Under the pieces are notes generated by a model. That model saw only the letters and a program-made list of their open reading frames with translations. It was not told the DNA's origin and did not search any database. From Felis catus (lineage: Eukaryota), in contig NC_058368.1 in assembly GCF_018350175.1 (NCBI RefSeq), positions 50,159,815 through 50,223,814 on the forward strand: 64,000 nt of DNA, read 5' to 3'. Both the position numbers and the translations under genes were made by a program. This document shows positions 1 through 64,000 of this stretch, in pieces (within the stretch, counting starts at the first letter, position 1; every line of letters starts with the position of its first letter).

Positions 1-635
1 ATTTCATTTACGTAGAAGTCTCCTAAAACGCGTTTTGGCAATTTTCCATCTGTGGAATACCAAAATGGGTTGTATGTTCAAGATAGTGGAACATATGTCT
101 AAACTTTTCCAGAAAAGATGGTTATGGGGAGCTTCTGACATTGTCTCTAGGAGACAGGTTTACACAAGACATGGCTACTGCCATAGGTAGGTTTTTGAGC
201 CAACACTTTGAGAAAATATTGAGCGACCTATTTCAGGATAATGTAGAGAGTTAATGGTTCTTTTCAGAATCAAAAAAGAAGTAAGTTATTTAAAAATAGA
301 TATGATGGTGAAAAGTGCGACTGCACTAATGCTAAAACACAGTCTTAGTATGGATTTTAGTCTATGGAAAGTATGGGTCACATCAAGTCTTAATAGTTTT
401 ATGACTCTGGGAAAGTTTTAAGCTTTTGGAGTCTGAGTTACCTAATTGGTAATCATTAGATGACTGTGGTGATTAAAGGAGATAATACACAGTAGTCAAT
501 ATAATGGTTAATAGTAAGTGCTTTATAAAGGCAATTATTTTAATATGCATTGTATAATTAAGCATAAAGTGAGCTTAAAACAGAACACAATTGTAAAATA
601 CTTCAATACTATCAGTGTCTTTTAAGAGTTTAGTA

Positions 636-860
636 GGGGCGCCTGGGTGGCTCAGTTGGTTGGGCGTCCAACTTCAGCTCAGGTCATGATCTCGCTGTTG
701 GTGGGTTCGAGCCCTGCGTCGGGCTCTGTGCTGACAGTTCAGAGTGTGGAGCCTGCTTCAAATTCTGTGTCTCCTCCTCTGTCTGCCCCTCCCATGCTCA
801 TGCTGTGTCTTGCTCTGTCTCTCAATAATAAATAAAACATTTTAAAAAATACAAAAAAAA
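636..860 (+). mobile_element. CAN-SINE (SINEC_Fc-type)
   Basis: GGGGCGCCTGGGTGGCTCAG head, CT-rich tract, A tail; near-perfect TSD aaga(g/t)tttagta. Confidence 0.95.
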
Positions 861-1497
861 GATTTTAGTAACAGTTGTGCCAAAAATATGAAAAAAAAAT
901 TCAAACTCTAAGTAAAATGGATTTCTTATTGTAGGACTTCTCAGAACTTTAATTTGCTATTGTGTATATTTAAGAAGAAAATACACACCACTACACAAAA
1001 AATTTCTACCTTAAATCCCATTAAAATTTTGCTAGCTTCTCGTGTTCTGTGGCACATAGTTTGAGAAACACTGACTTTGAAAGTACCTCGCTTAGCATGT
1101 TCCAATATCATGATGCTAGAAGACTTAGGCTAATAGTTGAACTTCATACTGACTTGGAAAATGGGCTACAGCATCTCGAAGGACACCTGAGCTATGTAGT
1201 TCAGTATTCTCATAAATTGTGTCTTTAGGACACCAGTGGTTTTGACAAGATTTTTGTTGATAATTCATTCTTTTTCCTCCTTTGAGGAGGAGAAGCAGCC
1301 AGTAATTTAATAATTATGTGTACATGTGTAAGATATTATAAGAGTTTAAAAAACAATCCAATAATAACTCTTCAGCTCTCTTCTTAACAGCATGTTTTGA
1401 CCCTGTTGGCCCCTCCATCTTCTTCCCTTCCATCTGGTGTGCCACTCTTCCCATCACACTGGGTGGTCCTCTGTCTGCTTTGCTGGTTTCTTCTCTC

Positions 1498-1719
1498 TTT
1501 TTTAATTTTTTTTAACGTTTTTTTTTGAGACAGAGAGAGACAGAGAGAGACAGAGCATGAACAGGGGAGGGTCAGAGAGAGGGAGACACAGAATCTGAAA
1601 CAGTCTCCAGGCTCTGAGCTGTCAGCACAGAGCCCGACGCGGGGCTCGAACTCACGGACCGCGAGATCATGACCTGAGCCGAAGTCGGCCGCCCAACCGA
1701 CTGAGCCACCCAGGCGCCC
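1498..1719 (-). mobile_element. CAN-SINE (SINEC_Fc-type)
   Basis: Poly-T, (GA)n, ...ctgagccacccaggcgccc; flanked by ttcttctct. Confidence 0.95.
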
Positions 1720-4470
1720 TTCTTCTCTATTTCTTAAACCTTACATGTTGGGTTTTCCAGAGCTCAGTCCCTACATCTCTTCTCTATTTAGCCTTATTTT
1801 CTAGGTGATACTATTTTAGCATTATGACCTTACATTTCGTCTCTATGATGACAGTTCCCCAAATTATATCTCCAACCTAGATTCCTAGCTTGACCATCTC
1901 ACTTGTGTGTCTAATTACCAATTCACATTTCTATTGTATCTGTTAATTGTCTCAACCTTAACATGTCTGAAACCAAAACCCGCTATTTCCATTGCTGCTG
2001 CTACCTAGCATTGTTACCTGTGGAAGTAAAACTACGGCTCAGCCTGTCATTGACATCCTCTCTAGCTTCTCCCCAGTACATTTGATACAGTTGAGTGTAT
2101 AATTCCATTTAGTACACAGCAGACATAACGGGTACTAAATCTTGTGTTGAGAATTGCCTGTTGTCTGTTTTGGGGTTTGGGGTTGCAATATAATAGGGAA
2201 TATATATGTGTGAGTCTCCAGTGCGTAATCGGTTTCATGTAATAGCAAGCACTTGCTCCACGAAGTAAAAGAGAATTACAGAGAATCTGTAGTTGAGAGA
2301 GAGTGAAAACCCATCTTTTAGCTTCTGTTTCAGTTTTTTAGTGGAACTGTGTGCCAGTCAGCGTCTTTGGATGCATGTTGTTTTCTTCCTTTCTCTTTAA
2401 GTAAAACTTGGCTATTCTTAGTAGTATGTGGGAGGGTGTGAAATTTAATAAATTATTTTTAACAAGAGGTACTTATTTGATTGAGGAAGCATTTTATGTT
2501 GCTAGGGCAAAAACTGTTGAATTTCCAAGAGTTTTTTCTCACATAGGTAAATTCAGAAATCATCAAGTTTATCTATTTGTGCTCACTAATTACCTCCAGG
2601 TTTAATGTTATTTTCTCAAGTGTCATTTTTACAGCTTCCACACTCAGGTAGAGCTGAATTTTGCAGCAGTGGTGGATTACAATCTATGAGTCATGGGTTT
2701 CTGACATTACTGAAAGATTGTCCAATGAAATACAGTTTCATTTTTAGGGATGAAGGTGGGAGGAAAGGAAGAATTTCATTTTTTTAAATGCAGCTTGCTT
2801 TTGAGAGAAAGAATAAGTGCAGTATTCTAAGAATTCACCTTGAAACTGTTATTCACATATCTCTTTCTCCTATCTAACAGTCATTAGAGACAGGTGGTGA
2901 TATTTGTTCTATATTAAATAATGCAATGGGATGAGATTCCATTAATAGAAAAATAGAGCTTCTGTTTATAGAAAAAAGGAGTCATTATTTGATCTATTCC
3001 TAAGTTGCTTCTTTGATTCCTGCATTTGGAAAAAAAGCAAGCCATTTCCTCAGAAAGTAGCGGTAGAAATTATTTTCTTGCTATGTTTCTGAAAATTTCA
3101 CTTGGTATCTTTAGGGTTGCTCATAATTCCTTTTTTTCTTCGCATTTGGAGGTGACGGTCTTGTTTCACATGTAAAAATGATAGTACTCTTGTCATGAGA
3201 AGGACATCTGCTCAGAACTATCTCCACTGTCTCCTACTACCACAAATGTTCCTCCCCGCTTACCCCATACAGGTCTAACAGATTTAAAGCAGATGCTGTC
3301 CACACACTTCTACTTGTGACTGCTTATGAAATCATGACTCAGGACCTCATTTCTTGAAATATTTTTAAAGTTGTGAACAGGTGGCTAGACTTCATAAGCA
3401 ACAACTGGAGGGCCGAGATTACTTAGTGGCTTGGAGAGGGACCAAGTATCTTGTGAGCCCAGTTTCTCTAACATCAGCCTGGTTTCTGAAGAGGCAATAT
3501 CCAGGTCAGCTGGTGCCATGCAGGGCAGGGCAGACTAACTCTAGAAGGGTTGAGCCCCTAGGAGGAATCCCCGCCTTACTCATTCTGGGAAGTTACCTCA
3601 GGAAGTGAATGCCAGGGGACAGAATCACCCAGTGAGTTGCAGTTGTTCTGAGGAACAAAAGTGGAAGCTTATTCAGGGTCAAGAAAGGGGGACCTTAGGG
3701 CTGTAGGATTAGGGGCCAAGAGAAGAATGAGTGCATGTGGCAGGGCAGACATGGGTGGGTAGGAAGCTATAGTTGAGCCCCATATAGAATTTCAGATTCC
3801 TTGTTAGCCAGAGAAGCTTTGGGGAGTGGCAGGTGGGACCACACTTCTCATCTTTCCTAGTACGATGTAGGGAAGTCTTCCACCATGGTAACTGGAGCAA
3901 AAATAATGCCACTCTAGAAGATGTTCCAGCTCGAGTTTTTAATCATGTTTCCTTGATGGTAGAGTAAGACAACTGTATTTGATCTTTACCGATTGGTAAA
4001 GGTTTGACAGGATGGGAGCTGAGATTTATGGAGGAAAGATGATTTTGAAGCATGGAGAATTCATTTCTTAGGGGGTTATGATATTGTGGCAGAGCATGAA
4101 AAGATTGAACCTTTCACTGTTGCAAATGAGGAAGTTGATTCCTTGAGGAAAAGGGGTATCAAGATATAGGAGAGGAATAGAAAAAGAGAAGTGGGTTTAT
4201 GCTTAAAACTATGAAGTTTTACCTAATTTGGGGGAAAATTCCCTCCATCTCTTCGTCCTTCATTTTCTGGACTGGCTCTATGAGTGGCTTTAGGTAACTT
4301 CTACATGAACGTATTGAGTGCAGGCCTGTGGCTGATTCCAGAGATACATCCATGAGTCAGGTGTGGCCCCAGCTCTCTGCACTCTACCAGAAGAGACTAT
4401 AGGCTGTAGTGGGTGCATGTGTGTGGACCTGAGGTCAGGTCTTCAGATTAATAGAAGGTATTTAGAAATA

Positions 4471-4705
4471 TAGTAAATTGGATTGTGAATAACTTGTTCT
4501 GTGAGTGTTCCACAAGATGAGCAAACATTTCTAATAAATTTTAACTTGATAAACGAGGGATGTCTTGCACGAGTAGTACATGACACCGAATGTCACATGA
4601 TTACAACTAAGCCAATGGTTCTTGAAATTTGCTTTGATATACAAGTGCTTTGGATTACAAGCATGTTTCTGGAACAAATTATGCTTGCAAACCAAGGTTT
4701 TACTG
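4471..4705. mobile_element. TcMar-Tigger-like non-autonomous DNA transposon (MITE)
   Basis: Degenerate terminal inverted repeats (tagtaaa-ttggattg ... caaaccaaggttttactg), TA at left end; family assigned from memory. Confidence 0.7.
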
Positions 4706-6476
4706 TGCTTTTGATGAAGCCCTAGAACACAACTGGCTACACCAAACTATAATAAAACTATAATGTCATCCTTTGTGTCCAAACTGTGCTATCAGATATT
4801 AGGGAGACAGATTTTTGGCCATGTAAGCAGGTTTTTTTTTCCTCCAGTTTTGAGCTTTTGGAGAATTTACAGGGTTGGCCAAGGCAGTTTACAGTAGAAA
4901 AAGGATGGATGATGAGGGTTTGATGCAAATATGGATGTTTGGCCAGTGATGGTAATACCCCACCAGTTTGCTTTGCCCTTTGTTTGACTGTATTCTAGAG
5001 ATCATTAACTGTTCAAAACTTTCCATGACGTGAGAGTGTCTTGAATTATGCTTCACAGAAATGTCTTTTCTGAGGAAGGACTTTGTGTGTAGGGAAACTT
5101 GACTGTCCTCTGGCCACTTCTCTTCCCCACATTATTTGGTTGAGATGGATAATTAGAGGATAGTTTTGAAATGTCTCCTTTACTTGATCTGCTTCCGTTA
5201 AGCACTTCTTAAATGTCTTATTTAAGCCCAGCAAGACCTGGTGTGTTGTTCCTAGGTAAGACTATGAGAGTTCAGTAATATGACCAAGTTCTCACGACTA
5301 GTAAAAGTGGAGCCAGAATTCACACCCAGAGGTGTGACCTCAGAGCCTACCCTCTTAGCTATGCTGGCTCTTCCTGGAAGAACCTGGCATGGGTATCTCT
5401 GGAAGAGAGCTAGAACATCTGCATGGAATTTATTTCCCTTTGTTTAAAGATGGTATTTCTTATAAAGGAGGAATCAGACCTAGGACTTCCTGGTTCAAAG
5501 GATACCTAAAAGCTATTAGGATAAGGTAGTTACAGAAGGATGTGTTCACTGATGGGCTCACTTGAGAGTTTATGCCTCTTTTCTTCCTGACCTCTAGTAG
5601 AAGGTTCAGAGGTCTGTGATGGGCATGTTTTTTGGCCCTTTGTCAGGTAGCAAAGAAATTACCAGAGCTATTTCATATAACAGTGGAGGATTATATCTAT
5701 GTTTTACTTGTGATTTTTTGGATATTAAACACAATATTCAAAAATTAGTGTATGACACACAGAGAAGACTAGCAACATATTCAATATAGTCATTTATTGA
5801 CATTATTAATGTTTCACCTCTACCCCCTTTGATGGTGAATTTGGGTTTCAAGGAAAGTTTGGATTCTTTTGGCTTTTGTCTTTCAGAGCTCTGATGGGAA
5901 GTTCTTCATTGCAGGGACTAAAACCTTATCTTTGTACTTAGCACTCTTAAGTTGGTCTTTGTTTTTGAAGCTCTACCTTTTTGGACTCACTGATGTACAG
6001 TTGTAAAGAATTCCCTTTTATTGCAATTTTAGAAATAGTATTTAAAAAAAGAAACCCAATTATGGGTATCAATACAATTTGAATCAATTGGATATGTTTT
6101 AAGCAAGGTAATGCAATTTAACTGTTCGTTGACATCATGAATATTTATTAGGACTCTCCTGAGCTATTATCATTTTAGGCTTTCTCTTGCTAAGTTACAT
6201 TTTTGTAAGCTAAATAAATGTGTTCAGTCAATATTTGAGAGCATCTGTGTGCCATGCACTGTGCTAGGCATTGTTAATAAAATATTATGTGGTTGCCAAG
6301 TGGTAAACCTGTCTTAAGACACCTGAGATATGACAATAAACAAAACCACAAAAATCCTTTTGGAATCTGGTGCAGGAGAGCCGTAATGAATGCATGCATG
6401 CAGTAGATGGTTAGAAGTACAGAAATAAAGCAGGGATGAGTGGTGGGGAGTATCAAACAGGCTGGTTGCAATTTTA

Positions 6477-6696
6477 TTTTATTATTTTTTTTTCAACGTT
6501 TATTTATTTTTGGGACAGAGAGAGACAGAGCATGAATGGGGGAGGGGCAGAGAGAGAGGGAGACACAGAATCGGAAACAGGCTCCAGGCTCTGAGCCATC
6601 AGCCCAGAGCCTGATGCGGGGCTCGAACTCACGGACCGCGAGATCGTGACCTGGCTGAAGTCGGACGCTTAACCGACTGCGCCACCCAGGCGCCCC
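6477..6696 (-). mobile_element. Young CAN-SINE, followed by a second SINE-tail fragment (6699-6730)
   Basis: Near-identical to copies at 12950, 29485 and 58519. Confidence 0.95.
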
Positions 6697-7949
6697 TCTT
6701 TTTTTTTTTTTTTCAACATTTATTTATTTTAACAATTTTAAATATCTGGGTCCAGCATGGCTTCAGTAGGAAGCATTTGTACAGAGCTTGGTGAATAAAT
6801 GGGCTCTGCCCTCTCTAGCTTATAGTCTAATGATAATGTTCCTTGATGAACACTTACCATGACAGTAGGGATTCTGCTAAGTACCTGCATACATTTCCTC
6901 CTCATCTACTGAACTGGGGACCATTATCCCCAGTTTCATAAGAAGGAAACTGAGGCTTTGAGAGTCAAATTGCTCAGAAGGACATAGTACAATCCAGATC
7001 TGACCCAAAGCCCATCCTCTTACACATGGTATTACACCATGTCAACTCTTGAAGTATTTGTGGAGGAATTAGCTAACTTTGTAGATAGGGCTGCCTTATT
7101 TTTGGTTCTGTTGTGTTGGGCAGTAACTTGGTTGGCTCACGGAAAGTCTTTGTTACCATGAGCTTCCCTTTGAGCCTGTTCTATTTAAAAGGCTTTGGGA
7201 TTGTGCCCGGTGGCCACAGAAGGCAAGGAAGCCACCTAGTTACTGACTTCCATGCGGTGGATTGTGTTTGCTATGTGTCAGAGAGTGGCCTCAATTGACT
7301 CCAGTAAATCATTGACTACTTGAATTCCTGGCATTACATTTCAGTGATAGGATACTAATTTGACTGGACTACATATCATTGTGTCCAAGAATGCATTATA
7401 AATGCTCATACATAGAAGAGAATGTAAAGTGCGTGGAAGGTTATGGTGCCAAGGTTACTGCTTATTATGTTTGTTACAGAATAGACCCATACCTCGCATT
7501 TATAGCGTTTGCTTTATTGTAATAAAAAGTAAATGGCAAAGGAGTGTGTTGGAATAGAAACCTCCATGAGGGGAAGTGGAAAGGAGGTCAGGGGTTCAAG
7601 AGAGCTTTCTTCCTTCTGCCCTCAGTGTGCTTAAGAGAATATTCCACTCAAAGCATCCCATTTTAATTGGATGGCAGTTTTCAGTGTAGCCTATGCTTTG
7701 TGTTGAATATTAATAGTTCTTTTGTGCTTAATTTCTGGGGTGTATATGTTGATCATGGTAAAAAGAAGCTCTATATTTTACAACTCTATGTGCTATTTTT
7801 TTAATGATCAGCTTTTAGTGACCCCCCTCCATTAACTGCTTCTAATAACTAAATGTTTTTGATTTTTACAAGATGATTTTCTTTTACTTAGGAGATAAGC
7901 TATGATTTGAGCACTTAGGCTGTACAATTTATTCTTTTCATTTACCTCT

Positions 7950-8700
7950 TTGAAGTATAATAGAAATATATAAAAGGATATGTATTATAAGTGTACAATT
8001 CAAAGACCTCAGAGAAAGAGAACCCTTAGGTAGCCAGCTTCTAGATCAAAATAAAGGGAAATACCAGTGTCCCCCTTCTTTTTCTAATCATTCCACCATC
8101 CTTCTCCACAAGGGTAACCGGTCTCTTGACTTCTCCCATTATATCTGTGTTTTTGTACTTGCTATGAATAGTCTGTACTGTTTGTGTTTGGCTGCTTTTG
8201 CTTCTCATTGCTAGACTGAATCATGTGGTTGCATGCAGTTGCAGATTGCCCGCTCTTGTGGTCATATAATATTTCATTGTGGGTATCCTGTAATTTGTCC
8301 ATCCTATTGTTAAAGACATATGTGCAGCTTCCAGTTTATTCTGTCATGAAAGGTGCTTCCGTAAACCTCATAAATGACTTTTGGTGAATATATGTAGGCA
8401 TTTCTGTCCAGTAGACACCTAGGGGTGGAATTGCTGGGCCATAGAATATGCATAGACTTGGCTTGAATAGTTACTACCAAATGGATTAAAAATTAAAAAG
8501 TAGTTGATCAGTTTATATTTCTGCAATAGTGTGGGAACTTGTGGATTCTATTTTTGTCCTGTGCTGGGATGGGTGGGAGGTGCATGTTATTCTAGGGTCC
8601 ATTTCACTTCATGTTTGTTTTACGGAAAGGAATGGCCATAGCTGTCTCATTGATTCTTTGAAAGCTAAGTTAAATATTTGTGTGCTCATTCTCTCCCCTT
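7950..8700 (-). mobile_element. Old LINE-1 3' fragment (boundaries approximate)
   Basis: Degenerate L1 antisense phrases (gtggaattgctgggccatag, cttccagttt, tcattgattct). Confidence 0.55.
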
Positions 8701-9580
8701 TTTCCTTTCTGTATACATGTCTTCTATGTTAGATATGTGTTTTATATATCTCCTATGTACACAGGACATATATGTATATACATTTTATTTGGCAAATATA
8801 CATCACTTACAGACTTCAGGCTAGAAAGCCGCCTTAGAGGTCACCTAGTTCTGGCTTCTCCAGTCTGAATTAGCAACAATCCTGCTTATAAGTGTGTCTA
8901 ATGACAGGAAGTGCATTAGTTTAGGGTAACCCTTTGTTAATGAAGGGTTCCTTCTTCAACATTGTGCTGACATCTGCCTCCTTTTAACTTCTCCCATAAA
9001 TATCATGCCCTTTTACAGGTGAGGGAGAAAACTCATGATTCTTGTGACAAAGTAAAATCGCTTCAAGCAGAGATTCATGGCCATTTTTTAAATTGTACTT
9101 CTCAACATCTGTAGGACCTTGATCTCTAAGCATTTGCTCTGAGTAACTTGGATGAAAAACCCATGGACGATAGAAAAGAAAACTCTGCAAAAATGCTTTT
9201 TCTCCCCCTCTTTTTTTTTCTCAATTTTTGTTGCATGAGCACACTGATTCCTGCTTCCTGCTCTCCCCACTTTTTGAATGGTTTTAAACATTGTTTAAAA
9301 TGAAAATACAAAAAATGCCAGTAGTACACTTAAAAAATCTATAATGAAAAAAATGAGAAAAAGACAAACTTGCTTATAGATAACGGACCATTCTATTTCA
9401 TGAAATCAGCGAATGTTGAAAAATTCTGATGGATAATATGCAGTCTAAGGTTTTTGAATGTCCAGGTGGTATTAATATTCATTTAGAATAAAAGAATTTT
9501 TAGAATAAAAGACCTTTTTCTACTTAATAATTGAAGGCTCATAGATGTTACTTAATAGGCATTTTCTCTTTTCTTTACAG

Positions 9581-9611
9581 GCAAGAAGAAACTGATAGGA
9601 GAGTGAAAAAT
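9581..9611 (+). CDS. LMO7: LMO7 exon, 31 nt, (K)QEETDRRVKN, end of CH region
   Basis: ttctttacag|G CAA GAA...AAT|gtaagc; phase 2 to 0; matches LMO7 peptide. Confidence 0.92.
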
Positions 9612-10408
9612 GTAAGCTATATTTAAGGGAACATTATTAATGGTTTTTTACTTACATGTTCTGTAATAAGACAGTGGTATCTAAAAATATCTGATACACT
9701 CTGAATCCTTTTTCTAATGGAATTTCTGACAGTAGCCAACAAGTCAGGAACTCTAAATATGTTTAAATAAGGTTAAGCCATATGTTCTCTGACATCAGAG
9801 TGTAGGAGGGTAGGTGAAACCTGGGAAGTGGCATCTTATATGTGAGTAAGGGTGGGAAAGGCAAAAAACACACTTCAGGATCTTTAGAGGTGTAAGTCAA
9901 ACCACAAGATCAGACTTTAAGGAAAAACACTGAATGTGTAAGAACTCCGGGTAATTGCTCGGTGTACACTTCTATCCTTAACATTCTGCATATTAGAAGA
10001 GTTTCTAAAACTGTGACAGCTTTAGTTAAAAAAAATACAAGAGTTCAAGATCCTTATTAAGGAAGCTGAGAATTCCTGATTTTAAGAGTTTAAGCTGTAA
10101 ATTTGTTGGAAAAATTTATTGCTTTGGAAGTTTAATTTGCTTTCTTCATAAATGTTTTCCTTCAGATGAACTAGTAGATTATACAAATGCCTATTGACAT
10201 CTGAGCTTTTGGTCTGAGAATGTGCTCGGAGACAGAAATCTAAGAATAATTAACATTTTTAATGGCCCTTCTCCTTCACATAATTTAAAAGAAAACCTAC
10301 TTTTCAACCGTAGATAAATACACTATCTTCTGTCTGGAGTGCTCAGCTGCATTTGAACTTGCAACTAGTTACTAACTAGACTGATGTTGTTTCATGGCAT
10401 TTTTCAAG

Positions 10409-10522
10409 GTTTTGATAACATTGTACTGGTTGGGAAGAAAAGCACAAAGTAACCCCTACTATAATGGACCCTATCTTAATTTGAAAGCATTTGAGAATCT
10501 TTTAGGACAAGCTCTGACTAAG
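10409..10522 (+). CDS. LMO7: LMO7 exon, 114 nt, VLITLYWLGRKAQSNPYYNGPYLNLKAFENLLGQALTK (last CH helix)
   Basis: ttttcaag|GTT...AAG|gtaagg; within ORF 10394..10693; phase 0-0. Confidence 0.95.
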
Positions 10523-12949
10523 GTAAGGAAACTACATCTGGATTCAATGAATACTGTTCCTTATACTACTGCTTTGTCCTCCTCCCCACTCCCTGTATTC
10601 CTTTCCTTCCACTTCCCTTTTTCGTTCTTCCCCTCTTCTAACAAATATGGCAGCTCCTATTATCTTTACTCCACTCTGGATTGTGCTGGGTAGAAAGCAT
10701 TGTTATTTATTTGCTGGCTTTGTATGCCACCGCAAAGCAGTGAGGGAGTCTAGGTATTTATTTCTTAATTTTAGGTAATTCAATGACCGACATATCTGCT
10801 TCCTTTCTAAGGCACTGGATATAAGTTAACTCTTTCTATATTAGGAAATTCAACCTGTATTAGAGAGGTGCTGCAGGATAGCTACCGTGTGTTGAAGTTA
10901 CTCAGTTTCTCTATCTTAATATCTTGTCATGTTTCATTAGATCTCTATGCCCATACTCCATCCTCCCCATAATTCTGTCATATTGCTTGTGTTTCCTAGA
11001 CAGCAGTAAATGCTGTTACAGGAAACATGATATGGGGCTTAAATTAGAATCTTTTGTTTTAAACACATTTCCAGTCCTTTATGTCCTGAAGTCAGTGTTG
11101 TAGCTTTTGAATGCTCAAGGATTCCTTGAGGAGGGTCAAGTGCCAGGACTGACCATAGTTCTGCCAAATTTTCATTTATAGGATCCAAATGGGGAAATTA
11201 AGTTCTCTAGGGGGATATTTTTCCAGGGGAATTTACAGTGCTCAGAAGAAAATAGGTAGTTAAAATAATATACCATCATCTGATTCATAGTAGTTGCTCC
11301 ATGGGTTTTTATGGTGATTAAATGGTACTGTACCAATAAGGCATTTAACATTAGTCTCTGGCACATTGTAAGGATGTAATAAATGTTAGTTACCATGATT
11401 GGAAGATAGAAATTTAGGCCAGGATGAAAATGAGCACCTTGCCTAACATCTACTTTGATCTTGAAATCCTTTTGCTTGAGTCTGAGCACATATACTGTAG
11501 AAATATGAGATTATAGAGCAAAGAAGATTAAAGTATTCCTTCTTGATTTTTATTTTTGAATTGTAGGGAGTGGATGGTACTTCACCCAAATTCTTTGAAA
11601 CAGTTAATTCAGGCTATAGAGCATTGTTCTAGATGTTGGAAAAACAGTCACGAAAGGCCCATCATCCTAGAGCACCAGTGTCTGATGGAGACAGATGAAC
11701 AGGTCACGGAAGTTGAAGAAGATAAGGCTGTGATGGATGAATGTGCAGGTGGCCTGGGGCATGAGCAGAACCTTGCCTTACAGTTATGTCAGCTAAGAAA
11801 ACGTCCAGTTAAAAATAACGTGGGGCTTTGGCTCCTGCATCAGTGCTCTCTTCACAGCCTTTGGTTCTTTTTATGGCAGTCTGACTCAGGTTGAATAACC
11901 CTACTACAGCATTTGTGCTGGGAATGCTTTATTAAAAGCTGTTTCCTGTCACCAGTGTCACAACCAGAATAGGTAAAAAAAAAAATTGATCAAACCTCAG
12001 TTGTTGCCATTCCATTATTATGGAGTGGGGATAGCAGTAAGAAGTGTGTAAATACATATGATCTCTGTTGTGCATCTGTTCTGTTCCACTCAAAGTCATT
12101 GTGTTCAGATGTTTCCCACTGAAGTAGATAATGCTTAATGGCCAATCCAGAATGTAATTAAAAAACAAAAAAAAATTTGTGAGCTGTTGCACCTGAGTCA
12201 TCATATAATCGGAGATGACTCATTTTAGATGACTTGTCAGAGGGAAGTCCTCGTAAAAACCAGGCACCAAGGCCAGACTCAGGTTCTTTTATAACTGAGG
12301 TGACCCATCATCAATAACTTTAAGATAACTTTTTATGAGGTCAAAAATCATCTCACTGTATGTTGAGGACTCTGATACTTCCACAAGTGCATGTCTAAGA
12401 AACCTGAAAGAGCTAAAGATATATTTTAAAAAATTGTAATCTTTTTATATTTTGAGAATTAGTTGGGTGGTACCAGCACTAGGCCCAGCTTCCCCATCTC
12501 CTTGAAAATAAGGTACAAGGTAGGTGCTGACATTTTTACGATAGGATATCAATGCTAATGCCAGGGTGTCTGGCATCGAAAGTATATGAAAGCTCACGTA
12601 AATCCACTAGATCTTATTGGTGCTTCATACATTTGTCCAACAGTTGAACCATGAGTTGACAGAGTCTCAGCCGAAAGTGTGCCCGGGACAGCTGCTAATG
12701 ATGCATTGTAAACATTCTTTTTTCAACTTTATCCATATGTTGAAAATGTTCATAATTATAAAAGTTGAAAGAATACTACAACAAATACCCAAATATGTAC
12801 TGTCTGGTTCAATTGTTAAAAACTTCCCATACTGGCTTTACCCATGTGTCTATCCATTCATCTGTTTTTACTTAACCATTTCAAGGTAAATTGTAGATTT
12901 CTTATGTCTAAAAACTCAGCATGCATCTCTTGAGAGTAAGCATATTCTA

Positions 12950-13181
12950 GGGGCACCTGGGTGGCTCAGTCGGTTAAGCGTCCGACTTCAGCCAGGTCAC
13001 GATCTCGTGGTCCGTGAGTTCGAGCCCCGCGTCGGGCTCTGGGCTGATGGCTCGGAGCCTGGAGCCTGGAGCCTGTTTCCGATTCTGTGTCTCCCTCTCT
13101 CTCTGCCCCTCCCCCATTCATGCTCTGTCTCTCTCTGTCCCAAAAATAAATAAACGTTGAAAAAAAAATTAAAAAAAAAAA
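12950..13181 (+). mobile_element. Young CAN-SINE with 16-bp TSD
   Basis: TSD agagtaagcatattct at 12933-12948 and 13182-13197; extra internal GGAGCCT unit. Confidence 0.97.
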
Positions 13182-13550
13182 AGAGTAAGCATATTCTTCC
13201 ATATAGCTACAATGTCTATTATGTTGAAGGAAATTATTAAATGTTCCCTACTATCTATTACCTAGTCCGTATTCAGAATTTCCCAATTGTCTCCCAGCTT
13301 TCTTTCATGGCTCATTTTATCTGAATTCTGAGTAATCAAGATTCACATATTACATCTGGGTGTTAGGAATTCCTACGTTCTTTAAACTGTCTCTGTAGTT
13401 TGCTCATCTGAGACTAGCATTTCTGATTTATATGCTAATGACATTGTATGAAAAAATTAGTCATTAGATGTTCTTTGATTACTATGTATCAGGACAAGGC
13501 TAAGGGCTTTATAATTTTACTTAAATCCTAATTTTAAAAAGTCCAGTTTT

Positions 13551-13736
13551 GGGGCACCTGGGTAGCTCAGTCAGTTGAACATCTGACTCTTGATTTTGGC
13601 CCAGGTCCCGATGCCAGGATCATGAGGTCGAGCCCCACGTGAGACTGCTTAAGATTTTGATTTTTCTCTTTCTGTCCCTCTGCCCTTCACCCCAGCTCGT
13701 GCTCTCTCTCTGTCTCTCAAAAAAAAAAAAAAAAAA
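13551..13736 (+). mobile_element. CAN-SINE (older subfamily) with TSD
   Basis: ggggcacctgggtagctcag head, A tail; TSD aaaaagtccagtttt. Confidence 0.92.
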
Positions 13737-13831
13737 GTCCAGTTTTATTTTGCTATTAGCTTTTTCATAAAGGAATGTTATTCAAAATAATGCTTATATA
13801 TGTATTATATATATTTGTATAATGTATATAA

Positions 13832-13937
13832 ATTTTAAAAGATTTTACCTTTAATCTCTACACCCAACATGGGACTTGAACTCATAACCCTGAGATCAAG
13901 AGTCGCATGCTCTACTGACTAAGCCAACCAGGTACTC
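13832..13937 (-). mobile_element. Short old carnivore tRNA-derived SINE
   Basis: gggacttgaactcataaccctgagatcaagagtcgcatgctctactgactaagccaaccagg. Confidence 0.8.
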
Positions 13938-14676
13938 TCAAAAGGATACTTGTAATAAGTTCTATATAATTTACAAACCTATGGCTAATCACATTTGTTA
14001 TCTGTCTATTTATCTCTCATGTGAGCCAAACAAATAAATGCTTACTAAGATTGAGGGAAAGTAAATTTTGAATATCTGCAGACAAGTCTACTTTCCTTGG
14101 CTCAGATCTAGGTGTTGTGATCAGTGGAAATGAATGAACTCTGTGGTGTATGCCTGCTGTCCTTGCCCTTTTATCTGTTTTTAAAGTTTTATCTTAAGAA
14201 ACTATGAGTTAAAGTTACTTTATTCTAAACACTGCAAATATTTCCTGGAGGGTAGGCTGACTAGAATCATGTTAACTTACCTCCTTTGGAACATGGAAAT
14301 TAAGGTTGACTTTTTGCTTTGACTCCTTTCATGTTTATTGCTAGATACCTGTAGTCACTGGTTTTTAGCATTTGAATCTATTATTAGCTTCTCTTTTATT
14401 AAAATGCCCCCTCCCACTTATTTTTAGATAAACTGTAGTCTTTTATTAAATACTATTGAATACCTCCTCATTGTTACCTAAGTGCCAAATACTGTGGGAA
14501 AACATTTACAGATTTATACTCTGATTTTTGTCAGATTTTTTTTAATGTTTAACAGAGAAATCTCATTGCCACACCTATCAAATATAGCACAACTTGAGCT
14601 ATACAAACAAGTAATGACTGATTACATTTTTGGAAGTTTATGCTGACTCACTCTTCTTTAAAAACTTTTCCTTTAG

Positions 14677-14875
14677 GCTCTTGAAGACTCCAGGTGCCTG
14701 AAAAGGAGTGGCAGGGACAGTGGTTACGGTGATATCTGGTGTGCTGAACGCGGAGAATTTCCTACTCCTCCAGGCAACCATAAGAGAGAAGATTCGTTTG
14801 AAAGCTTGGACTCTTTGGGGTCTAGGTCATTCACAAGCTGCTCCTCTGATATCACGCTGAGAGGGGGACGTGAGG
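14677..14875 (+). CDS. LMO7: LMO7 exon, 199 nt, [21 protein letters not shown]...[11 protein letters not shown](G)
   Basis: cctttag|GCT...GAG G|gtgagt; RDSGYGD and [15 protein letters not shown] motifs; phase 0 to 1. Confidence 0.95.
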
Positions 14876-17800
14876 GTGAGTTGCATCTTTGACTGTCAGT
14901 GTATTTTGTGCTTGTTTGCATTATTAAGAGAAAATTGGAAATAGGAGAGAGTAGGAAAATGGAGCAAAAACATTTGGGGCAAAAATTTTACAAAGATGTG
15001 ATTTCCATGGAGACTAAAACATTGGAGGTTTCTTTCTCGTTTTTCATTTCTTTTTTTTTTTTTCTTCTTTCTTTCTTTTCCTTTCTCATTGCTTCCTCAC
15101 TGTATTACCACTAGAGTGATCATTGTTTCATTGTTGTTCATTCCATGGTTAGAAGAGAGTGGGGAGGAGACCATTAACTGTGACCTGTTCTATCAATGAT
15201 GACCTGTCCTGATTCTCTTCTGTCCAGATGCAGGTTTGATAATCTGTGCTATGAGGCCTATTTACCAACGTACCTAAACATAAAAAAGAAAGCCTCTATA
15301 AAATTCTGCTCTAGTTTCTGAATACTTTTCATTCCAAAAGATAAAAAAATTTCTCTTAAGGAAAAGGAGGAAACATATCCCTGTAATTCTGTCCAAAAAA
15401 AAATGATTGATATCTACCAGAATAGATTATTATGCTAAACTTTGATAAATTAAGTAGCCATACTAGCATGGTGTTAGGAAACCTCTTTTGTTTTTATTAG
15501 GGTCAGAGCAAATCCAGGACAGAGTGAGAAAAGAACATAAAATGAAAGTTACTTTGTTACGAGTTTCAAAATCCTAATATTATGGCCACATCAGTTACTT
15601 AAATGCATGTCTTCTAACAATGGCTATTGGATGGGGTCAGAAATTCCCGACTGTGTACCTTTAACAATTCAAATTCGGATGGATCAAAACCACAAGTAAA
15701 GTTTCTGTGCTTCTAGCATCGACATGAAAAAATGGAGAGTTCTGGTTGTGAGTTGGTGCTAAATTGTTAGGGATTTTACTTTGCTGGTTATTTTGATAAT
15801 TACTTTTATATTTTTACTTGTTTTTCTTAATGTTCTTATCAAAAAGCATTTAAAACCTCAACAAAGTTGAAAGAATTTTACAGTGAATACTCATGTTCCA
15901 AGCCCTAGTTCTTACCATAACATTTTACTGGGCTTGCTTTACCACATATCTTCCCCTCCCTCTATATACATTAATTATCCATCTTGGTGTTTGAGGCACT
16001 TCAGAGTACATTAGACTTTGCCTAAATACTTTAGCACACAGTGCTCAACTACAATTCAATCTTTGTTGTTGTTCTGATGTAAATTTATAAAAAAGCAATG
16101 GGTGTACAATGGATTTGGTTTTGAAAAATAATCAACAAATTAAGTGAAACACAACCCCATCTCTTTAGGTTTTAGAGTAGTAGTGGCATTTGAAATTTTA
16201 AAAAAAATGAGTAGCTATCAAAGAGTTACCCTTTATGATTATTGTTGCATGTGTTGGTGGCTGCTATCCAGGTATGACATTTTCATGGCCCAGATGACTA
16301 GTACAGGGTTAAGGAAATGAATCTGAGTTTATAGTTCATCTGAGTGATTAAAACCGTAAAAGCAGAGGCTGACGTTCTTAATGAGCTATATTCCTTTGTC
16401 CTGACTGGATAACCTAAAACATTCAGTGTTTAAATTTATATCTGGCCAACAAAGAATAACAGGGGCAAAGACTGAAGGCATGTGGGAATATACAGACTTC
16501 CGTCGGTTCAGTATAGTCGTCCCGAGTGTGGAATTAAAGTCCTCTCCTCAGATACTTGGTGGACTGGATGCCTGGTATGTGTGACAGAAAGCAGACGGCC
16601 ACTGTCACACTGCTTCCTGATCTTGGGAAAGGGGTTGCAGAGCTTGTGTGAAGAGTGCGGAAGGGAAGATGTGGTACTTACAAGTGAGGAAGAAGAGAAA
16701 AGCCTGAGGGCCACCCGGATGATCAAACTTTTTTGCAATCAGCATGTTGAAATTCTGCTGCCTGCCTGGTTGAGGTCCCAAACTGATCCCCACCCTCCCC
16801 CCCTTAGGATAATATTTTTAAGTTAACAAACTGAAAAGTCAAATTCCTTAGTTTTATACGAACTCCCTTTCCATATCAAGAATATTTGCTTACTCTGCGG
16901 GAACTTCACTGCACTCAAAAATAAAAAGATTTTAGCTTTAAAACTTCCAAAGTAGAAAATCTCCCTGTGTGTTTAAAATTCCACATGTACACATTCGGGC
17001 AAGAACCTCTAAGACCTTTCTTATTTGCAACAAAATGGGATATTCAGGAGGTGGTAAAAATGGAAGCACCTGATGATTGACCATTAACCCTCCCCGTGTA
17101 GCTGCTCATTCTTCCTCCCTTTTTGCCTTTTCTCCTTTACCCTGTTCCAGCCTCACGGTCTCCCAGGGTGTGTGAAACCACTTCCTGTAGGCCATTCTCA
17201 TTGTTATTTACTGTAGATTTCTGCCAGGCAGGAGGGAGGAGACAAGATGGCCTTGAGCACAGGTTGACCTGCCCTGAGTTCGCTGTGCCCAGAGGCTGCA
17301 GCTGTCAGGTACCGTGCACAGCTATCCTCTGAAGGAACCCTGGCGGGAAGGGGGCAACCTCTACAAACTTTCTTTGCAAATACACGGAGGCAGAAAGAAC
17401 AAAAGGGCAGAAAAGGGAGACAACTCAGCGTGGATCTGTAGTAGTATTTTGTAGTCTCTTTTCTTCCTGTGTCTTTACAAGAGTAGACTTATTTATTTAA
17501 GAGAACACATCAGCATTTGTGTGTATCTGACCTTGAGGTGTATCACAGTGTATTCTTTTGAATTTGTGTTTAAATGATTTGATTTGATTTTGGAATCAAA
17601 ATACAAGGTTCCCAGTATTTTCGTGGCCACCCTGAGAAAGATCCTTGAGTTGTGTGTGTTCATTTAGACATGAGGCTTGATATTCCTTTGGACCAAATGA
17701 TTACTGAAGTTCCAACCTCCTGTTTAATGTGTGACCCTTGCCTATAGGGATCTCACAACGATGTAGCCAACCCCTTCCTGATACTATGCTTTCTACTGCT

Positions 17801-18262
17801 TTTTCCATGTCCTCCCTTATCTCTCTTGCCCTCACAGAAATTTGAGACAATGGTGTGCTTTATTTTAAATTACAGACTTTTCCTTGAATGACTCTTTGAT
17901 CTAGTTTTCGGTGTCTTTGACTCAATTGCTATATTTTACTCATATGTATTCCAGCAATAAATTTTATGTACAGTCACAGGGTCAAGGAGGATTGGGAAGA
18001 GAAGAAGTTCAGTGGTTAATGGGGACATTTTCTGTTTAGAATGTTCAACAGTAAAAGAATGTAGCGCATGTGCCTCCAGTATGCAAAGCAAGTTCCTCCT
18101 AATGGATCTTATCACAACTTCATGACAAATTTCTAAAAATATTCCCCAGAGTTAGCAGAAGAGCCCTGGGTTTCCAAGGGAAAGACAAAGCAGGCATGCT
18201 GTGTGGGTTCAGTTAGACAAATGATCTGGAGAGTAAAGCAAATTCTCATGCTTTTTTTATAG

Positions 18263-18515
18263 GTTGCGAAAGCGACACAGATTCTGAATTTTCATCCAAG
18301 ATGCAGGATTATAATAAAGACGATATGTCCTATCGAAGGATTTCAGCTATTGAACCAAAATCTGCTTTACCATTCAATCGTTTTTTACCCAACAAAAGTA
18401 GACAGCCATCCTATGTGCCAGCGCCGTTGAGGAAGAAAAAGCCGGACAAATACGAGGATAACAGAAGAAGTTGGGCAAGCCCGGTCTATGCAGAAGCGGA
18501 TGGAACATTTCCAAG
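18263..18515 (+). CDS. LMO7: LMO7 exon, 253 nt, [25 protein letters not shown]...[15 protein letters not shown]
   Basis: tttttatag|GT TGC...CCA AG|gtactg; overlaps ORF 18301..18534; phase 1 to 2. Confidence 0.95.
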
Positions 18516-18852
18516 GTACTGGGATGCGAGCTGATGGTGGAATTTTAAGATTCAGTGCACTTTGTGAATTTGCAGGGATATTTAAATGTGGGAAAAGGAA
18601 TAGTTCTTAAAATGTATTTCATAGCCCAAAAATTTCACTAATGAAAGTGCATTTTTTTTCTTACTATTATCTTTAGTCATGCATATCCTGAAGGTGTTTC
18701 TTCCCTTTTAGGATGTCAGCCTATGGTGTGTTGGTTCTTTTTTTAGATACATGCCTTTAGCTTATTGACATCTTTCAGCATATTGGATGACTTCTGCTTT
18801 TCACTGTGAGCTGTTGTTTTCTTCCATTTTTTCCCTGTTTGATTGATCTCAG

Positions 18853-19137
18853 TGGACACACAGAGAATCCTTTAATTTCCCATCAAATTAGCAAAGCAGA
18901 GTGGGATTTTTCCAATGCAGCTTCCTGTCAGAAGGAGGTGTACGGTTCTGAAAGTGGTTCGGACTCCGAGGATGAACGAAGGTTGCCTGATGTAGTTTTG
19001 GATGACTTAGCCAACCGTAGATTCCAAGTGAAAAAGAGGCCTGAGTGTTTCATCTCGAAAACCACCTCTCCTAGCTCTTATTCGCAAAGGTTTTCTCCTG
19101 CTGACCCATTAGCCACTGGGCTGTACGAGTTGACGAG
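18853..19137 (+). CDS. LMO7: Probable LMO7 cassette exon, 285 nt, (S)GHTENPLISHQ...SDSEDERRLPDVVLDDLANRRF...LYELT
   Basis: Pyrimidine tract then ctcag|T, ends ACG AG|gtcaga; open frame, phase 2-2; carries the LMO7-type PDxxxDDxxxRR motif. Confidence 0.75.
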
Positions 19138-19450
19138 GTCAGAAAAATTCTCCTAGATCAGAATGTCTGTTATGTTGATTTTAATATATAACACCCCAGA
19201 TTGTTTGCAATTTTATCTCTTTTTAACACATCTTATAATTATCTTTGGCCCTTGCATATCATGCTATCCTCTGATTAAAATGAGATGCTGTTATCATGCC
19301 TTAACTTTGTTCTAGGAGCTGTCATGATAGAGTGGCAACTAATTTGTCTCATTCAGTGATATAAACTTTGTGAGCCAGAAAGCATGCCTTTTGTGTTCTG
19401 TGTCACAAACTGCTCATTCAGTATCTTAACTGGTTGGATGTTTTGAACAG

Positions 19451-19729
19451 TAATGAGAGGAGAACTTGGGGTACCAATGTGGAGAATTGGCCAACAATAC
19501 AAGAAACTTCAAACTCCTCTTGTTACTTGGAAGAGAAAGAAGCAAAGACAAGTACACCCAACACCGTAAAGGATGATCTTTATGTGCGAAAGCTAAGTCC
19601 AATCATGCCAAACCCAGGGCATGCTTTTGATCAGTTTCTTCCCAAATGTTGGATCCCAGAAGATGTGAACTGGAAAAGAATAAAAAGAGAAACTTACAAA
19701 CCATGGTATAAAGAATTTCAGGGATTCAG
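19451..19729 (+). CDS. LMO7: LMO7 cassette exon, 279 nt, (S)NERRTWGTNVENW...YKPWYKEFQGF
   Basis: ttttgaacag|T AAT...TTC AG|gtttgt; phase 2-2; matches the long human isoform. Confidence 0.92.
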
Positions 19730-20001
19730 GTTTGTCTCTGTGCATGTTTCTGTTGTTCTAATGTTCATTCGGCACCCTGGCTGGGTGTCTTCTGTGTGTG
19801 CTTTTTACGAGAGGGAAAGAGAAAGGTTCCTTTTCCCTTTAATACCCATAGGACCTCTATCACTGAAAAAAAAATGCTGTTTAAGTTTAAACCTTAGGAT
19901 CTGGATCTTAAAAAGCCTTCTGCACGGCAGTATTTTCAGTAGTTCTAGTTTTCTCCAACTCTTTCTCCTTTCCTCCCTCCTTTCTCTGTATCACTCTACA
20001 G

Positions 20002-20205
20002 TAGGAGGAATTCAGATTCTGAGGATGAGGATTCAGGCTCTCACAGAAGCTCCTCCATTTTTAGTAGAATCCAAAAAGCAAAGCATAGGCTAGACAGCAA
20101 CTGCCAAAGACGTTCACTCTTGCTGGAACTGGCTACCAGAGGGGCCAAGAACTCCTGGGACACCCATGCAGCCAGGGGAGCCAGTGGTGCCGCGGACGAG
20201 CCCAG
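20002..20205 (+). CDS. LMO7: Probable LMO7 cassette exon, 204 nt, (S)RRNSDSEDEDSGSHRSSSIFSRIQKAKHRLDSNCQRRSLLLELATRG...AADEP
   Basis: Long pyrimidine tract (~19950-20000) then ctacag|T AGG; ends CCC AG|gtgtac; open, phase 2-2; missed by the ORF track. Confidence 0.65.
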
Positions 20206-20538
20206 GTGTACCTGTGTGCATGAGCCTGCCTGCTTTGAGTCTGGCCTGGGACATCTGTGCCAGTTTCTGCTGCTACTTTAATCTCTGACCATGATGCGCT
20301 GGGTCATGAAACCTTATAACATTTAGCATAAAAGCATAATGTATAACGTATTGCTTTCTATGGGAACATATGAGCTTGGAAGTCTATGGAATTAAATATT
20401 CTTCACAGTAATGTACAAGATAGTACATGTGGCATCGTCTGTGCTTTTGGAAAATTATTTCTAAAAAGCTTTTGTGAAAGTTGACCTAATTCTGTGGTTT
20501 TGCTATGTAAGGAGATGTGGAGAAAGGAAATAACTTTT

Positions 20539-20771
20539 TTTAAAAAGTTTTTATTTAAAAATTTTCTTTGAATGTTTATTTTTGAGAGACAGAGAGAGAC
20601 AGAGCACAAACAGGGGAGGGGCAGAAAGAGAGAGGGAGAAACTGAATCTGAAACAGGCTCCAGGCTCTGAGCTGTCAGCACAGAGCCTGACGCGGGGCTC
20701 AAACTCAGACCCTGAGATCATGACCTGAGCCAAAATCAGACGCTTAACCAACTGAGCCACCCAGGCGCTCC
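20539..20771 (-). mobile_element. CAN-SINE
   Basis: Antisense SINE body; TSD-like aaataactttt on both sides. Confidence 0.93.
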
Positions 20772-20834
20772 AGAAAATAACTTTTAGATAGACACCAGGG
20801 CGCACAAGTCTAGTGGGAAAATGCAGAGAAAAGA

Positions 20835-21059
20835 TTTTTTTTTAAAGTTTATTTATTTATTTTGAGAAAGAGAGGGAGCTGTGCATGCACGAGCAGGGGA
20901 GAGTCAGAAAGAGAGGGAAAGAGAGAGAGAATTCCAAGCAGGGTCCACGCTGTCAATGTGCAGCCCGACTCTGGGCTCGACTGCACGAACCATGAGACCA
21001 TGACCTGAGCCGAAATCTATAGTCGGACACCTAACCGACTGAGCCACCGAGGTGCCCCC
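20835..21059 (-). mobile_element. CAN-SINE (older subfamily)
   Basis: Poly-T, GA tract, ...gactgagccaccgaggtgcccc. Confidence 0.9.
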
Positions 21060-21524
21060 ATTGGGGTCTTTTTGAATGCTTCACAGCATTTTATTTTTTT
21101 AATTCTGCTGACTACCTGTGCCTATTGCATAAAGTGCTTAATGACCGACTCTTCAAAATCTGCAAGATCGCTGCTTCGCTGGGATGGGGGCTGTATCACT
21201 GTGGGTGACAGAATACGGGCAGGGTAAAAGCAAGTATGTATTCATCAGGGAGGTGTGTGCTGTCTACGTTTTAGCCCCATCAGTTGGCCTGGACAGCACC
21301 CACCTTTCTTGAGAAGCACACGCTGCATTTGCTTATTTAAATGGTATCCAAGAAAGTCACGGGTGATGGCATTAAAGGCTAGTCTTTCTCCCAAGCAAGA
21401 ATCCCTCCTGTGACTCCATGACATATTTCACCCGTGGTAACTGACTAGTTGGTCTGCTGCCTAATTACCTGTTCTACCTGAGCTTAATAAGATTCTCCCT
21501 TCCTTTTTCTTTTCTGTGCTTCAG

Positions 21525-22244
21525 TCAGTTTTTATTACTTCAGGCCCTCCAAACATATTCTGATGACATCTTGTCTTCTGAAACAAATACCAAAATTGAT
21601 CCCACTGCCGGCCCCAGGCTCATAACACGCAGAAAGAATCTCTTTTCTGCACCAGGGTATAAAAGAGATGACCTCGAGATGTCAACCCTAGACCCTGATT
21701 TAGAGAATGATGATTTCTTTGTCAGAAAGACTGGCGCTTTCCATGCAAATCCGTATGTTCTCCGGGCTTTCGAAGATCTTAGGAGGTTTTCTGAGCAAGA
21801 TGATCCTGTCGAGCGAGATATAATTCTGCAGTGTAGAGAAGGTGAACTTGTACTTCCGGATCTAGAAAAAGATGATATGGTTGTTCGCCGACTTCCAGCA
21901 CAGAAAAAAGAGGTGCCTCTGTCAGGGGCCCCAGACAGATACCAGCCAGTTCCTTTCCCTGAACCCTGGACTCTTCCTCCAGAAATTCAAGCCAAGTTTC
22001 TGTGTGTGCTTGAAAGAACACACCCATCCAAAGAAAAAAGAAAGAGCTGTAGAGTGTTAGTGCCTTCCTACCGGCAGAAGAAAGATGACCTGTTGACTCG
22101 CAAGATCCAGTCCTGGCAGCTGGGGACGACCGTGCCTCCCGTCAGCTTCATCCCTGGCCCCTGCAGTGAGGCAGACCTGCAGAGGTGGGAAGCCATCCGG
22201 GAGGCCAGCAGACTTAGGCACAAGAAACGGCTCATGGTCGAGAG
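21525..22244 (+). CDS. LMO7: LMO7 large cassette exon, 720 nt, (S)QFLLLQALQTYSDD...RHKKRLMVE
   Basis: ctgtgcttcag|T CAG...GAG AG|gtcaga; covers ORF 21571..22296; phase 2-2. Confidence 0.94.
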
Positions 22245-23200
22245 GTCAGAGTGTGTTTCTGCAAGGATGTGGCTTGTAATGGATGGTCTTGTATAACTTT
22301 TCTGTGTGAGAAAGTGGCATTGTGTTGCCCAACTCTGCATGTCACAAGCCATTTGGAAGCATCCTGCAAAAAGTTGTGTTGTTTTGAGGAACCTGTAGTG
22401 ATTTCATGGAAAAAGTGCAATTCCATATTTGCACATCTCTAAATCAGCTAGCTGAGGCCTGTTTAAAAAAGGTGTGTACATAAGCCTTGCCTTTGGCCTT
22501 AAGGAAGACTATGGTACTATTTGCAACATGATGTTTCATGAAAATGTTACATTTACAGACTTTATAGTCTCATGTCCAGGCATTTCTGAAACAGTCTGGT
22601 TGTAGTTTAGTTTTCTGTGTTTCTCATAATTTGGAATGTATGATTTCTGTGTAACCATGTCCCTTGAAATATGGCATTGCAAATTTCATTTAACTTGATT
22701 ATAATTTTTGTTTTTGACCTAGGTTCCTTGGATTGTCAATATGTGACTTTTTAAATTTCTAGTTTAAAATTGAGTGCAGACTTTATTAAATGCATGAATG
22801 TTATTTGCTGTCTGCTAAATTTTACATGTATGTAATTATGGCCATAAGGTGTCTGCATTTATGTGTTATGCAACTTGCCATTTTGATGTTCAACTTGTTC
22901 AACTTTGGGATGGACAAATGTAAGGCTGATTAAAATCACGAGATCCAAATGCAACATTTTATTCTTGACAACAGGAAGTTTTCTGTTATGGATTTGTTGG
23001 TTCAAGGTAAATTAGGAGACTGTTTATCTTGCTTAATTTGATTCCTTGAGATATGAGATCAATTAGAATTTGAGACATTAAAACGTGATAAAACTTTTTG
23101 AGTTTTGTCCATCTCAGGTTAGAATCTTAAAGTTATTGAACATTTAGAAACTAACATAACCGAAAAATGACTTTTAATTTTTGGTTTTCTGATTTCTTAG

Positions 23201-23230
23201 ACTCTTTCAAAAGATTTATGGTGAGAATGG
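23201..23230 (+). CDS. LMO7: LMO7 30-nt microexon, (R)LFQKIYGEN(G)
   Basis: gatttcttag|A CTC TTT CAA AAG ATT TAT GGT GAG AAT GG|gtaagt; phase 2-2; peptide present in human LMO7. Confidence 0.92.
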
Positions 23231-25058
23231 GTAAGTTTTTTAGTTTACCGTAAAAGAAAAAAATCTTTGCATATTGTTTGTCCTTTGTATAACATGTCGT
23301 CGCACTTCTGTCCTGGCATGTCACTAAATGCGGATGCTGTGTGCTGTGCATGTAACTTTTTAAAATGGGGATTTTTTTTCTTAATTTTACAGCTTAATGA
23401 TGATAATTCTGTATCCAAGTGTGCAGTGCATGAAGTGCTATATGACTGCAGTAGGTTTTGTGTTTATTAGAAGTTTAAAATCCAAGTTTTTTTTTTTTTT
23501 TTTTTAAATTTAAGGAGTCGATTAAAGGTAACACAATTACTTGCCTAAGATTAGATATATTTGGTTTGGTATTTGATTGCCATATAGACCAAAATTCTCA
23601 CTGCTGGATGTTGAAGCCCTAATAAAGGTGTTTTAGAAAAATCTATGATGGAAAGGAATATTAGCATTTACCTTGAAGTTGGAATTCATACAGGTGGTAT
23701 TATCTATACACTCCTAGCTTATGGAGAGGTTCATTAGTCAGGGTGGTGAATGACATTAATATTCCCTTAGTAGAATTTGGAAGTATTTTCATGATTCCTG
23801 ATTAGGGTAAAAAGTTATAATATGGCTATGTTACAGCGCCAAATCAGCTTTCCAAATCTGCAAAAATTAAAATCTTTTAAACTCTTCTGGAAATGTTTTC
23901 CTTTTCTGGAGCAATGGAGAGTTAAGAGCAAATGCTGCCATACTTTTACTGCACACTGGAGAATCATTTGTGCTCAGGGCAGGATAACCAGGTGGCTGCA
24001 TCTCAGTATTTTCCATCAGACTTGCAGTAATTTTGTGAATCTAACTGCTAATAGTTTTTTCCAACAAGAAGAAAATTTAAGTATGTCAAATATTTTAATC
24101 TGCCTAAGCCTTAGTAACTAAGTATATTCCCCTACTGGGATTTATGTCATCTCTAAAAATCTCCAGTTTTGATAGCATTGAATAATTTTTAGAGTGTAGG
24201 AATTTTGGAACTTGCTAAAATTACTGTTTAAAGCAATATAACCATTCTAGGTGTCAAAAGTGTAATTGAGCCCCGGGCAACTAATTGCAAGTACTTCTCA
24301 GCCACTGATTTTAAAAATCAGGCTTCCAGCATGCTTTCAATGGGCCATGCAAAGGCACATTATTCCCTATCCAGCTCAAGTGCTTAAAGATTTCTCACTG
24401 GTGAGGGTGAACAAGGCAATTGTCAGCATGAAGCTTAAGCATCTGCTAATCTCAGTTCACCATGGGAAAGCTGTTTTAACTGATAAAAAATCTCTGCAGC
24501 TTCAAGCATTTTGAATGAAAACTTTCAGAATTTTCATTGCTAATAAGGCTTTATAATCTAAACAGTTTGTTTTTCTGAGTATAAGAACTTGATACGAATA
24601 TAAACATGTGCAGCCATTTCAATGACTGTACATGTTCCTCCTTAGGGATACCCTGTATGACTGGGTTAAGAAAAAAGAAATGAAACCCAAATACCAAGTT
24701 TAGAAAGCTAAGGATTTTTCTGGTCTAGAGGTAGCTAGCAGCAGCAAATACCTTCTGTAGACTATTTCAAGATTGTTGCTTGTGTGGTACAGTATTTGTT
24801 TTAAAAGCCTGTTCTTCTTACAGTTTAGCGCCAAGGTTAACACAAATAAAGCAAGATTGTCTGTAAATTGAGATTGATGAAAGTAATGTGAATATGTCTT
24901 CAGAAAACTAGAGTGTGCTTTATGCCACTTGTAATCAAAATCTTTTACATGGGATTTTTTTCCCCCATGTTCTATCGGTTACCAATAATTTCCTTAAACT
25001 GATTTGCTGCGATGAAAAGAAAAAATTGGATTGAGTATAGGCATTTAATCTAGAACTT

Positions 25059-25104
25059 GTTTCCTGTGGATAAACATGTTTGTAAATGTTTATCCACAGG
25101 AAAC
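25059..25104. repeat. Perfect 19-bp inverted repeat with 8-nt spacer
   Basis: GTTTCCTGTGGATAAACAT-gtttgtaa-ATGTTTATCCACAGGAAAC. Confidence 0.97.
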
Positions 25105-25694
25105 TAGGGATATTTCTTCATGATATTTCTTGGACGACATGTATGTGGTTGAACTTAGAATACTTACCTGGAAAATCATTATTGCTCACCATCCTGTGAT
25201 TGAAAAATGCCTGCCTGTAGCATGAATGCTTTCCTTTTGGTAAGGACCAGGTGAAAGAGAAATGTACATTCCCTTTTGAAGTCTTAGAGTGTTCACTTTT
25301 GGCTTGCTTTTATTTGGCGCTTAACATCTGTCACTTTATTTTTACTCTGATGCTTTATATGTGGCGGTCATTTCCTCATGTGTGCTTTTGTGTTGCATGG
25401 ATTTGTCTGTATGGTTCCATGACATTTGAAAACATGGTTATGATGCCTCTTGGTCAAAGCTGTTAATGACAAAGTTATTGTAAGGGTATATAGCTATAAT
25501 TTGTGATATGACTGAGCCATTAAATCTTCTGCCAGGATCAACAGGAAATGAAAACTGATTCAAGGTGAAGTTGTAATCAAAGGCAACTGAGGGATACATA
25601 TTTCACCTATGGGTTTTGGCCAAAAGATTCTATAGAACTGTAAGGACACCTAAGAAAACAAAAAGGAAAGGACAATAAAGTTGATGCAAGTTTC

Positions 25695-25907
25695 TGGGGA
25701 TTTTGTCCCTAGGGGACGTTCAGCAGTGTCTGCAGACATTTCTGATGAGTTACATTGGATGGGTTGGGGATGGAGGTTTGCCACCAGCACCTAGTGCTTT
25801 TATATCCTGGGATCCTGCTAAATTGTCCTGCCAGATGCAGGACAGCCTCTTACAGTAAATAATTCTCTAGCCCAAACTATCAATAGTGCTGCTATAGGGA
25901 AACCCTG
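25695..25907. mobile_element. MER20-like hAT-Charlie DNA transposon
   Basis: gggattttgtccctagggga...caggacagcc...cccaaactatcaatagtgctgctatagggaaaccctg resembles the MER20 consensus as recalled. Confidence 0.75.
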
Positions 25908-27644
25908 ATTTAGACTATCAACCTAAAAATGAAAAGTTTCTTATATTATCATTCTAGTTTGTGGCCGTTCTAAAGCCTATTATCCAGGTTTTAGTACTGA
26001 TTATGCTTCAGAGAATTCCCACAGCACCTAATGGGAATATATTTAAAAGTGCATAAGTAAGTGTATTCCTCTCTTTCCTTGAAAGTTCAGGACTCCGGGG
26101 ACCCCAAACTTAGTATCATGGAATTTCTACTTGCTGTTTAAGGCAATCAGTGATTTTATATTTAGTAAATTTTGCTACATGTTAGTCCTTTTTGATCCCT
26201 TGCTTCTTAGATATTACTTCTTAGACTATCTCTGGTCCTTAATCTCAATTCTATGAGGTAAAGAGGTTGGTATTAGTTGCATTGTAGAGACATGAAGAGA
26301 CACAGCTATTGCAGCTTTCCTGAGGACATACATACAGCTAGTGAGTGGTAGAACCAGACTAGGACATCATTTAATAAGATAATCCATGCAGACCACTTGC
26401 CAGTGTTGCTGGCACATAGTAAGCCCTCTGAAGTTTAATGTTATGCTGTTAACTCTGATAAGGAAGGAAAGAATTCTTCATGATCTGGCTGAAAGACTTC
26501 TTTACTCAAAAAGTTCTAGATTTTATCAGTGTGGCCTGGGGTGACCTCTCTAGTCTGAAGCTGTTTGGGGAGTTAGTTTTCAAGAGATCCCATGCAGCCA
26601 TGTTTGCCTTAATAAGGATCATTGGTGTGTAGCACCTGATGGTTTTAAAATACGATCAGTATAACCTTCCCCTTTTCTCATAATAATCCCATTCTGGCTT
26701 AAGTGATGAGGACCTGAGGCTCAGAGAAACTAAGTGATGTTAGGTTAGGGTGAAAATTGGTGCCACTTCCAGGCCTGGAACCCTCACCGCAGTCTCCGGT
26801 GCTTGGTTCAGCCTGCATGGAATGTGCTCAGGCTTTATTTAGGTAACTTGACATCCTAGGGAACAAAGGGAACTCCCATTTCTGCCTTACGGAGGGATTA
26901 GTCTCCTCTACTCTGTTTGGCTCACTTGGTTCATACTGGGGGCCTCCTGGGGGCCAGGCTCTGTCTCTTAGCTCCCAGGAGGACGATGTAGCATCTGCTC
27001 ATGGTGAATGTGTTTTCTGAAAAGACACCTGTTAAGGGTTTATAGTGCAGGAGGATGAAAGCTCAAAGAACGTACATGGCCATTTCTGGGCCAGCTGAGA
27101 CCATCCACCTTCCCTCCCACTGGAAGATTATTAAAGTATTAGCATATCCATGTTTCTTCTGGAACATACATAACCTTATGTGTTGGGTATCCAGATTCCT
27201 CTCATGCCTTGGTCCTGAAAATTTTTTTCTTGCCTCTTTTTAGTGAGTCTTTTAAAGTATTAGCACAAAAAGTCTTATTCTTTGCAGTTATAACTTAATT
27301 CATACTATCAAATTCACATAAATCTGGTTTATATCTAGTCATACCTAGTTAGGTATATATTTTTAAAGATGCAATATATATAATTATATATGTATTCTGT
27401 ATGTAATTCCTTAATACTCTTTAGTAGATCCTACAATGTTTTCTTTATAAAACTTTGGGGAGGGATCTTAATTTGTTATACACATAAGAAACATTTCAAG
27501 GTTGTTTTTTTTGCTTGATTAAATATGATAAAACTTTCCTCATTCTTGCCATCGATGTTAAATGTGTGTATCCTGTGTGCCTTGTTACACATCAATGTGT
27601 TTTTCTCCAAATAACATGTGGACTCATGAGGGAGATAAGCTAAG

Positions 27645-27667
27645 CGCGCACACACACACACACACAC
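27645..27667. repeat. (CG)n(CA)n microsatellite
   Basis: cgcgcacacacacacacacacac. Confidence 0.85.
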
Positions 27668-27814
27668 CATACGCACTATAATGCTGAGTGTTAATGCCAG
27701 GAGGAACGTATAGCTAAAGCACTAGAGGAGTAGAGAGAAGGGACAGGCCACCTTTAGCATGGAAGAGGTAGGAATCATTATCAAAGTGGTAGAATATTCT
27801 GTAGAATAACACAT

Positions 27815-29330
27815 ATATGAGCACCTACCATGGGCTGGGCACTCTGCTAGGTGTAGGTGATATAGAAGCTGACAGACTAAATCCTTGCTTTATAATCTTA
27901 CAGGATGAGGCAGGTGATTTGTAAATAAACTTTTCAAATGACAGTAAATGCTATACGGAGAAATACTATGAGGAGAAATGGTGAGGAATAAGGTGACCAA
28001 GGGAGAGGGGCATTTGCTCTTTTTTATAGGGTGGTTAGGGAGGGAAATGCTGAGGTAACATTCAAACAGATGACTGGAAGTGAGAGGTAAGCCATATGGT
28101 TGGTTGAAGAGCTTTCTGGGTGGGTTGAAGAGCAAGTAGAAAAGCAAGAGGTTGAGCAAGGAAACCAGTTGGCTGGAGCAAGGTGAATGAAGGGGAACAC
28201 GGTGGGAGATGAGCACAGAGAGGTGGGCAAAATCCAGGCAATGTCCTAGATCTTAGAACAATCTGCTTTTAACTCGTGTGAGGTGGAAAGGAACAGATGG
28301 GTGCAGTGTACATGGATGTCGTGATCTGAGTGTAATTTTGAGAACATCCCTCTGGCTGTGGTATTGAGCATGTGCTATTTGGGCAGGAAGGTGTAGAAAC
28401 AGGAAGATTGATTATTGTAATAATCCAGGTGGGAGATATAATGGCTTGGATCAGGGTGGTAATGGCGGAGGTGGTGAGAAGTGGTTGTATCCTCATTATA
28501 TTTAGAAAGTAGACAGGATTTAATGATGGAATCAGTTATGATGTATTAGAGAAAGAGAGGAATCTGGGATGACTGAAAGAATTTTGGCCTATAATCTGGA
28601 GGATGGAGTTGAATTTTACCGATGAGTAGATTGTGGGGTGAATAATCATGGTTTTGGTCTGTTACAAGTCAAGTTTGAGTTGTCTGTTAGACTTTCAAGT
28701 GGAGAATGAATAGGAAGTTGCTTACACCCATCCAAAATGGAGTGTATCAGGGATCTTGAGGAATGAGTGGCATTTAAAAAAGGCATATATACTGGTGAAG
28801 GGCTTTCATGTTGGAACAGTTAAAGAAAGACTCACTGGATCTGGAGGCTGGGTGATAATTTAAGCTACTTTAAAAGTCTAGCTAAGAGCTGGCTGTGTTC
28901 TGATCTAGGGTGTTGGCAATAGAAGTGGAAAGAAAAAGACACTGAATAAGAGGACTTGATAACTAATTGAAAGTAGGGAGAAGGGAGAGGCAAAGGTGAA
29001 AAATAGTTCTTAGGTTTCAAATGTGGATGATTGGAAGCAGGTTACACCATTAACAGCCACAAGCAGAAAAGCAGGTTTGGGGACAAGATTCAGTTTGGCT
29101 ACACCAACAATAACCATGTGTTTAGTGAGTTATAGTTTACAAAATCCTTCCTGGATATTATTTCAATTGGTCCTTTTACAATTGAGGTGCCTAGGGGATA
29201 TCCATGTAGGTAACTTATTCAACAAGTAATTGGAATTGAGTAAAGGGAGGATCTGGCCCTGGGCTGTGGATTGGGAGTCATTTGCATAGAAACTAGTTGA
29301 ATTCCTGAGCTAACTAAGGGCAAGTATGTT
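27815..29330 (-). mobile_element. LINE-2 fragments (boundaries approximate)
   Basis: Antisense L2 3' end (tgagcacctaccatgggctgggcactctgctagg) followed by purine-rich L2-like body. Confidence 0.7.
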
Positions 29331-29484
29331 ACAAAAGAAATGTGGTGATAACAAAATCTTGGGGAAGGCAAAGTTTAAAGGCCCAAGAGGATGTGGAGTT
29401 ACTTAAATAACTAAAAGTAGAGTCTGTTTTAATGAAATAAAATCCAAAGTGCATTATGAAAGATCTGTGGGAAAGCACATTTTG

Positions 29485-29722
29485 TTTTTTTGTTTTTTTG
29501 TTTTTTTTAATTTTTTTTTCAACGTTTATTTATTTTTGGGACAGAGAGAGACAGAGCATGAACGGGGGAGGGGCAGAGAGAGAGGGAGACACAGAATCAG
29601 AAACAGGCTCCAGGCTCTGAGCCATCAGCCCAGAGCCTGATGCGGGGCTCAAACTCACGGACCGCGAGATCGTGACCTGGCTGAAGTCGGACACTTAACC
29701 GACTGCGCCACCCAGGCGCCCC
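29485..29722 (-). mobile_element. Young CAN-SINE with 17-bp TSD
   Basis: TSD tgggaaagcacattttg at 29468-29484 and 29724-29740. Confidence 0.97.
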
Positions 29723-30565
29723 ATGGGAAAGCACATTTTGAATACCCCACCTTCAAAAGCTCTGTCTTCTGTCTTTGATTCCAACAATATTCATACTGGA
29801 CTCCTCTCACTACCCCACTTTCCAGTGTAATTTACCATCCATTCTGTGTGTGTGTAGACAGCACACATATGCCTGTGTCTAACACCCCACTCTGTTCATT
29901 GTTTCCAATCTAGAGTGAACTGAGAGCTAATCCACAGTACATACCCATGGCAGGAATCCATATTGGGAGACCTGAAATCTGCCAAAATAAAACACAGGGC
30001 TATAGAAGTCATTCTATTATAATTGGCTGTTAGAAACTACCTGTGGTGCTTTGAGAACAAGTCCAGGGCAGTGGTAGGGTGGATCTTAGAGAATCCTTGA
30101 GAAGAAGCAACACATTTATTCAAGGTATTGAATTTGAGGAGAAAATATCAGGTAATCATTAAATTATTTAATAAGTGCCCAGAAAAGGCAGCCAAACCTT
30201 AAAAGATTATCTTTGGGGAAGACAGAAAATTACAGATGAGTGTAGTAAATATTTCTTTCTAAAGTAATCCCTTTATGCACGGGCAACTCCAAATATGAAC
30301 ATTGGATTATTTTTTAGACTCATGCAGGGTTCATTTAGCCATTTTGTAAAAGAATTCACACTTGAGTTGAGTGTTAGGCTCTTGTTTCTCGTTTTGGAAA
30401 AACACCCATTTATCTCTGTAGTGCTATTTCTGTGATATTATCAGTAAAACGTCTAGGTCGTACAGCAGAAATTTAGATGGAATTTCCAAATAAAAGCCCA
30501 ACCTTCCAGTTTTAACCCTAATCCGGTCATGTGAACCTTGGTTACCATGGGTATTTTTGTCGTAG

Positions 30566-30683
30566 GAGCAAGTCCATGAGTGATGTCAGCGCAGACGATG
30601 TTCAGAACTTGCGTCAGCTGCGTTATGAGGAGATGCAGAAAATAAAATCACAATTAAAAGAACAAGATCAGAAATGGCAAGAT
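30566..30683 (+). CDS. LMO7: LMO7 exon, 118 nt, SKSMSDVSADDVQNLRQLRYEEMQKIKSQLKEQDQKWQD
   Basis: tttgtcgtag|G AGC...GAT|gtgagt; phase 2 to 0. Confidence 0.95.
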
Positions 30684-32744
30684 GTGAGTACGTTTTATAC
30701 TGGGAGATGGGAAGACTGGGAGAATGTATTTATTTGACTCTTCCTTGCTTCTCTTAAATGAAAATCAGTATACTTGAAATGATTTTCCTTGATACAGAAT
30801 TCAGTTCTATAGAAAATGTGATCGACTTCCTTTAAAAAGATTTTACCTTTTTGACCTATTACTGTTGCCTATTTTAAAGGTCACTGTGAAAAATACAATA
30901 GGAGGTTTATTTTCTCATATTTGCTATGAGTTCTAAAAAATGTGAACCTGCTTCCTTATAGCATGGTTAACTTGTTAACTTGCTTTGGTTGGTTGAATTT
31001 GGAGTATGACTGTTATTGAAGCTTGTGAAGAGAAGAGACTTAGCTCAAAGTTTAGGGGTAGCAGAAGAGTAGGGGTCCAGAACAGTCTTGGCATTAGCAG
31101 GGAGAGATGAAGGGGGCTCTGAGAGTTAATAGAGATTTGGGGAGAAATAAGAAATGTAACTAGGAGTACTATTTGGGTTGGAAAAGTAGCTGATATGAAT
31201 CAAAATCAGATGTTTTCACAGAGCTGACCTATATCCAGATGTTTATATGGATATAGATGTAATATTTAGCTTTGTTCCTGCAGGAAAAAAGCTTGACCTT
31301 TTTTTTGAAAGAGGTAATTGTTACAAACCAAAGGAGTGTCTAGAAATACACAATAGATAATTTAAACAGAGCAAACTCAAAGGAGTTTGAGGGCAACTTT
31401 ATGGGAAGGGCAGAGTGTTAAAATGAACAAGAGGGCCAGAGATAGTAAATCTTCATTTTCAGAGAGATTAGAGTCTATGAAATGAAGAAGAACCCTCTGC
31501 CTTGGCTGACACTAAATCCCAGTGTCTCTTTTAGTTGGGAACTCGATTTAATTATCAAGAAACAGTAATTCAATGTCACTTTGCCAAAATACATGGTGGT
31601 GGTTTGGGTATGAAAATAACTATTGAGGGGTTATCCATTAAGTCAAGTCAGATGAAAATTCATGCTGATTATCTTGTAGGACTAAATGTACACTGCTTTT
31701 GTTCTTTTTGGAAGTAGTTTGTATTGGCTTCAGGCTGTTTTTAAACAGGAGTGGCCCTGTCTACTCTTAAAGGTATAAAGCAAATTTAGTTTAGTCTGAG
31801 ACCTTGTATGTGCTTCTGTTTGGACTGAAATGCCGCTAGTAATTCTTAACATGGCATTTCTCTATTTTGGAGACATAGAAAAATGTCTTAAACTCCTGAG
31901 TGTGACAACCAGCTTAGGCTGCTAGGGCTAATTTAGAAGGAAAATTAAGTTGATTGTCCTGGGGTCAGCCAGCTAGGTTAGACTTCTATTCCTGGGAATA
32001 TGGGAAACAGATACACTTGTTCCTGTGTGGTCTTCCTTATTGCCCTGTCAGTAGGGGGAGTTTACTGGCTTTGAAATCATGTACTCAAGCCTGACCTCCC
32101 CAGGAAAGCCTTTCCAACCTCTGTCCTCCCCTGCCTCAGGTACAATTGACCACTCCCTCTCCTTCAAACCCCCACCATCCTGTGCAATCCAATCATCACA
32201 TTCACTGTTGAACTTTTATTGACAAGTCTCTTTCCCTTCAAGACCAAGAGTTCCTTGAGGGGACCCACATCTTCTGCGTCTGCATGTTTGTGGTCTTCTG
32301 GATTGAGCTGGGCGTACGTTAGATGAAAGAGCGTGCAGTCCTGCTTAACCATTGCAATCCTAGCTCTGTCCCAGTTGTAGTCGTGAAATCTGCCATTTCA
32401 CATGACAGATTATTGGAGTGACATAAGAATAAATTTGAAACAGTTCCTGATATTTCTGACCTGGCACCCAATTACAAGCACTTAGCGTTCTTTGTGAAAT
32501 GATCAGGGAGGCAGGAGAAACAGTAATGGGGTCTATCTTACTAGGTCAGGTTTTTTAGACAGACACATGAGATAAAGGTTGGTACAGAAACGCCAGCTAT
32601 AAAAAGCAAAATTAGGGCACCTTGGCATCAAGTTGGAGTGAATAGTTTCAGCGATGTAATGGGATACTCTGGCAGTCTCCCACTGCTAGAAAGGGTGTGT
32701 ATGAATTCAGGTATGCCTGTGCTGATGTGATTTTCTTCTGTTAG

Positions 32745-32887
32745 GACCTTGCAAAATGGAAAGATCGTCGAAAAAGCTACACTTCAGATCTACAGAAGAA
32801 AAAAGAAGAGAGGGAAGAAATTGAAAAGCAGGCACTTGAGAAGTCTGAGAGAGGCTCGAAGACATTTAAGGAAATGCTGCAGGACAG
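32745..32887 (+). CDS. LMO7: LMO7 exon, 143 nt, DLAKWKDRRKSYTSDLQKKKEEREEIEKQ...FKEMLQD(R)
   Basis: ttctgttag|GAC...GAC AG|gtaaga; phase 0 to 2; coiled-coil-like. Confidence 0.95.
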
Positions 32888-34198
32888 GTAAGAAAGCTGA
32901 GTGCATCTCATGGTTGCAGATACCAGTGTTAGAAATCCATATTTTATGTAAGTGTAGTGTGATGGAAGGTGTATGCCAATATTAAACCATAAACAGATAG
33001 ACATTCAAGTCTCAGTATGTTGCTCTGTAAAGCAAAAGCAAAGTATTGGATTAACAAAAGAAATGGGCGCTTAATATAGTGTGCTTTACTTCCTGATTTT
33101 TACATTGTATATTCACATGTGATACTGGATGGTGTTGGCTATAATTGGTGCCGAAAATAAACTACTTTTCCTCCTTTTAAAGTGAATTTAGGAATGGAGT
33201 GGCCAAATAAAACCAGGTCCCACTCTTCCAAATTGTGTAAAATATGAAGTTCCTTTTCACGTTTTAGTGGTGCGATTAAAATTATATTTTAAAAGAAGAC
33301 AATATAAACGTAAATGGGAGGGGGTGTATTTTTGGCGTTGCAACGTGACAAGATAAAGGTCCAATTTAAACTTTCCTGTAGAGCAGTTGCTGTGAGAAAC
33401 CTTGGAATATTTCTAGGTCATGGGGAAGGCAAATATGCTTTATGGATAATGTCAAAAAGGAAATGTGCTGTCAGGTGAAATTAAACAAAACTCCTTTGTG
33501 CCCTAGAAGCCAATGGTAAACACCGTTTCTTTCACTTAAAGGCAATGCAGTTTGAAAGGTATTCCCTACTAAACAGGAGTGACAAGGATGTTTCATGAAG
33601 TTCTCTATAAATATGAATGGTGTCTTTAATCTGTAACAATTGTCCATGTGAGTTCTCTCAAGCCGTGTGAAATCATATCCTAACTTGATCTTCCTGAAGT
33701 CTGAGTCCTTTGTGGAAATCATTTATTTTTACTAAATTGTTTAAAATTGTGTACAGGGAAAAAAAAAAGCTCATAATCTTGTACAGGAAGCCACATTTTT
33801 GGAAGGTTCAGATTGGTTGTAAGTTAGTTATGTCTACAGTGTGCTAATTTGGGAAGATTTATGAACTTGTGGGTAAAGCTTTGTGAAGAATCCCTTATTA
33901 AATATCTTAATTTTCTTATTAACAACTCTTTACAATTAAAAAAAAAATCCCTCTCCAGTATTTGGAAGTATTTGAGAACCTGCTTAAAAAAAAAAAAAAA
34001 GTCCAGTTCTTACAATTTTTAAGTGTGGCACTAAAAAAATCACGTGTATTTATTCTATTACCATTGTATTGGTTATTGTGTGAAGTCGGTAGCCTTTTTA
34101 TTCTTTGTCTTACGTTCTTGCCAAAGTAACCCGTGTGTCTCTACCTCCTTGTGCTAAATGCATAACTTTATGGTTACGGTGTGCTTCTTTCTGCTAAG

Positions 34199-34631
34199 GG
34201 AATCCCGAAATCAAACATCTGCAGTTGTATCAAGAAGGAGGTTGCATTCTTCTGATGATATCTTGCATGAAGAAAAGCTTTCCCCTAGACTGACCACGTC
34301 AGAAGCAAGTTACCAGAGTGAAAGAGTAGAAGAGAAGGAAACAACGTATTCTGCAGAAGTTCCTAAGCAAGATTCTACAACTTTTGCAAAAAGAGAGGAC
34401 GCTGCAGCAGCTGAAATTCAGCTATCTTCTCAGAGCCCCATGGAAGAACAACACCCAGACGCTTTGTCTTCTCAGCATTCACCGAGTACACAAACCGAGT
34501 CGACTCGAATTTCAGCCTCTCTCCCCAGAAGTTACCAGAAAACTGATACAGCCAGGTTAACATCTGTGGTCACGCCTAGACCTTTTGGCTCTCAGGCAAG
34601 GGGAATCTCATCACTCCCGAGATCCTACACG
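34199..34631 (+). CDS. LMO7: LMO7 exon, 433 nt, ESRNQTSAVVSRRR...RGISSLPRSYT
   Basis: ctttctgctaag|G GAA...ACG|gtaaaa; ORF 34158..34739; phase 2 to 0. Confidence 0.94.
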
Positions 34632-34946
34632 GTAAAAAAAAAAAAAAAAAATGTGTTCCCAGTTCATTTAGTCTGTTCTCAGGAGCACAGTGCTGGTAAA
34701 CTTATGCAGAAGTTTGAGCTCCATTTACTTGATGTATAAAATGTACATAACTTATGTATAAAGAAATTCCAGCCGGTTTAGATTCAAAAGACATTCAATG
34801 CTTAAAATATAACAACTCTGTGGAACTATTTTAAACTTTAAAGTCAATGAAAGTAAGGCTGATAACATTTTAAAGAATGAATGAGCTCTTTCTAAGGCAG
34901 AGCATTTTTTTAGTGTTATGTTTTCTCAAATACAGCTTTTGTAAAG

Positions 34947-35026
34947 TATTAGGTTGAACTATGTGAAGATGCAAATAGTTCTTTTTGACCTACAAAACAG
35001 CAATTTCATATGGTTTAACCTGAATA
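34947..35026. mobile_element. MADE2-like mariner-derived MITE (~80 bp hairpin)
   Basis: tattaggttgaactatgtgaa ... ttcatatggtttaacctgaata terminal inverted repeats with tttttgacctacaaaa core. Confidence 0.8.
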
Positions 35027-35399
35027 TTTTCAGGTGCCTTATGAACAGCTTTCTAGTTTCCTCTGAGTACCCACTTTATTAGAATTTACTATGCTTGAAA
35101 GTGGTTATTAAAATGTATTTCATGGTTCTATTTATATTGGGATTTTTAAGAATATAGAAAATGAAGTTGTTTGCCCTGAGAATGAAGCAGTAATGCATAC
35201 CTGAAAGTGGATGTATTAATTTTAACTCTGTGTCTTGAGATCAGTGTTCAAATTCTTTCTACTTCTGCCAATATTGTATCCTAAAAGCTAAGAAAAAGCT
35301 TGAAAGAAATATTTAAGGTAAGGAAAACCTGCATAAACTAGCCAGGGAACTCCTAATCATTATATTAAGTAAAATAGAGATATATTTGGTAGCATAAAA

Positions 35400-36260
35400 A
35401 TCAAATATATATGACTCATTACTAACATATCAAAAGACAATTTAGAGAGTCAGAAAAATGTTAGATGAATTCTAGATGTAGGGTTAACATCAGTAAGATT
35501 TAATATGCTCCTACAAATGGGTAAGAAAAGATAAGCACTAGAAAAGCACAAAAAAGATAAGCACTCATGTGGAAATGAGTAACCAGTTTAAGGAAGAAGG
35601 AATTCAGATGGCTGATGACATAAAACACATTGAAGCATGTTCAACTTCATTAGAGCAAGAATGAAATGTACAGCTTTCAGTCATCAGACCGACAAAAGAT
35701 TTAAAACATTAAAAACGTCTGGTGTTGGCAAGGGTGTAGAGACACAGCCATTCTTGTACATTACATTAGGAGTGCACTGCTATAATTTTTTGAGAAGATA
35801 TATATATATAGATAGATAGATAGATATACACACACACATATATATACATATAATTTATATATTACATTAGGTTTTGTAATACTGCATTTATTATACATAA
35901 AGTATCTTTTGGTCAACAAGTATACTTTTGGAAACCTATGAAAATAAATATTCCAATTGTAATAATATGTAGGTACTTGTTGCAATAATTTTGGAGGTTA
36001 CAGAAAACTTGAAACGACATTAAATACATATCAAGTGACTAATTTGTAGATATCCCTACTATACAGCATTCAGTAATTAAAAAGTCTAGTCTAGAGATCT
36101 ATTAAACCCATCAGAATGATGTAAATGAGCAAAGAAAGTTTCAGAAGTCCGTTTTAATATCAACACTTTTGTAAAAACAAGTCCTCCTCCCAAAACATCA
36201 TTTGTCTATCCGTTAGCATGAAAGAACGTGCTCCAAGCTTTTAGCATTGGTTGCTGTGGG
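35400..36260 (+). mobile_element. Old LINE-1 (L1M-type) 3' fragment with embedded (TA)n(GATA)n(CA)n microsatellite (~35797-35850)
   Basis: A-rich L1-like phrases (ggtgttggcaagggtgtagag, attcagatggctgat); boundaries approximate. Confidence 0.6.
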
Positions 36261-36356
36261 AGGTACGTTACTTTTATAGTTTTAAAGTATTTAGTGTATG
36301 TATTTTTTAAACAGAAATCTAACAAGGCCAAGCTTAATATGATGTTTTATTTTTAG

Positions 36357-36668
36357 ATGGATGATGGCTGGAAGTATAACGGAGATGTCGAATATGTGAA
36401 GAGAACTCAGAGCAGTTTGGTCAGCACCTCTGTGCACAAACCTGACACGAGCCAGCTTGCTACCAGCAAGTCCAGTGAGAGAGAGGGAGTAGCAGTGGGA
36501 GAAGGTGTGATGCAGCTGCCCTCCCCTACCCCCTCCTTCTCATCGCTTTCCCAGGAAGAGGCTGCCACTTCTAAAGCCACACTGTCTTCACCATCTGGCC
36601 CTGACTTAATGTCTGAGCTTGGAGAAGGGGGAAGCTCACCACAGACAGAGGTCTCCAGATCCTCACAG
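36357..36668 (+). CDS. LMO7: LMO7 exon, 312 nt, MDDGWKYNGDVE...TEVSRSSQ
   Basis: tatttttag|ATG...CAG|gtgaat; phase 0-0. Confidence 0.94.
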
Positions 36669-37145
36669 GTGAATTTGGGGAGGTTCCTCGTCACCCACTG
36701 CTCTGAAACATAAGTATTTCAATCTGCAAACCATGCTTCTGACCTCTAGGCATTATTATCTGGGCTGATAATGTGGAAAACAATATTGCATTTTATTTTT
36801 AGCACATCTTGGGAAGAAGGAGGCCTCTTCCACCTTTGAGTTTATGGATCCAGATTACCCTTATGATGTGTGTGAATCGAGGCTTGCTGGACGAGTCTCT
36901 TTAGGGTTTGGCTGGTTTTACTCTCTACTCCTCATTTCAGCAACTGCTGCCTTATACTTCTAGTACTCAGCAGTCCCTGGTTCAGCTGTGGGGGTCACTT
37001 GGAAGGTTATAGATTCAGGCCTAACAGGTAAATGAGTAATAAAAGCCCTTTCTCAGGGAAATTAACTGACCACAAGGGGAAATTGGTACACATGCTACAT
37101 GCTGGTCTCTAGGGGCTTGGCATTTCTTTCCTTGTATAAACCATC

Positions 37146-37200
37146 TAGATTTAGAAAATTTAGATTTAGAAAATTGTAGATTTAGAAAATCTACAATTTT
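37146..37200. repeat. Three tandem TAGATTTAGAAAAT units fused with a 14-bp perfect inverted repeat
   Basis: Units at 37146, 37161, 37177; arms 37170-37183 and 37187-37200. Confidence 0.95.
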
Positions 37201-38959
37201 GTCCCGTTTCTTGTATCTTAAAGGGAATATTGAGGCTTAGTTACAGTAGGACAGTTGTGTTCTGTAACATTTGGAGTCCAAACAAGGTATGCCATCAGAT
37301 GAAGAATGACTGGAGGCCATTTATAGTTTTTCCTAATTAAAATCACCAAGAGAATTACTAGGTAATGAATGCAGTATGTTTTACACGTAAGTTAAAAGTT
37401 GTTGGTTGTCCAGAGAACAGAAAGCTTTTCTTTAAAAAAAGAAAACAAAACAACACCTTTGTTAAACAGTTTGATAGCTATATGAACCCCTTGGCATGGA
37501 GGAGCTTGTGTGATTCTTTGACTTGTCAGACATTCTGTGGTGCTTTACCGGAATAGATGTGTTTTCCAAGGCACAGCATCAAGTATATAACTTGGCTTAA
37601 GTTATAGTAACGAAATAACTATGTGCAATAATTGGGCCTGGTATATTTACTACAGAAAAGCTTTACAAGTTTATGTCTTCTTTTGATTTTGGAGTCCTTT
37701 GTTCTTGAGAAAATTTGGGAATGCGGGAAAGTATACATGATGAAAGCCACTGGTTGTCCCATCATTTAGAGGTAGTTGTTGTTAACATTTAGGCATATGT
37801 CTTTGTTGTTCCCATGCATGTTTACAAACATAGATCTAAAAATATTTCTTCAGCTTACAAAAATCACAAGTTGTAAATTTTTTGCTTCATTTTTAAAGAA
37901 TGGGAAAGATATCATTAGCATCATAAGTTTGAGTGGATCAGAACAATCGCCTGTGGTATATGCTCGGAGAACATAAGGTATTGGTGGGTGAATAATAAAA
38001 ACAGAAACAAGGTGTCTTTTGTTTTACGGACTTGGGACTTGCGTGTTTGCCTTCACCTTTTCAAATAGCAAACCGAACAGAACGGCCTCATTAATGTATT
38101 GTGCATGAGGGGGTAGTCACTCCCTCGGGGTGGCAGCTGCCTAGCTACATCCAGGGATTAAGAACAAGAGGCTAAGTGTGGTGTGGGGGTGTGTTCCAGG
38201 TTATTGCAGTTCAGAGGAACCTGAATTAACGTGGCATGGATCCAGGTTTCATCATTAATGGATTTATGCTCCTTTGTCTCCAAGCTTGAAATGGTATCCT
38301 ACCAAGCAAAATTAGGCTTTCCCAAATAAAGCAGTTGGAACGCTTGAACACATGTATATGTCATACGGTGACTTACCTGTCTCTGAGTTGCTTGCACTAT
38401 GAAGAAAACATCTCGGGTACCGTCACCTGCTCTTGTCACTGAGAAGGAGCTTGCTTGCCTTGGGAATAGGACAGCCAATGACTAATAAGTCAGAGGTGTT
38501 TGCAACACCCTTCCAAATGTTTGTCCAAACTCTGTAATATAGGTGTTCAGAGAATAGAAAAATCACAGATAATATGTGGGTGAACATCTAGATGTTTTGG
38601 TAGCTTTGTAAGTGTTCTTCAGGGCTTCTTTCTCCTTCTTACTCATGCTTTCACTAGTAATGTCCTTTCATTTCTTTGTTCCAGCATCTCCCACGATGTT
38701 CTTTTCTATCTTTGTTTCCACTACCCTGATTCTCAGGCCCTTTCGCCATCAGTGCAAATATTTTGTAAATAGTCACACGTATTTGTACATTCTATGCAAG
38801 CCTGATGTTAGATTGACTTGCAGGAGGCCAGGCTGCCCTTGGTAATTTCTCTGCTGCAAAGCCTCCAGTGGCACTCTGTGGTCTGTTCGGTGAAGTTCAA
38901 AGCACTCAGGAGAGCACTGTGGTCCCTCAACACTGGTCCCCAACTCCCTTTATAGTGCT

Positions 38960-39170
38960 GTAACAGCTGTTTATTGAGTGCTTACCATGTGCCAGACAGG
39001 CTTCTCAAGCTATTTCTTAGTCCTCAGTGATCCTTGTATCCCTGTTATGCTGTTGTGGAATTTGAGGCGTGGAGTGGTCATGTTCCTTGTCCAAAGCCAT
39101 ACAGGGTAGTGAGCGGTAGAGTCAGGGTTTGAAACCAGGCAATCTGACTCAAGGTCGCCCGCACCACACT
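38960..39170. mobile_element. MIR SINE
   Basis: tttattgagtgcttaccatgtgccag...gagtcagggtttgaaaccaggcaatctgactc. Confidence 0.75.
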
Positions 39171-41745
39171 ATGTTGTGGAAAAAAGAATTGGAAATAGAT
39201 GACCTGGCCATACCACACCGCTTGCTTTTTCTTGAATACCTAGTATGCTTTCTTAAACACATCACAGATACTCGTTCTTATTGTTCACACATTCTAAAAT
39301 GCTCATTTTACCCATGTTTGTCTTGTGAAGTCCTCCTGTTCTTTCAAAGCCCAGGAGGGTCACTTCCTTTGTAAATCAGGACCTCTTCTTCCCCTAGTTG
39401 GAATTGAACTTTTCACCTTTGAAAGTGTCATTTGCTGAATTCGTCCTTGTTCTAAGTGTTCACCGTTTCTCCTTCACTGGTATTCTTTGTACCCTCCACA
39501 GCCTTTACACACAGTTGGCATTTTTGTATTTACTGACTCGAATTGCAGTCAAGGCCTTGATCACCAAACCGAAGTATGAACTTGGTCCAGCAGGTAATTT
39601 AGGTCCTTATAGGTTCTTTCCCATCTCCACTGCCAAGCAGGGGTTTCATTCCTCTCCACTCCCTTTTCTCCTGTACTTCTCTTAGGGTATTGTTTCTTTT
39701 CCTACCTCTTTTTCTGATCCAGGCTTCCAGGGCAATCCTGAGGGTGACCCTGAGGCGAGGGGAGAGAGTGTGACTCCCAGATTCACTTTGATAACTTTCC
39801 CCTTGATTGGTCATCCATAGGGTTTTGTTTCCTGTTCTTTCTTGTCAGAGACCTCTTCTCCCAAACTCCACCCAGATCCACATTTCAGAACCACTGCCCC
39901 AGATTTTTTAAAGTTGTACCCAGAAGCCAGATGATACACCTGGAAGGAAGGATGCTTTTTTCATGTTTGCTTCTTAATCAGCAAGCCTGTGATAGTGCCC
40001 CTTTAGAATAGTATCCAGGGCTGACCGTGTCATAGCTGCCTCCCATGCACTGTGCTTACTTGTCACCTTCGCTAGACTCTTCTCTCTGGGAGGGCAGGAA
40101 GAAGCCTGTCCTGATCACTGTTAGCACAGTGCCTGGATCTACATTAGTTGAATGCTGACTGAGTTCTATTGGCTTCAGAGCTAAGTACGTGAGCATTAAA
40201 TAGGATTCTCTTTAGTTGATCTGGAAACTGCTTAACCAGCATTTATACACATATATAACGTTGTTTCCATGGGGAACAGAAAATAATTATGGCACAGCAG
40301 CCATGCACCTCGGTACCTCTTAAATGTTTCACTTAATCCTCCCAATGACTGCAAATTAGGTGATATTATCCCCACTTTTACTGATGAAATACTTGAGATC
40401 TGAAAGTTACATAACTTGCTTTGGGTTGGTTAAGTGCTTAGGCCACAAATGTAATTTCTCTGACCCTAATTTTTTTTGAAATATGAGAAGCTCCAATTTG
40501 AGAACTGCCTTATGTGAAGTTAAGTCTCCAAATGTTAAGTCATGTTAACTTTGTTGTATCTCTAGAATTTTAGAGCCAACAGGGACTGAAATATCTTCTG
40601 TTTCATAAAGTCATTCTTCAAATTGCTTTTGAGGGAAGCTGTATGGTTATCTGAAATGTAGAATTTCTGAAAGGTAGAGTTTGAAATCTCCTCAATAGGT
40701 AGTAAGTAGCTACCAGCAATTTTAAATGGCATACAGTAATAATAATTGGCATATTCTGTGACTGAAATTCTGGTAGCTGTGTAGAAGATGGAGGGAAAGA
40801 ACGGCAGGGGCAGGATAGCCGATGACAAGCTGGCTGCGTTAGTTTGGGCTGTGGTCTCCCCTCTAAATTAAGATGGTAACCTGAAGAGCAATGAAAGAAT
40901 GGGACGATTCAGGATAGATTTATGGACTGAGGACTTGGGAGCACTTTTCATGAAGGCATGGGTGTGGTGGAGAGTGGGGGCTGTTGTGTGCAGCTGAGGT
41001 GGGAAGGGAAGGAGGAGGAGCCCCTGGTGTTGCTAACTTGGGCATCTGGTCAGGTCGTGATGTAACTGACCAAAGTCGAGAAACAAGAGGTGGAAAAGAG
41101 TAGGTTCGGGAAGAGGTCGTGAATTTAATTTTGGGTATCATGGGCTGAGGCAGTAGCTGAAGACACAGCAGGGAAAGAGGTTAACTCAGGAAAGCTTGTA
41201 GTCAGAAAGATGGGAGGCTGGCTAGGGAAGAACAAGAAGTGAACGTAGGAGAGCAGGCAGAAGAGCACACTAGTGAAAGTGAGAGGCGGCCAGACAGATG
41301 GAGGACAAGACGGGGGGGAAATGGGAGAGTGGATGACAGAGAAGACCGTTTCTGAAAGCAGGAATCGGTGGTAGTGCCTGGTGGAAGGAGGATCGAAAAC
41401 AGATTCGGTAGGAAAGAGATAAACTTGAAATGAGTTGAGTTAAAGCCATAGAGCTGGAAACACCACCTGCCTCTTGGAATGGAGAAGTGGAGCCAGTAGG
41501 TATAGATGTGCCTCTGGCAAAAGAGAGTGGCTCTGGTGCCAGAATGGTGCCACGATTTGGGGCCACCCACCTACGTTCTCACCCTACTCAGACCCTGAAA
41601 AAATGATGCAAAAGAATCATGTGTACAAAAATCAAAGTTGATACATTTCCTCTGTTACTTATCACTATAGAGTGTTTTAATTTTGTCAGTTTCAGTGAGG
41701 CTTCCCTTAAGTCAACACATTTATCTAATTGAAAAATTGGGGAGA

Positions 41746-41994
41746 GGGGCGCCTGGGTGGCTCAGTCGGTTGAGCGGCCAGCTTCGGCTCAGGTCATGAT
41801 CTTGCGGTCTGTGAGTTCGAGCCCCGCGTTGGGCTCTGTGCTGACAGCCCAGAGCCTGGACCCTGTTTCAGATTCTGTGTCTCCCTCTCTCTGGCCCTCC
41901 CCCGTTCATGCTCTCTGTCTCAAAAATAAATAAACGTTAAAAAAAAAATTAAAAAAAATAAATAATAAAAACAATGAAAAAATTTAAAAAAAAA
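41746..41994 (+). mobile_element. CAN-SINE with 15-bp TSD and long A-rich tail
   Basis: TSD gaaaaattggggaga at 41731-41745 and 41995-42009. Confidence 0.96.
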
Positions 41995-44599
41995 GAAAAA
42001 TTGGGGAGAATAGCTTTCTGACCTGTTAGTACATAAGACTGACCCTATTTTCTACCACTTCTCATCTTTGGTGAGAGGAAACTCTTAATTAATCAGATAT
42101 CCTAAAATTAAATGTGGTCATTGCTACTGTAGATAGATCATCATATTGTTGTCTAAAAAGCTCAGCTTTCAGTGTATATTTCTGTTTGAATTGTATCTAA
42201 TTTGAGGGAAATTATTTTTAAATGGTGATATGTTCATAACCATACTCATATCTTTTCCTGCGTAGACAACTGGAACCACTTGACGTGGTTCTTTATCAGT
42301 CATCAAGAATCTAGATTCCCCCCAAGAATTTATATTTCTGGTTCTATCTAGTTCCAGCAGTAATAATTCCCTTATCATCATCTTCTGAAGCATGAAAAGC
42401 ATGGACTGTTTGTGGAATATTCACATGGCATGTGTCTTGCAGAGATAAGTAGGGAAGTAGAAATCCTAACTGAAATCACTGCTGAATAGTTTATGCCAAA
42501 CTGTAATTATAGGTATGTTCCCCTGCTCATCTAATTCAAGGAGCGAGGATTCCACAGCAATGCCTATGGGACTGCCATAGTGGGCAGGCCATGCCACTGA
42601 AATTACAGCTTGAAACTGAAATTACAGCTACTTTTATGGATTGGTTTGGGAGGGAAGTGGTCTACATAAGATTTTCATTTGAAAACAGGGTTTTGCAAAA
42701 ACAAAAAGCTTGCAAATTAACATCATTATGAGAGAGAAGTTCCTGCTAGAGTCAGGGACAGGCCAGAGGTCACCTGGTTATTGATAGAAAAACACCTGTA
42801 ATTGCTCCGGGGGTTCTTTCCTCCTTTGCCTGTATATAGTCCTAGGGACCCACACACTTACAGTCTGTCAGGCTGCTGGCAGCCGCAGTGAGGCTGTTCC
42901 CTGTTAACTGTTTCTGAGAGGTGGTTATCTGCCCTTGTATTTAATATGTTCAGGTAGAGGCTTCTTTCCAAGGTAAGAATATCCTTTTGTGAGACCGTTC
43001 TTCTTGTCTAATAAAATTGTGAGGCTCTTTCATCTTTAGCTTCAGCTCATTCTCTTTTATCCTATTTTTGGTAGAAAAGGATAATGTTCACTTGCTGTCT
43101 CCCACAAAGTATTCTTTTTATGTAGTTTGAGACTATTTATTTGAACTCCATCATATCTTTTATTTTTCAAGATAAAAAACATCAGTTAGTATCTTGAATA
43201 TCTAATGTATCATTTGTCTCTGTGCCCTTTTATAGCAATAGATTCTGTAGATGGCTGTAAGTCGAATTATTATTATTTTTTTTTGGACGGTTAAGTGTGG
43301 TGATGACCGCTTGTTTTCACTGAGTCATCTCTAATGTAAGTGTATGGTAGTTTCGGTTAAGGACTGGAACTAACCAGTAATTTTTTCTATTCATAGCAGA
43401 GCTTTATTCTGGAGATTGGTGTTCATCAGGCTGATTATTAATGTGTTCTCACTACCTACATCTGGGTTCCTGTATTTAAACTGCTTTACAAGCTTTCTGA
43501 TGAAGACTTTTCTATATCATTAGCTACAGATTTTTAAAAAATAATTCCATACCCAACTCTTGAAGAGTCAATAATTATTTTTCAAGAGCCAGGACCATGC
43601 CTCATCCATCTTTATTTCCCAAGAACTAGGCACTGTGTTTTATACAGAATAGACGTACAATAAGTGTATGTTGAACAAACGATAAGTAAATGTTAAAGCA
43701 CTTCTGTGTCCATAGAATGTAGTAAGTTCTTGGTTCAGTGTCTTCCTTGCCTTCTATTTCAATTCTTATATAATATCAGTTTTTCTCAGAATATACTCAC
43801 ATGGATTTTAAACTTGTTTTAGAGATGGAAAAACTTCGGCATAAAGCTTTATGAATTGCCCAGTTGGCCCTAGATTTGGTTTTCACGGCCACATTGTACT
43901 GGAGAATGTGTAGGGTTTTTTTTTTTTTTTCTGGAAAATTAAGTGACTTTAGGAATAACTTTTTCTTTTAGTCTAAGTTCTTAATTATTTGGAATCAAAG
44001 ACTGAAACTAGTCTGGGAATGGTAAGTTAAAATTCATATCTGCTGTTGACCCAAAATGAAACACATAAATTATGAAAGATAACTGAAATGTTCACAGACA
44101 TTGTATATTTTAAAACTTAAAACATTTGTTTTGGGAATGGCTGTGAGTCTGTGGCCCCGAGAATTTGCTGCCGTGGGGTATGGTGGTGGAGGCTGGCTGT
44201 TGTCCCGGAGGCCGTCGTTCTTGGGCTCACTGACTGTTGTTACTTTAAGGAGGTTGTGACTTGTTGCTCAGCGTGTCTCAGCAGGGGCCCTCTTGGCATC
44301 TGACCTGTGGTTCCTCTGAGGTGCCATCGCTCCATGTCCCACAGCTGTGCGGAGGCTCTGCCCTCATCACTGATCTTCGCGTGGCTGTGGGGCAAACAAC
44401 ACCTTCCCAAAGCTTCAGGCTCTCTTTAGGGGGTGGTGTCAGTCCCACAGGCGCCCCACAGCTAGCTGATTGTGTGTCAATGAACCCCTTGAAATGATGC
44501 AGCTATGTTAAATGTCAGAGACACTTTTTCTAGAAGTACGGTGGCATTTTTAAAATGGTTAACAATTTTTTTGCTATTGTCAAAAATGCCATTTGATTA

Positions 44600-44865
44600 A
44601 AATGTATGTTCTGTAACATTGTATACATTTAAGGTATATAGTTAGTATATTAATTTGACACATTTATATATTGTAATATGATTGCCATTGTAGTGATAAT
44701 TAGCACCTCGATCACCTTACATAATTTTCTTTTTAGTGGTTGAAATAATTAAGTTATAGTCTCTTAGCGAGTTTGATCATAATACAGTGTTGTCTGTATT
44801 CACTGTTCTGTGCATTACATCTCAAGGGCTCATTTACTGATTGCCAGTTTGTACCCTTAAACAGC
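44600..44865 (-). mobile_element. LINE-1 3'-terminal fragment (L1MA/carnivore-type)
   Basis: taacattgtatacatttaaggt...agtctcttagc...agtttgtacccttaaaca. Confidence 0.65.
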
Positions 44866-45226
44866 ACACAGTCTATGTTCTTACTCTTTTCCTATTTGGG
44901 TAATAGCAAATGGTCTATAAAGTAAACCCAGTTGTATGGTGAGCATATGCCCAAGATTTATTAATGTCCAACTGATTTAAAGTATTGGTGTGAAGAAAAA
45001 TATCTATTAATGTGAAGTTTTCCTTTATTTTATCAGAAAAGCTAACTCACTGATATTTATATAAATGAAGGTTTTACTAAACCCAAGTTAAAAAGATGGA
45101 TGCTCCTGGTCTATTATGAAATAATTCAAGTGTACCTTGAATATAGCCTCCCTCCTTTCATGGATAGACTTTCCTCCTTGCGGGTGCCAGCAACACCTGA
45201 TCCCACTGGTTCATATTTGTTTTCAG

Positions 45227-45341
45227 GATCAGTTCAGTGATATGAGAATCAGCATACACCAGACGCCTGGGAGCGGTCTTGACTTTGGGTTTACAGTAAA
45301 ATGGGTGTTTTCTGGGATCTTCGTTGCATCAATTGAAGCAG
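45227..45341 (+). CDS. LMO7: LMO7 exon, 115 nt, PDZ domain N-part DQFSDMRISIHQTPGSGLDFGFTVKWVFSGIFVASIEA(G)
   Basis: tgttttcag|GAT...GCA G|gtaaat; DFGF = GLGF-type loop; phase 0 to 1. Confidence 0.95.
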
Positions 45342-46463
45342 GTAAATCATTGATTTAGCTCTACTGAACTTTCTTCCCCTTGTTATCCTATGCTGTTCAC
45401 AACCCCCTCCAGAAATTAGTGTGTTTGCTGTAGGAGGAGAAAATACATGTGAAAAGTGCAGCAGTAAAGCCAGGAGGTGCATCCTCTTCCCCGAGACTTC
45501 CCTGAGAATGATAGTGTTTTTTCTCTTTGCCTAATTAATTTGAGTTTTGTGGGGTCTTAGTTTTGTGACCTTTACAGAATTCGTCTGTCAAAATTTTAGG
45601 TTTGATATTTGGAAATGCTACCAAACAACACCTCACTGGAAATTCAAAAAGAACTTTCCATGATTGGCTGTGTCTGTGGTGGATATTTAAGTGCTGTATA
45701 ATAAATTGATGTTTTCTGAGCATCCTAATATATCTGTTGTCCGTGGAGTGTCCTCAGGATGCTTCAGGACTTTTACAAAAGTCCTTCCCCATCTGGGGTT
45801 ATATCAAGTCAGTCCCAGGCAGTCTTCAGCAAAATATCACCACAAGGCCTAAAATTTAAATGAAAGTTACTGTTGTTAAGAGGAGTTCCTCACTTACATG
45901 TTTTAGCTATATAAAAGTGCATGCTAACACTGTTTTTTTTTTTTTAAGAAAGTTCTTAAAAAAGACTTTAATTAGATAATGGCAAGTGGCAATTGTAAGC
46001 AGTTTTAAGTGGCCTTGCTTTTTTCCTTTTCCTTTTTCTTTAAAAAAAAAAATCCATTCCAGGGTACATTTGGTTTTGGAAGCTCAATTCAAGTACAATA
46101 TATTTCACATTTTTAATTTAAAAATAATTAAAAATTTTTCTTTGTTCCTAGGAAGGTAATAAATTTTATTGAATAGATGAGCTTATTTCTCCTTTGCATG
46201 TTAATGATGATGCTTACTGTGGAGTGAAAAATGCCTTTGCTGCTTTGTATATTGTGGATACCCAAATATTTGATAACGTAAAAAAAACCTCATGGATCTA
46301 CCCTAACTGAAAAATATAAGAGATGGTTAGTTGACATTAAGAAGGCATTTTTTTTCTTTAAGTAAGCAATTGGTAGAACATGGATTTTGTTGTTGTTGTT
46401 GTTGTTGTTTGTTTACTTAGAATTTTTTATTATTGGTTCCTTAATTGATTTTGCTTTATTTAG

Positions 46464-46625
46464 GTAGCCCAGCAGAATTTTCTCAGCTACAGGTAGATGA
46501 TGAAATTATTGCTGTTAACAACACCAAGTTTTCATATAAGGACACAAAAGAGTGGGAGGCGACCATGGCTAATGCTCAAGAAACTGGAAACCTAGTAATG
46601 GATATCAGGCGCTATGGAAAGTCTG
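46464..46625 (+). CDS. LMO7: LMO7 exon, 162 nt, PDZ domain C-part (G)SPAEFSQLQVDDEIIAVNN...MDIRRYGKS
   Basis: ttatttag|GT AGC...TCT G|gtaagt; GSPA..LQxxDxIxxVN PDZ pattern; phase 1-1. Confidence 0.95.
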
Positions 46626-47403
46626 GTAAGTTGGTTTTACCACCGTCTGGCTTTCTAAATCGGGAACTGGTTTTTGGCAAGTGGTTCTAACAGCTTGCTT
46701 CAATAACGTCTTCCTCCGTTTTTAAAAATTTTTTGGCTTCAAGATGTTTTGCGGTTATGCTGTCACAAGTCTTGAATGATACTTCCTTGACTATTCTGTC
46801 TGAAGACTTTTCACTAGCAAATTTACTGAATTTACATTATTTATCGACTGATTTACATGCTAGACTGACTTTGAATGCAAATATTAACTGGAAGCTATTG
46901 TAATTGCATCTGCATTTGGGAGTCATATAATAATGCTGAGTATTAAGAATTACGCTATGATTTTGCTTTCTCTACAGCACCATAACTAACTGGTATGAGA
47001 GAGAACATGGTAGGTCATTGGTCATGTTGCTGTTGTTCATGCTCAAGGAACTTTCAGTATATATTCTATTATTGTGTTTCTTAGCTGTTGAGGTTAGATG
47101 GAGAAGGGCATTAAGCCTCCCCCTGCCTGTTAAGGTATGATATCAAAATATGATACTCTATCCTGGCTTACAGAAAGATTCAGCAAATTTGCTAGTCTTT
47201 ACATTATTAACATCATCTAACCCTTGTGTTTTTGGAAGGTGATCTGTTGGTCAGAACACGGAACTCTTGACTTCTTTCACACACTACCTGATTTGTTTGT
47301 ATGTCTTCTACATGTTCATTTTGTATATGTACATTCAGTAACTTTGTTCTTTCCACTTCAACATTTATGTGTACTCATTTCTTGATCACCATGTGCCAAT
47401 CAG

Positions 47404-47591
47404 ACTGGGGCAGAGACCAACCTTCCCTGCCATTTACACGGCATAAAACCCTCAATCTCACCAGTATGGCTACCAAAATTATAGGTTCACCTGAAACAAA
47501 GTGGATTGATACAACTTCTGGAATTTACAACTCAGACAAATCTTCAAATCTGTCAGTAACGACTGATTTCTCGGAAAGCCTCCAGCATTCT
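47404..47591 (+). CDS. LMO7: LMO7 exon with two in-frame acceptors (47404 long, 47485 short), ...GSPETKWIDTTSG...FSESLQHS
   Basis: aatcag|AC TGG and attatag|GT TCA, 81 nt apart; donor TCT|gtaagt; phase 1 to 0. Confidence 0.9.
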
Positions 47592-48535
47592 GTAAGTATT
47601 TTGAGAAGTGGGAGTATTTGTGTAGAGCAAAGTATCTGTAGGAAGTCTGTGTGGGTGGGGAAAAGGATTTATTTGAACAATTTTGATGCTACTTTAAAAA
47701 CCATTAGTTGAATAAGATAATTTATAGGAACGAGAGTAAATCCTATGGCATTACTATTAATAGAATAATAGTTACATAATGGTAAAATCAAAAGATCCTG
47801 TACTGTTGTTTTACGGGTATTTCTTACCAATCTTCATCATTATGCCCATTCCTCAGATCTTTGTGGATATGAAGTAGTAATAATGTAGAATTATACACTG
47901 TAATTTGTCTATGCTTTCTTTAGTCTTTACAGGTAAATTGTACACAATTACTATACTTATTTTAAAACCTCATGAAGCATGTTTAGTTTCTTATGTAGGT
48001 GAATTTGATGGTTAGACTTCATGTGTGGTTAAAAGATATTCAGTGACATTAATTGATGAAAAATAATTACAGTCTAGGCATTTTCCTAAGTATCAGTTAA
48101 ATTTAAAATTTCAAATAAATGCTTATATCGACTCCCTAGATATAGTTGTTGTTATCTAAGATACTCTTTTAGCCAATAAGGAGTTCCAGCTACATTGTGT
48201 AAGAAATGCTTAAATGCTGAAGAATCTTATGTGCTTATGTTGCTTAGTCATAAATACAAGCTAAGTGAACTAATTATTTGGCATATCATGTTTCTTGGAA
48301 AAGGAATGACTGAATTTAAAGTCATTCATGCTTATCGATAGATGGTCATTAATCCTTCCACAAATATTAAAGAATAATGAAAATTTTTTTCTATTTATGT
48401 AAAAGGCTGTAAGAAATACATAAATATCCTGAAAAACTCACCTTATTAAGATATTTTCACCAATGGGATATGCATCATTTAAACCCAAAGTCCAGTTGAG
48501 GAAATAGATGCTAACTGGCATTTTATCCTTTCCAG

Positions 48536-48596
48536 AATACTGAATCCAAGGAAATAAATGGAATTCGTGATGAAAGTAATACTTTTGAATCAAAAG
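48536..48596 (+). CDS. LMO7: LMO7 exon, 61 nt, NTESKEINGIRDESNTFESK
   Basis: ctaac branch-like site, cctttccag|AAT...AAA G|gtaaac; phase 0 to 1. Confidence 0.92.
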
Positions 48597-49462
48597 GTAA
48601 ACATCACCATTGTAACTATATTTATAATATAGAAGCGCTAGCATTCAAGTTTTGCTATTATAAAAATTAATGTCAGAATAGAGGCAAAGAAAAACTGATC
48701 CCAATGCAAGTTGAAACTAAAAGGTTAGCACGCAGATCCAGTTGCAGCCAGGTGGAAAGGCATTCAGTTCCAGGGTTTGAATAGTTCAGGAACTGCAAAC
48801 AACGCTTTGGCAGCATGCCCAGCAGCTTTGAGTGCCTGTGTGTCTAAGCCAAATAAGAAAGACTGGTTTCCCGAGGCCATTAGCCTTCTTGCAATGGTAT
48901 GTTGGCAGAGGGAATCTTCGTTAAATCTGAAACGATGAATGAAGTTTCCTGCTCCCCTTTATTGTGGTGAAAAGGACAAGTTCATAGGCAGCTAGTCTTA
49001 GTAGAGCAATGGCAATAACAGTTATTAGTGAAAAGTACCCATTTGTAATGACAAGGCAGGCGTAGTATCTAGGGAGATCTTGTTTTAGGGAGTTAGTTAC
49101 TGCTCTCTTCCTCCTTCTGTCTGTTCATAAGTAATTGTCACCACATGCTATGTGCTATTCCTTAAGCATACAAAATAAGGAAGAAAGATCTGGTTCACAT
49201 AGGCAGGGAGAGAGAGACCCAAAGGAGATAAAACTCCTTTTACCATGAAGCTAAGCTCTGGTTGGGCTGGGTCTTCATAGCAGTTTGATGGCTTTGCACC
49301 TGCATTTGCCAGTTCATAATGGTCAAAGCCAAACCAAGTTTGTAAATTTCCCTTTATTGATGACTTATTTTGGTGTTAAATTTCTGATGGTTACAAGTGA
49401 CTGTGTTTTAATTGTCTGATACTGCATTCTTAATCAAAGAAGTTTTGTAAGCAAACCTAACA

Positions 49463-49677
49463 TTTTTTTTAAGTTTATTTATTTTGAGAGACATAGAGAG
49501 GGTGCGTGCCCACACGTGCAAGCCAGCACGAGTGTGGGAGGGGCAGAGAGGGAGAGAGAATCCCAAGTAGGCTCTGCGCTGCGTGGACACGGGGCTCCAT
49601 GCCACGACCCGTGAGATCATGATCTCAACCGAAATCGGGAATCGGATGCTTAGCCAACAGAACCACCCAGGTGCCCC
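49463..49677 (-). mobile_element. CAN-SINE (older subfamily)
   Basis: Poly-T, ...aaccacccaggtgcccc; flanked by aacct(a/g)ac. Confidence 0.9.
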
Positions 49678-50511
49678 TAACCTGACTTATTTTTGATTTA
49701 TGATGTTAAATCCAAGATGCCCAGGTCCTATTCTACCAGTTATTCAGGCAGAGCAAACAGATAATAAGACACTGAACTTGTCATTAGTGACTGGCACTGT
49801 ATGCTGGCCTGTCATTTGAGGGGTATGTTAAGAGAAGTAAGCACCGACTAGTGTCAAGTAATAATTTCATTTACATTTTATGAATAAACAGAAGTGTAAT
49901 GATCATTTGCCATGACCTTGCAACAGATCTGTAGAAGTCAGAATGTATCTTTTCATCCTCTCTCTCTTTTTTTTTTTTTTTTTTAATCGGACTGAACTCC
50001 ATTTACTTGAAGTTAGTGGATGTTACTAGGGCAAAATACAAGAATATTTTAATTTGGGCATTTGTTTTTATTTTGTCTTTCTCTGGGTATTAATTTATTT
50101 TCTTGTCTTCCTCCCCACTATTTTTCAGTTCATTTTTTACTTAATACTGTGAAAACTTTAGTTGCAAACAATTCTCTTTGGACTTCTAGACTTTGGATTG
50201 ATTAACCTAGCAAAACATATTAATGTCCATTTCTCTAAAGCTGTGTGATCTAGCATGGGGCTTCTGTGAAACTATGATGCTATCTGCTAGAATTTATTAA
50301 TGAAATAATTAGTTCCTCTACTAATCCGAATGTAGTATAGACTTCTAAAAATATGTGTCTCTGTACATTGAAATAATCCATATCTTCCATGGCCATCAGT
50401 TTTGTCATTTTGAAACTAGTGCTGCAGACATTAGTCAAATGTTTTCCAGTGGTGAGAGATTAAAATGAATGACATGGTATTGATTTTTTTTTTTTTGTAT
50501 TTTTCAACTAG

Positions 50512-50568
50512 CATCTGAACCTATTTCTTTGAAAAACTTAAAAAGGCGATCACAATTTTTTGAACAAG
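50512..50568 (+). CDS. LMO7: LMO7 exon, 57 nt, (A)SEPISLKNLKRRSQFFEQ
   Basis: ttttcaactag|CA TCT...CAA G|gtaaac; phase 1-1. Confidence 0.93.
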
Positions 50569-52457
50569 GTAAACTACCAAACTAACAATTCATGCACTTT
50601 CATCGACTTGTTCCCATTCTCCACTCTTTCCTAGTCGTCTGTGGTGCTGGGCACTGAGCCTTTCAATTGGCTGTCATGACCAAGCAACATAACCCATTTC
50701 CATTCTTTTCCTAGGGTCGTCAGGTTTTTCTTACAGTTCATGGGTCTACCTCTGTGGTAATGGGTCTTTGCGTGTCTTTGTATACCTGTGAATTTTTTTT
50801 GGTTTTCTAATTAAAAGATTGAGATGCTGTTAAACACACACTTATTTCTTTCCACTGGGTGACAGTAAGAAATGAGGAACTTCACTTACGCCTTACTGCT
50901 TCCTACAAATTGCATACTACTAGATTACACCAACATACAATTGTTGAACATTTATAAAAACTCTAATTTTTGATTATGGACCGTGCTCTTAATAAAGAGC
51001 AGAGTTGTTTATTAGTATTGGGGTGATGGCTCTGGAGTGTTACTAGGAGTGCTCTGTGGATTCTAAAGCAAATCAAATGTAAATTTTGGTTGTACTTCCA
51101 ACAACGTGCATCTTGAGAATCACTGTGTTGGTGTAGTTGAGCAGCTCTGCCTTATGTGCTATGCGTGTGGCATTTCTTACCCCTGTCACGTCTGTCTAAC
51201 GCCCTGTCTCACGAATGCATTCCCAGCTGTGCTGTGCTATCAAGAACTTAAAAGTAATAGCCAACATTTGAGATGCAATGGCACGGAGAGTAGTGTGCTG
51301 TTGGTGTCTAAATGTTGTTGTTTCTTGCTTTTAAGATGATCAAAAATCCTTTACACACTTGTCTTACAGTATACTTCCTGGACTCATGGATTTTTTTTTT
51401 TTTTTTTTAGATCTGCTAGCCTTCCTTTGGCAAGTTAAGGTTTCTTTTTGACCATAAATAAGAATAGCTTATCAGCCATGCATGTGCAAGGTCTATTTGT
51501 GTCAGTATCCTTCGTGTTTTTGACATTTTTGTTAAATTCCTGTGTTTCTGTGGTAATTTAATTGAAACAGTGTGATACTCCTAGCCCAAACTGGCTAAAC
51601 TGAAACAATTCCTTTTCTTGCTCTGTTCTAATGTTCACTTACTTTTCTTCAACAGGCTATTTTAGGGAAGAACTTTTTCCTAAGTCTCAAAGCAGCTTTC
51701 TTAAAAAAAATGTGCGAGTGAATAAATTTACCAGACAGCTGAGGTTTCAGGAAAATTAAATAAATACTGTATGATAATGCATTTCATGAAACTTGCTTAC
51801 TTGTTTATAATCCTTGTCCTACATACAGACCCACATTTATGTAGTCCTCCTACGAATAAAAAGAGTGATACTAGGCCCATAGCCTTACACATGAAGTTGA
51901 ATATCTGTGCTTCAAGTAATAGGAGAGGGAAGGGAAGGATTTCTTGAACATGTTTTTGTGGGGTCTTATTTAAGGAAAGTTGCTTATTAGCAAGGAGACT
52001 TGGAAAATGTGATTGGGAGCTGTCACATCGTAATTGAACAGTGGCAAGTAAAATTTTTGATTTGTAGATGTTGTAACACTTGAAATTCTTTTTTTTCCCC
52101 CCTATTAGGCTGAGCTGTGAGATACTACCAAGTCTATTCATAAAAGAACCCCAAAACCTCTTTAGAACACACCATCAGTTCAGCTCTAGAAACGGGAGCT
52201 AGGGTTCACCTTTGGCATCCACAGTTTCTCTCTCTCTCTCTCTCTCTCTCTTTTTAAATGACTTTGACTTTGGGAGGTAAAAAACAAGCAGATGAAATTA
52301 AAGAGAAAAACTAAGATACTGCTGTGGTTTAAAAAAAATCGTTGATGTCCCTTAGTATACTGGCATACAAACAGCTGGTAAGACTTTCTGAAAAGAATTA
52401 TTTCACAGAAATGAAAAAACTTATTGTCTTTTTCCTTTCCCACATGCTGCAATACAG

Positions 52458-52483
52458 GAAGCTCCGATTCTGTGGTTCCTGAT
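52458..52483 (+). CDS. LMO7: LMO7 26-nt exon, (G)SSDSVVPD
   Basis: aatacag|GA AGC...GAT|gtaagt; phase 1 to 0; matches human peptide. Confidence 0.92.
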
Positions 52484-52764
52484 GTAAGTAGTGTTCATTT
52501 GTTTTTGGAATAAATAAGGTGACCTTGGTGGGACCGAATTAGCACCGAGTAGCATCGCTTATTTTCAGTTGCATAAGAATTTATCAAGGAGCAGTCTTTC
52601 CAAGTTGGAAAGACCTATTTTGAGATGAAAAGCCAAGCCTCCTCTGGTACTGCTTTGGCAAAGGGTGGTATGAATAATTCATGTTAGCGAGAATGCTTCA
52701 GTAGACGACTCAATGATGTCACATGTTCTTCCTTGTTTGCACATCTTCTCTTCTGACTGGTTAG

Positions 52765-52869
52765 CTTCCAGTTCCAACCCTCAGTGCCCCGAGTCGCTGG
52801 GCATGGGATCAAGAGGAGGAGCGGAAGCGGCAGGAGCGGTGGCAGAAGGAGCAGGACCGCCTTCTGCAG
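52765..52869 (+). CDS. LMO7: LMO7 exon, 105 nt, LPVPTLSAPSRWAWDQEEERKRQERWQKEQDRLLQ
   Basis: ctggttag|CTT...CAG|gtagag; phase 0-0. Confidence 0.95.
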
Positions 52870-53292
52870 GTAGAGCAGAAATATATGGGCTCCCAGGAAC
52901 TGGTCCCTGTCAACCAGCATTGTGAAGCAAATTAAAAAAAAAAAAAAACGTTAAAAGCTAATAACCTCATAATTAACAAATCTTTTGATAGGTAGCCCAT
53001 CTTGTGTTAATTACATTTCTATTTTGAAACTTTCCCAGCCCTCTTTTTAAATAATTATTTACCCCGTGTATGTTTTAGAATGAGGCACTACAGTTTTGTG
53101 GAATTCTTACATGTGGGAAGTAAGGACTTAACACCCTTTACGCTGTGTGCTTATTCTGTTGCAGAGAAATCCAGCCCCCTTGCTAGCAAGGGGCTCTAAT
53201 CAATTACAGCTGTGGTAGAGGGTGGCTATAGATTCAATTCTGAGTATCTACCCTTCCCTCAGACTGTGTTTTAATTTGATATAAGCTATTTG

Positions 53293-53465
53293 TTTAAGTT
53301 TATTTATTGCGAGGGGAGAGAGAGAGACAGAGGGAGAATCCCGAGTAGAATCCATGCTGTCAGCGCAGAGCTTGACGTGGGGCTCGATCCCACAAACCAT
53401 GAGATCATGAGCTGAGCCAAAATCTGGAGTCAGACGCTTACCCAACTGAGCCATCCAGACACCCC
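53293..53465 (-). mobile_element. CAN-SINE (older subfamily)
   Basis: Antisense body; TSD ataagctattt. Confidence 0.9.
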
Positions 53466-53644
53466 AATGTAATAAGCTATTTTGTACTTTAGGGATGGAA
53501 GTCCTATTGGTTAAAATAATATCACTGCCTTTAAAGATTGAGATGAATGGTAGAGCTAGAAAAAAATGCTAGTAAAACAGATTCTGTTTAACATCATTAA
53601 CCTGTCAATTAACTAATTAACTAACATGCTGTCTCTTCTTATAG

Positions 53645-53737
53645 GAAAAATATCAACGTGAGCAGGAGAAACTCAGGGAAGAGTGGCAAAGGGCTAAGCA
53701 GGAAGCTGAGAGAGAGAATTACAAGTACTTGAATGAG
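53645..53737 (+). CDS. LMO7: LMO7 exon, 93 nt, EKYQREQEKLREEWQRAKQEAERENYKYLNE
   Basis: ttcttatag|GAA...GAG|gtagtg; phase 0-0. Confidence 0.95.
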
Positions 53738-54142
53738 GTAGTGTTGGAGTATGCTGTGTTCTCTGTCTTGGTGAAATTAGCTGAAAAACGGAAGATACTA
53801 TATTTCACCTGGCTTTGGCCACATATTCACTTAACACAAGCTCTTTGGAAAATACAGTGAGCTTTGATTTGTCAGAATTTTGCTTTGATGTTTCAACCTT
53901 TCCCTTAGTTTCTCTAGAGTATCATTAAATAATTGTGTTAATCATCTCTAACTGCATCTTTGTCTTCTTCTGTCTCTGTCACCCATGTGTGGCTTTGTTG
54001 GCAGTGAAACTTTTACCATCATTCCAAGTGGAATTCCAGGCCAACTGCAATAAAGTCTCTAAAACTGACTATAGATCTGTCTTTATGACATCATAGAAAG
54101 ACACAGATTTGGACGGGTTTCTTGTTCTCCCTGGTCACCTAG

Positions 54143-54480
54143 GAACTGATGGTCCTGAACTCAAACAGCATTTCTCTGACTGCACGGGAGCCTGCCGTTG
54201 CCAGCTGGGAAGCCACCTGGGGTGAGGGGTCCAAGTCCTCCGACCGGGAAGGAACCCGAGCAGGAGAAGAGGAGAGGAGCCAGCAGCAAAAGGAGGGTGC
54301 GGACGAGGACCAGAGAAAGAAGCTGCAGGAGCAACTAACTCTTGAGAAAGAGAGGACACCGGAGGAGCCACAGTATCAGGAAGGGCAGGAGCAGAAGAGG
54401 CATCCGGCGGAGGCCGAGGAGCGCAAGCACCAGGCAGAGAGAGAGAGGGAAACTTCAGTCAGAATATACCAGTATAGAAG
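54143..54480 (+). CDS. LMO7: LMO7 exon, 338 nt, ELMVLNSNSISLTAREP...ERETSVRIYQYR
   Basis: cacctag|GAA...AGA AG|gtttgt; ORF 54149..54517; phase 0 to 2. Confidence 0.94.
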
Positions 54481-54589
54481 GTTTGTCCCACAGCCGAAGG
54501 GCACTGTTGTATTTTAAATTGGCTTGGCTTAGTTGTATCCGTTTCCCGCTCCAGAGGCACTATGTTGATCCCTACCATCCATTCTGTAC

Positions 54590-55145
54590 ACAGGCAGCCC
54601 AGTGGAAACCCTTTACATTGTATACCTGATCCTGTCACCTTACTTCCCTGCTTACATCTATTCAGATGGCTCTCTATTGTGTTAGACCACCCAAGTCCTC
54701 GTAGTAACCTAGAAGGCTTGCACGAGCTGGGTCTTGACCCTGTGGTCTACCTAGCTTCCTACTACTCTTCCCTTCACTCTGTCTGTTCCAGACACACTGG
54801 CCTCCTTTTCCATTCTTGAAACTCTCTGATGCATCCTGCCCCAGGACTTCTGCATTTCTCAGTCCCTGTGCTTGGAGACGTCTTCCCTCACATATTTGTT
54901 TGTCTTACCCATTTTCTTTAAGTCTCTGCTCAAATGTCACCTTCTCAGACTTTCCGGAATACCTCATCTAAAATATGTGTCTTTTCCCCACCCCTTCTCC
55001 TGACATACCATGCTTTATGTTAAGTGTTTGTGGCCTTCCTGCCCACTGAAACATAAGAATTACATTTAATACTTCTTTGTTTTGTTTGCTTCTCTAGCCC
55101 AGCCCTAGAACAGTAGCAGGTATACATCTGTGGGATGAATAAATT
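54590..55145 (+). mobile_element. LINE-2 3' fragment (approximate)
   Basis: cacactggcctcc...aagtctctgctcaaatgtcaccttctcag...ccctagaacagt...gatgaataaat. Confidence 0.7.
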
Positions 55146-55328
55146 GCAAAATATGCTATTAGTAGCTCTGCTTTCTGCAGTGCTTGATTGAAATACTTGT
55201 GTTTCGTTTTTAATCCAGAGGCCGTCTCATAAAGAGGCTAGAATAACGTTGTTTTGGTATCAATTCCTCAAGCTCAGGAAAGGCATTGAAGTCTGATAGT
55301 TTTACCGTAAACTCCTCTATCTTTTTAG

Positions 55329-55394
55329 GCCAATTGATTCCTATGATCTACCAAAGAGAGAGGAAAAATCCCCAGGGTTGCTTCCTAGTGACAG
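55329..55394 (+). CDS. LMO7: LMO7 exon, 66 nt, PIDSYDLPKREEKSPGLLPSD
   Basis: ctttttag|G CCA...GAC AG|gtatgt; phase 2-2. Confidence 0.92.
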
Positions 55395-55547
55395 GTATGT
55401 AGGACATCTCATTGTAATATGGTTGGAATGATTGGTTTAAATGAATATTTGAGGGCTTGCCTAGATGTTTTGTAGGACTACTTTAACTTTTTCTGTGTGT
55501 GTGTGTGGGGGGGGGGGGTGGATACAAAGATCTTGCTGGTTGATCTT

Positions 55548-56020
55548 TGTACGGACTAGCTTTTGCTGTGTAACCAGCTACCCCTAAACTTAGTGATTTA
55601 ACATGGTTTTGTGGGTATTTTGGGGCTGATTCTAATTGGCAGTTCTCCTAATTGATTGGGCTCCTCATACATCTGCTACTGGTTTACTAGGCAGCTCTGC
55701 TTTGGGGAGTTGGCTGACTGTCAGCTGGGATGGTGAGGCTAACTAGGCCATGTGCCTTTCAAGACCCAGCAAGCCAGTGCAGTCTTACGTATGTGGTGGC
55801 TGAGCAGAGAGAGGGAAGCGAAGAAGCATGCAAGGCTCCTTGCAGTCTAGGTTCTGAACGAGCCCGCCAACACTTCTGCCACATTCCATTACCTAAAGTC
55901 ACAGGCCAGCCCAAGTTCACAGAAGAGAGAAAAACTCTACCTCTTTCCATGTAGGAGGAGCCACAATGCCAGGGGAATGGACGCTGGGTAGAAGTGTGTT
56001 CATCTTCGGCAATCTACCTT
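55548..56020. mobile_element. MLT1-type (ERVL-MaLR) solo LTR
   Basis: Begins tgt..ttgctgtgtaac..ccctaaacttagtgatttaac, ends gcaatctacc; typical MLT1 termini. Confidence 0.7.
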
Positions 56021-57468
56021 AATTTTTGTTTTAAAGAGGTTACAAGCAATGGCCGAAGCTTACTCGAAGTCATGTGTGGACATCTGAAATGAGAATTGCG
56101 GCCTTCTCTTAGGCTGATTAGAACTACCAGTCAATTCCAGTAAATGTTATATATGTCTTAAAATTCCCTGAAATGTTAAACTTAATGTTTGAAAGTAACT
56201 TTAAAATGCTTTGCAGTTCTGAAACCATTAAGGACTTCTGGGTAGAACTCTGTCTATAAATACCCAGTGTATGACCATTAATTTGTGTTTTCAGAGGTGA
56301 CATTTCTTCTTTAGGAAGTTTGCCTTAGAAATATGGAAAGAGTCATCTCTATGGGCAATGAGGATGACTGAGTAGGACTCCAAGTCGATAGGGAACATTA
56401 ATATATAGGTAGTAATGGGCTGACATGAAGCTAGAAAATGTTTTAGCGATGGATGACCTTATTTATAGTGAAGGTTTCTGGGTAATTGTGGATCATTAAA
56501 ATGTGTATCTCTCTTTTTTAAAGATATGCATTTACTTATATATTTTAATAACCTTTATTTATGTGGCTTATTACCTTGAGAAAATAATTAGATTGCAGAG
56601 GCAAAATCAGTAACTCCTGGAAGTATAAAACACTGCTAGGCATTTATGATGCAGCATGGGCTGAGAGGCATTAAGAGGTGTGGCTGGACACCTCGTAATA
56701 AAAGTATTTTCTATGTCAATACAAATGAAACCGTCATGAAAGTTGCTAACAGTTGTGATACATTATTATGTCCTACACATTATTATATGTTGTATATATG
56801 CACATGTATGCTCTATGCATACGTTATGTGTATGTATGATAACATATATTATTCGTTATTACCACTATCATTTGGAGTTCTCGTGCTTAAAGAGTGAGAA
56901 TGAGAACAGCATGGGTTGATACAGAAACCTAAATGTTGCCATTTCAAAGTCAGGTAACTTCATAGGTTCCCTATGCCAGCACGGGTGAATACCTCTTTGC
57001 ACTGCCAAGATAGCATTGGTCAGTGGCTGTTTCGGAGTAAGTACCCTAGTGCCCAGAAAGTCAACTTCTTGACCCTTGGGCAGCATGAAGGAAGTGGGGG
57101 ACAGTATGATGTTAGGTAATCTGATGACAGATGTCTGGTATAGCCTGTGAGATCGAGATCTGGAAGAGAATCAAAGTACACAGATTGGTCAAAAATCATA
57201 GGCTTAATCATCCTACAAACTGGAGAGGACCTTCACATTTATATCTGCTTCAAGCATCAAGCTGTTTTCTCATTTAGAGACATCGCTGTTTTCTGCTACC
57301 TTGTACAACATGAAAAATTCCTTAGTATGAAAATAAATGTTGCTCTCAACAGACATAGGAAATAAATCAACTGCTTTAAAAAGCAATCTTTTTGGTGTTC
57401 TTACATCACAAATGTAAAAAAGATGTTCCTAATGAGACGTCTGTAACATGTTGTGTTTTGTGTTGTAG

Positions 57469-57521
57469 GAATAAATCCAGATCCACTACTGAACTGGATG
57501 ATTACCCTACAAATAAAAATG
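57469..57521 (+). CDS. LMO7: LMO7 exon, 53 nt, NKSRSTTELDDYPTNKN
   Basis: tgttgtag|G AAT...AAT G|gtaaat; phase 2 to 1. Confidence 0.93.
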
Positions 57522-57998
57522 GTAAATGTGAATTTCCCCCCCAAATTCCTCAGCACAGTTGCTTGTTTATGCTATCACACGCTATGATCGGTATTTTTAA
57601 AGTCAATATATTTCAGAGTCATTAAGATTACATAATTAAAATACCAAGTATTTTTAGCATTTGTGTATAAAAACAAAACTATCTTGTGGTTATTCTGGCT
57701 TTACTTTATAATGGAGGGGGTACTGGGAGATTAAAATGGTTTTAAATAGCTAATGAAATATGGGCATTTTTCAGTGCTGCTGATGGTTTTGTGTAGATTT
57801 CATCTTGCAGCCAAGGAAATGGGACAGAGAAGTTTTCTGCAGAATACCAGGGGACTTAAAAATTGTTTATAAACTTGAAATTGTACATTTAAGTGCCAAG
57901 TGTCCCAAAGTCCGAAATGATAATCATTTCACTAACTTAGCAAAAATGAGCTGGAACCTGATATTATTAGTATAAAGTGTGCTTTTAGAAATGCATGT

Positions 57999-58224
57999 GG
58001 GGCGCCTGGGTGGCTCAGTCAGTTGAGCATCTGACTTCGGCTCAGGTCATGATCTCATGGTTTGTGGGTTTGAGTCCTGTGTCAGGCTCTGTGCTGACAG
58101 CTCAGAGTTTGCTTCAGATTCTGTCTCCTTCTCTCTCTGCCCTCCCCCTTTCATGCTCTTGCTCTCTCTCTCTCTCTCTCAAAAAGAAATAAACATTAAA
58201 AAATTAACTAAAATATTAATAAAA
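57999..58224 (+). mobile_element. CAN-SINE
   Basis: Head, (CT)n, A tail; TSD aatgcatgt. Confidence 0.94.
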
Positions 58225-58518
58225 GGAATGCATGTGACTGAAATTATATAACTAAGCAGGGGGGAACCCCAAGCATAAAGCATCATTTTAGAACAGGGTT
58301 TATATATCAGTCTTTGGGTAAGCAGGGTGTTGGCCGGTTATATGAATGAATCGAAGTTCCAGGTGAGGATTGAGATGAATTTGGTGGACATGCCCACTGA
58401 TGGATAGCTGCTTCCAGCTCCAGCCTGGTGTGGCATTGTGGGAGAATGCAAGCCTGTGAGGGTCAACTGTTTCTGTTGTAAAAGAGAAGTTAATGAAAAT
58501 CCACATTTTTAAAAAATC

Positions 58519-58742
58519 TTTTTTTTTTTAATTTTTTTTTCAACATTTATTTATTTTTGGGACAGAGAGAGACAGAGCATGAACGGGGGAGGGGCAGAGA
58601 GAGAGGGAGACACAGAATCGGAAACAGGCTCCAGGCTCTGAGCCATCAGCCCAGAGCCCGACGCGGGGCTCGAACTCACGGACCGCGAGATCGTGACCTG
58701 GCTGAAGTTGGACGCTTAACCGACCGCGCCACCAGGCGCCCC
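58519..58742 (-). mobile_element. Young CAN-SINE, apparently inserted in an old hAT (MER102-like) element ~58257-58824
   Basis: Antisense young SINE; TSD aaaaaatctttt; flanks resemble MER102 (tentative). Confidence 0.93.
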
Positions 58743-59274
58743 TAAAAAATCTTTTAAGTGCTGACAAGGATAAACAAAATTTAAAACCCTCTGTGAGCCA
58801 AACAACACATCTATAGCCCTAATTGGTCTAGTTTGTAACCTCTGGTTAAAGCTCATAGAATTTAGTTTGTTAGGTTCTATGATCACCTCCTTCTCCTTAA
58901 CACATAGGACCTTCCATTGTCTGGTCCTAGTGTAAATTTCCAGCTGTTATGCTGTCTTTCCTGGCAGGAACCCTTATCTTAAACCAAATTTTTTTCTTTC
59001 CCAGTTCCCAGTATCACATGCTTTCTGATCTTGTTCCTCTGGTCTTACTTGTTTGGATCTCTGAGTTTCTTTCCCCCCTGAATTTGCCCTAGCCACAATT
59101 AAAATCAAACTTTAAGTACTTCAATCTTCAATGTTTGCTTTCTTCCCTTTACTAACTGTAAAGCTCCTGAGTAGCAGGCAGTGGAACTAATGAAATGAAG
59201 TATTTTATTGAAAGACCCAGTTATGCCAATAAGGCACTTCTAAAATAGAAAATGTTTAATTTAAAATCTGACCA

Positions 59275-59499
59275 GGGGTGCCTGGGTGGCTCAGTCAGTT
59301 AAGAGTCTGACTTTGGCTCAGGTCATGGTCTCACAGGTTTGTGGGTTCAAGCCCCACGTCAGGCTCTGTGCTAACAACTCAGAGCCTGGAGCCTGCTTCG
59401 GATCTGTGCCTCCTTCTGTTTCTGCCCCTCCCTTTCTCTCTATCTCTCTCTCTCTCTTTCAAAAATAAAAAAAAAAAAAAAAAAAAAAACCAAAAAAAA
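59275..59499 (+). mobile_element. CAN-SINE
   Basis: Head, CT tract, A tail; TSD ctgacca. Confidence 0.94.
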
Positions 59500-60444
59500 C
59501 CTGACCAAATTGATAAGCTGTATGCATACACAAATGTAAATGTAGGTATGTATGAGAAAACTTTGGCCTTTTTCACTGCTCACTAATGCAGAGAGGCGCC
59601 ATGAATTTTGAAAAAAATGACAACAGCAGTAAATGTGGAGAGTGAAACAAAACAAATCCTGAGATGAAATTTCCTAATCCAAGTTGAAAGGGGGAAAATA
59701 CTTCAAAGTTATGGATGTTTTACCCAAATTAGAAATTAATCAGCTTATCCAATGAGACAAAGCCTTCAGGATAAAACCTCACTGAATTGTCATTCATATA
59801 TTCAGCATCCAAATTCTGGCTTTGTCAGTTTCTTAGAGGACAAACAAATCTGATAACATTCCTCGGTTAGCATTTGGGTTACTTGACTATTTTTCAATAT
59901 CACAAAAGCTATTTCAGTGATAGAATGTGCTCTTATTCCTACAATTTGGCCATGACTTATTCTAGAACTTACACTCAGGAAGACTTGAGTCATGTCAGCT
60001 GGAGATGCAGGCATACATATCTTCCTCCCCCCAGGGAGAGTGTATGTTTTTTGAAAGCGTGTCACAGCAAGCTTTCGACGAGCATGTGTTTGATTGATTT
60101 AATTTCATGAGGAAAGAGAAGCGGAAGAGAAAGTATTTCTAGATGATCATTTTGAAGCTTACTAGCACTGAAATCAATGCTGGTTGTTTCCTTTTTGGGA
60201 AGCCTGCTTAAGTCTTTCAGGGTGCACCTGTGACGTGCCTCTGGGTGTGGAACTGGAATTCGCAGGAATAGCGGACTTACTTCTGTGTTCCCATGCAGCA
60301 GTCTTACTGAGAATTGATGTTACCATATGTGCACAATGTCATATTTTTTGCTACATTGTATTTGGAAATTTATCCACTATCCAACCTCATTTTTTTTTTT
60401 AAATAATAGCTAATCCTGCAGTCTTTGATATGTTTTTAATTTAG

Positions 60445-60658
60445 GAAGCAGTAAATATTTAGACCGAATTGGGAGCACTAGCTCATCACAGAGGAGCTCC
60501 AAGAAGGAACAGGTGCCGTCAGAAGCAGAGTTAGAGAGACAGCAAATCCTTCAAGAAATGAGGAAGAGAACATCTCTTCACAATGACAACAGCTGGATCC
60601 GACAGCGCAGTTCCAGTGTCAACAAGGAGCCCATCTGTCTGCCTGGGATTATGAGAAG
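60445..60658 (+). CDS. LMO7: LMO7 exon, 214 nt, (G)SSKYLDRIG...ELERQQILQEMRKRTSLHNDNSWIRQRS...PGIMR
   Basis: taatttag|GA AGC...AGA AG|gtgcga; phase 1 to 2. Confidence 0.95.
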
Positions 60659-61940
60659 GTGCGAGAGTTTTTAGGAGTTATTTCCTCTTCTGTACTGTGA
60701 GGCAGATATTTAATTTCTGGACAGGTGGGTGACTTTGGACAGGAGAGTTGTCGTACTATTTTTTCTTATCTAAAATTCAGTGGAGAAAGGGCAGCACAGT
60801 GAATGTGACTGGGCGCATGTTCGAGGGCTTATTTGAGGGCCAGACATATGCCAGTTACTTTGTTTACCTCATCTGACTTCCTCTGGGGAAAATGTTTTGA
60901 GGCAAGGATGGTGATTCTGTTCTTCCATGTAAAGAAACCGTGGCTCAAGCTGGGAATACACTTGGACAAAAACACATGGCTAACAGGTTGCAAAGGTGGA
61001 TGTGAAATTCTGAAGTAACGATTCAGTCACTTAAAAAATTTATGCTGCTCTTTGTCCTTCCTTGGCTGCTGAACTGAGAAAATTAAGCCTGTTTGTTTAT
61101 AATGAGCTAATGGTTCATTTGGAATCATAATAGTGTTTACACAGTGTGAAACCTAATTTTTATAACTTTAAGGAAAACATATAGATATACATTAATTGAA
61201 AATGAGAAGATGAACATTTTGAAAGATGTTGATAAATGAATACTGAAGCTACTTTTATTAAGTGTTTTGCCAGGTGACAAACTGAGGAAAATTTGGAACA
61301 TGTTACAAGGGCTAATTATCTCACTATACAAGGAACTTTCATAAATCAATAAATAAACCGTGACAACTTTATAGGAACATAGACAGGTGGTATGAACAGA
61401 CAGTTCACAGAAAAAGAAAGTAAACATATAAAAGGTTAATGCTACTCCTAAGATAACAATGATGTATCTCCTTAGAAGATTTGTAGAGGCTTAAATATTG
61501 ACTAATTCAATCTAGTCTTAGCAGTGGTATAAGGAAACAGGAATTATTTCTCCCAGTTGAGTGGAAAGTTTTTCAGTATTTATTCAGCAGAAGCTTTTAT
61601 GTCTGTACCCATGTGAGCTACCTAGTTCCTGGCACTTTATCTTCTGAATGTATTTGGATAAATATGCAAAAGAGAGACCAAAGGATATATACTTAAGTAT
61701 TATTGGCAATAGGTAAAAAGAAAAGAATCAGAATATCTGTGAATGGGAGTGTACTCAGTTCTTGCTAAACAACTAATGGCACATTGATGAACCCCAGTTT
61801 TTAGGTGGTATATGATACAGCAACGTCTCTTTCGTTCTTTCAGAGTTGTGTAATATTCTACATTATCACAATTCTTATCACAACTGACTGGGCAGCACTT
61901 TGGATGATGTTGGTTGGGGCACTCGGACAGCCCTTTTGAG

Positions 61941-62136
61941 CTGGTGTTGGCAAAAAAAAAAGTTACTTTCTCTTTTGATAAAGGATGAGATAGTACATCA
62001 CTTTGACTTTGTAGGCCACATCAGTGTCTGTCACATATTCTTTGTTGTTTTTTTTATGACTGTTTGAAAATAAAAAATATCCTTAGCTCATGATTTGTGC
62101 ATATCCTGATGGTGGGCTGTAATTTGCTGACCTCTG
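61941..62136. mobile_element. MER58-like hAT-Charlie element
   Basis: ggtgttggcaaa...taaagg..agatagta...tttgtaggccac...ctgtcacatattct...ttgctgacctctg. Confidence 0.65.
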
Positions 62137-62291
62137 ATGTAGTTGCTGCACTGAGAGCTCATCTGGAGCTCTTGGTGAGGAGCCTCTGTTCCTGCATGGG
62201 CCTCTCCCATAGCTGCTTGAGCTGCCTCATGACATGGTACCTGGATTCAGAGAGGAAACCTTTCAGGAGGATAAGCCCTCATGTGCAGGTG

Positions 62292-62373
62292 TGTCATGTG
62301 GCCAAGCAGAGAATCAGTGGGAGGGGACCACGCATGTCACGTGGCCAAGGAGAGAATCAGTGGGAGGGGACCA
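62292..62373. repeat. Tandem duplication, period 43, two copies, inside an MLT1-like fragment
   Basis: tgtca(t/c)gtggccaag(c/g)agagaatcagtgggaggggacca at 62292-62330 and 62335-62373. Confidence 0.9.
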
Positions 62374-63611
62374 TGTAATGGCCTGGATGCCAAGAGGATG
62401 AGTCACGGGGGGCCTCTCAAGTACGGTCTACACATGAACCGGCGTGAAGATGGTTCTAATATAATACATACTCCATGGAATAAAGTGAGTTATGAAGAGT
62501 ATGCATTGTGGAATAATCCCAGTTGGTTAAGAAAGTTAAAACCATGAACACATTACATACGTGTATAGATATGGCTGTACTTACGTAAATTTGTATCTGT
62601 TTGTAACTCTGTAAACAGGAGAAGTCTAGAAGTTAACAGTGGTTACCTCTGGGAATTAGGGCAGGTAAATTGTGGTAAGTGAGGGTGGTCGGGGGGACTA
62701 TATTCATCCCTCAGATACCCCTCTATACCGCTTGGGTCCTTTTCATCATGATGATGTAGTATTTCTCTAATTATAAAAGAAAAAAATGCATATTTTACAC
62801 TTGGGATAAAAGATCAAGTTTTAAATGTAGTAACAAAATTGACCTGTTAGAAAGTAACCATTTATAATTTGGAGTCGACCTTTGTAGATCAGAATTTATG
62901 TAAGCACTTGACTTTGTTTAAGAGAGGTTTTCCAGAAGTTGTATTTAATTCAGTTTGTGAGCTAAGTTCTATATTAAGTGCATATTCACTTTAAGGGAAG
63001 TGGCTGGTGAATGCTTCCACAAGATAGACATTGAAGAGTTGACTAAATTCAGGGTTTGGGGTGGTGAGTGAATGAGGACTGCATAGTAGGAATGGTCTGG
63101 ATTACCCTGGAATCAGACAGACACTGTTGAAAGCCAGTTCTACCTAGCTCTTTTTCCTATGGAGAAGTTAGCATCTGTGAGATATAAAAAAATTGTATAT
63201 AGTGTGTGAAAAATAAAAATTTTGGCTATGTTTAGTCTAACACCTGATATATATAAGTGCCTAAAATGATATTTTTTGGTTCAATTTTAAAAATTAAGGT
63301 ATGTCTATTCAGCTGAATATTTAAAGGAAGAATGTAGTAGTTTATTTTTAAAAAAATAATATTTTCCACTTTGGTGTTTTTTATTTTATCTAAGCACCAA
63401 GTAAATAAAAATAAATGAAGATTACTTGAATATGAAACATCATGATTCTGATGAAAAGAAACTTTGGTTATTAGTGGCAACTTTATATGTAACGGGACTC
63501 GCTAGATTAATACCTACTTACAAAATACAGAAGGTAGATATTTTAGTGACTGTAATGATAGATTCTAGTTGAATGTATTATATAACCTTAATTAACCCTT
63601 TCTGTGTTCAG

Positions 63612-63893
63612 AGGCGAATCTCTAGATAACCTGGATTCCCCAAGATCCAATTCCTGGAAACCATCCCCTTGGCTCAATCAGTCTTCAGGAGTCCATGCTT
63701 CCTCCTCCGTTCAAGACTTCAGTCGCCCACCACCTCAGCTGGTGTCCACGTCAAACCGTGCCTACATGCGGAATCCATCCTCCAGCGTTCCCCCTCCTTC
63801 CACTGGTTCTGTGAAGACCACCACCGCGCCTTCTCCCGCACCACGCAGCCATTCTCCTTCAGCATCACAGCTGGGCTCCCAGCTACGCAACAG
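63612..63893 (+). CDS. LMO7: LMO7 exon, 282 nt, GESLDNLDSPRSNSW...SQLGSQLRN (precedes LIM-domain exons)
   Basis: tgtgttcag|A GGC...AAC AG|gtgaga; ORF 63604..63897; phase 2-2. Confidence 0.95.
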
Positions 63894-64000
63894 GTGAGAA
63901 CCCTAGTCTTGGGGTATTTTTTCATTAAAATTTCCCCAGAGTCTTGTCCAAGTTTTCTGGTGAAAACCAAAACCAAGCCTTTTGGAATCTGTCAAATTCA

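Follow-up and report, generated by a model that had tools for sequence, protein, structure and literature searches.

The cassette exons of the Felis catus LMO7 gene encode copies of a repeat unit built around a short conserved core, which is also repeated in the paralogue LIMCH1, and which LMO7 gene models carry in one, two, four, five or six copies. From the evidence below, we propose that the core may dock a partner in the actomyosin apparatus, with splicing setting the number of docking sites.

The LMO7 exons and their repeated core

The gene present in the window (the whole stretch of 64,000 nucleotides of Felis catus DNA that was analysed, to which all positions refer) is LMO7: its exons A and D match annotated Felis catus LMO7 isoforms with 100% identity, and a felid LMO7 isoform could be matched exon by exon along the window. 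A Pfam scan identified the CH, DUF4757 and PDZ domains in the LMO7 isoform P0033, and the LIM domain in sister isoforms and orthologues. The exon bounds were set by the AG/GT sites and the reading frame, and all the exons described here lie on the + strand.

Exon A (18263-18515; 253 nt), which occurs in all 120 isoform models that an exon A query retrieved, bears the first repeat unit (unit 1), whose core is KDDMSYRR, with the DD codon at 18319. The cassette exon B (18853-19137; 285 nt) carries unit 2, made of an acidic serine cluster followed by LPDVVLDDLANRR, with DD at 19001. The cassette exon C (19451-19729; 279 nt) carries unit 3 (KDDLYVRK; DD at 19572), along with a FDQFLPKCW...W..IK block that is common to unit 1 and the LIMCH1 units. 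The cassette exon D (21525-22244; 720 nt) harbours the units D1 (DPDLENDDFFVRK, 21709), D2 (LPDLEKDDMVVRR, 21871) and D3 (KKDDLLTRK, 22084). Another cassette, exon E (20002-20205; 204 nt), begins with RRNSDSEDED and is devoid of the motif; it is an extra cassette, absent from the list given in the sequence-only reading that this work follows up. The cassettes B, C, E and D are all in phase, starting at the third base of a codon and ending at the second. Downstream, a 30-nt exon (23201-23230, encoding LFQKIYGEN) operates as the splice acceptor for either exon A or exon D. As all the exons from A to this 30-nt exon end on the second codon base, the reading frame survives the skipping of any cassette.

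The six peptides previously read as matching the pattern DD-x3-R[RK] are all present in the + strand translation at the positions claimed, and a hand count retrieved the 11 identities announced for the ungapped 25-residue alignment of copies A and C. The occurrence of six matches in 508 amino acids, as compared to the 0.038 expected from composition, is significant against shuffled sequence, since none of 20000 shuffles produced more than two of them, and no other match was found in the remainder of the 1808-residue LMO7 isoform outside of exons A to D. Knowing that the pattern was picked after the data had been seen, the independent tests weigh more. First, the core extends to 12 residues, P-[DN]-hydrophobic-x-[KR]-D-D-[ML]-x-x-R-[RK], and the positions that do not belong to the initial pattern are conserved in 225 unique instances (P at −5, 78%; D/N at −4, 87%; K/R at −1, 74%; M/L at +2, 93%). 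Second, the motif columns are better conserved in orthologues than the remaining ones, as detailed below. The strict motif occurs 239 times, in 89 of the 120 family representatives. The back-translated strict 12-residue pattern was found at four places in the 2.43-Gb cat genome, two of which would be matched in number by the reversed control (2 places), and all four belong to the LMO7 and LIMCH1 genes.

The repeat unit in LMO7 and LIMCH1

What had been described as a short motif is indeed present, but it is more than that, namely the core of a unit of roughly 60-90 amino acids comprising other conserved blocks. An acidic serine-rich cluster usually lies upstream of the core, which in several copies is preceded by an I-I-L-R-K-E-N-x-F block, and in many copies is followed by a (F/Y)-N-Q-F-L-P block and a C/I-[ST]-x-x-D-x-x-x-W-x-x-[IL]-[KR] block.

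At least three units are homologous beyond the short pattern, with up to 62-73 aligned columns and probabilities of 77-99%, as shown by the following comparisons of profiles with hhalign. Using LMO7 orthologue profiles, P values of 3.5e-5 or less were obtained in eight of the 15 pairs of motif units (A-C reached 90% over 62 columns, and C-D3 aligned over 50 columns), as compared to 0.028 or more in each of the 13 controls where one partner was a segment lacking the motif (E or D0); the A-D1 (P 0.08) and A-D3 (P 0.017) pairs were weak. The LIMCH1 units aligned with each other over 73 columns (98.9% for L1-L2 and 99.2% for L2-L3), and the comparisons across paralogues gave 97% for both C-L2 and D3-L2. 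In addition, 271 of 340 domains detected with a 34-column HMM of the unit scored above the best of five-fold shuffled proteins, and phmmer queried with exon A found two to four stretches per protein. The unit is visible only through orthologue profiles, since Smith-Waterman comparisons restricted to the flanks of the six cat copies, taken as single sequences, were mostly non-significant (only two flanks stood out, the downstream one of A-C, p 0.004, and the upstream one of D1-D2, p 0.016).

A similar motif had been suggested for LIMCH1. It is present there, and the whole repeat unit is repeated in LIMCH1 as well. The cat LIMCH1 gene displays five separate open frames with one motif each, which can be aligned exon by exon with LIMCH1 proteins. 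As many as seven strict copies were counted in LIMCH1 among the 120 family representatives, and nine in one sauropsid model, the best 120 matches of the LIMCH1 protein search consisting of reptiles, birds and one sturgeon model, with no mammalian LIMCH1. A paddlefish LIMCH1 possesses three identical 90-residue units in tandem. The origin of the units by exon duplication, as proposed from the letters alone, is supported by the homology of the units in the profile-profile tests, by the nature of B and C as single-unit exons of the same phase, by the single motif borne by each open frame of the cat LIMCH1, and by the tandem units of the paddlefish protein. Exon D, which holds three units, is the exception to the rule of one unit per exon.

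In both proteins, from sharks to mammals, conservation is higher in the motif columns than elsewhere: 0.85 versus 0.51 in ten LMO7 sequences (Mann-Whitney p 2e-10; random placement p 5e-5), and 0.82 versus 0.47 in 15 LIMCH1 sequences (p 2.7e-9). In every copy the core columns keep 0.8-1.0 identity between sharks and mammals, and B, C, D1 and D2 do not fall short of D3 in conservation. The picture is not uniform, however, as the DD pair of copy A varies in non-mammalian LMO7, which retains only K...YRR. Being found from cartilaginous fishes up to mammals, the repeat array probably predates the divergence of LMO7 and LIMCH1, judging from these sequences; the 30 named representatives out of the 120 include no invertebrate, the lamprey being the most distant organism.

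A further candidate copy was considered, the WQDDLAKWK-DRRKS site encoded downstream of the 30-nt exon. It looks like a stretched core, but the unit HMM missed it in all three proteins checked, and we retain it as a lead, not as a seventh copy.

Splicing and copy number

The sequence-only reading also held that splicing sets the dosage of the motif, a proposal supported by both the gene models and the literature. As all cassettes are multiples of three nucleotides with the same phase, the models can carry one, two, four, five or six copies. These numbers were observed in 79, 2, 14, 15 and 10, respectively, of the 120 isoform models harbouring exon A, a census of gene models many of which are automatic predictions. 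Furthermore, one Logan contig protein showed exon A directly joined to exon C. As for the sequencing runs, 20 of 24 contained 96-99% of the words, including those of the introns, and are thus probably DNA.

Consistently, the human LMO7 isoform 3 lacks residues 356-690 (PMC8657913), and the LMO7 exons numbered 9-11 by the authors are under the control of RBM20 (PMC12054628). A heart- and muscle-specific Lmo7 exon has been reported in mouse and rat (PMC7000147), which is matched by our cassette exon E. The paralogue offers a similar case, the muscle-specific six-exon cassette of mLIMCH1 (Penna et al. 2023, PMC10052820), which resembles that of LMO7 in being a tissue-regulated in-frame cassette block located at the same place. 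The 454 extra residues it encodes were called disordered "with no identifiable domains" (PMC10052820). The mouse mLIMCH1 exons would be equivalent to the open frames of the cat LIMCH1 gene, judging from position and number only. In the available text of the LMO7 and LIMCH1 literature that we found, the repeat is not described; the alignments in the figures (Fig. 5A of the 2021 preprint and Fig. 6A of the 2026 preprint) could show the motif uncommented.

DUF4757, myosin II and the possible role of the repeat

The sequence-only reading had suggested an actomyosin partner for the motif. This idea gains a real link from the position of copy A, which makes up the N-terminal half of the published myosin-II-binding domain, DUF4757. 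Exon A matched the Pfam DUF4757 profile with 55.6 bits (E 1.1e-14; gathering cut-off, 27 bits), its residues 21-76 corresponding to the profile positions 1-55. The first position of the Pfam model falls on the third core residue (the M of DDM...), which splits the motif into two halves. The full LMO7 isoform reached 201.5 bits in two stretches, and exon D alone 18.1 bits, under the gathering cut-off. In the long isoforms, D3 replaces copy A beside the C-terminal WQ-WK helix, and D3 together with the downstream exons matches the profile positions 20-167. The C-terminal half of DUF4757 is encoded by the exons 30566-30681, ending with ...QKWQD, and 32745-32888, encoding DLAKWKDRRKSYTS..., which are joined to generate the WQDDLAKWK site (at residue 845 of the isoform P0033), whose W, Q, W and K residues are nearly invariant in 32 sequences.

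The DUF4757 domain of the Xenopus Lmo7 is both required and sufficient for the co-precipitation of the non-muscle myosin II heavy chains NMIIA/B (Matsuda, Chu and Sokol; bioRxiv 10.1101/2021.05.12.443820), and it is disrupted in some splice variants (Matsuda et al., 10.1101/2021.05.12.443820). Similarly, the N-terminal coiled-coil region of the human LIMCH1 binds the NM-IIA head (PMC5391182). In the available text of the literature, myosin binding by this domain is established for these two proteins only. The domain known as DUF4757, or NMBD of Lmo7/Limch1, thus involves the same proteins and the same region as our repeat, with copy A corresponding to about its first 55 profile positions, but it differs in two respects. 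First, Pfam treats the region as one 167-position domain, and the repetition of its N-terminal half (4-7 copies) is mentioned neither in the Pfam scan nor in the available text of the Matsuda et al. preprints. Second, the critical residues reported in that text (WQ-WK, and the S355/T357/S358 phosphomimetics), the mutation of which abolishes binding, sit in the non-repeated C-terminal helix, outside of the repeat (10.1101/2021.05.12.443820, 10.64898/2026.01.24.701484).

The structures predicted by AF2 showed no fold for the repeat unit, but only disorder (pLDDT 45-58 over unit 1 and 34-58 around the motifs), with short low-confidence helices at all three motifs of exon D. The WQDDLAKWK site lies in a confidently predicted long helix, on which unit 1 was not packed in the model (pTM 0.37). 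The core thus appears as an island of conservation (0.85 versus 0.51) in predicted disorder, and to our knowledge none of the catalogued motif classes WH2, RVxF, 14-3-3 and LIR fits all copies.

Altogether, we propose, with an even chance of being right, that the core works as a linear motif, disordered but prone to helix formation, which docks a partner of the actomyosin apparatus, the most likely candidate being the myosin II heavy chain, and that splicing in heart and muscle would set the valency, turning a one-site adaptor into a multivalent one. A more specific version, which we put forward only tentatively as the less probable, is that the NMII-binding domain combines a non-repeated helix with one ancient exon-sized docking unit, and that heart and muscle splicing (RBM20-dependent for LMO7, and through the six-exon cassette for LIMCH1) lifts the number of units from one to six or more, so that an adaptor with a single site for myosin would become a multivalent cross-linker of actomyosin. 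If true, this would account for the muscle weakening that follows the loss of the "domain-less" LIMCH1 cassette. The lack of conservation of the copy A DD pair in non-mammalian LMO7 would be odd if copy A were an essential myosin contact.

Such an arrangement has a well-known counterpart in the microtubule-binding repeats of tau (3R/4R), one of which is encoded by a cassette exon. Tau and LMO7 share exon-encoded homologous units in disorder, a short conserved core and a copy number varied by splicing, but the proteins and their sequences are unrelated, and both the binding partner and the consequence of varying the copy number, established for tau, are only proposed for LMO7. The Xin repeats and the SDxxYK modules of nebulin, which are actin-binding repeats of muscle proteins with F-actin as the proven partner, also resemble the LMO7 repeat in their short conserved cores, many copies, splice-variable arrays and occurrence in cytoskeletal or muscle proteins; we know of no resemblance in sequence.

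LMO7 and LIMCH1 being regulators of actomyosin contractility in epithelia, heart and muscle, the repeat has practical consequences. The cassettes consist of copies of a single, strongly conserved unit, which also makes up the N-terminal half of the myosin-II-binding domain, and the strict motif is confined to LMO7 and LIMCH1 in the cat genome; hence cassette regions called functionless or "without identifiable domains" gain a concrete mutable handle, in the form of DD/RR point mutants and copy-number series. Likewise, the RBM20-dependent splicing of LMO7 and the phenotype of the mLIMCH1 knockout become directly testable through the repeat.

The main competitor of myosin docking, a possibility that we regard as less probable than not but serious, is that the units dock another partner (F-actin, alpha-actinin, afadin or a phosphatase) or act as phospho-switches, the repeat tuning regulation or localisation rather than myosin valency. 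It would agree with the location of the published myosin-binding mutations outside of the repeat, and with the localisation of the muscle mLIMCH1, which differs from that of the short form (PMC10052820). A basophilic kinase consensus (RRIS, RKLS or RRTS) can be recognised in LMO7 copy A (YRRIS), LMO7 copy C (VRKLS) and LIMCH1 copy A (ARRTS), where a serine stands three residues past the first arginine, and T and S are frequent at +7/+8 (T 41%, S 24%). However, this serine is missing in most copies (B, D1, D2 and D3), so that phosphorylation cannot define the repeat, and in the available text of the literature myosin II binding is the only function mapped to the region containing copy A.

It is rather unlikely that the extra units have no partner at all, D3 serving to rebuild an intact DUF4757 beside the WQ-WK helix in isoforms that include the cassettes, and the other units being duplication relics used as a disordered spacer. 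The 201.5-bit match of the long isoform, in which D3 and the downstream exons supply positions 20-167, and the above-mentioned disruption of DUF4757 in splice variants are in line with this scenario. Yet relics would not hold such identities in the core columns of every copy from sharks to mammals, and B, C, D1 and D2 are no less conserved than D3.

We consider it very improbable that the conservation operates at the RNA level, with purine-rich AAR-GAY-GAY words acting as exonic splicing enhancers of the cassettes and the protein motif as a by-product. The motif does occur mostly in alternatively spliced exons, and its K-D-D codons are GA-rich. However, it also occurs in exon A, present in every model retrieved; the invariant arginine uses both codon families in the cat LMO7 (CGA, AGG, CGT, AGA and CGC) and the cat LIMCH1 (AGG and CGG); aspartate is encoded by both GAT and GAC; and the conservation follows amino-acid classes (M/L, R/K) across the paralogues. 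Finally, a chance product of disordered sequence rich in D (7.7%), R (8.1%) and K (7.5%), matched by a pattern selected after inspection, is ruled out by the shuffles, the conservation, the profile comparisons and the pattern search in the cat genome.

Cassette exons and motif copies of LMO7

The + strand of the window carries the cat LMO7 gene: when translated, exons A and D match Felis catus LMO7 isoforms at 100% identity and the isoforms of other felids at 98%, and the felid isoform P0033 (1808 amino acids) matches exon by exon along 10409 to 63891. Pfam recognized CH, DUF4757 and PDZ domains in P0033, the LIM domain being present in sister isoforms and orthologues. With bounds set from AG/GT sites and reading frames, exon A (18263-18515) is followed on the + strand by the cassette exons B (18853-19137), C (19451-19729), E (20002-20205; 204 nt, in phase) and D (21525-22244), and then by a 30-nt exon (23201-23230; LFQKIYGEN; no tblastn match), which serves as the acceptor for exon A in the short form and for exon D in the long form. 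Cassette E, which begins with RRNSDSEDED and carries no motif, was absent from the sequence-only reading. From A through the 30-nt exon, each exon stops after codon base 2, and the lengths of B, C, E and D are all divisible by three, so that any cassette can be skipped in frame. The E-D intron contains a low-complexity or SINE-like stretch (about 20550-21010), in which the open frames of either strand translate into RE/SL repeats; the G+C content reaches 0.45 in 20001-22000.

The six DD-x3-R[RK] sites reported by the sequence-only reading between 18301 and 22244 are present at the positions it gave, and its 25-amino-acid alignment of copies A and C does hold 11 identities; the 1808-amino-acid isoform has no seventh site. 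Chance is excluded as the origin of these matches. Composition predicts 0.038 sites in 508 amino acids, and more than two sites occurred in 0/20000 shuffles. A HMMER search with exon A over 1.84 billion representatives retrieved 120 proteins, in many of which 2-4 stretches matched, and the strict pattern DD-x3-R[RK] is found in 89/120 of them (239 instances in total, at most seven per protein). In the 225 unique instances, positions outside the pattern are also conserved, namely P at -5 (78%), D or N at -4 (87%), K or R at -1 (74%) and M or L at +2 (93%), which defines the core as P-[DN]-hydrophobic-x-[KR]-D-D-[ML]-x-x-R-[RK]. The copies share an acidic Ser-rich cluster upstream of this core, preceded in several of them by an I-I-L-R-K-E-N-x-F block, as well as the downstream blocks (F/Y)-N-Q-F-L-P and C/I-[ST]-x-x-D-x-x-x-W-x-x-[IL]-[KR]. 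In row 3 of the unit alignment, the first residue appears as M because translation table 11 takes the initial TTG for a start; within the gene this residue is L. Paddlefish LIMCH1 (P0165) has three identical 90-amino-acid units in tandem (residues ~520-790), reflecting a recent triplication of the exon, or else an artefact of the assembly or gene model.

Homology and conservation of the units in LMO7 and LIMCH1

The cat LIMCH1 gene, the paralogue of LMO7, was located with a lizard LIMCH1 protein query on the minus strand of contig C11. In it lie an open frame that is homologous to exon A and, downstream, four cassette open frames, each with exactly one motif (5/5): PDVKKDDMSARR, PDLEKDDFAARR, PDLYKDDLAQRR, IRDDFASRR and QKDDMMVRR. 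The similar LIMCH1 motif mentioned in the sequence-only reading is confirmed. The tblastn queries with copies 1 and 2 each found the exon of the other (E about 1e-5). A long (TG)n microsatellite follows the copy 2 open frame (about 170287240, minus strand), its start coinciding with the end of the LIMCH1 protein homology, at or beside the presumed donor site. Searching both strands of the 2.43-Gb genome with the back-translated pattern P-D-x-x-K-D-D-[LMIF]-x-x-R-R, simple repeats being skipped and looser copies falling outside the pattern, gave 4 matches, 4/4 within LMO7 exon D or LIMCH1; the reversed control pattern gave 2.

The units were compared with hhalign on profiles from a 10-sequence LMO7 alignment, D1-D3 being the units of exon D and D0 a motif-free segment. 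Eight of the 15 motif-segment pairs reached P <= 3.5e-5: A-C (90% over 62 columns), C-D3 (79% over 50 columns), D1-D2 (92%), C-D1 (88%), C-D2 (80%), B-C (77%), D1-D3 (72%) and D2-D3 (72%). P was below 0.02 in 14/15 pairs, the weakest being A-D1 (0.08), and at least 0.028 in 13/13 control pairs with the motif-free E or D0. The LIMCH1 units (L1-L5) are more clearly related than those of LMO7 (L1-L2, 98.9%; L2-L3, 99.2% over 73 columns; L1-L5, 98.2%), and matches also hold between units of the two paralogues (C-L2, 97%; D3-L2, 97% over 67 columns; D1-L5, 96.6%), the D1-D2 value of this last comparison being left out because adjacent exon D windows overlap there. With a 34-column unit HMM, 271/340 domains outscored the best of the five-fold shuffled proteins.

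The motif residues are better conserved than their flanks in both paralogues. In the MAFFT alignment of LMO7, with 10 sequences (cat-family, turtle, frogs, axolotl, lungfish, gar and four others), mean identity is 0.85 for the five columns that form the core in the six copies, versus 0.51 for the 551 remaining columns of exons A-D (Mann-Whitney p 2e-10; p 5e-5 for six randomly placed windows). For LIMCH1, with 15 sequences, the values are 0.82 for the core and 0.47 for the rest (p 2.7e-9). An RNA-level cause, such as a splicing enhancer, is unlikely, because the codons of the invariant Arg vary (CGA, AGG, CGT, AGA and CGC in LMO7; AGG and CGG in LIMCH1) and conservation tracks residue classes. 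The reading of the extra units as relic spacer is difficult to reconcile with every copy having been conserved from cartilaginous fishes onward. One observation runs counter to the picture of core conservation: mammals, lungfish, elephant shark and lamprey keep the DD pair of LMO7 copy A, but the turtle, amphibians and ray-finned fishes examined have other residues in its place and share only K...YRR as invariant.

Taxonomic range and copy number

Taking taxon names from 30 representatives, four to six strict copies occur in LMO7 of the cat family, turtle, frog, axolotl, lungfish, gar and elephant shark, and four to seven in LIMCH1 of lizard, frog, axolotl, caecilian, white shark, paddlefish and teleosts; in lamprey, the LMO7 representative carries a single copy. 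The best 120 models for the lizard cassette region, a set preselected for cassette presence, come from reptiles, birds and one sturgeon, and have 3-9 copies, mostly 5 or 6. In P0203 (1412 amino acids), a Peptidase_C12 ubiquitin C-terminal hydrolase domain (residues 1-161) is fused to LIMCH1, probably through a merge of neighbouring genes. The Pelobates LMO7 P0121 (2436 amino acids) contains the exon A region in two identical copies (near residues 230 and 1300), which probably reflects duplication in the gene model or the assembly.

The best 120 isoform models with exon A, from carnivores and bats (two being short contig products with frames running into intron), carry one strict copy in 79 cases, two in 2, four in 14, five in 15 and six in 10, in keeping with the proposal that splicing sets the number from 1 to 6. 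One assembled public contig protein joins exon A straight to exon C, then runs into intron. Cat exon E fits as the counterpart of the heart and muscle Lmo7 exon of mouse and rat (201 nt, beginning RRNS; Capitanchik et al., PMC7000147). In human cardiomyocytes, RBM20 knockdown alters the inclusion of LMO7 exons 9-11, in the published numbering rather than our B-D labels (PMC12054628). Human LMO7 isoform 3, whose function has been termed unknown, lacks residues 356-690 (PMC8657913), and these 335 residues equal the size of cat B plus D. The six muscle exons of LIMCH1 are described as adding 454 residues "with no identifiable domains" (PMC10052820).

The LMO7/LIMCH1 array would belong with the known exon-encoded repeats of disordered regions whose number is set by splicing, and was found in two already well-known proteins. 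Six of the motif peptide words had no match in a literature search over text with a minority of the subscription journals, and the motif may still appear unremarked in an alignment figure; the word 'repeat' is absent from the in-silico LMO7 dissection (PMC8657913).

Relation to the myosin II-binding domain

DUF4757, published as the domain that binds the heavy chain of non-muscle myosin II (NMII), matches residues 21-76 of exon A (profile 1-55, E 1.1e-14), its model starting at the third residue of the motif core, and weakly, below the cut-off, residues 198-239 of exon D (profile 20-64, E 0.0034). Full-length long isoforms have two DUF4757 stretches, the better one running from the last exon D unit through the downstream exons (profile 20-167). 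The C-terminal half is encoded on the + strand at 30566-30681 and from 32745 onward. The Sokol laboratory reported that NMIIA and NMIIB co-precipitation requires DUF4757, which also suffices for it, and that alanine substitution of its WQ-WK site abolishes recruitment (10.1101/2021.05.12.443820); phosphomimetics of S355, T357 and S358 reduce myosin binding (10.64898/2026.01.24.701484). All these myosin-critical residues map to the C-terminal helix (cat WQDDLAKWK-DRRKSYTS), outside the repeat. NM-IIA head binding by LIMCH1 was mapped to an N-terminal coiled-coil region (Lin et al., PMC5391182). The repeat unit is thus half of a mapped myosin-binding domain, with a putative role of its own in binding. 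Another partner, or a phospho-switch, is less probable but plausible. RRxS-type sites end some copies, but most copies lack such an ending.

In the AlphaFold2 model of the one-copy form (32-row alignment), residues 1-85 are unstructured (pLDDT 45-58) and residues 91-155, containing WQ-WK, form a confident helix. The model of D1-D3 with the C-terminal half (23 rows) places a short helix on each motif (pLDDT about 40-56), at residues 23-29, 73-81 and 149-158 versus motif positions 22-28, 76-82 and 147-153, and a confident helix in the block after D3 (residues 175-206). These models point to a linear motif that is prone to helix formation within a disordered chain, rather than to a folded repeat domain.

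The unit HMM gave no match at the WQDDLAKWK site. The stretch WQDDLAKWK-DRRKSYTS (30566-30681 and 32745-32790) has a DD-L-A-K core then RRKS, like a stretched KDD-M-L-A-RR-T-S, and its WQDDLAKWK site is divided over two exons, with the break between the two Ds.

Follow-up and report, generated by a model that had tools for sequence, protein, structure and literature searches.

A short motif shared with LIMCH1 recurs in the optional exons of cat LMO7

What does a run of five optional exons contribute to the LMO7 protein, and how freely are these exons combined? We have studied these questions in a window of 64,000 nucleotides of Felis catus DNA (NC_058368.1, positions 50,159,815 to 50,223,814), in which the gene is cat LMO7. 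An earlier note, made from the letters of this DNA, had described five frame-neutral cassette exons of 285, 279, 204, 720 and 30 nt as a combinatorial module. All five were verified in position, length and phase, and are named here A to E (Table 1). Each is preceded by AG and followed by GT, has phase 2-2, is open in the reading frame and has a length that is a multiple of three (5/5). The block is bounded by a phase-2 donor after 18515 and an acceptor at 30566. Inclusion of A, B, C, D and E together adds 506 amino acids, and the maximum given in the note is thus correct. Of ten further LMO7 exons for which both borders could be placed, only two have such a length (2/10; Fisher p 0.007). For each of the five exons there are many mammals whose annotated LMO7 proteins include it. 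Between E and 30566 no additional exon is used by any gene model; filtering the E-W intron for hidden frame-neutral exons left one candidate, which has no strong donor and is used by no model.

Table 1. Positions in the window of the exons, repeat cores and associated elements of the LMO7 cassette block. A slash marks the exon border at a donor.
Feature	Position	Strand	Remarks
Exon U, upstream, taken as constitutive	18263..18515	+	253 nt, phase 1-2; N-terminal half of DUF4757
Repeat copy 1 core, exon U	18304-18339	+	
Cassette exon A	18853..19137	+	285 nt; donor GAG/GTCAGA; second in-frame acceptor 18892
Repeat copy 2 core, exon A	18986-19021	+	
Cassette exon B	19451..19729	+	279 nt; donor CAG/GTTTGT
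Repeat copy 3 core, exon B	19557-19592	+	F-x-x-F-L-P tail resembling copy 1
Cassette exon C	20002..20205	+	204 or 201 nt via tandem acceptor 20002/20005; donor CAG/GTGTAC
Cassette exon D	21525..22244	+	720 nt; donor GAG/GTCAGA; terminal helix predicted confidently
Repeat copies 4-6 cores, exon D	21694-21729, 21856-21891, 22069-22104	+	
Rat 'F-box' fragment equivalent, exon D	21973..22098	+	PMC3757464 primers, mapped by hand
Cassette micro-exon E	23201..23230	+	30 nt; strong donor TGG/GTAAGT
Exon W, downstream, taken as constitutive	30566..30683	+	118 nt; start of long helix with myosin-II-binding WQ..WK motif
TGCATG hexamers	19741, 20217, 20882, 22336, 22791, 23347, 23427 (span 19741..23432)	+	RBFOX motif

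The full isoform of 1802 amino acids contains six copies of the motif P-D-x-x-K-D-D-[LM]-x-x-R-[RK], of which one lies in exon U and five are spread over A, B and D; the core is usually preceded by an acidic run. Exon C, which is serine-rich and begins RRNS, contains no repeat core. Five of the 15 exon pairs (U-A, U-B, U-D, A-D and B-D) aligned better than their shuffles (p 0.001-0.008); at the level of DNA a repeat search over 18500-23300 found no likeness between the exons. Run over the window in six-frame translation, a profile of 34 LIMCH1 units gave exactly six domains above 0 bits, each of them within U, A, B or D; cat copy 4, at 6.2 bits, scored about as high as the top one of 201 controls (6.5), and the core match is partly circular, in that the LMO7 and LIMCH1 profiles were both seeded from a pattern first seen in LMO7.

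Conservation of the repeat extends from gar to mammals. When cat-family LMO7 is compared with non-mammalian LMO7, identity is 65-70% in the cores of A, B and D and 18-38% in the remainder of these exons. In a tree each of the copies A, B, D1, D2 and D3 had a supported clade of its own that spans the vertebrates, and copy 1 united LMO7 with LIMCH1; the tree, of 52 columns and with many open forks, did not pair the cassette copies of the two genes one to one. We found no likeness outside LMO7 and LIMCH1 among Pfam families, solved structures or Atlas clusters. Exons A, B and C had no match in Pfam, the search of solved structures with exon D and its alignment returned chance matches only (E 0.24-0.6), and all Atlas scores lay below 0.9, where clusters of DUF4757 (0.81 and 0.77) and of bacterial proteins (0.78) are leads at most. 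Among the literature listings and passages searched, we found no published description of the repeat. The conclusion that emerges is that the optional exons add to the protein further copies of a short, ancient motif which LIMCH1 also has, and that in the annotated isoforms splicing sets the number of copies from one to six.

LIMCH1 contains the motif two to seven times, in the same place as the LMO7 cassettes. In the reciprocal profile search of non-mammalian LIMCH1, where 118/119 proteins had both landmarks, 545/545 domains fell between the same two landmarks, so that the long insert of these proteins has both the motif of LMO7 and its location. The entire cassette block is skipped at the same borders in axolotl and lungfish models, units are dropped singly in shark LIMCH1 models, and recent unit duplications are seen in LIMCH1 of a cyprinid and a sturgeon. 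The LIMCH1 muscle block has been described as an in-frame run of exons encoding 454 amino acids in mouse and 544 in human, with 'no identifiable domains' in the mouse (Penna et al., 2023, PMC10052820). According to that report, its inclusion is coordinated, specific to skeletal muscle and dependent on MBNL; it is mis-spliced in myotonic dystrophy, and deletion of the six exons weakens the muscle of mice and leaves the protein off the sarcolemma. An N-terminal coiled-coil fragment of LIMCH1 binds the NM-IIA head. The blocks of the two paralogous genes are alike as in-frame exon runs of similar size. The LIMCH1 long isoforms examined are non-mammalian, and support for a link to the six-exon block of mouse therefore comes from those of birds, turtles, coelacanth, sharks and fishes.

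Splicing in this region of LMO7 is in itself ordinary and has largely been published, in parts. The note's statement that LMO7 is alternatively spliced, tissue-regulated and a reported RBM20 target agrees with what is in print for exons 9-11. In these reports, exons 9-10 or 9-11 are under RBM20 (PMC12054628, PMC6052891), a splicing change on loss of RBM20 being published for human exons 9-11; in heart, RBM20 reportedly represses exons 9-10, which are called brain-type; exon 10 is under SRSF6 (PMC7772782); and splice forms LMO7a and LMO7b have been distinguished. A 201-nt exon of heart and skeletal muscle beginning RRNS (PMC7000147) is by inspection exon C: its length and first residues agree, and a published junction siRNA spans the end of B and the start of C. 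Exon C is reported at PSI 0.70 in rat heart and under separate regulation in muscle. Repression of exons 9-10 in heart sits uneasily with a B-dependent exon C at PSI 0.70 in rat heart. Human isoform 3 lacks residues 359-690, given as 'function unknown' (PMC8657913); by length this gap of 332 residues equals B plus D, dropped as one piece. These events lie in the same gene region but concern one or two exons per paper, and in the passages compared no report on LMO7 splicing gives the five exons together, the junction rules or the repeat.

The earlier note had also proposed that the insert splits a conserved region, DUF4757. Pfam DUF4757 (PF15949) matches U at profile positions 1-55 and W at 76-116, with scores of 55.6 and 47.4 bits against a curated cut-off of 27. 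The match is indeed interrupted, being one stretch in isoforms without the block and two in those with D. A structural division of the region is poorly supported. In an AlphaFold model of a no-cassette isoform the insertion point falls within a linker of low confidence, and the long helix that begins some 8 residues further on, predicted confidently, holds the WQ..WK motif entire. DUF4757 binds myosin II, and mutation of WQ..WK in the downstream helix abolishes binding (bioRxiv 10.1101/2021.05.12.443820; 10.64898/2026.01.24.701484); the repeat is thus not the main known myosin interface. The PF15949 profile begins inside repeat copy 1, right after DD; it does not model the unit as a repeat and misses the copies in A, B and most of D. 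The end of D itself gives a weak match to profile positions 20-64 (E 0.0034), so that long isoforms, too, have a unit ahead of the helix.

The cassette donors were examined together with the sequences around them. The donors of A and D are the same 9-mer, GAG/GTCAGA, as had been noticed earlier, and there are no other copies in the window. Four of the five cassette donors had been called non-consensus; the sequences reported are right, but when positions that agree with the consensus 9-mer are counted, the cassette donors are not distinct, scoring 5-7/9 where other donors score 5-8/9 and the upstream constitutive donor 5/9. What distinguishes them is a pyrimidine at +3, present in 3/5 cassette donors and 0/14 others (p 0.01), from 23 junctions tried of which two unmapped and two poorly matched were dropped, one of the latter having a +3 pyrimidine. 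The hexamer TGCATG, which we take to be the RBFOX motif, sits exactly 12 nt past the donors of both B and C. It lies no more than 250 nt past the donor of 4/5 cassettes and of 0/14 other exons (p 0.0013), as one of five motifs tried and picked post hoc. UCUU occurs 7 times in the U-A intron against 3.7 expected (p 0.065, not significant) and is absent from the A-B and B-C introns. Motifs of YGCY, QKI and UG-rich type gave nothing clear in the cassette region. A and B are surrounded by two pairs of inverted matches, which are not nested and were judged chance-like.

How are the exons combined? All 32 combinations preserve the frame, as the note had said in proposing that any of them might be used. 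Among 300 mammalian protein models examined, 291 could be classified, the other nine lacking U or W, and 13/32 combinations were seen; these counts are of predicted gene models that are non-independent and query-enriched (291 against 1719 matches in the first search alone). The 13 contain one to six repeat copies (one in model P0003, six in P0009), and include none, E, DE, BDE, BCDE, ABDE, ABCDE, A, B, AE, ABE and ABCE. In annotated protein models each cassette is both included and skipped, as papers report for some of them, and use in these models is not confined to one or two fixed combinations. Might each exon be selected without regard to the others, so that as many as 32 isoforms tune the length of the insert? 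The occurrence of A alone, B alone, AE, ABE and ABCE, and the separate regulation of exon C in muscle, would fit such a free choice. However, only 16 of the 21 possible junctions were seen; U-C, A-C, A-D, C-W and D-W were absent from the 291 models, which leaves at most 15 paths. Exon C was preceded by B in 108/108 models and D was followed by E in 158/158, with E present in every model containing D or C. Human isoforms lose about 332 residues in one piece, and inclusion of the paralogous LIMCH1 block is coordinated. Independent choice is therefore very improbable. Nor is inclusion all-or-none, as reported for LIMCH1: the LMO7 models show several intermediate forms, DE, BDE and AE among them. 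The gene models and the papers support a restricted, partly nested set of combinations in annotated isoforms.

Two further readings concern what the block does, and we regard each as unlikely. The block might be a disordered spacer or on/off switch that parts the halves of DUF4757 and damps myosin II binding, the repeat being a non-binding relic of duplication. The divided profile match would agree with this, as would a preprint noting that some splice variants have an interrupted DUF4757, the mostly low confidence of exon D in AlphaFold (mean pLDDT 54) and the loss of DNA-level likeness between the exons. Yet cores far better conserved than their flanks across bony vertebrates are unexpected for a relic, the predicted linker takes the insertion and leaves the WQ..WK helix whole, and the end of D itself has a weak likeness to DUF4757. 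Alternatively, the point of the block might be an F-box in exon D, inclusion of which would make LMO7 an adaptor of an SCF-type ubiquitin ligase. The rat 'F-box' fragment (PMC3757464) does map within exon D, the L-P at the start of this stretch is invariant in 10/10 aligned rows, LMO7b, without the region, is published as neither binding nor ubiquitinating MGMT, and one LMO7 isoform is reported at second hand to bind SKP1. As an F-box deletion control, LMO7b probably lacks several repeat copies too. Against an F-box, a Pfam F-box match was obtained for 0/10 sequences of exon D even with E allowed to reach 10, and for none of the full isoforms at E 0.1; the solved-structure search with exon D gave no F-box chain; and LMO7 was missed by a genome-wide F-box survey. 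The 'F-box' of the literature runs into repeat copy 6, whose core forms its end; the middle of the stretch is poorly conserved and one short helix only is predicted there. Moreover, an F-box would leave A, B, C and the LIMCH1 block unexplained.

We consider it probable that this is an ancient, regulated block of symmetric cassettes, born by exon duplication of a short unit, in which splicing sets the valency of the motif. Weak donors with a +3 pyrimidine and downstream TGCATG may let factors of muscle or neuronal type switch the block on, and published work places the exons under the control of RBM20 and SRSF6. Each copy would serve, within a disordered chain beside the myosin-II-binding helix, as a short docking motif; more copies would raise avidity for one repeating cytoskeletal partner, and inclusion might shift where, and how tightly, LMO7 binds. 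The leading candidate for the partner is the myosin II head or the actomyosin filament, an assignment that we hold tentatively. More speculative is the wider proposal that LMO7 and LIMCH1 share an undescribed docking motif, its copy number (1-6, up to 7) set by tissue splicing, multivalent for an actomyosin or sarcolemmal partner. This could explain the weakness on knockout of the six LIMCH1 exons, supply a downstream effector of RBM20 and MBNL mis-splicing, and account for the binding credited to the LMO7 'F-box'.

Repeats tuned by splicing or isoform are familiar in cytoskeletal proteins, such as the 3R and 4R forms of tau, the PEVK exons of titin, the repeats of nebulin and the DFRxxL motifs of long and short MLCK. 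The LMO7 block resembles these arrays in outline, in that symmetric exons alter how many short motifs a disordered chain contains. For the LMO7 motif, as a putative filament binder, the searches above found no sequence likeness outside LMO7 and LIMCH1. The repeat provides a first sequence handle on regions that have been termed featureless, namely the isoform-3 gap of human LMO7 and the muscle block of mLIMCH1. Two or four core residues per copy can be changed at constant length, so that spacer and binding site can be directly distinguished by experiment.

The exon borders themselves show additional variation. In-frame alternative acceptors are present in A, 39 nt into the exon, and in C, as a tandem site; the earlier note, which also overlooked the repeated motif, did not mention them. 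Both are used in gene models of other mammals.

The LMO7 coding sequence was placed along the window as 24 stretches, and Felis catus LMO7 records match exon U, which flanks the cassette block upstream, at 100% identity. Five cassette exons (A to E) were confirmed at the positions given by an earlier note; each has AG and GT borders, phase 2 at either end and an open frame. Their lengths are divisible by three in 5 of 5 cases; of the other exons for which both ends could be mapped, this holds for 2 of 10 (p = 0.007).

Features of the LMO7 gene (window coordinates)
Feature	Position	Remarks
Exon U	18263-18515	flanks block upstream
Cassette exon A	18853-19137	AG/GT borders, phase 2-2, open frame
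Cassette exon B	19451-19729	AG/GT borders, phase 2-2, open frame
Cassette exon C	20002-20205	AG/GT borders, phase 2-2, open frame
Cassette exon D	21525-22244	AG/GT borders, phase 2-2, open frame
Cassette exon E	23201-23230	AG/GT borders, phase 2-2, open frame
Exon W	30566-30683	flanks block downstream
Variable sites, 3′ half of LMO7	34197-34673, 47397-47591, 48536-48598, 50511-50758, 52726-52899	cat-family models

Translation of the exons revealed a common core, P-D-x-x-K-D-D-[LM]-x-x-R-[RK], as derived from residue counts per position in 74 units. The full isoform of 1802 residues contains six matches, one each in U, A and B (copies 1 to 3) and three in D (copies 4 to 6, or D1 to D3), with none in exons C and E; the number of copies demonstrably ranges from one to six according to isoform. 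Shuffled sequences gave at most two core matches in 20,000 tries, for a pattern picked after inspection. Of 15 exon pairs, 5 score better than shuffled sequences in plain local alignment (p = 0.001-0.008), and a repeat search found no likeness left between the cat exons at the DNA level. A profile of 34 units of the type found in the paralogue LIMCH1, run on the six frames of the window, gave six domains with scores over 0 bits and placed every one of them in U, A, B or D; five score 10.9-35.2 bits and copy 4 scores 2.5 bits. In the protein copy 4 reaches 6.2 bits, compared with 6.5 bits for the best of 201 controls, and its orthologues score 11.8-18.9 bits.

Comparison of exon D with 1.84 billion representatives gave 39 matches. 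Fifteen were looked up, each having three to six cores: 11 are named or UniRef-labelled LMO7 (elephant shark, gar, teleosts, lungfish, amphibians and reptiles), and four are of LIMCH1 type from fish or shark (three named LIMCH1, one an unnamed hypothetical protein). The reciprocal profile, applied to 119 LIMCH1 proteins, finds two to seven copies in every one, and all 545 domains fall between the landmarks PFN..LP and WQ..WK, the latter being the myosin-II-binding motif. As the units were selected by the core pattern, agreement of the cores is partly circular; besides the core, LMO7 and LIMCH1 units both have an acidic lead-in and a proline, and have in common two kinds of tail, F-x-x-F-L-P and a W-containing helix. 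In a tree of 61 units a starred clade is recovered for each of A, B, D1, D2 and D3, and LMO7 and LIMCH1 come together in copy 1 at 100/99; the deeper forks are open, so that the cassette copies of the two proteins cannot be paired. Shark LIMCH1 models omit one unit at a time, 104 or 86 residues long, and adjacent units are nearly identical in cyprinid and sturgeon LIMCH1, which points to an origin of the block by exon duplication. One LIMCH1 unit is expanded in a lineage-specific manner in cyprinid, sturgeon and bowfin (proteins P0264, P0309 and P0322).

The earlier note held that any of 32 exon combinations would keep the reading frame. Reading annotated proteins by their U-to-W segment, which classified 291 of 300 mammalian proteins, we found 13 of the 32 combinations and 16 of the 21 junctions. 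The junctions U-C, A-C, A-D, C-W and D-W are absent from these 291 models, and therefore at most 15 paths are open. Exon C is accompanied by B in 108 of 108 models, and D by E in 158 of 158. Free combination is thus a very improbable description of the block. The forms with D number ABCDE 94, ABDE 24, BDE 15, DE 14 and BCDE 11, and those lacking D number E 59, AE 46, none 19, ABCE 3, ABE 2, AB 2, A 1 and B 1; these are counts of models and not frequencies, the records being predictions, many of which are distinguished solely by other parts of the gene. Long forms are also over-represented through the exon-A query and the long-isoform clusters. Such predicted models are built from RNA-supported introns. 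Among the cat records, seven in all, the forms present are none, E, DE and BCDE, and U is joined straight to B in one assembly-derived protein (P0001). In models from axolotl and lungfish the block is left out entirely, or all of it except E, with unchanged borders.

The AE form derives from cetacean records; it is frequent among the models of whales and dolphins, with 46 records (P0157-P0216), and unseen among the felid records retrieved, and may be specific to lineage or to tissue sampling. Models from pig (P0466, P0467, P0472) and hippopotamus (P0146) start within exon B or just 5′ of exon A, which may reflect either transcription that begins inside the gene close to the block or truncation of the models.

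The donors have the sequences described in the earlier note, but their weakness is only modest, with 5-7 of 9 consensus matches against 5-8 of 9 for the others. A pyrimidine occupies position +3 in 3 of 5 cassette donors and in 0 of 14 others (p = 0.01), a comparison in which two junctions were unmapped, two poor matches were excluded (one with a +3 pyrimidine) and some of the 14 are perhaps themselves alternative. Read-through past D in other vertebrates places Ser or Leu next in all 10 pattern-matching fragments (29 examined), and past A places Arg-Ser-Glu next in 2 of 2, from which we infer that the unusual base is conserved. The second in-frame acceptor of exon A, at 18892, is used in whale, ruminant, pig and bear models, and both tandem acceptors of exon C are used among pig models. 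Many mammals use neighbouring +39 and +42 acceptors in exon A (18892-18897); cat keeps the +39 AG and lacks the +42.

TGCATG, one of five motifs tried, lies within 250 nt downstream of 4 of the 5 cassette donors (12, 12, 92 and 117 nt 3′ of B, C, D and E, respectively) and of 0 of 14 others (p = 0.0013), with 7 copies in 2817 intronic bases where 1.4 are expected. We take this to be the RBFOX element, which enhances inclusion when downstream of an exon. UCUU was not clearly enriched in the flanking introns. The C-D intron contains a pair of similar copies that resemble a short interspersed repeat and point the same way (20525-20771 and 20827-21058), presumably a carnivore SINE, and a TGCATG at 20882 lies inside the second.

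The finding of the earlier note as stated is largely known already, because several reports cover the region. That LMO7 is an RBM20 target is supported by published work on human cardiomyocytes, where knock-down altered exons 9-11 (PMC12054628); a review gives exons 9 and 10 as brain-isoform markers repressed by RBM20 (PMC6052891). SRSF6 acts as a repressor of exon 10 in beta cells (PMC7772782), and inclusion of exon 12 is altered in DM1 and FSHD (PMC11940573). Exon C is identical with the RRNS exon of 201 nt in PMC7000147, where its PSI is 0.695 in rat heart and 0.769 in muscle, its knock-down mildly reduced myoblast fusion, and no match is reported in amphibians or fish. Human isoform 3 lacks residues 359-690, with a function described as unknown (PMC8657913). 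Axolotl (P0237) and lungfish (P0258) proteins have an acidic serine-led segment after B, in the place of exon C, despite the lack of a match given in PMC7000147.

The observation of the earlier note stands, and its interpretation is supported in part. We think it probable, and the likeliest reading, that a regulated, partly nested exon block would set the copy number of a conserved docking motif adjoining the myosin-binding helix. The partner of such a docking site might be actomyosin, which we propose tentatively. Published papers support regulation of some LMO7 exons and myosin binding by the region; an N-terminal LIMCH1 fragment binds the NM-IIA head (PMC5391182), and loss of six LIMCH1 exons gave weaker muscle and altered localisation (PMC10052820).

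In the AlphaFold model of the isoform without cassettes the insertion point (residues 72-73) precedes a confident helix (residues 81-146) containing WQ..WK, and the U part has pLDDT below 50, suggesting that the block extends a disordered arm and does not break a fold; the alignments were shallow (10 and 20 rows), making low pLDDT weak evidence. For exon D the mean pLDDT is 54; short helices are predicted at two of its cores, and its C-terminal end is modelled confidently as a helix. Identity to non-mammalian LMO7 in A, B and D is 65-70% in the cores versus 18-38% in the remainder. The block could alternatively be a spacer or damping switch, which we regard as unlikely. An F-box switch seems equally unlikely. 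A rat "F-box" fragment that pulled down paxillin (hand-read from the primers of PMC3757464) maps to 21973-22098 in exon D and ends inside the core of copy 6, and LMO7b serves as an F-box deletion in PMC13022618; an F-box profile matched neither exon D nor the full isoforms, in agreement with PMC3984280.

Splice-tuned repeat arrays are already known in cytoskeletal proteins. For the motif described here there is no dedicated Pfam model, no relative of solved structure and no Atlas match beyond the LMO7/LIMCH1 family, and the passages of open-access main text covered by the literature searches, PMC3305314 and PMC13607784 among them, held no description of it.

Elsewhere in the gene, extra alternative donors, acceptors and small exons vary among cat-family models in the 3′ half of LMO7, and an intron contains 1.9 copies of a 43-nt unit with a 94% match (62292-62373).
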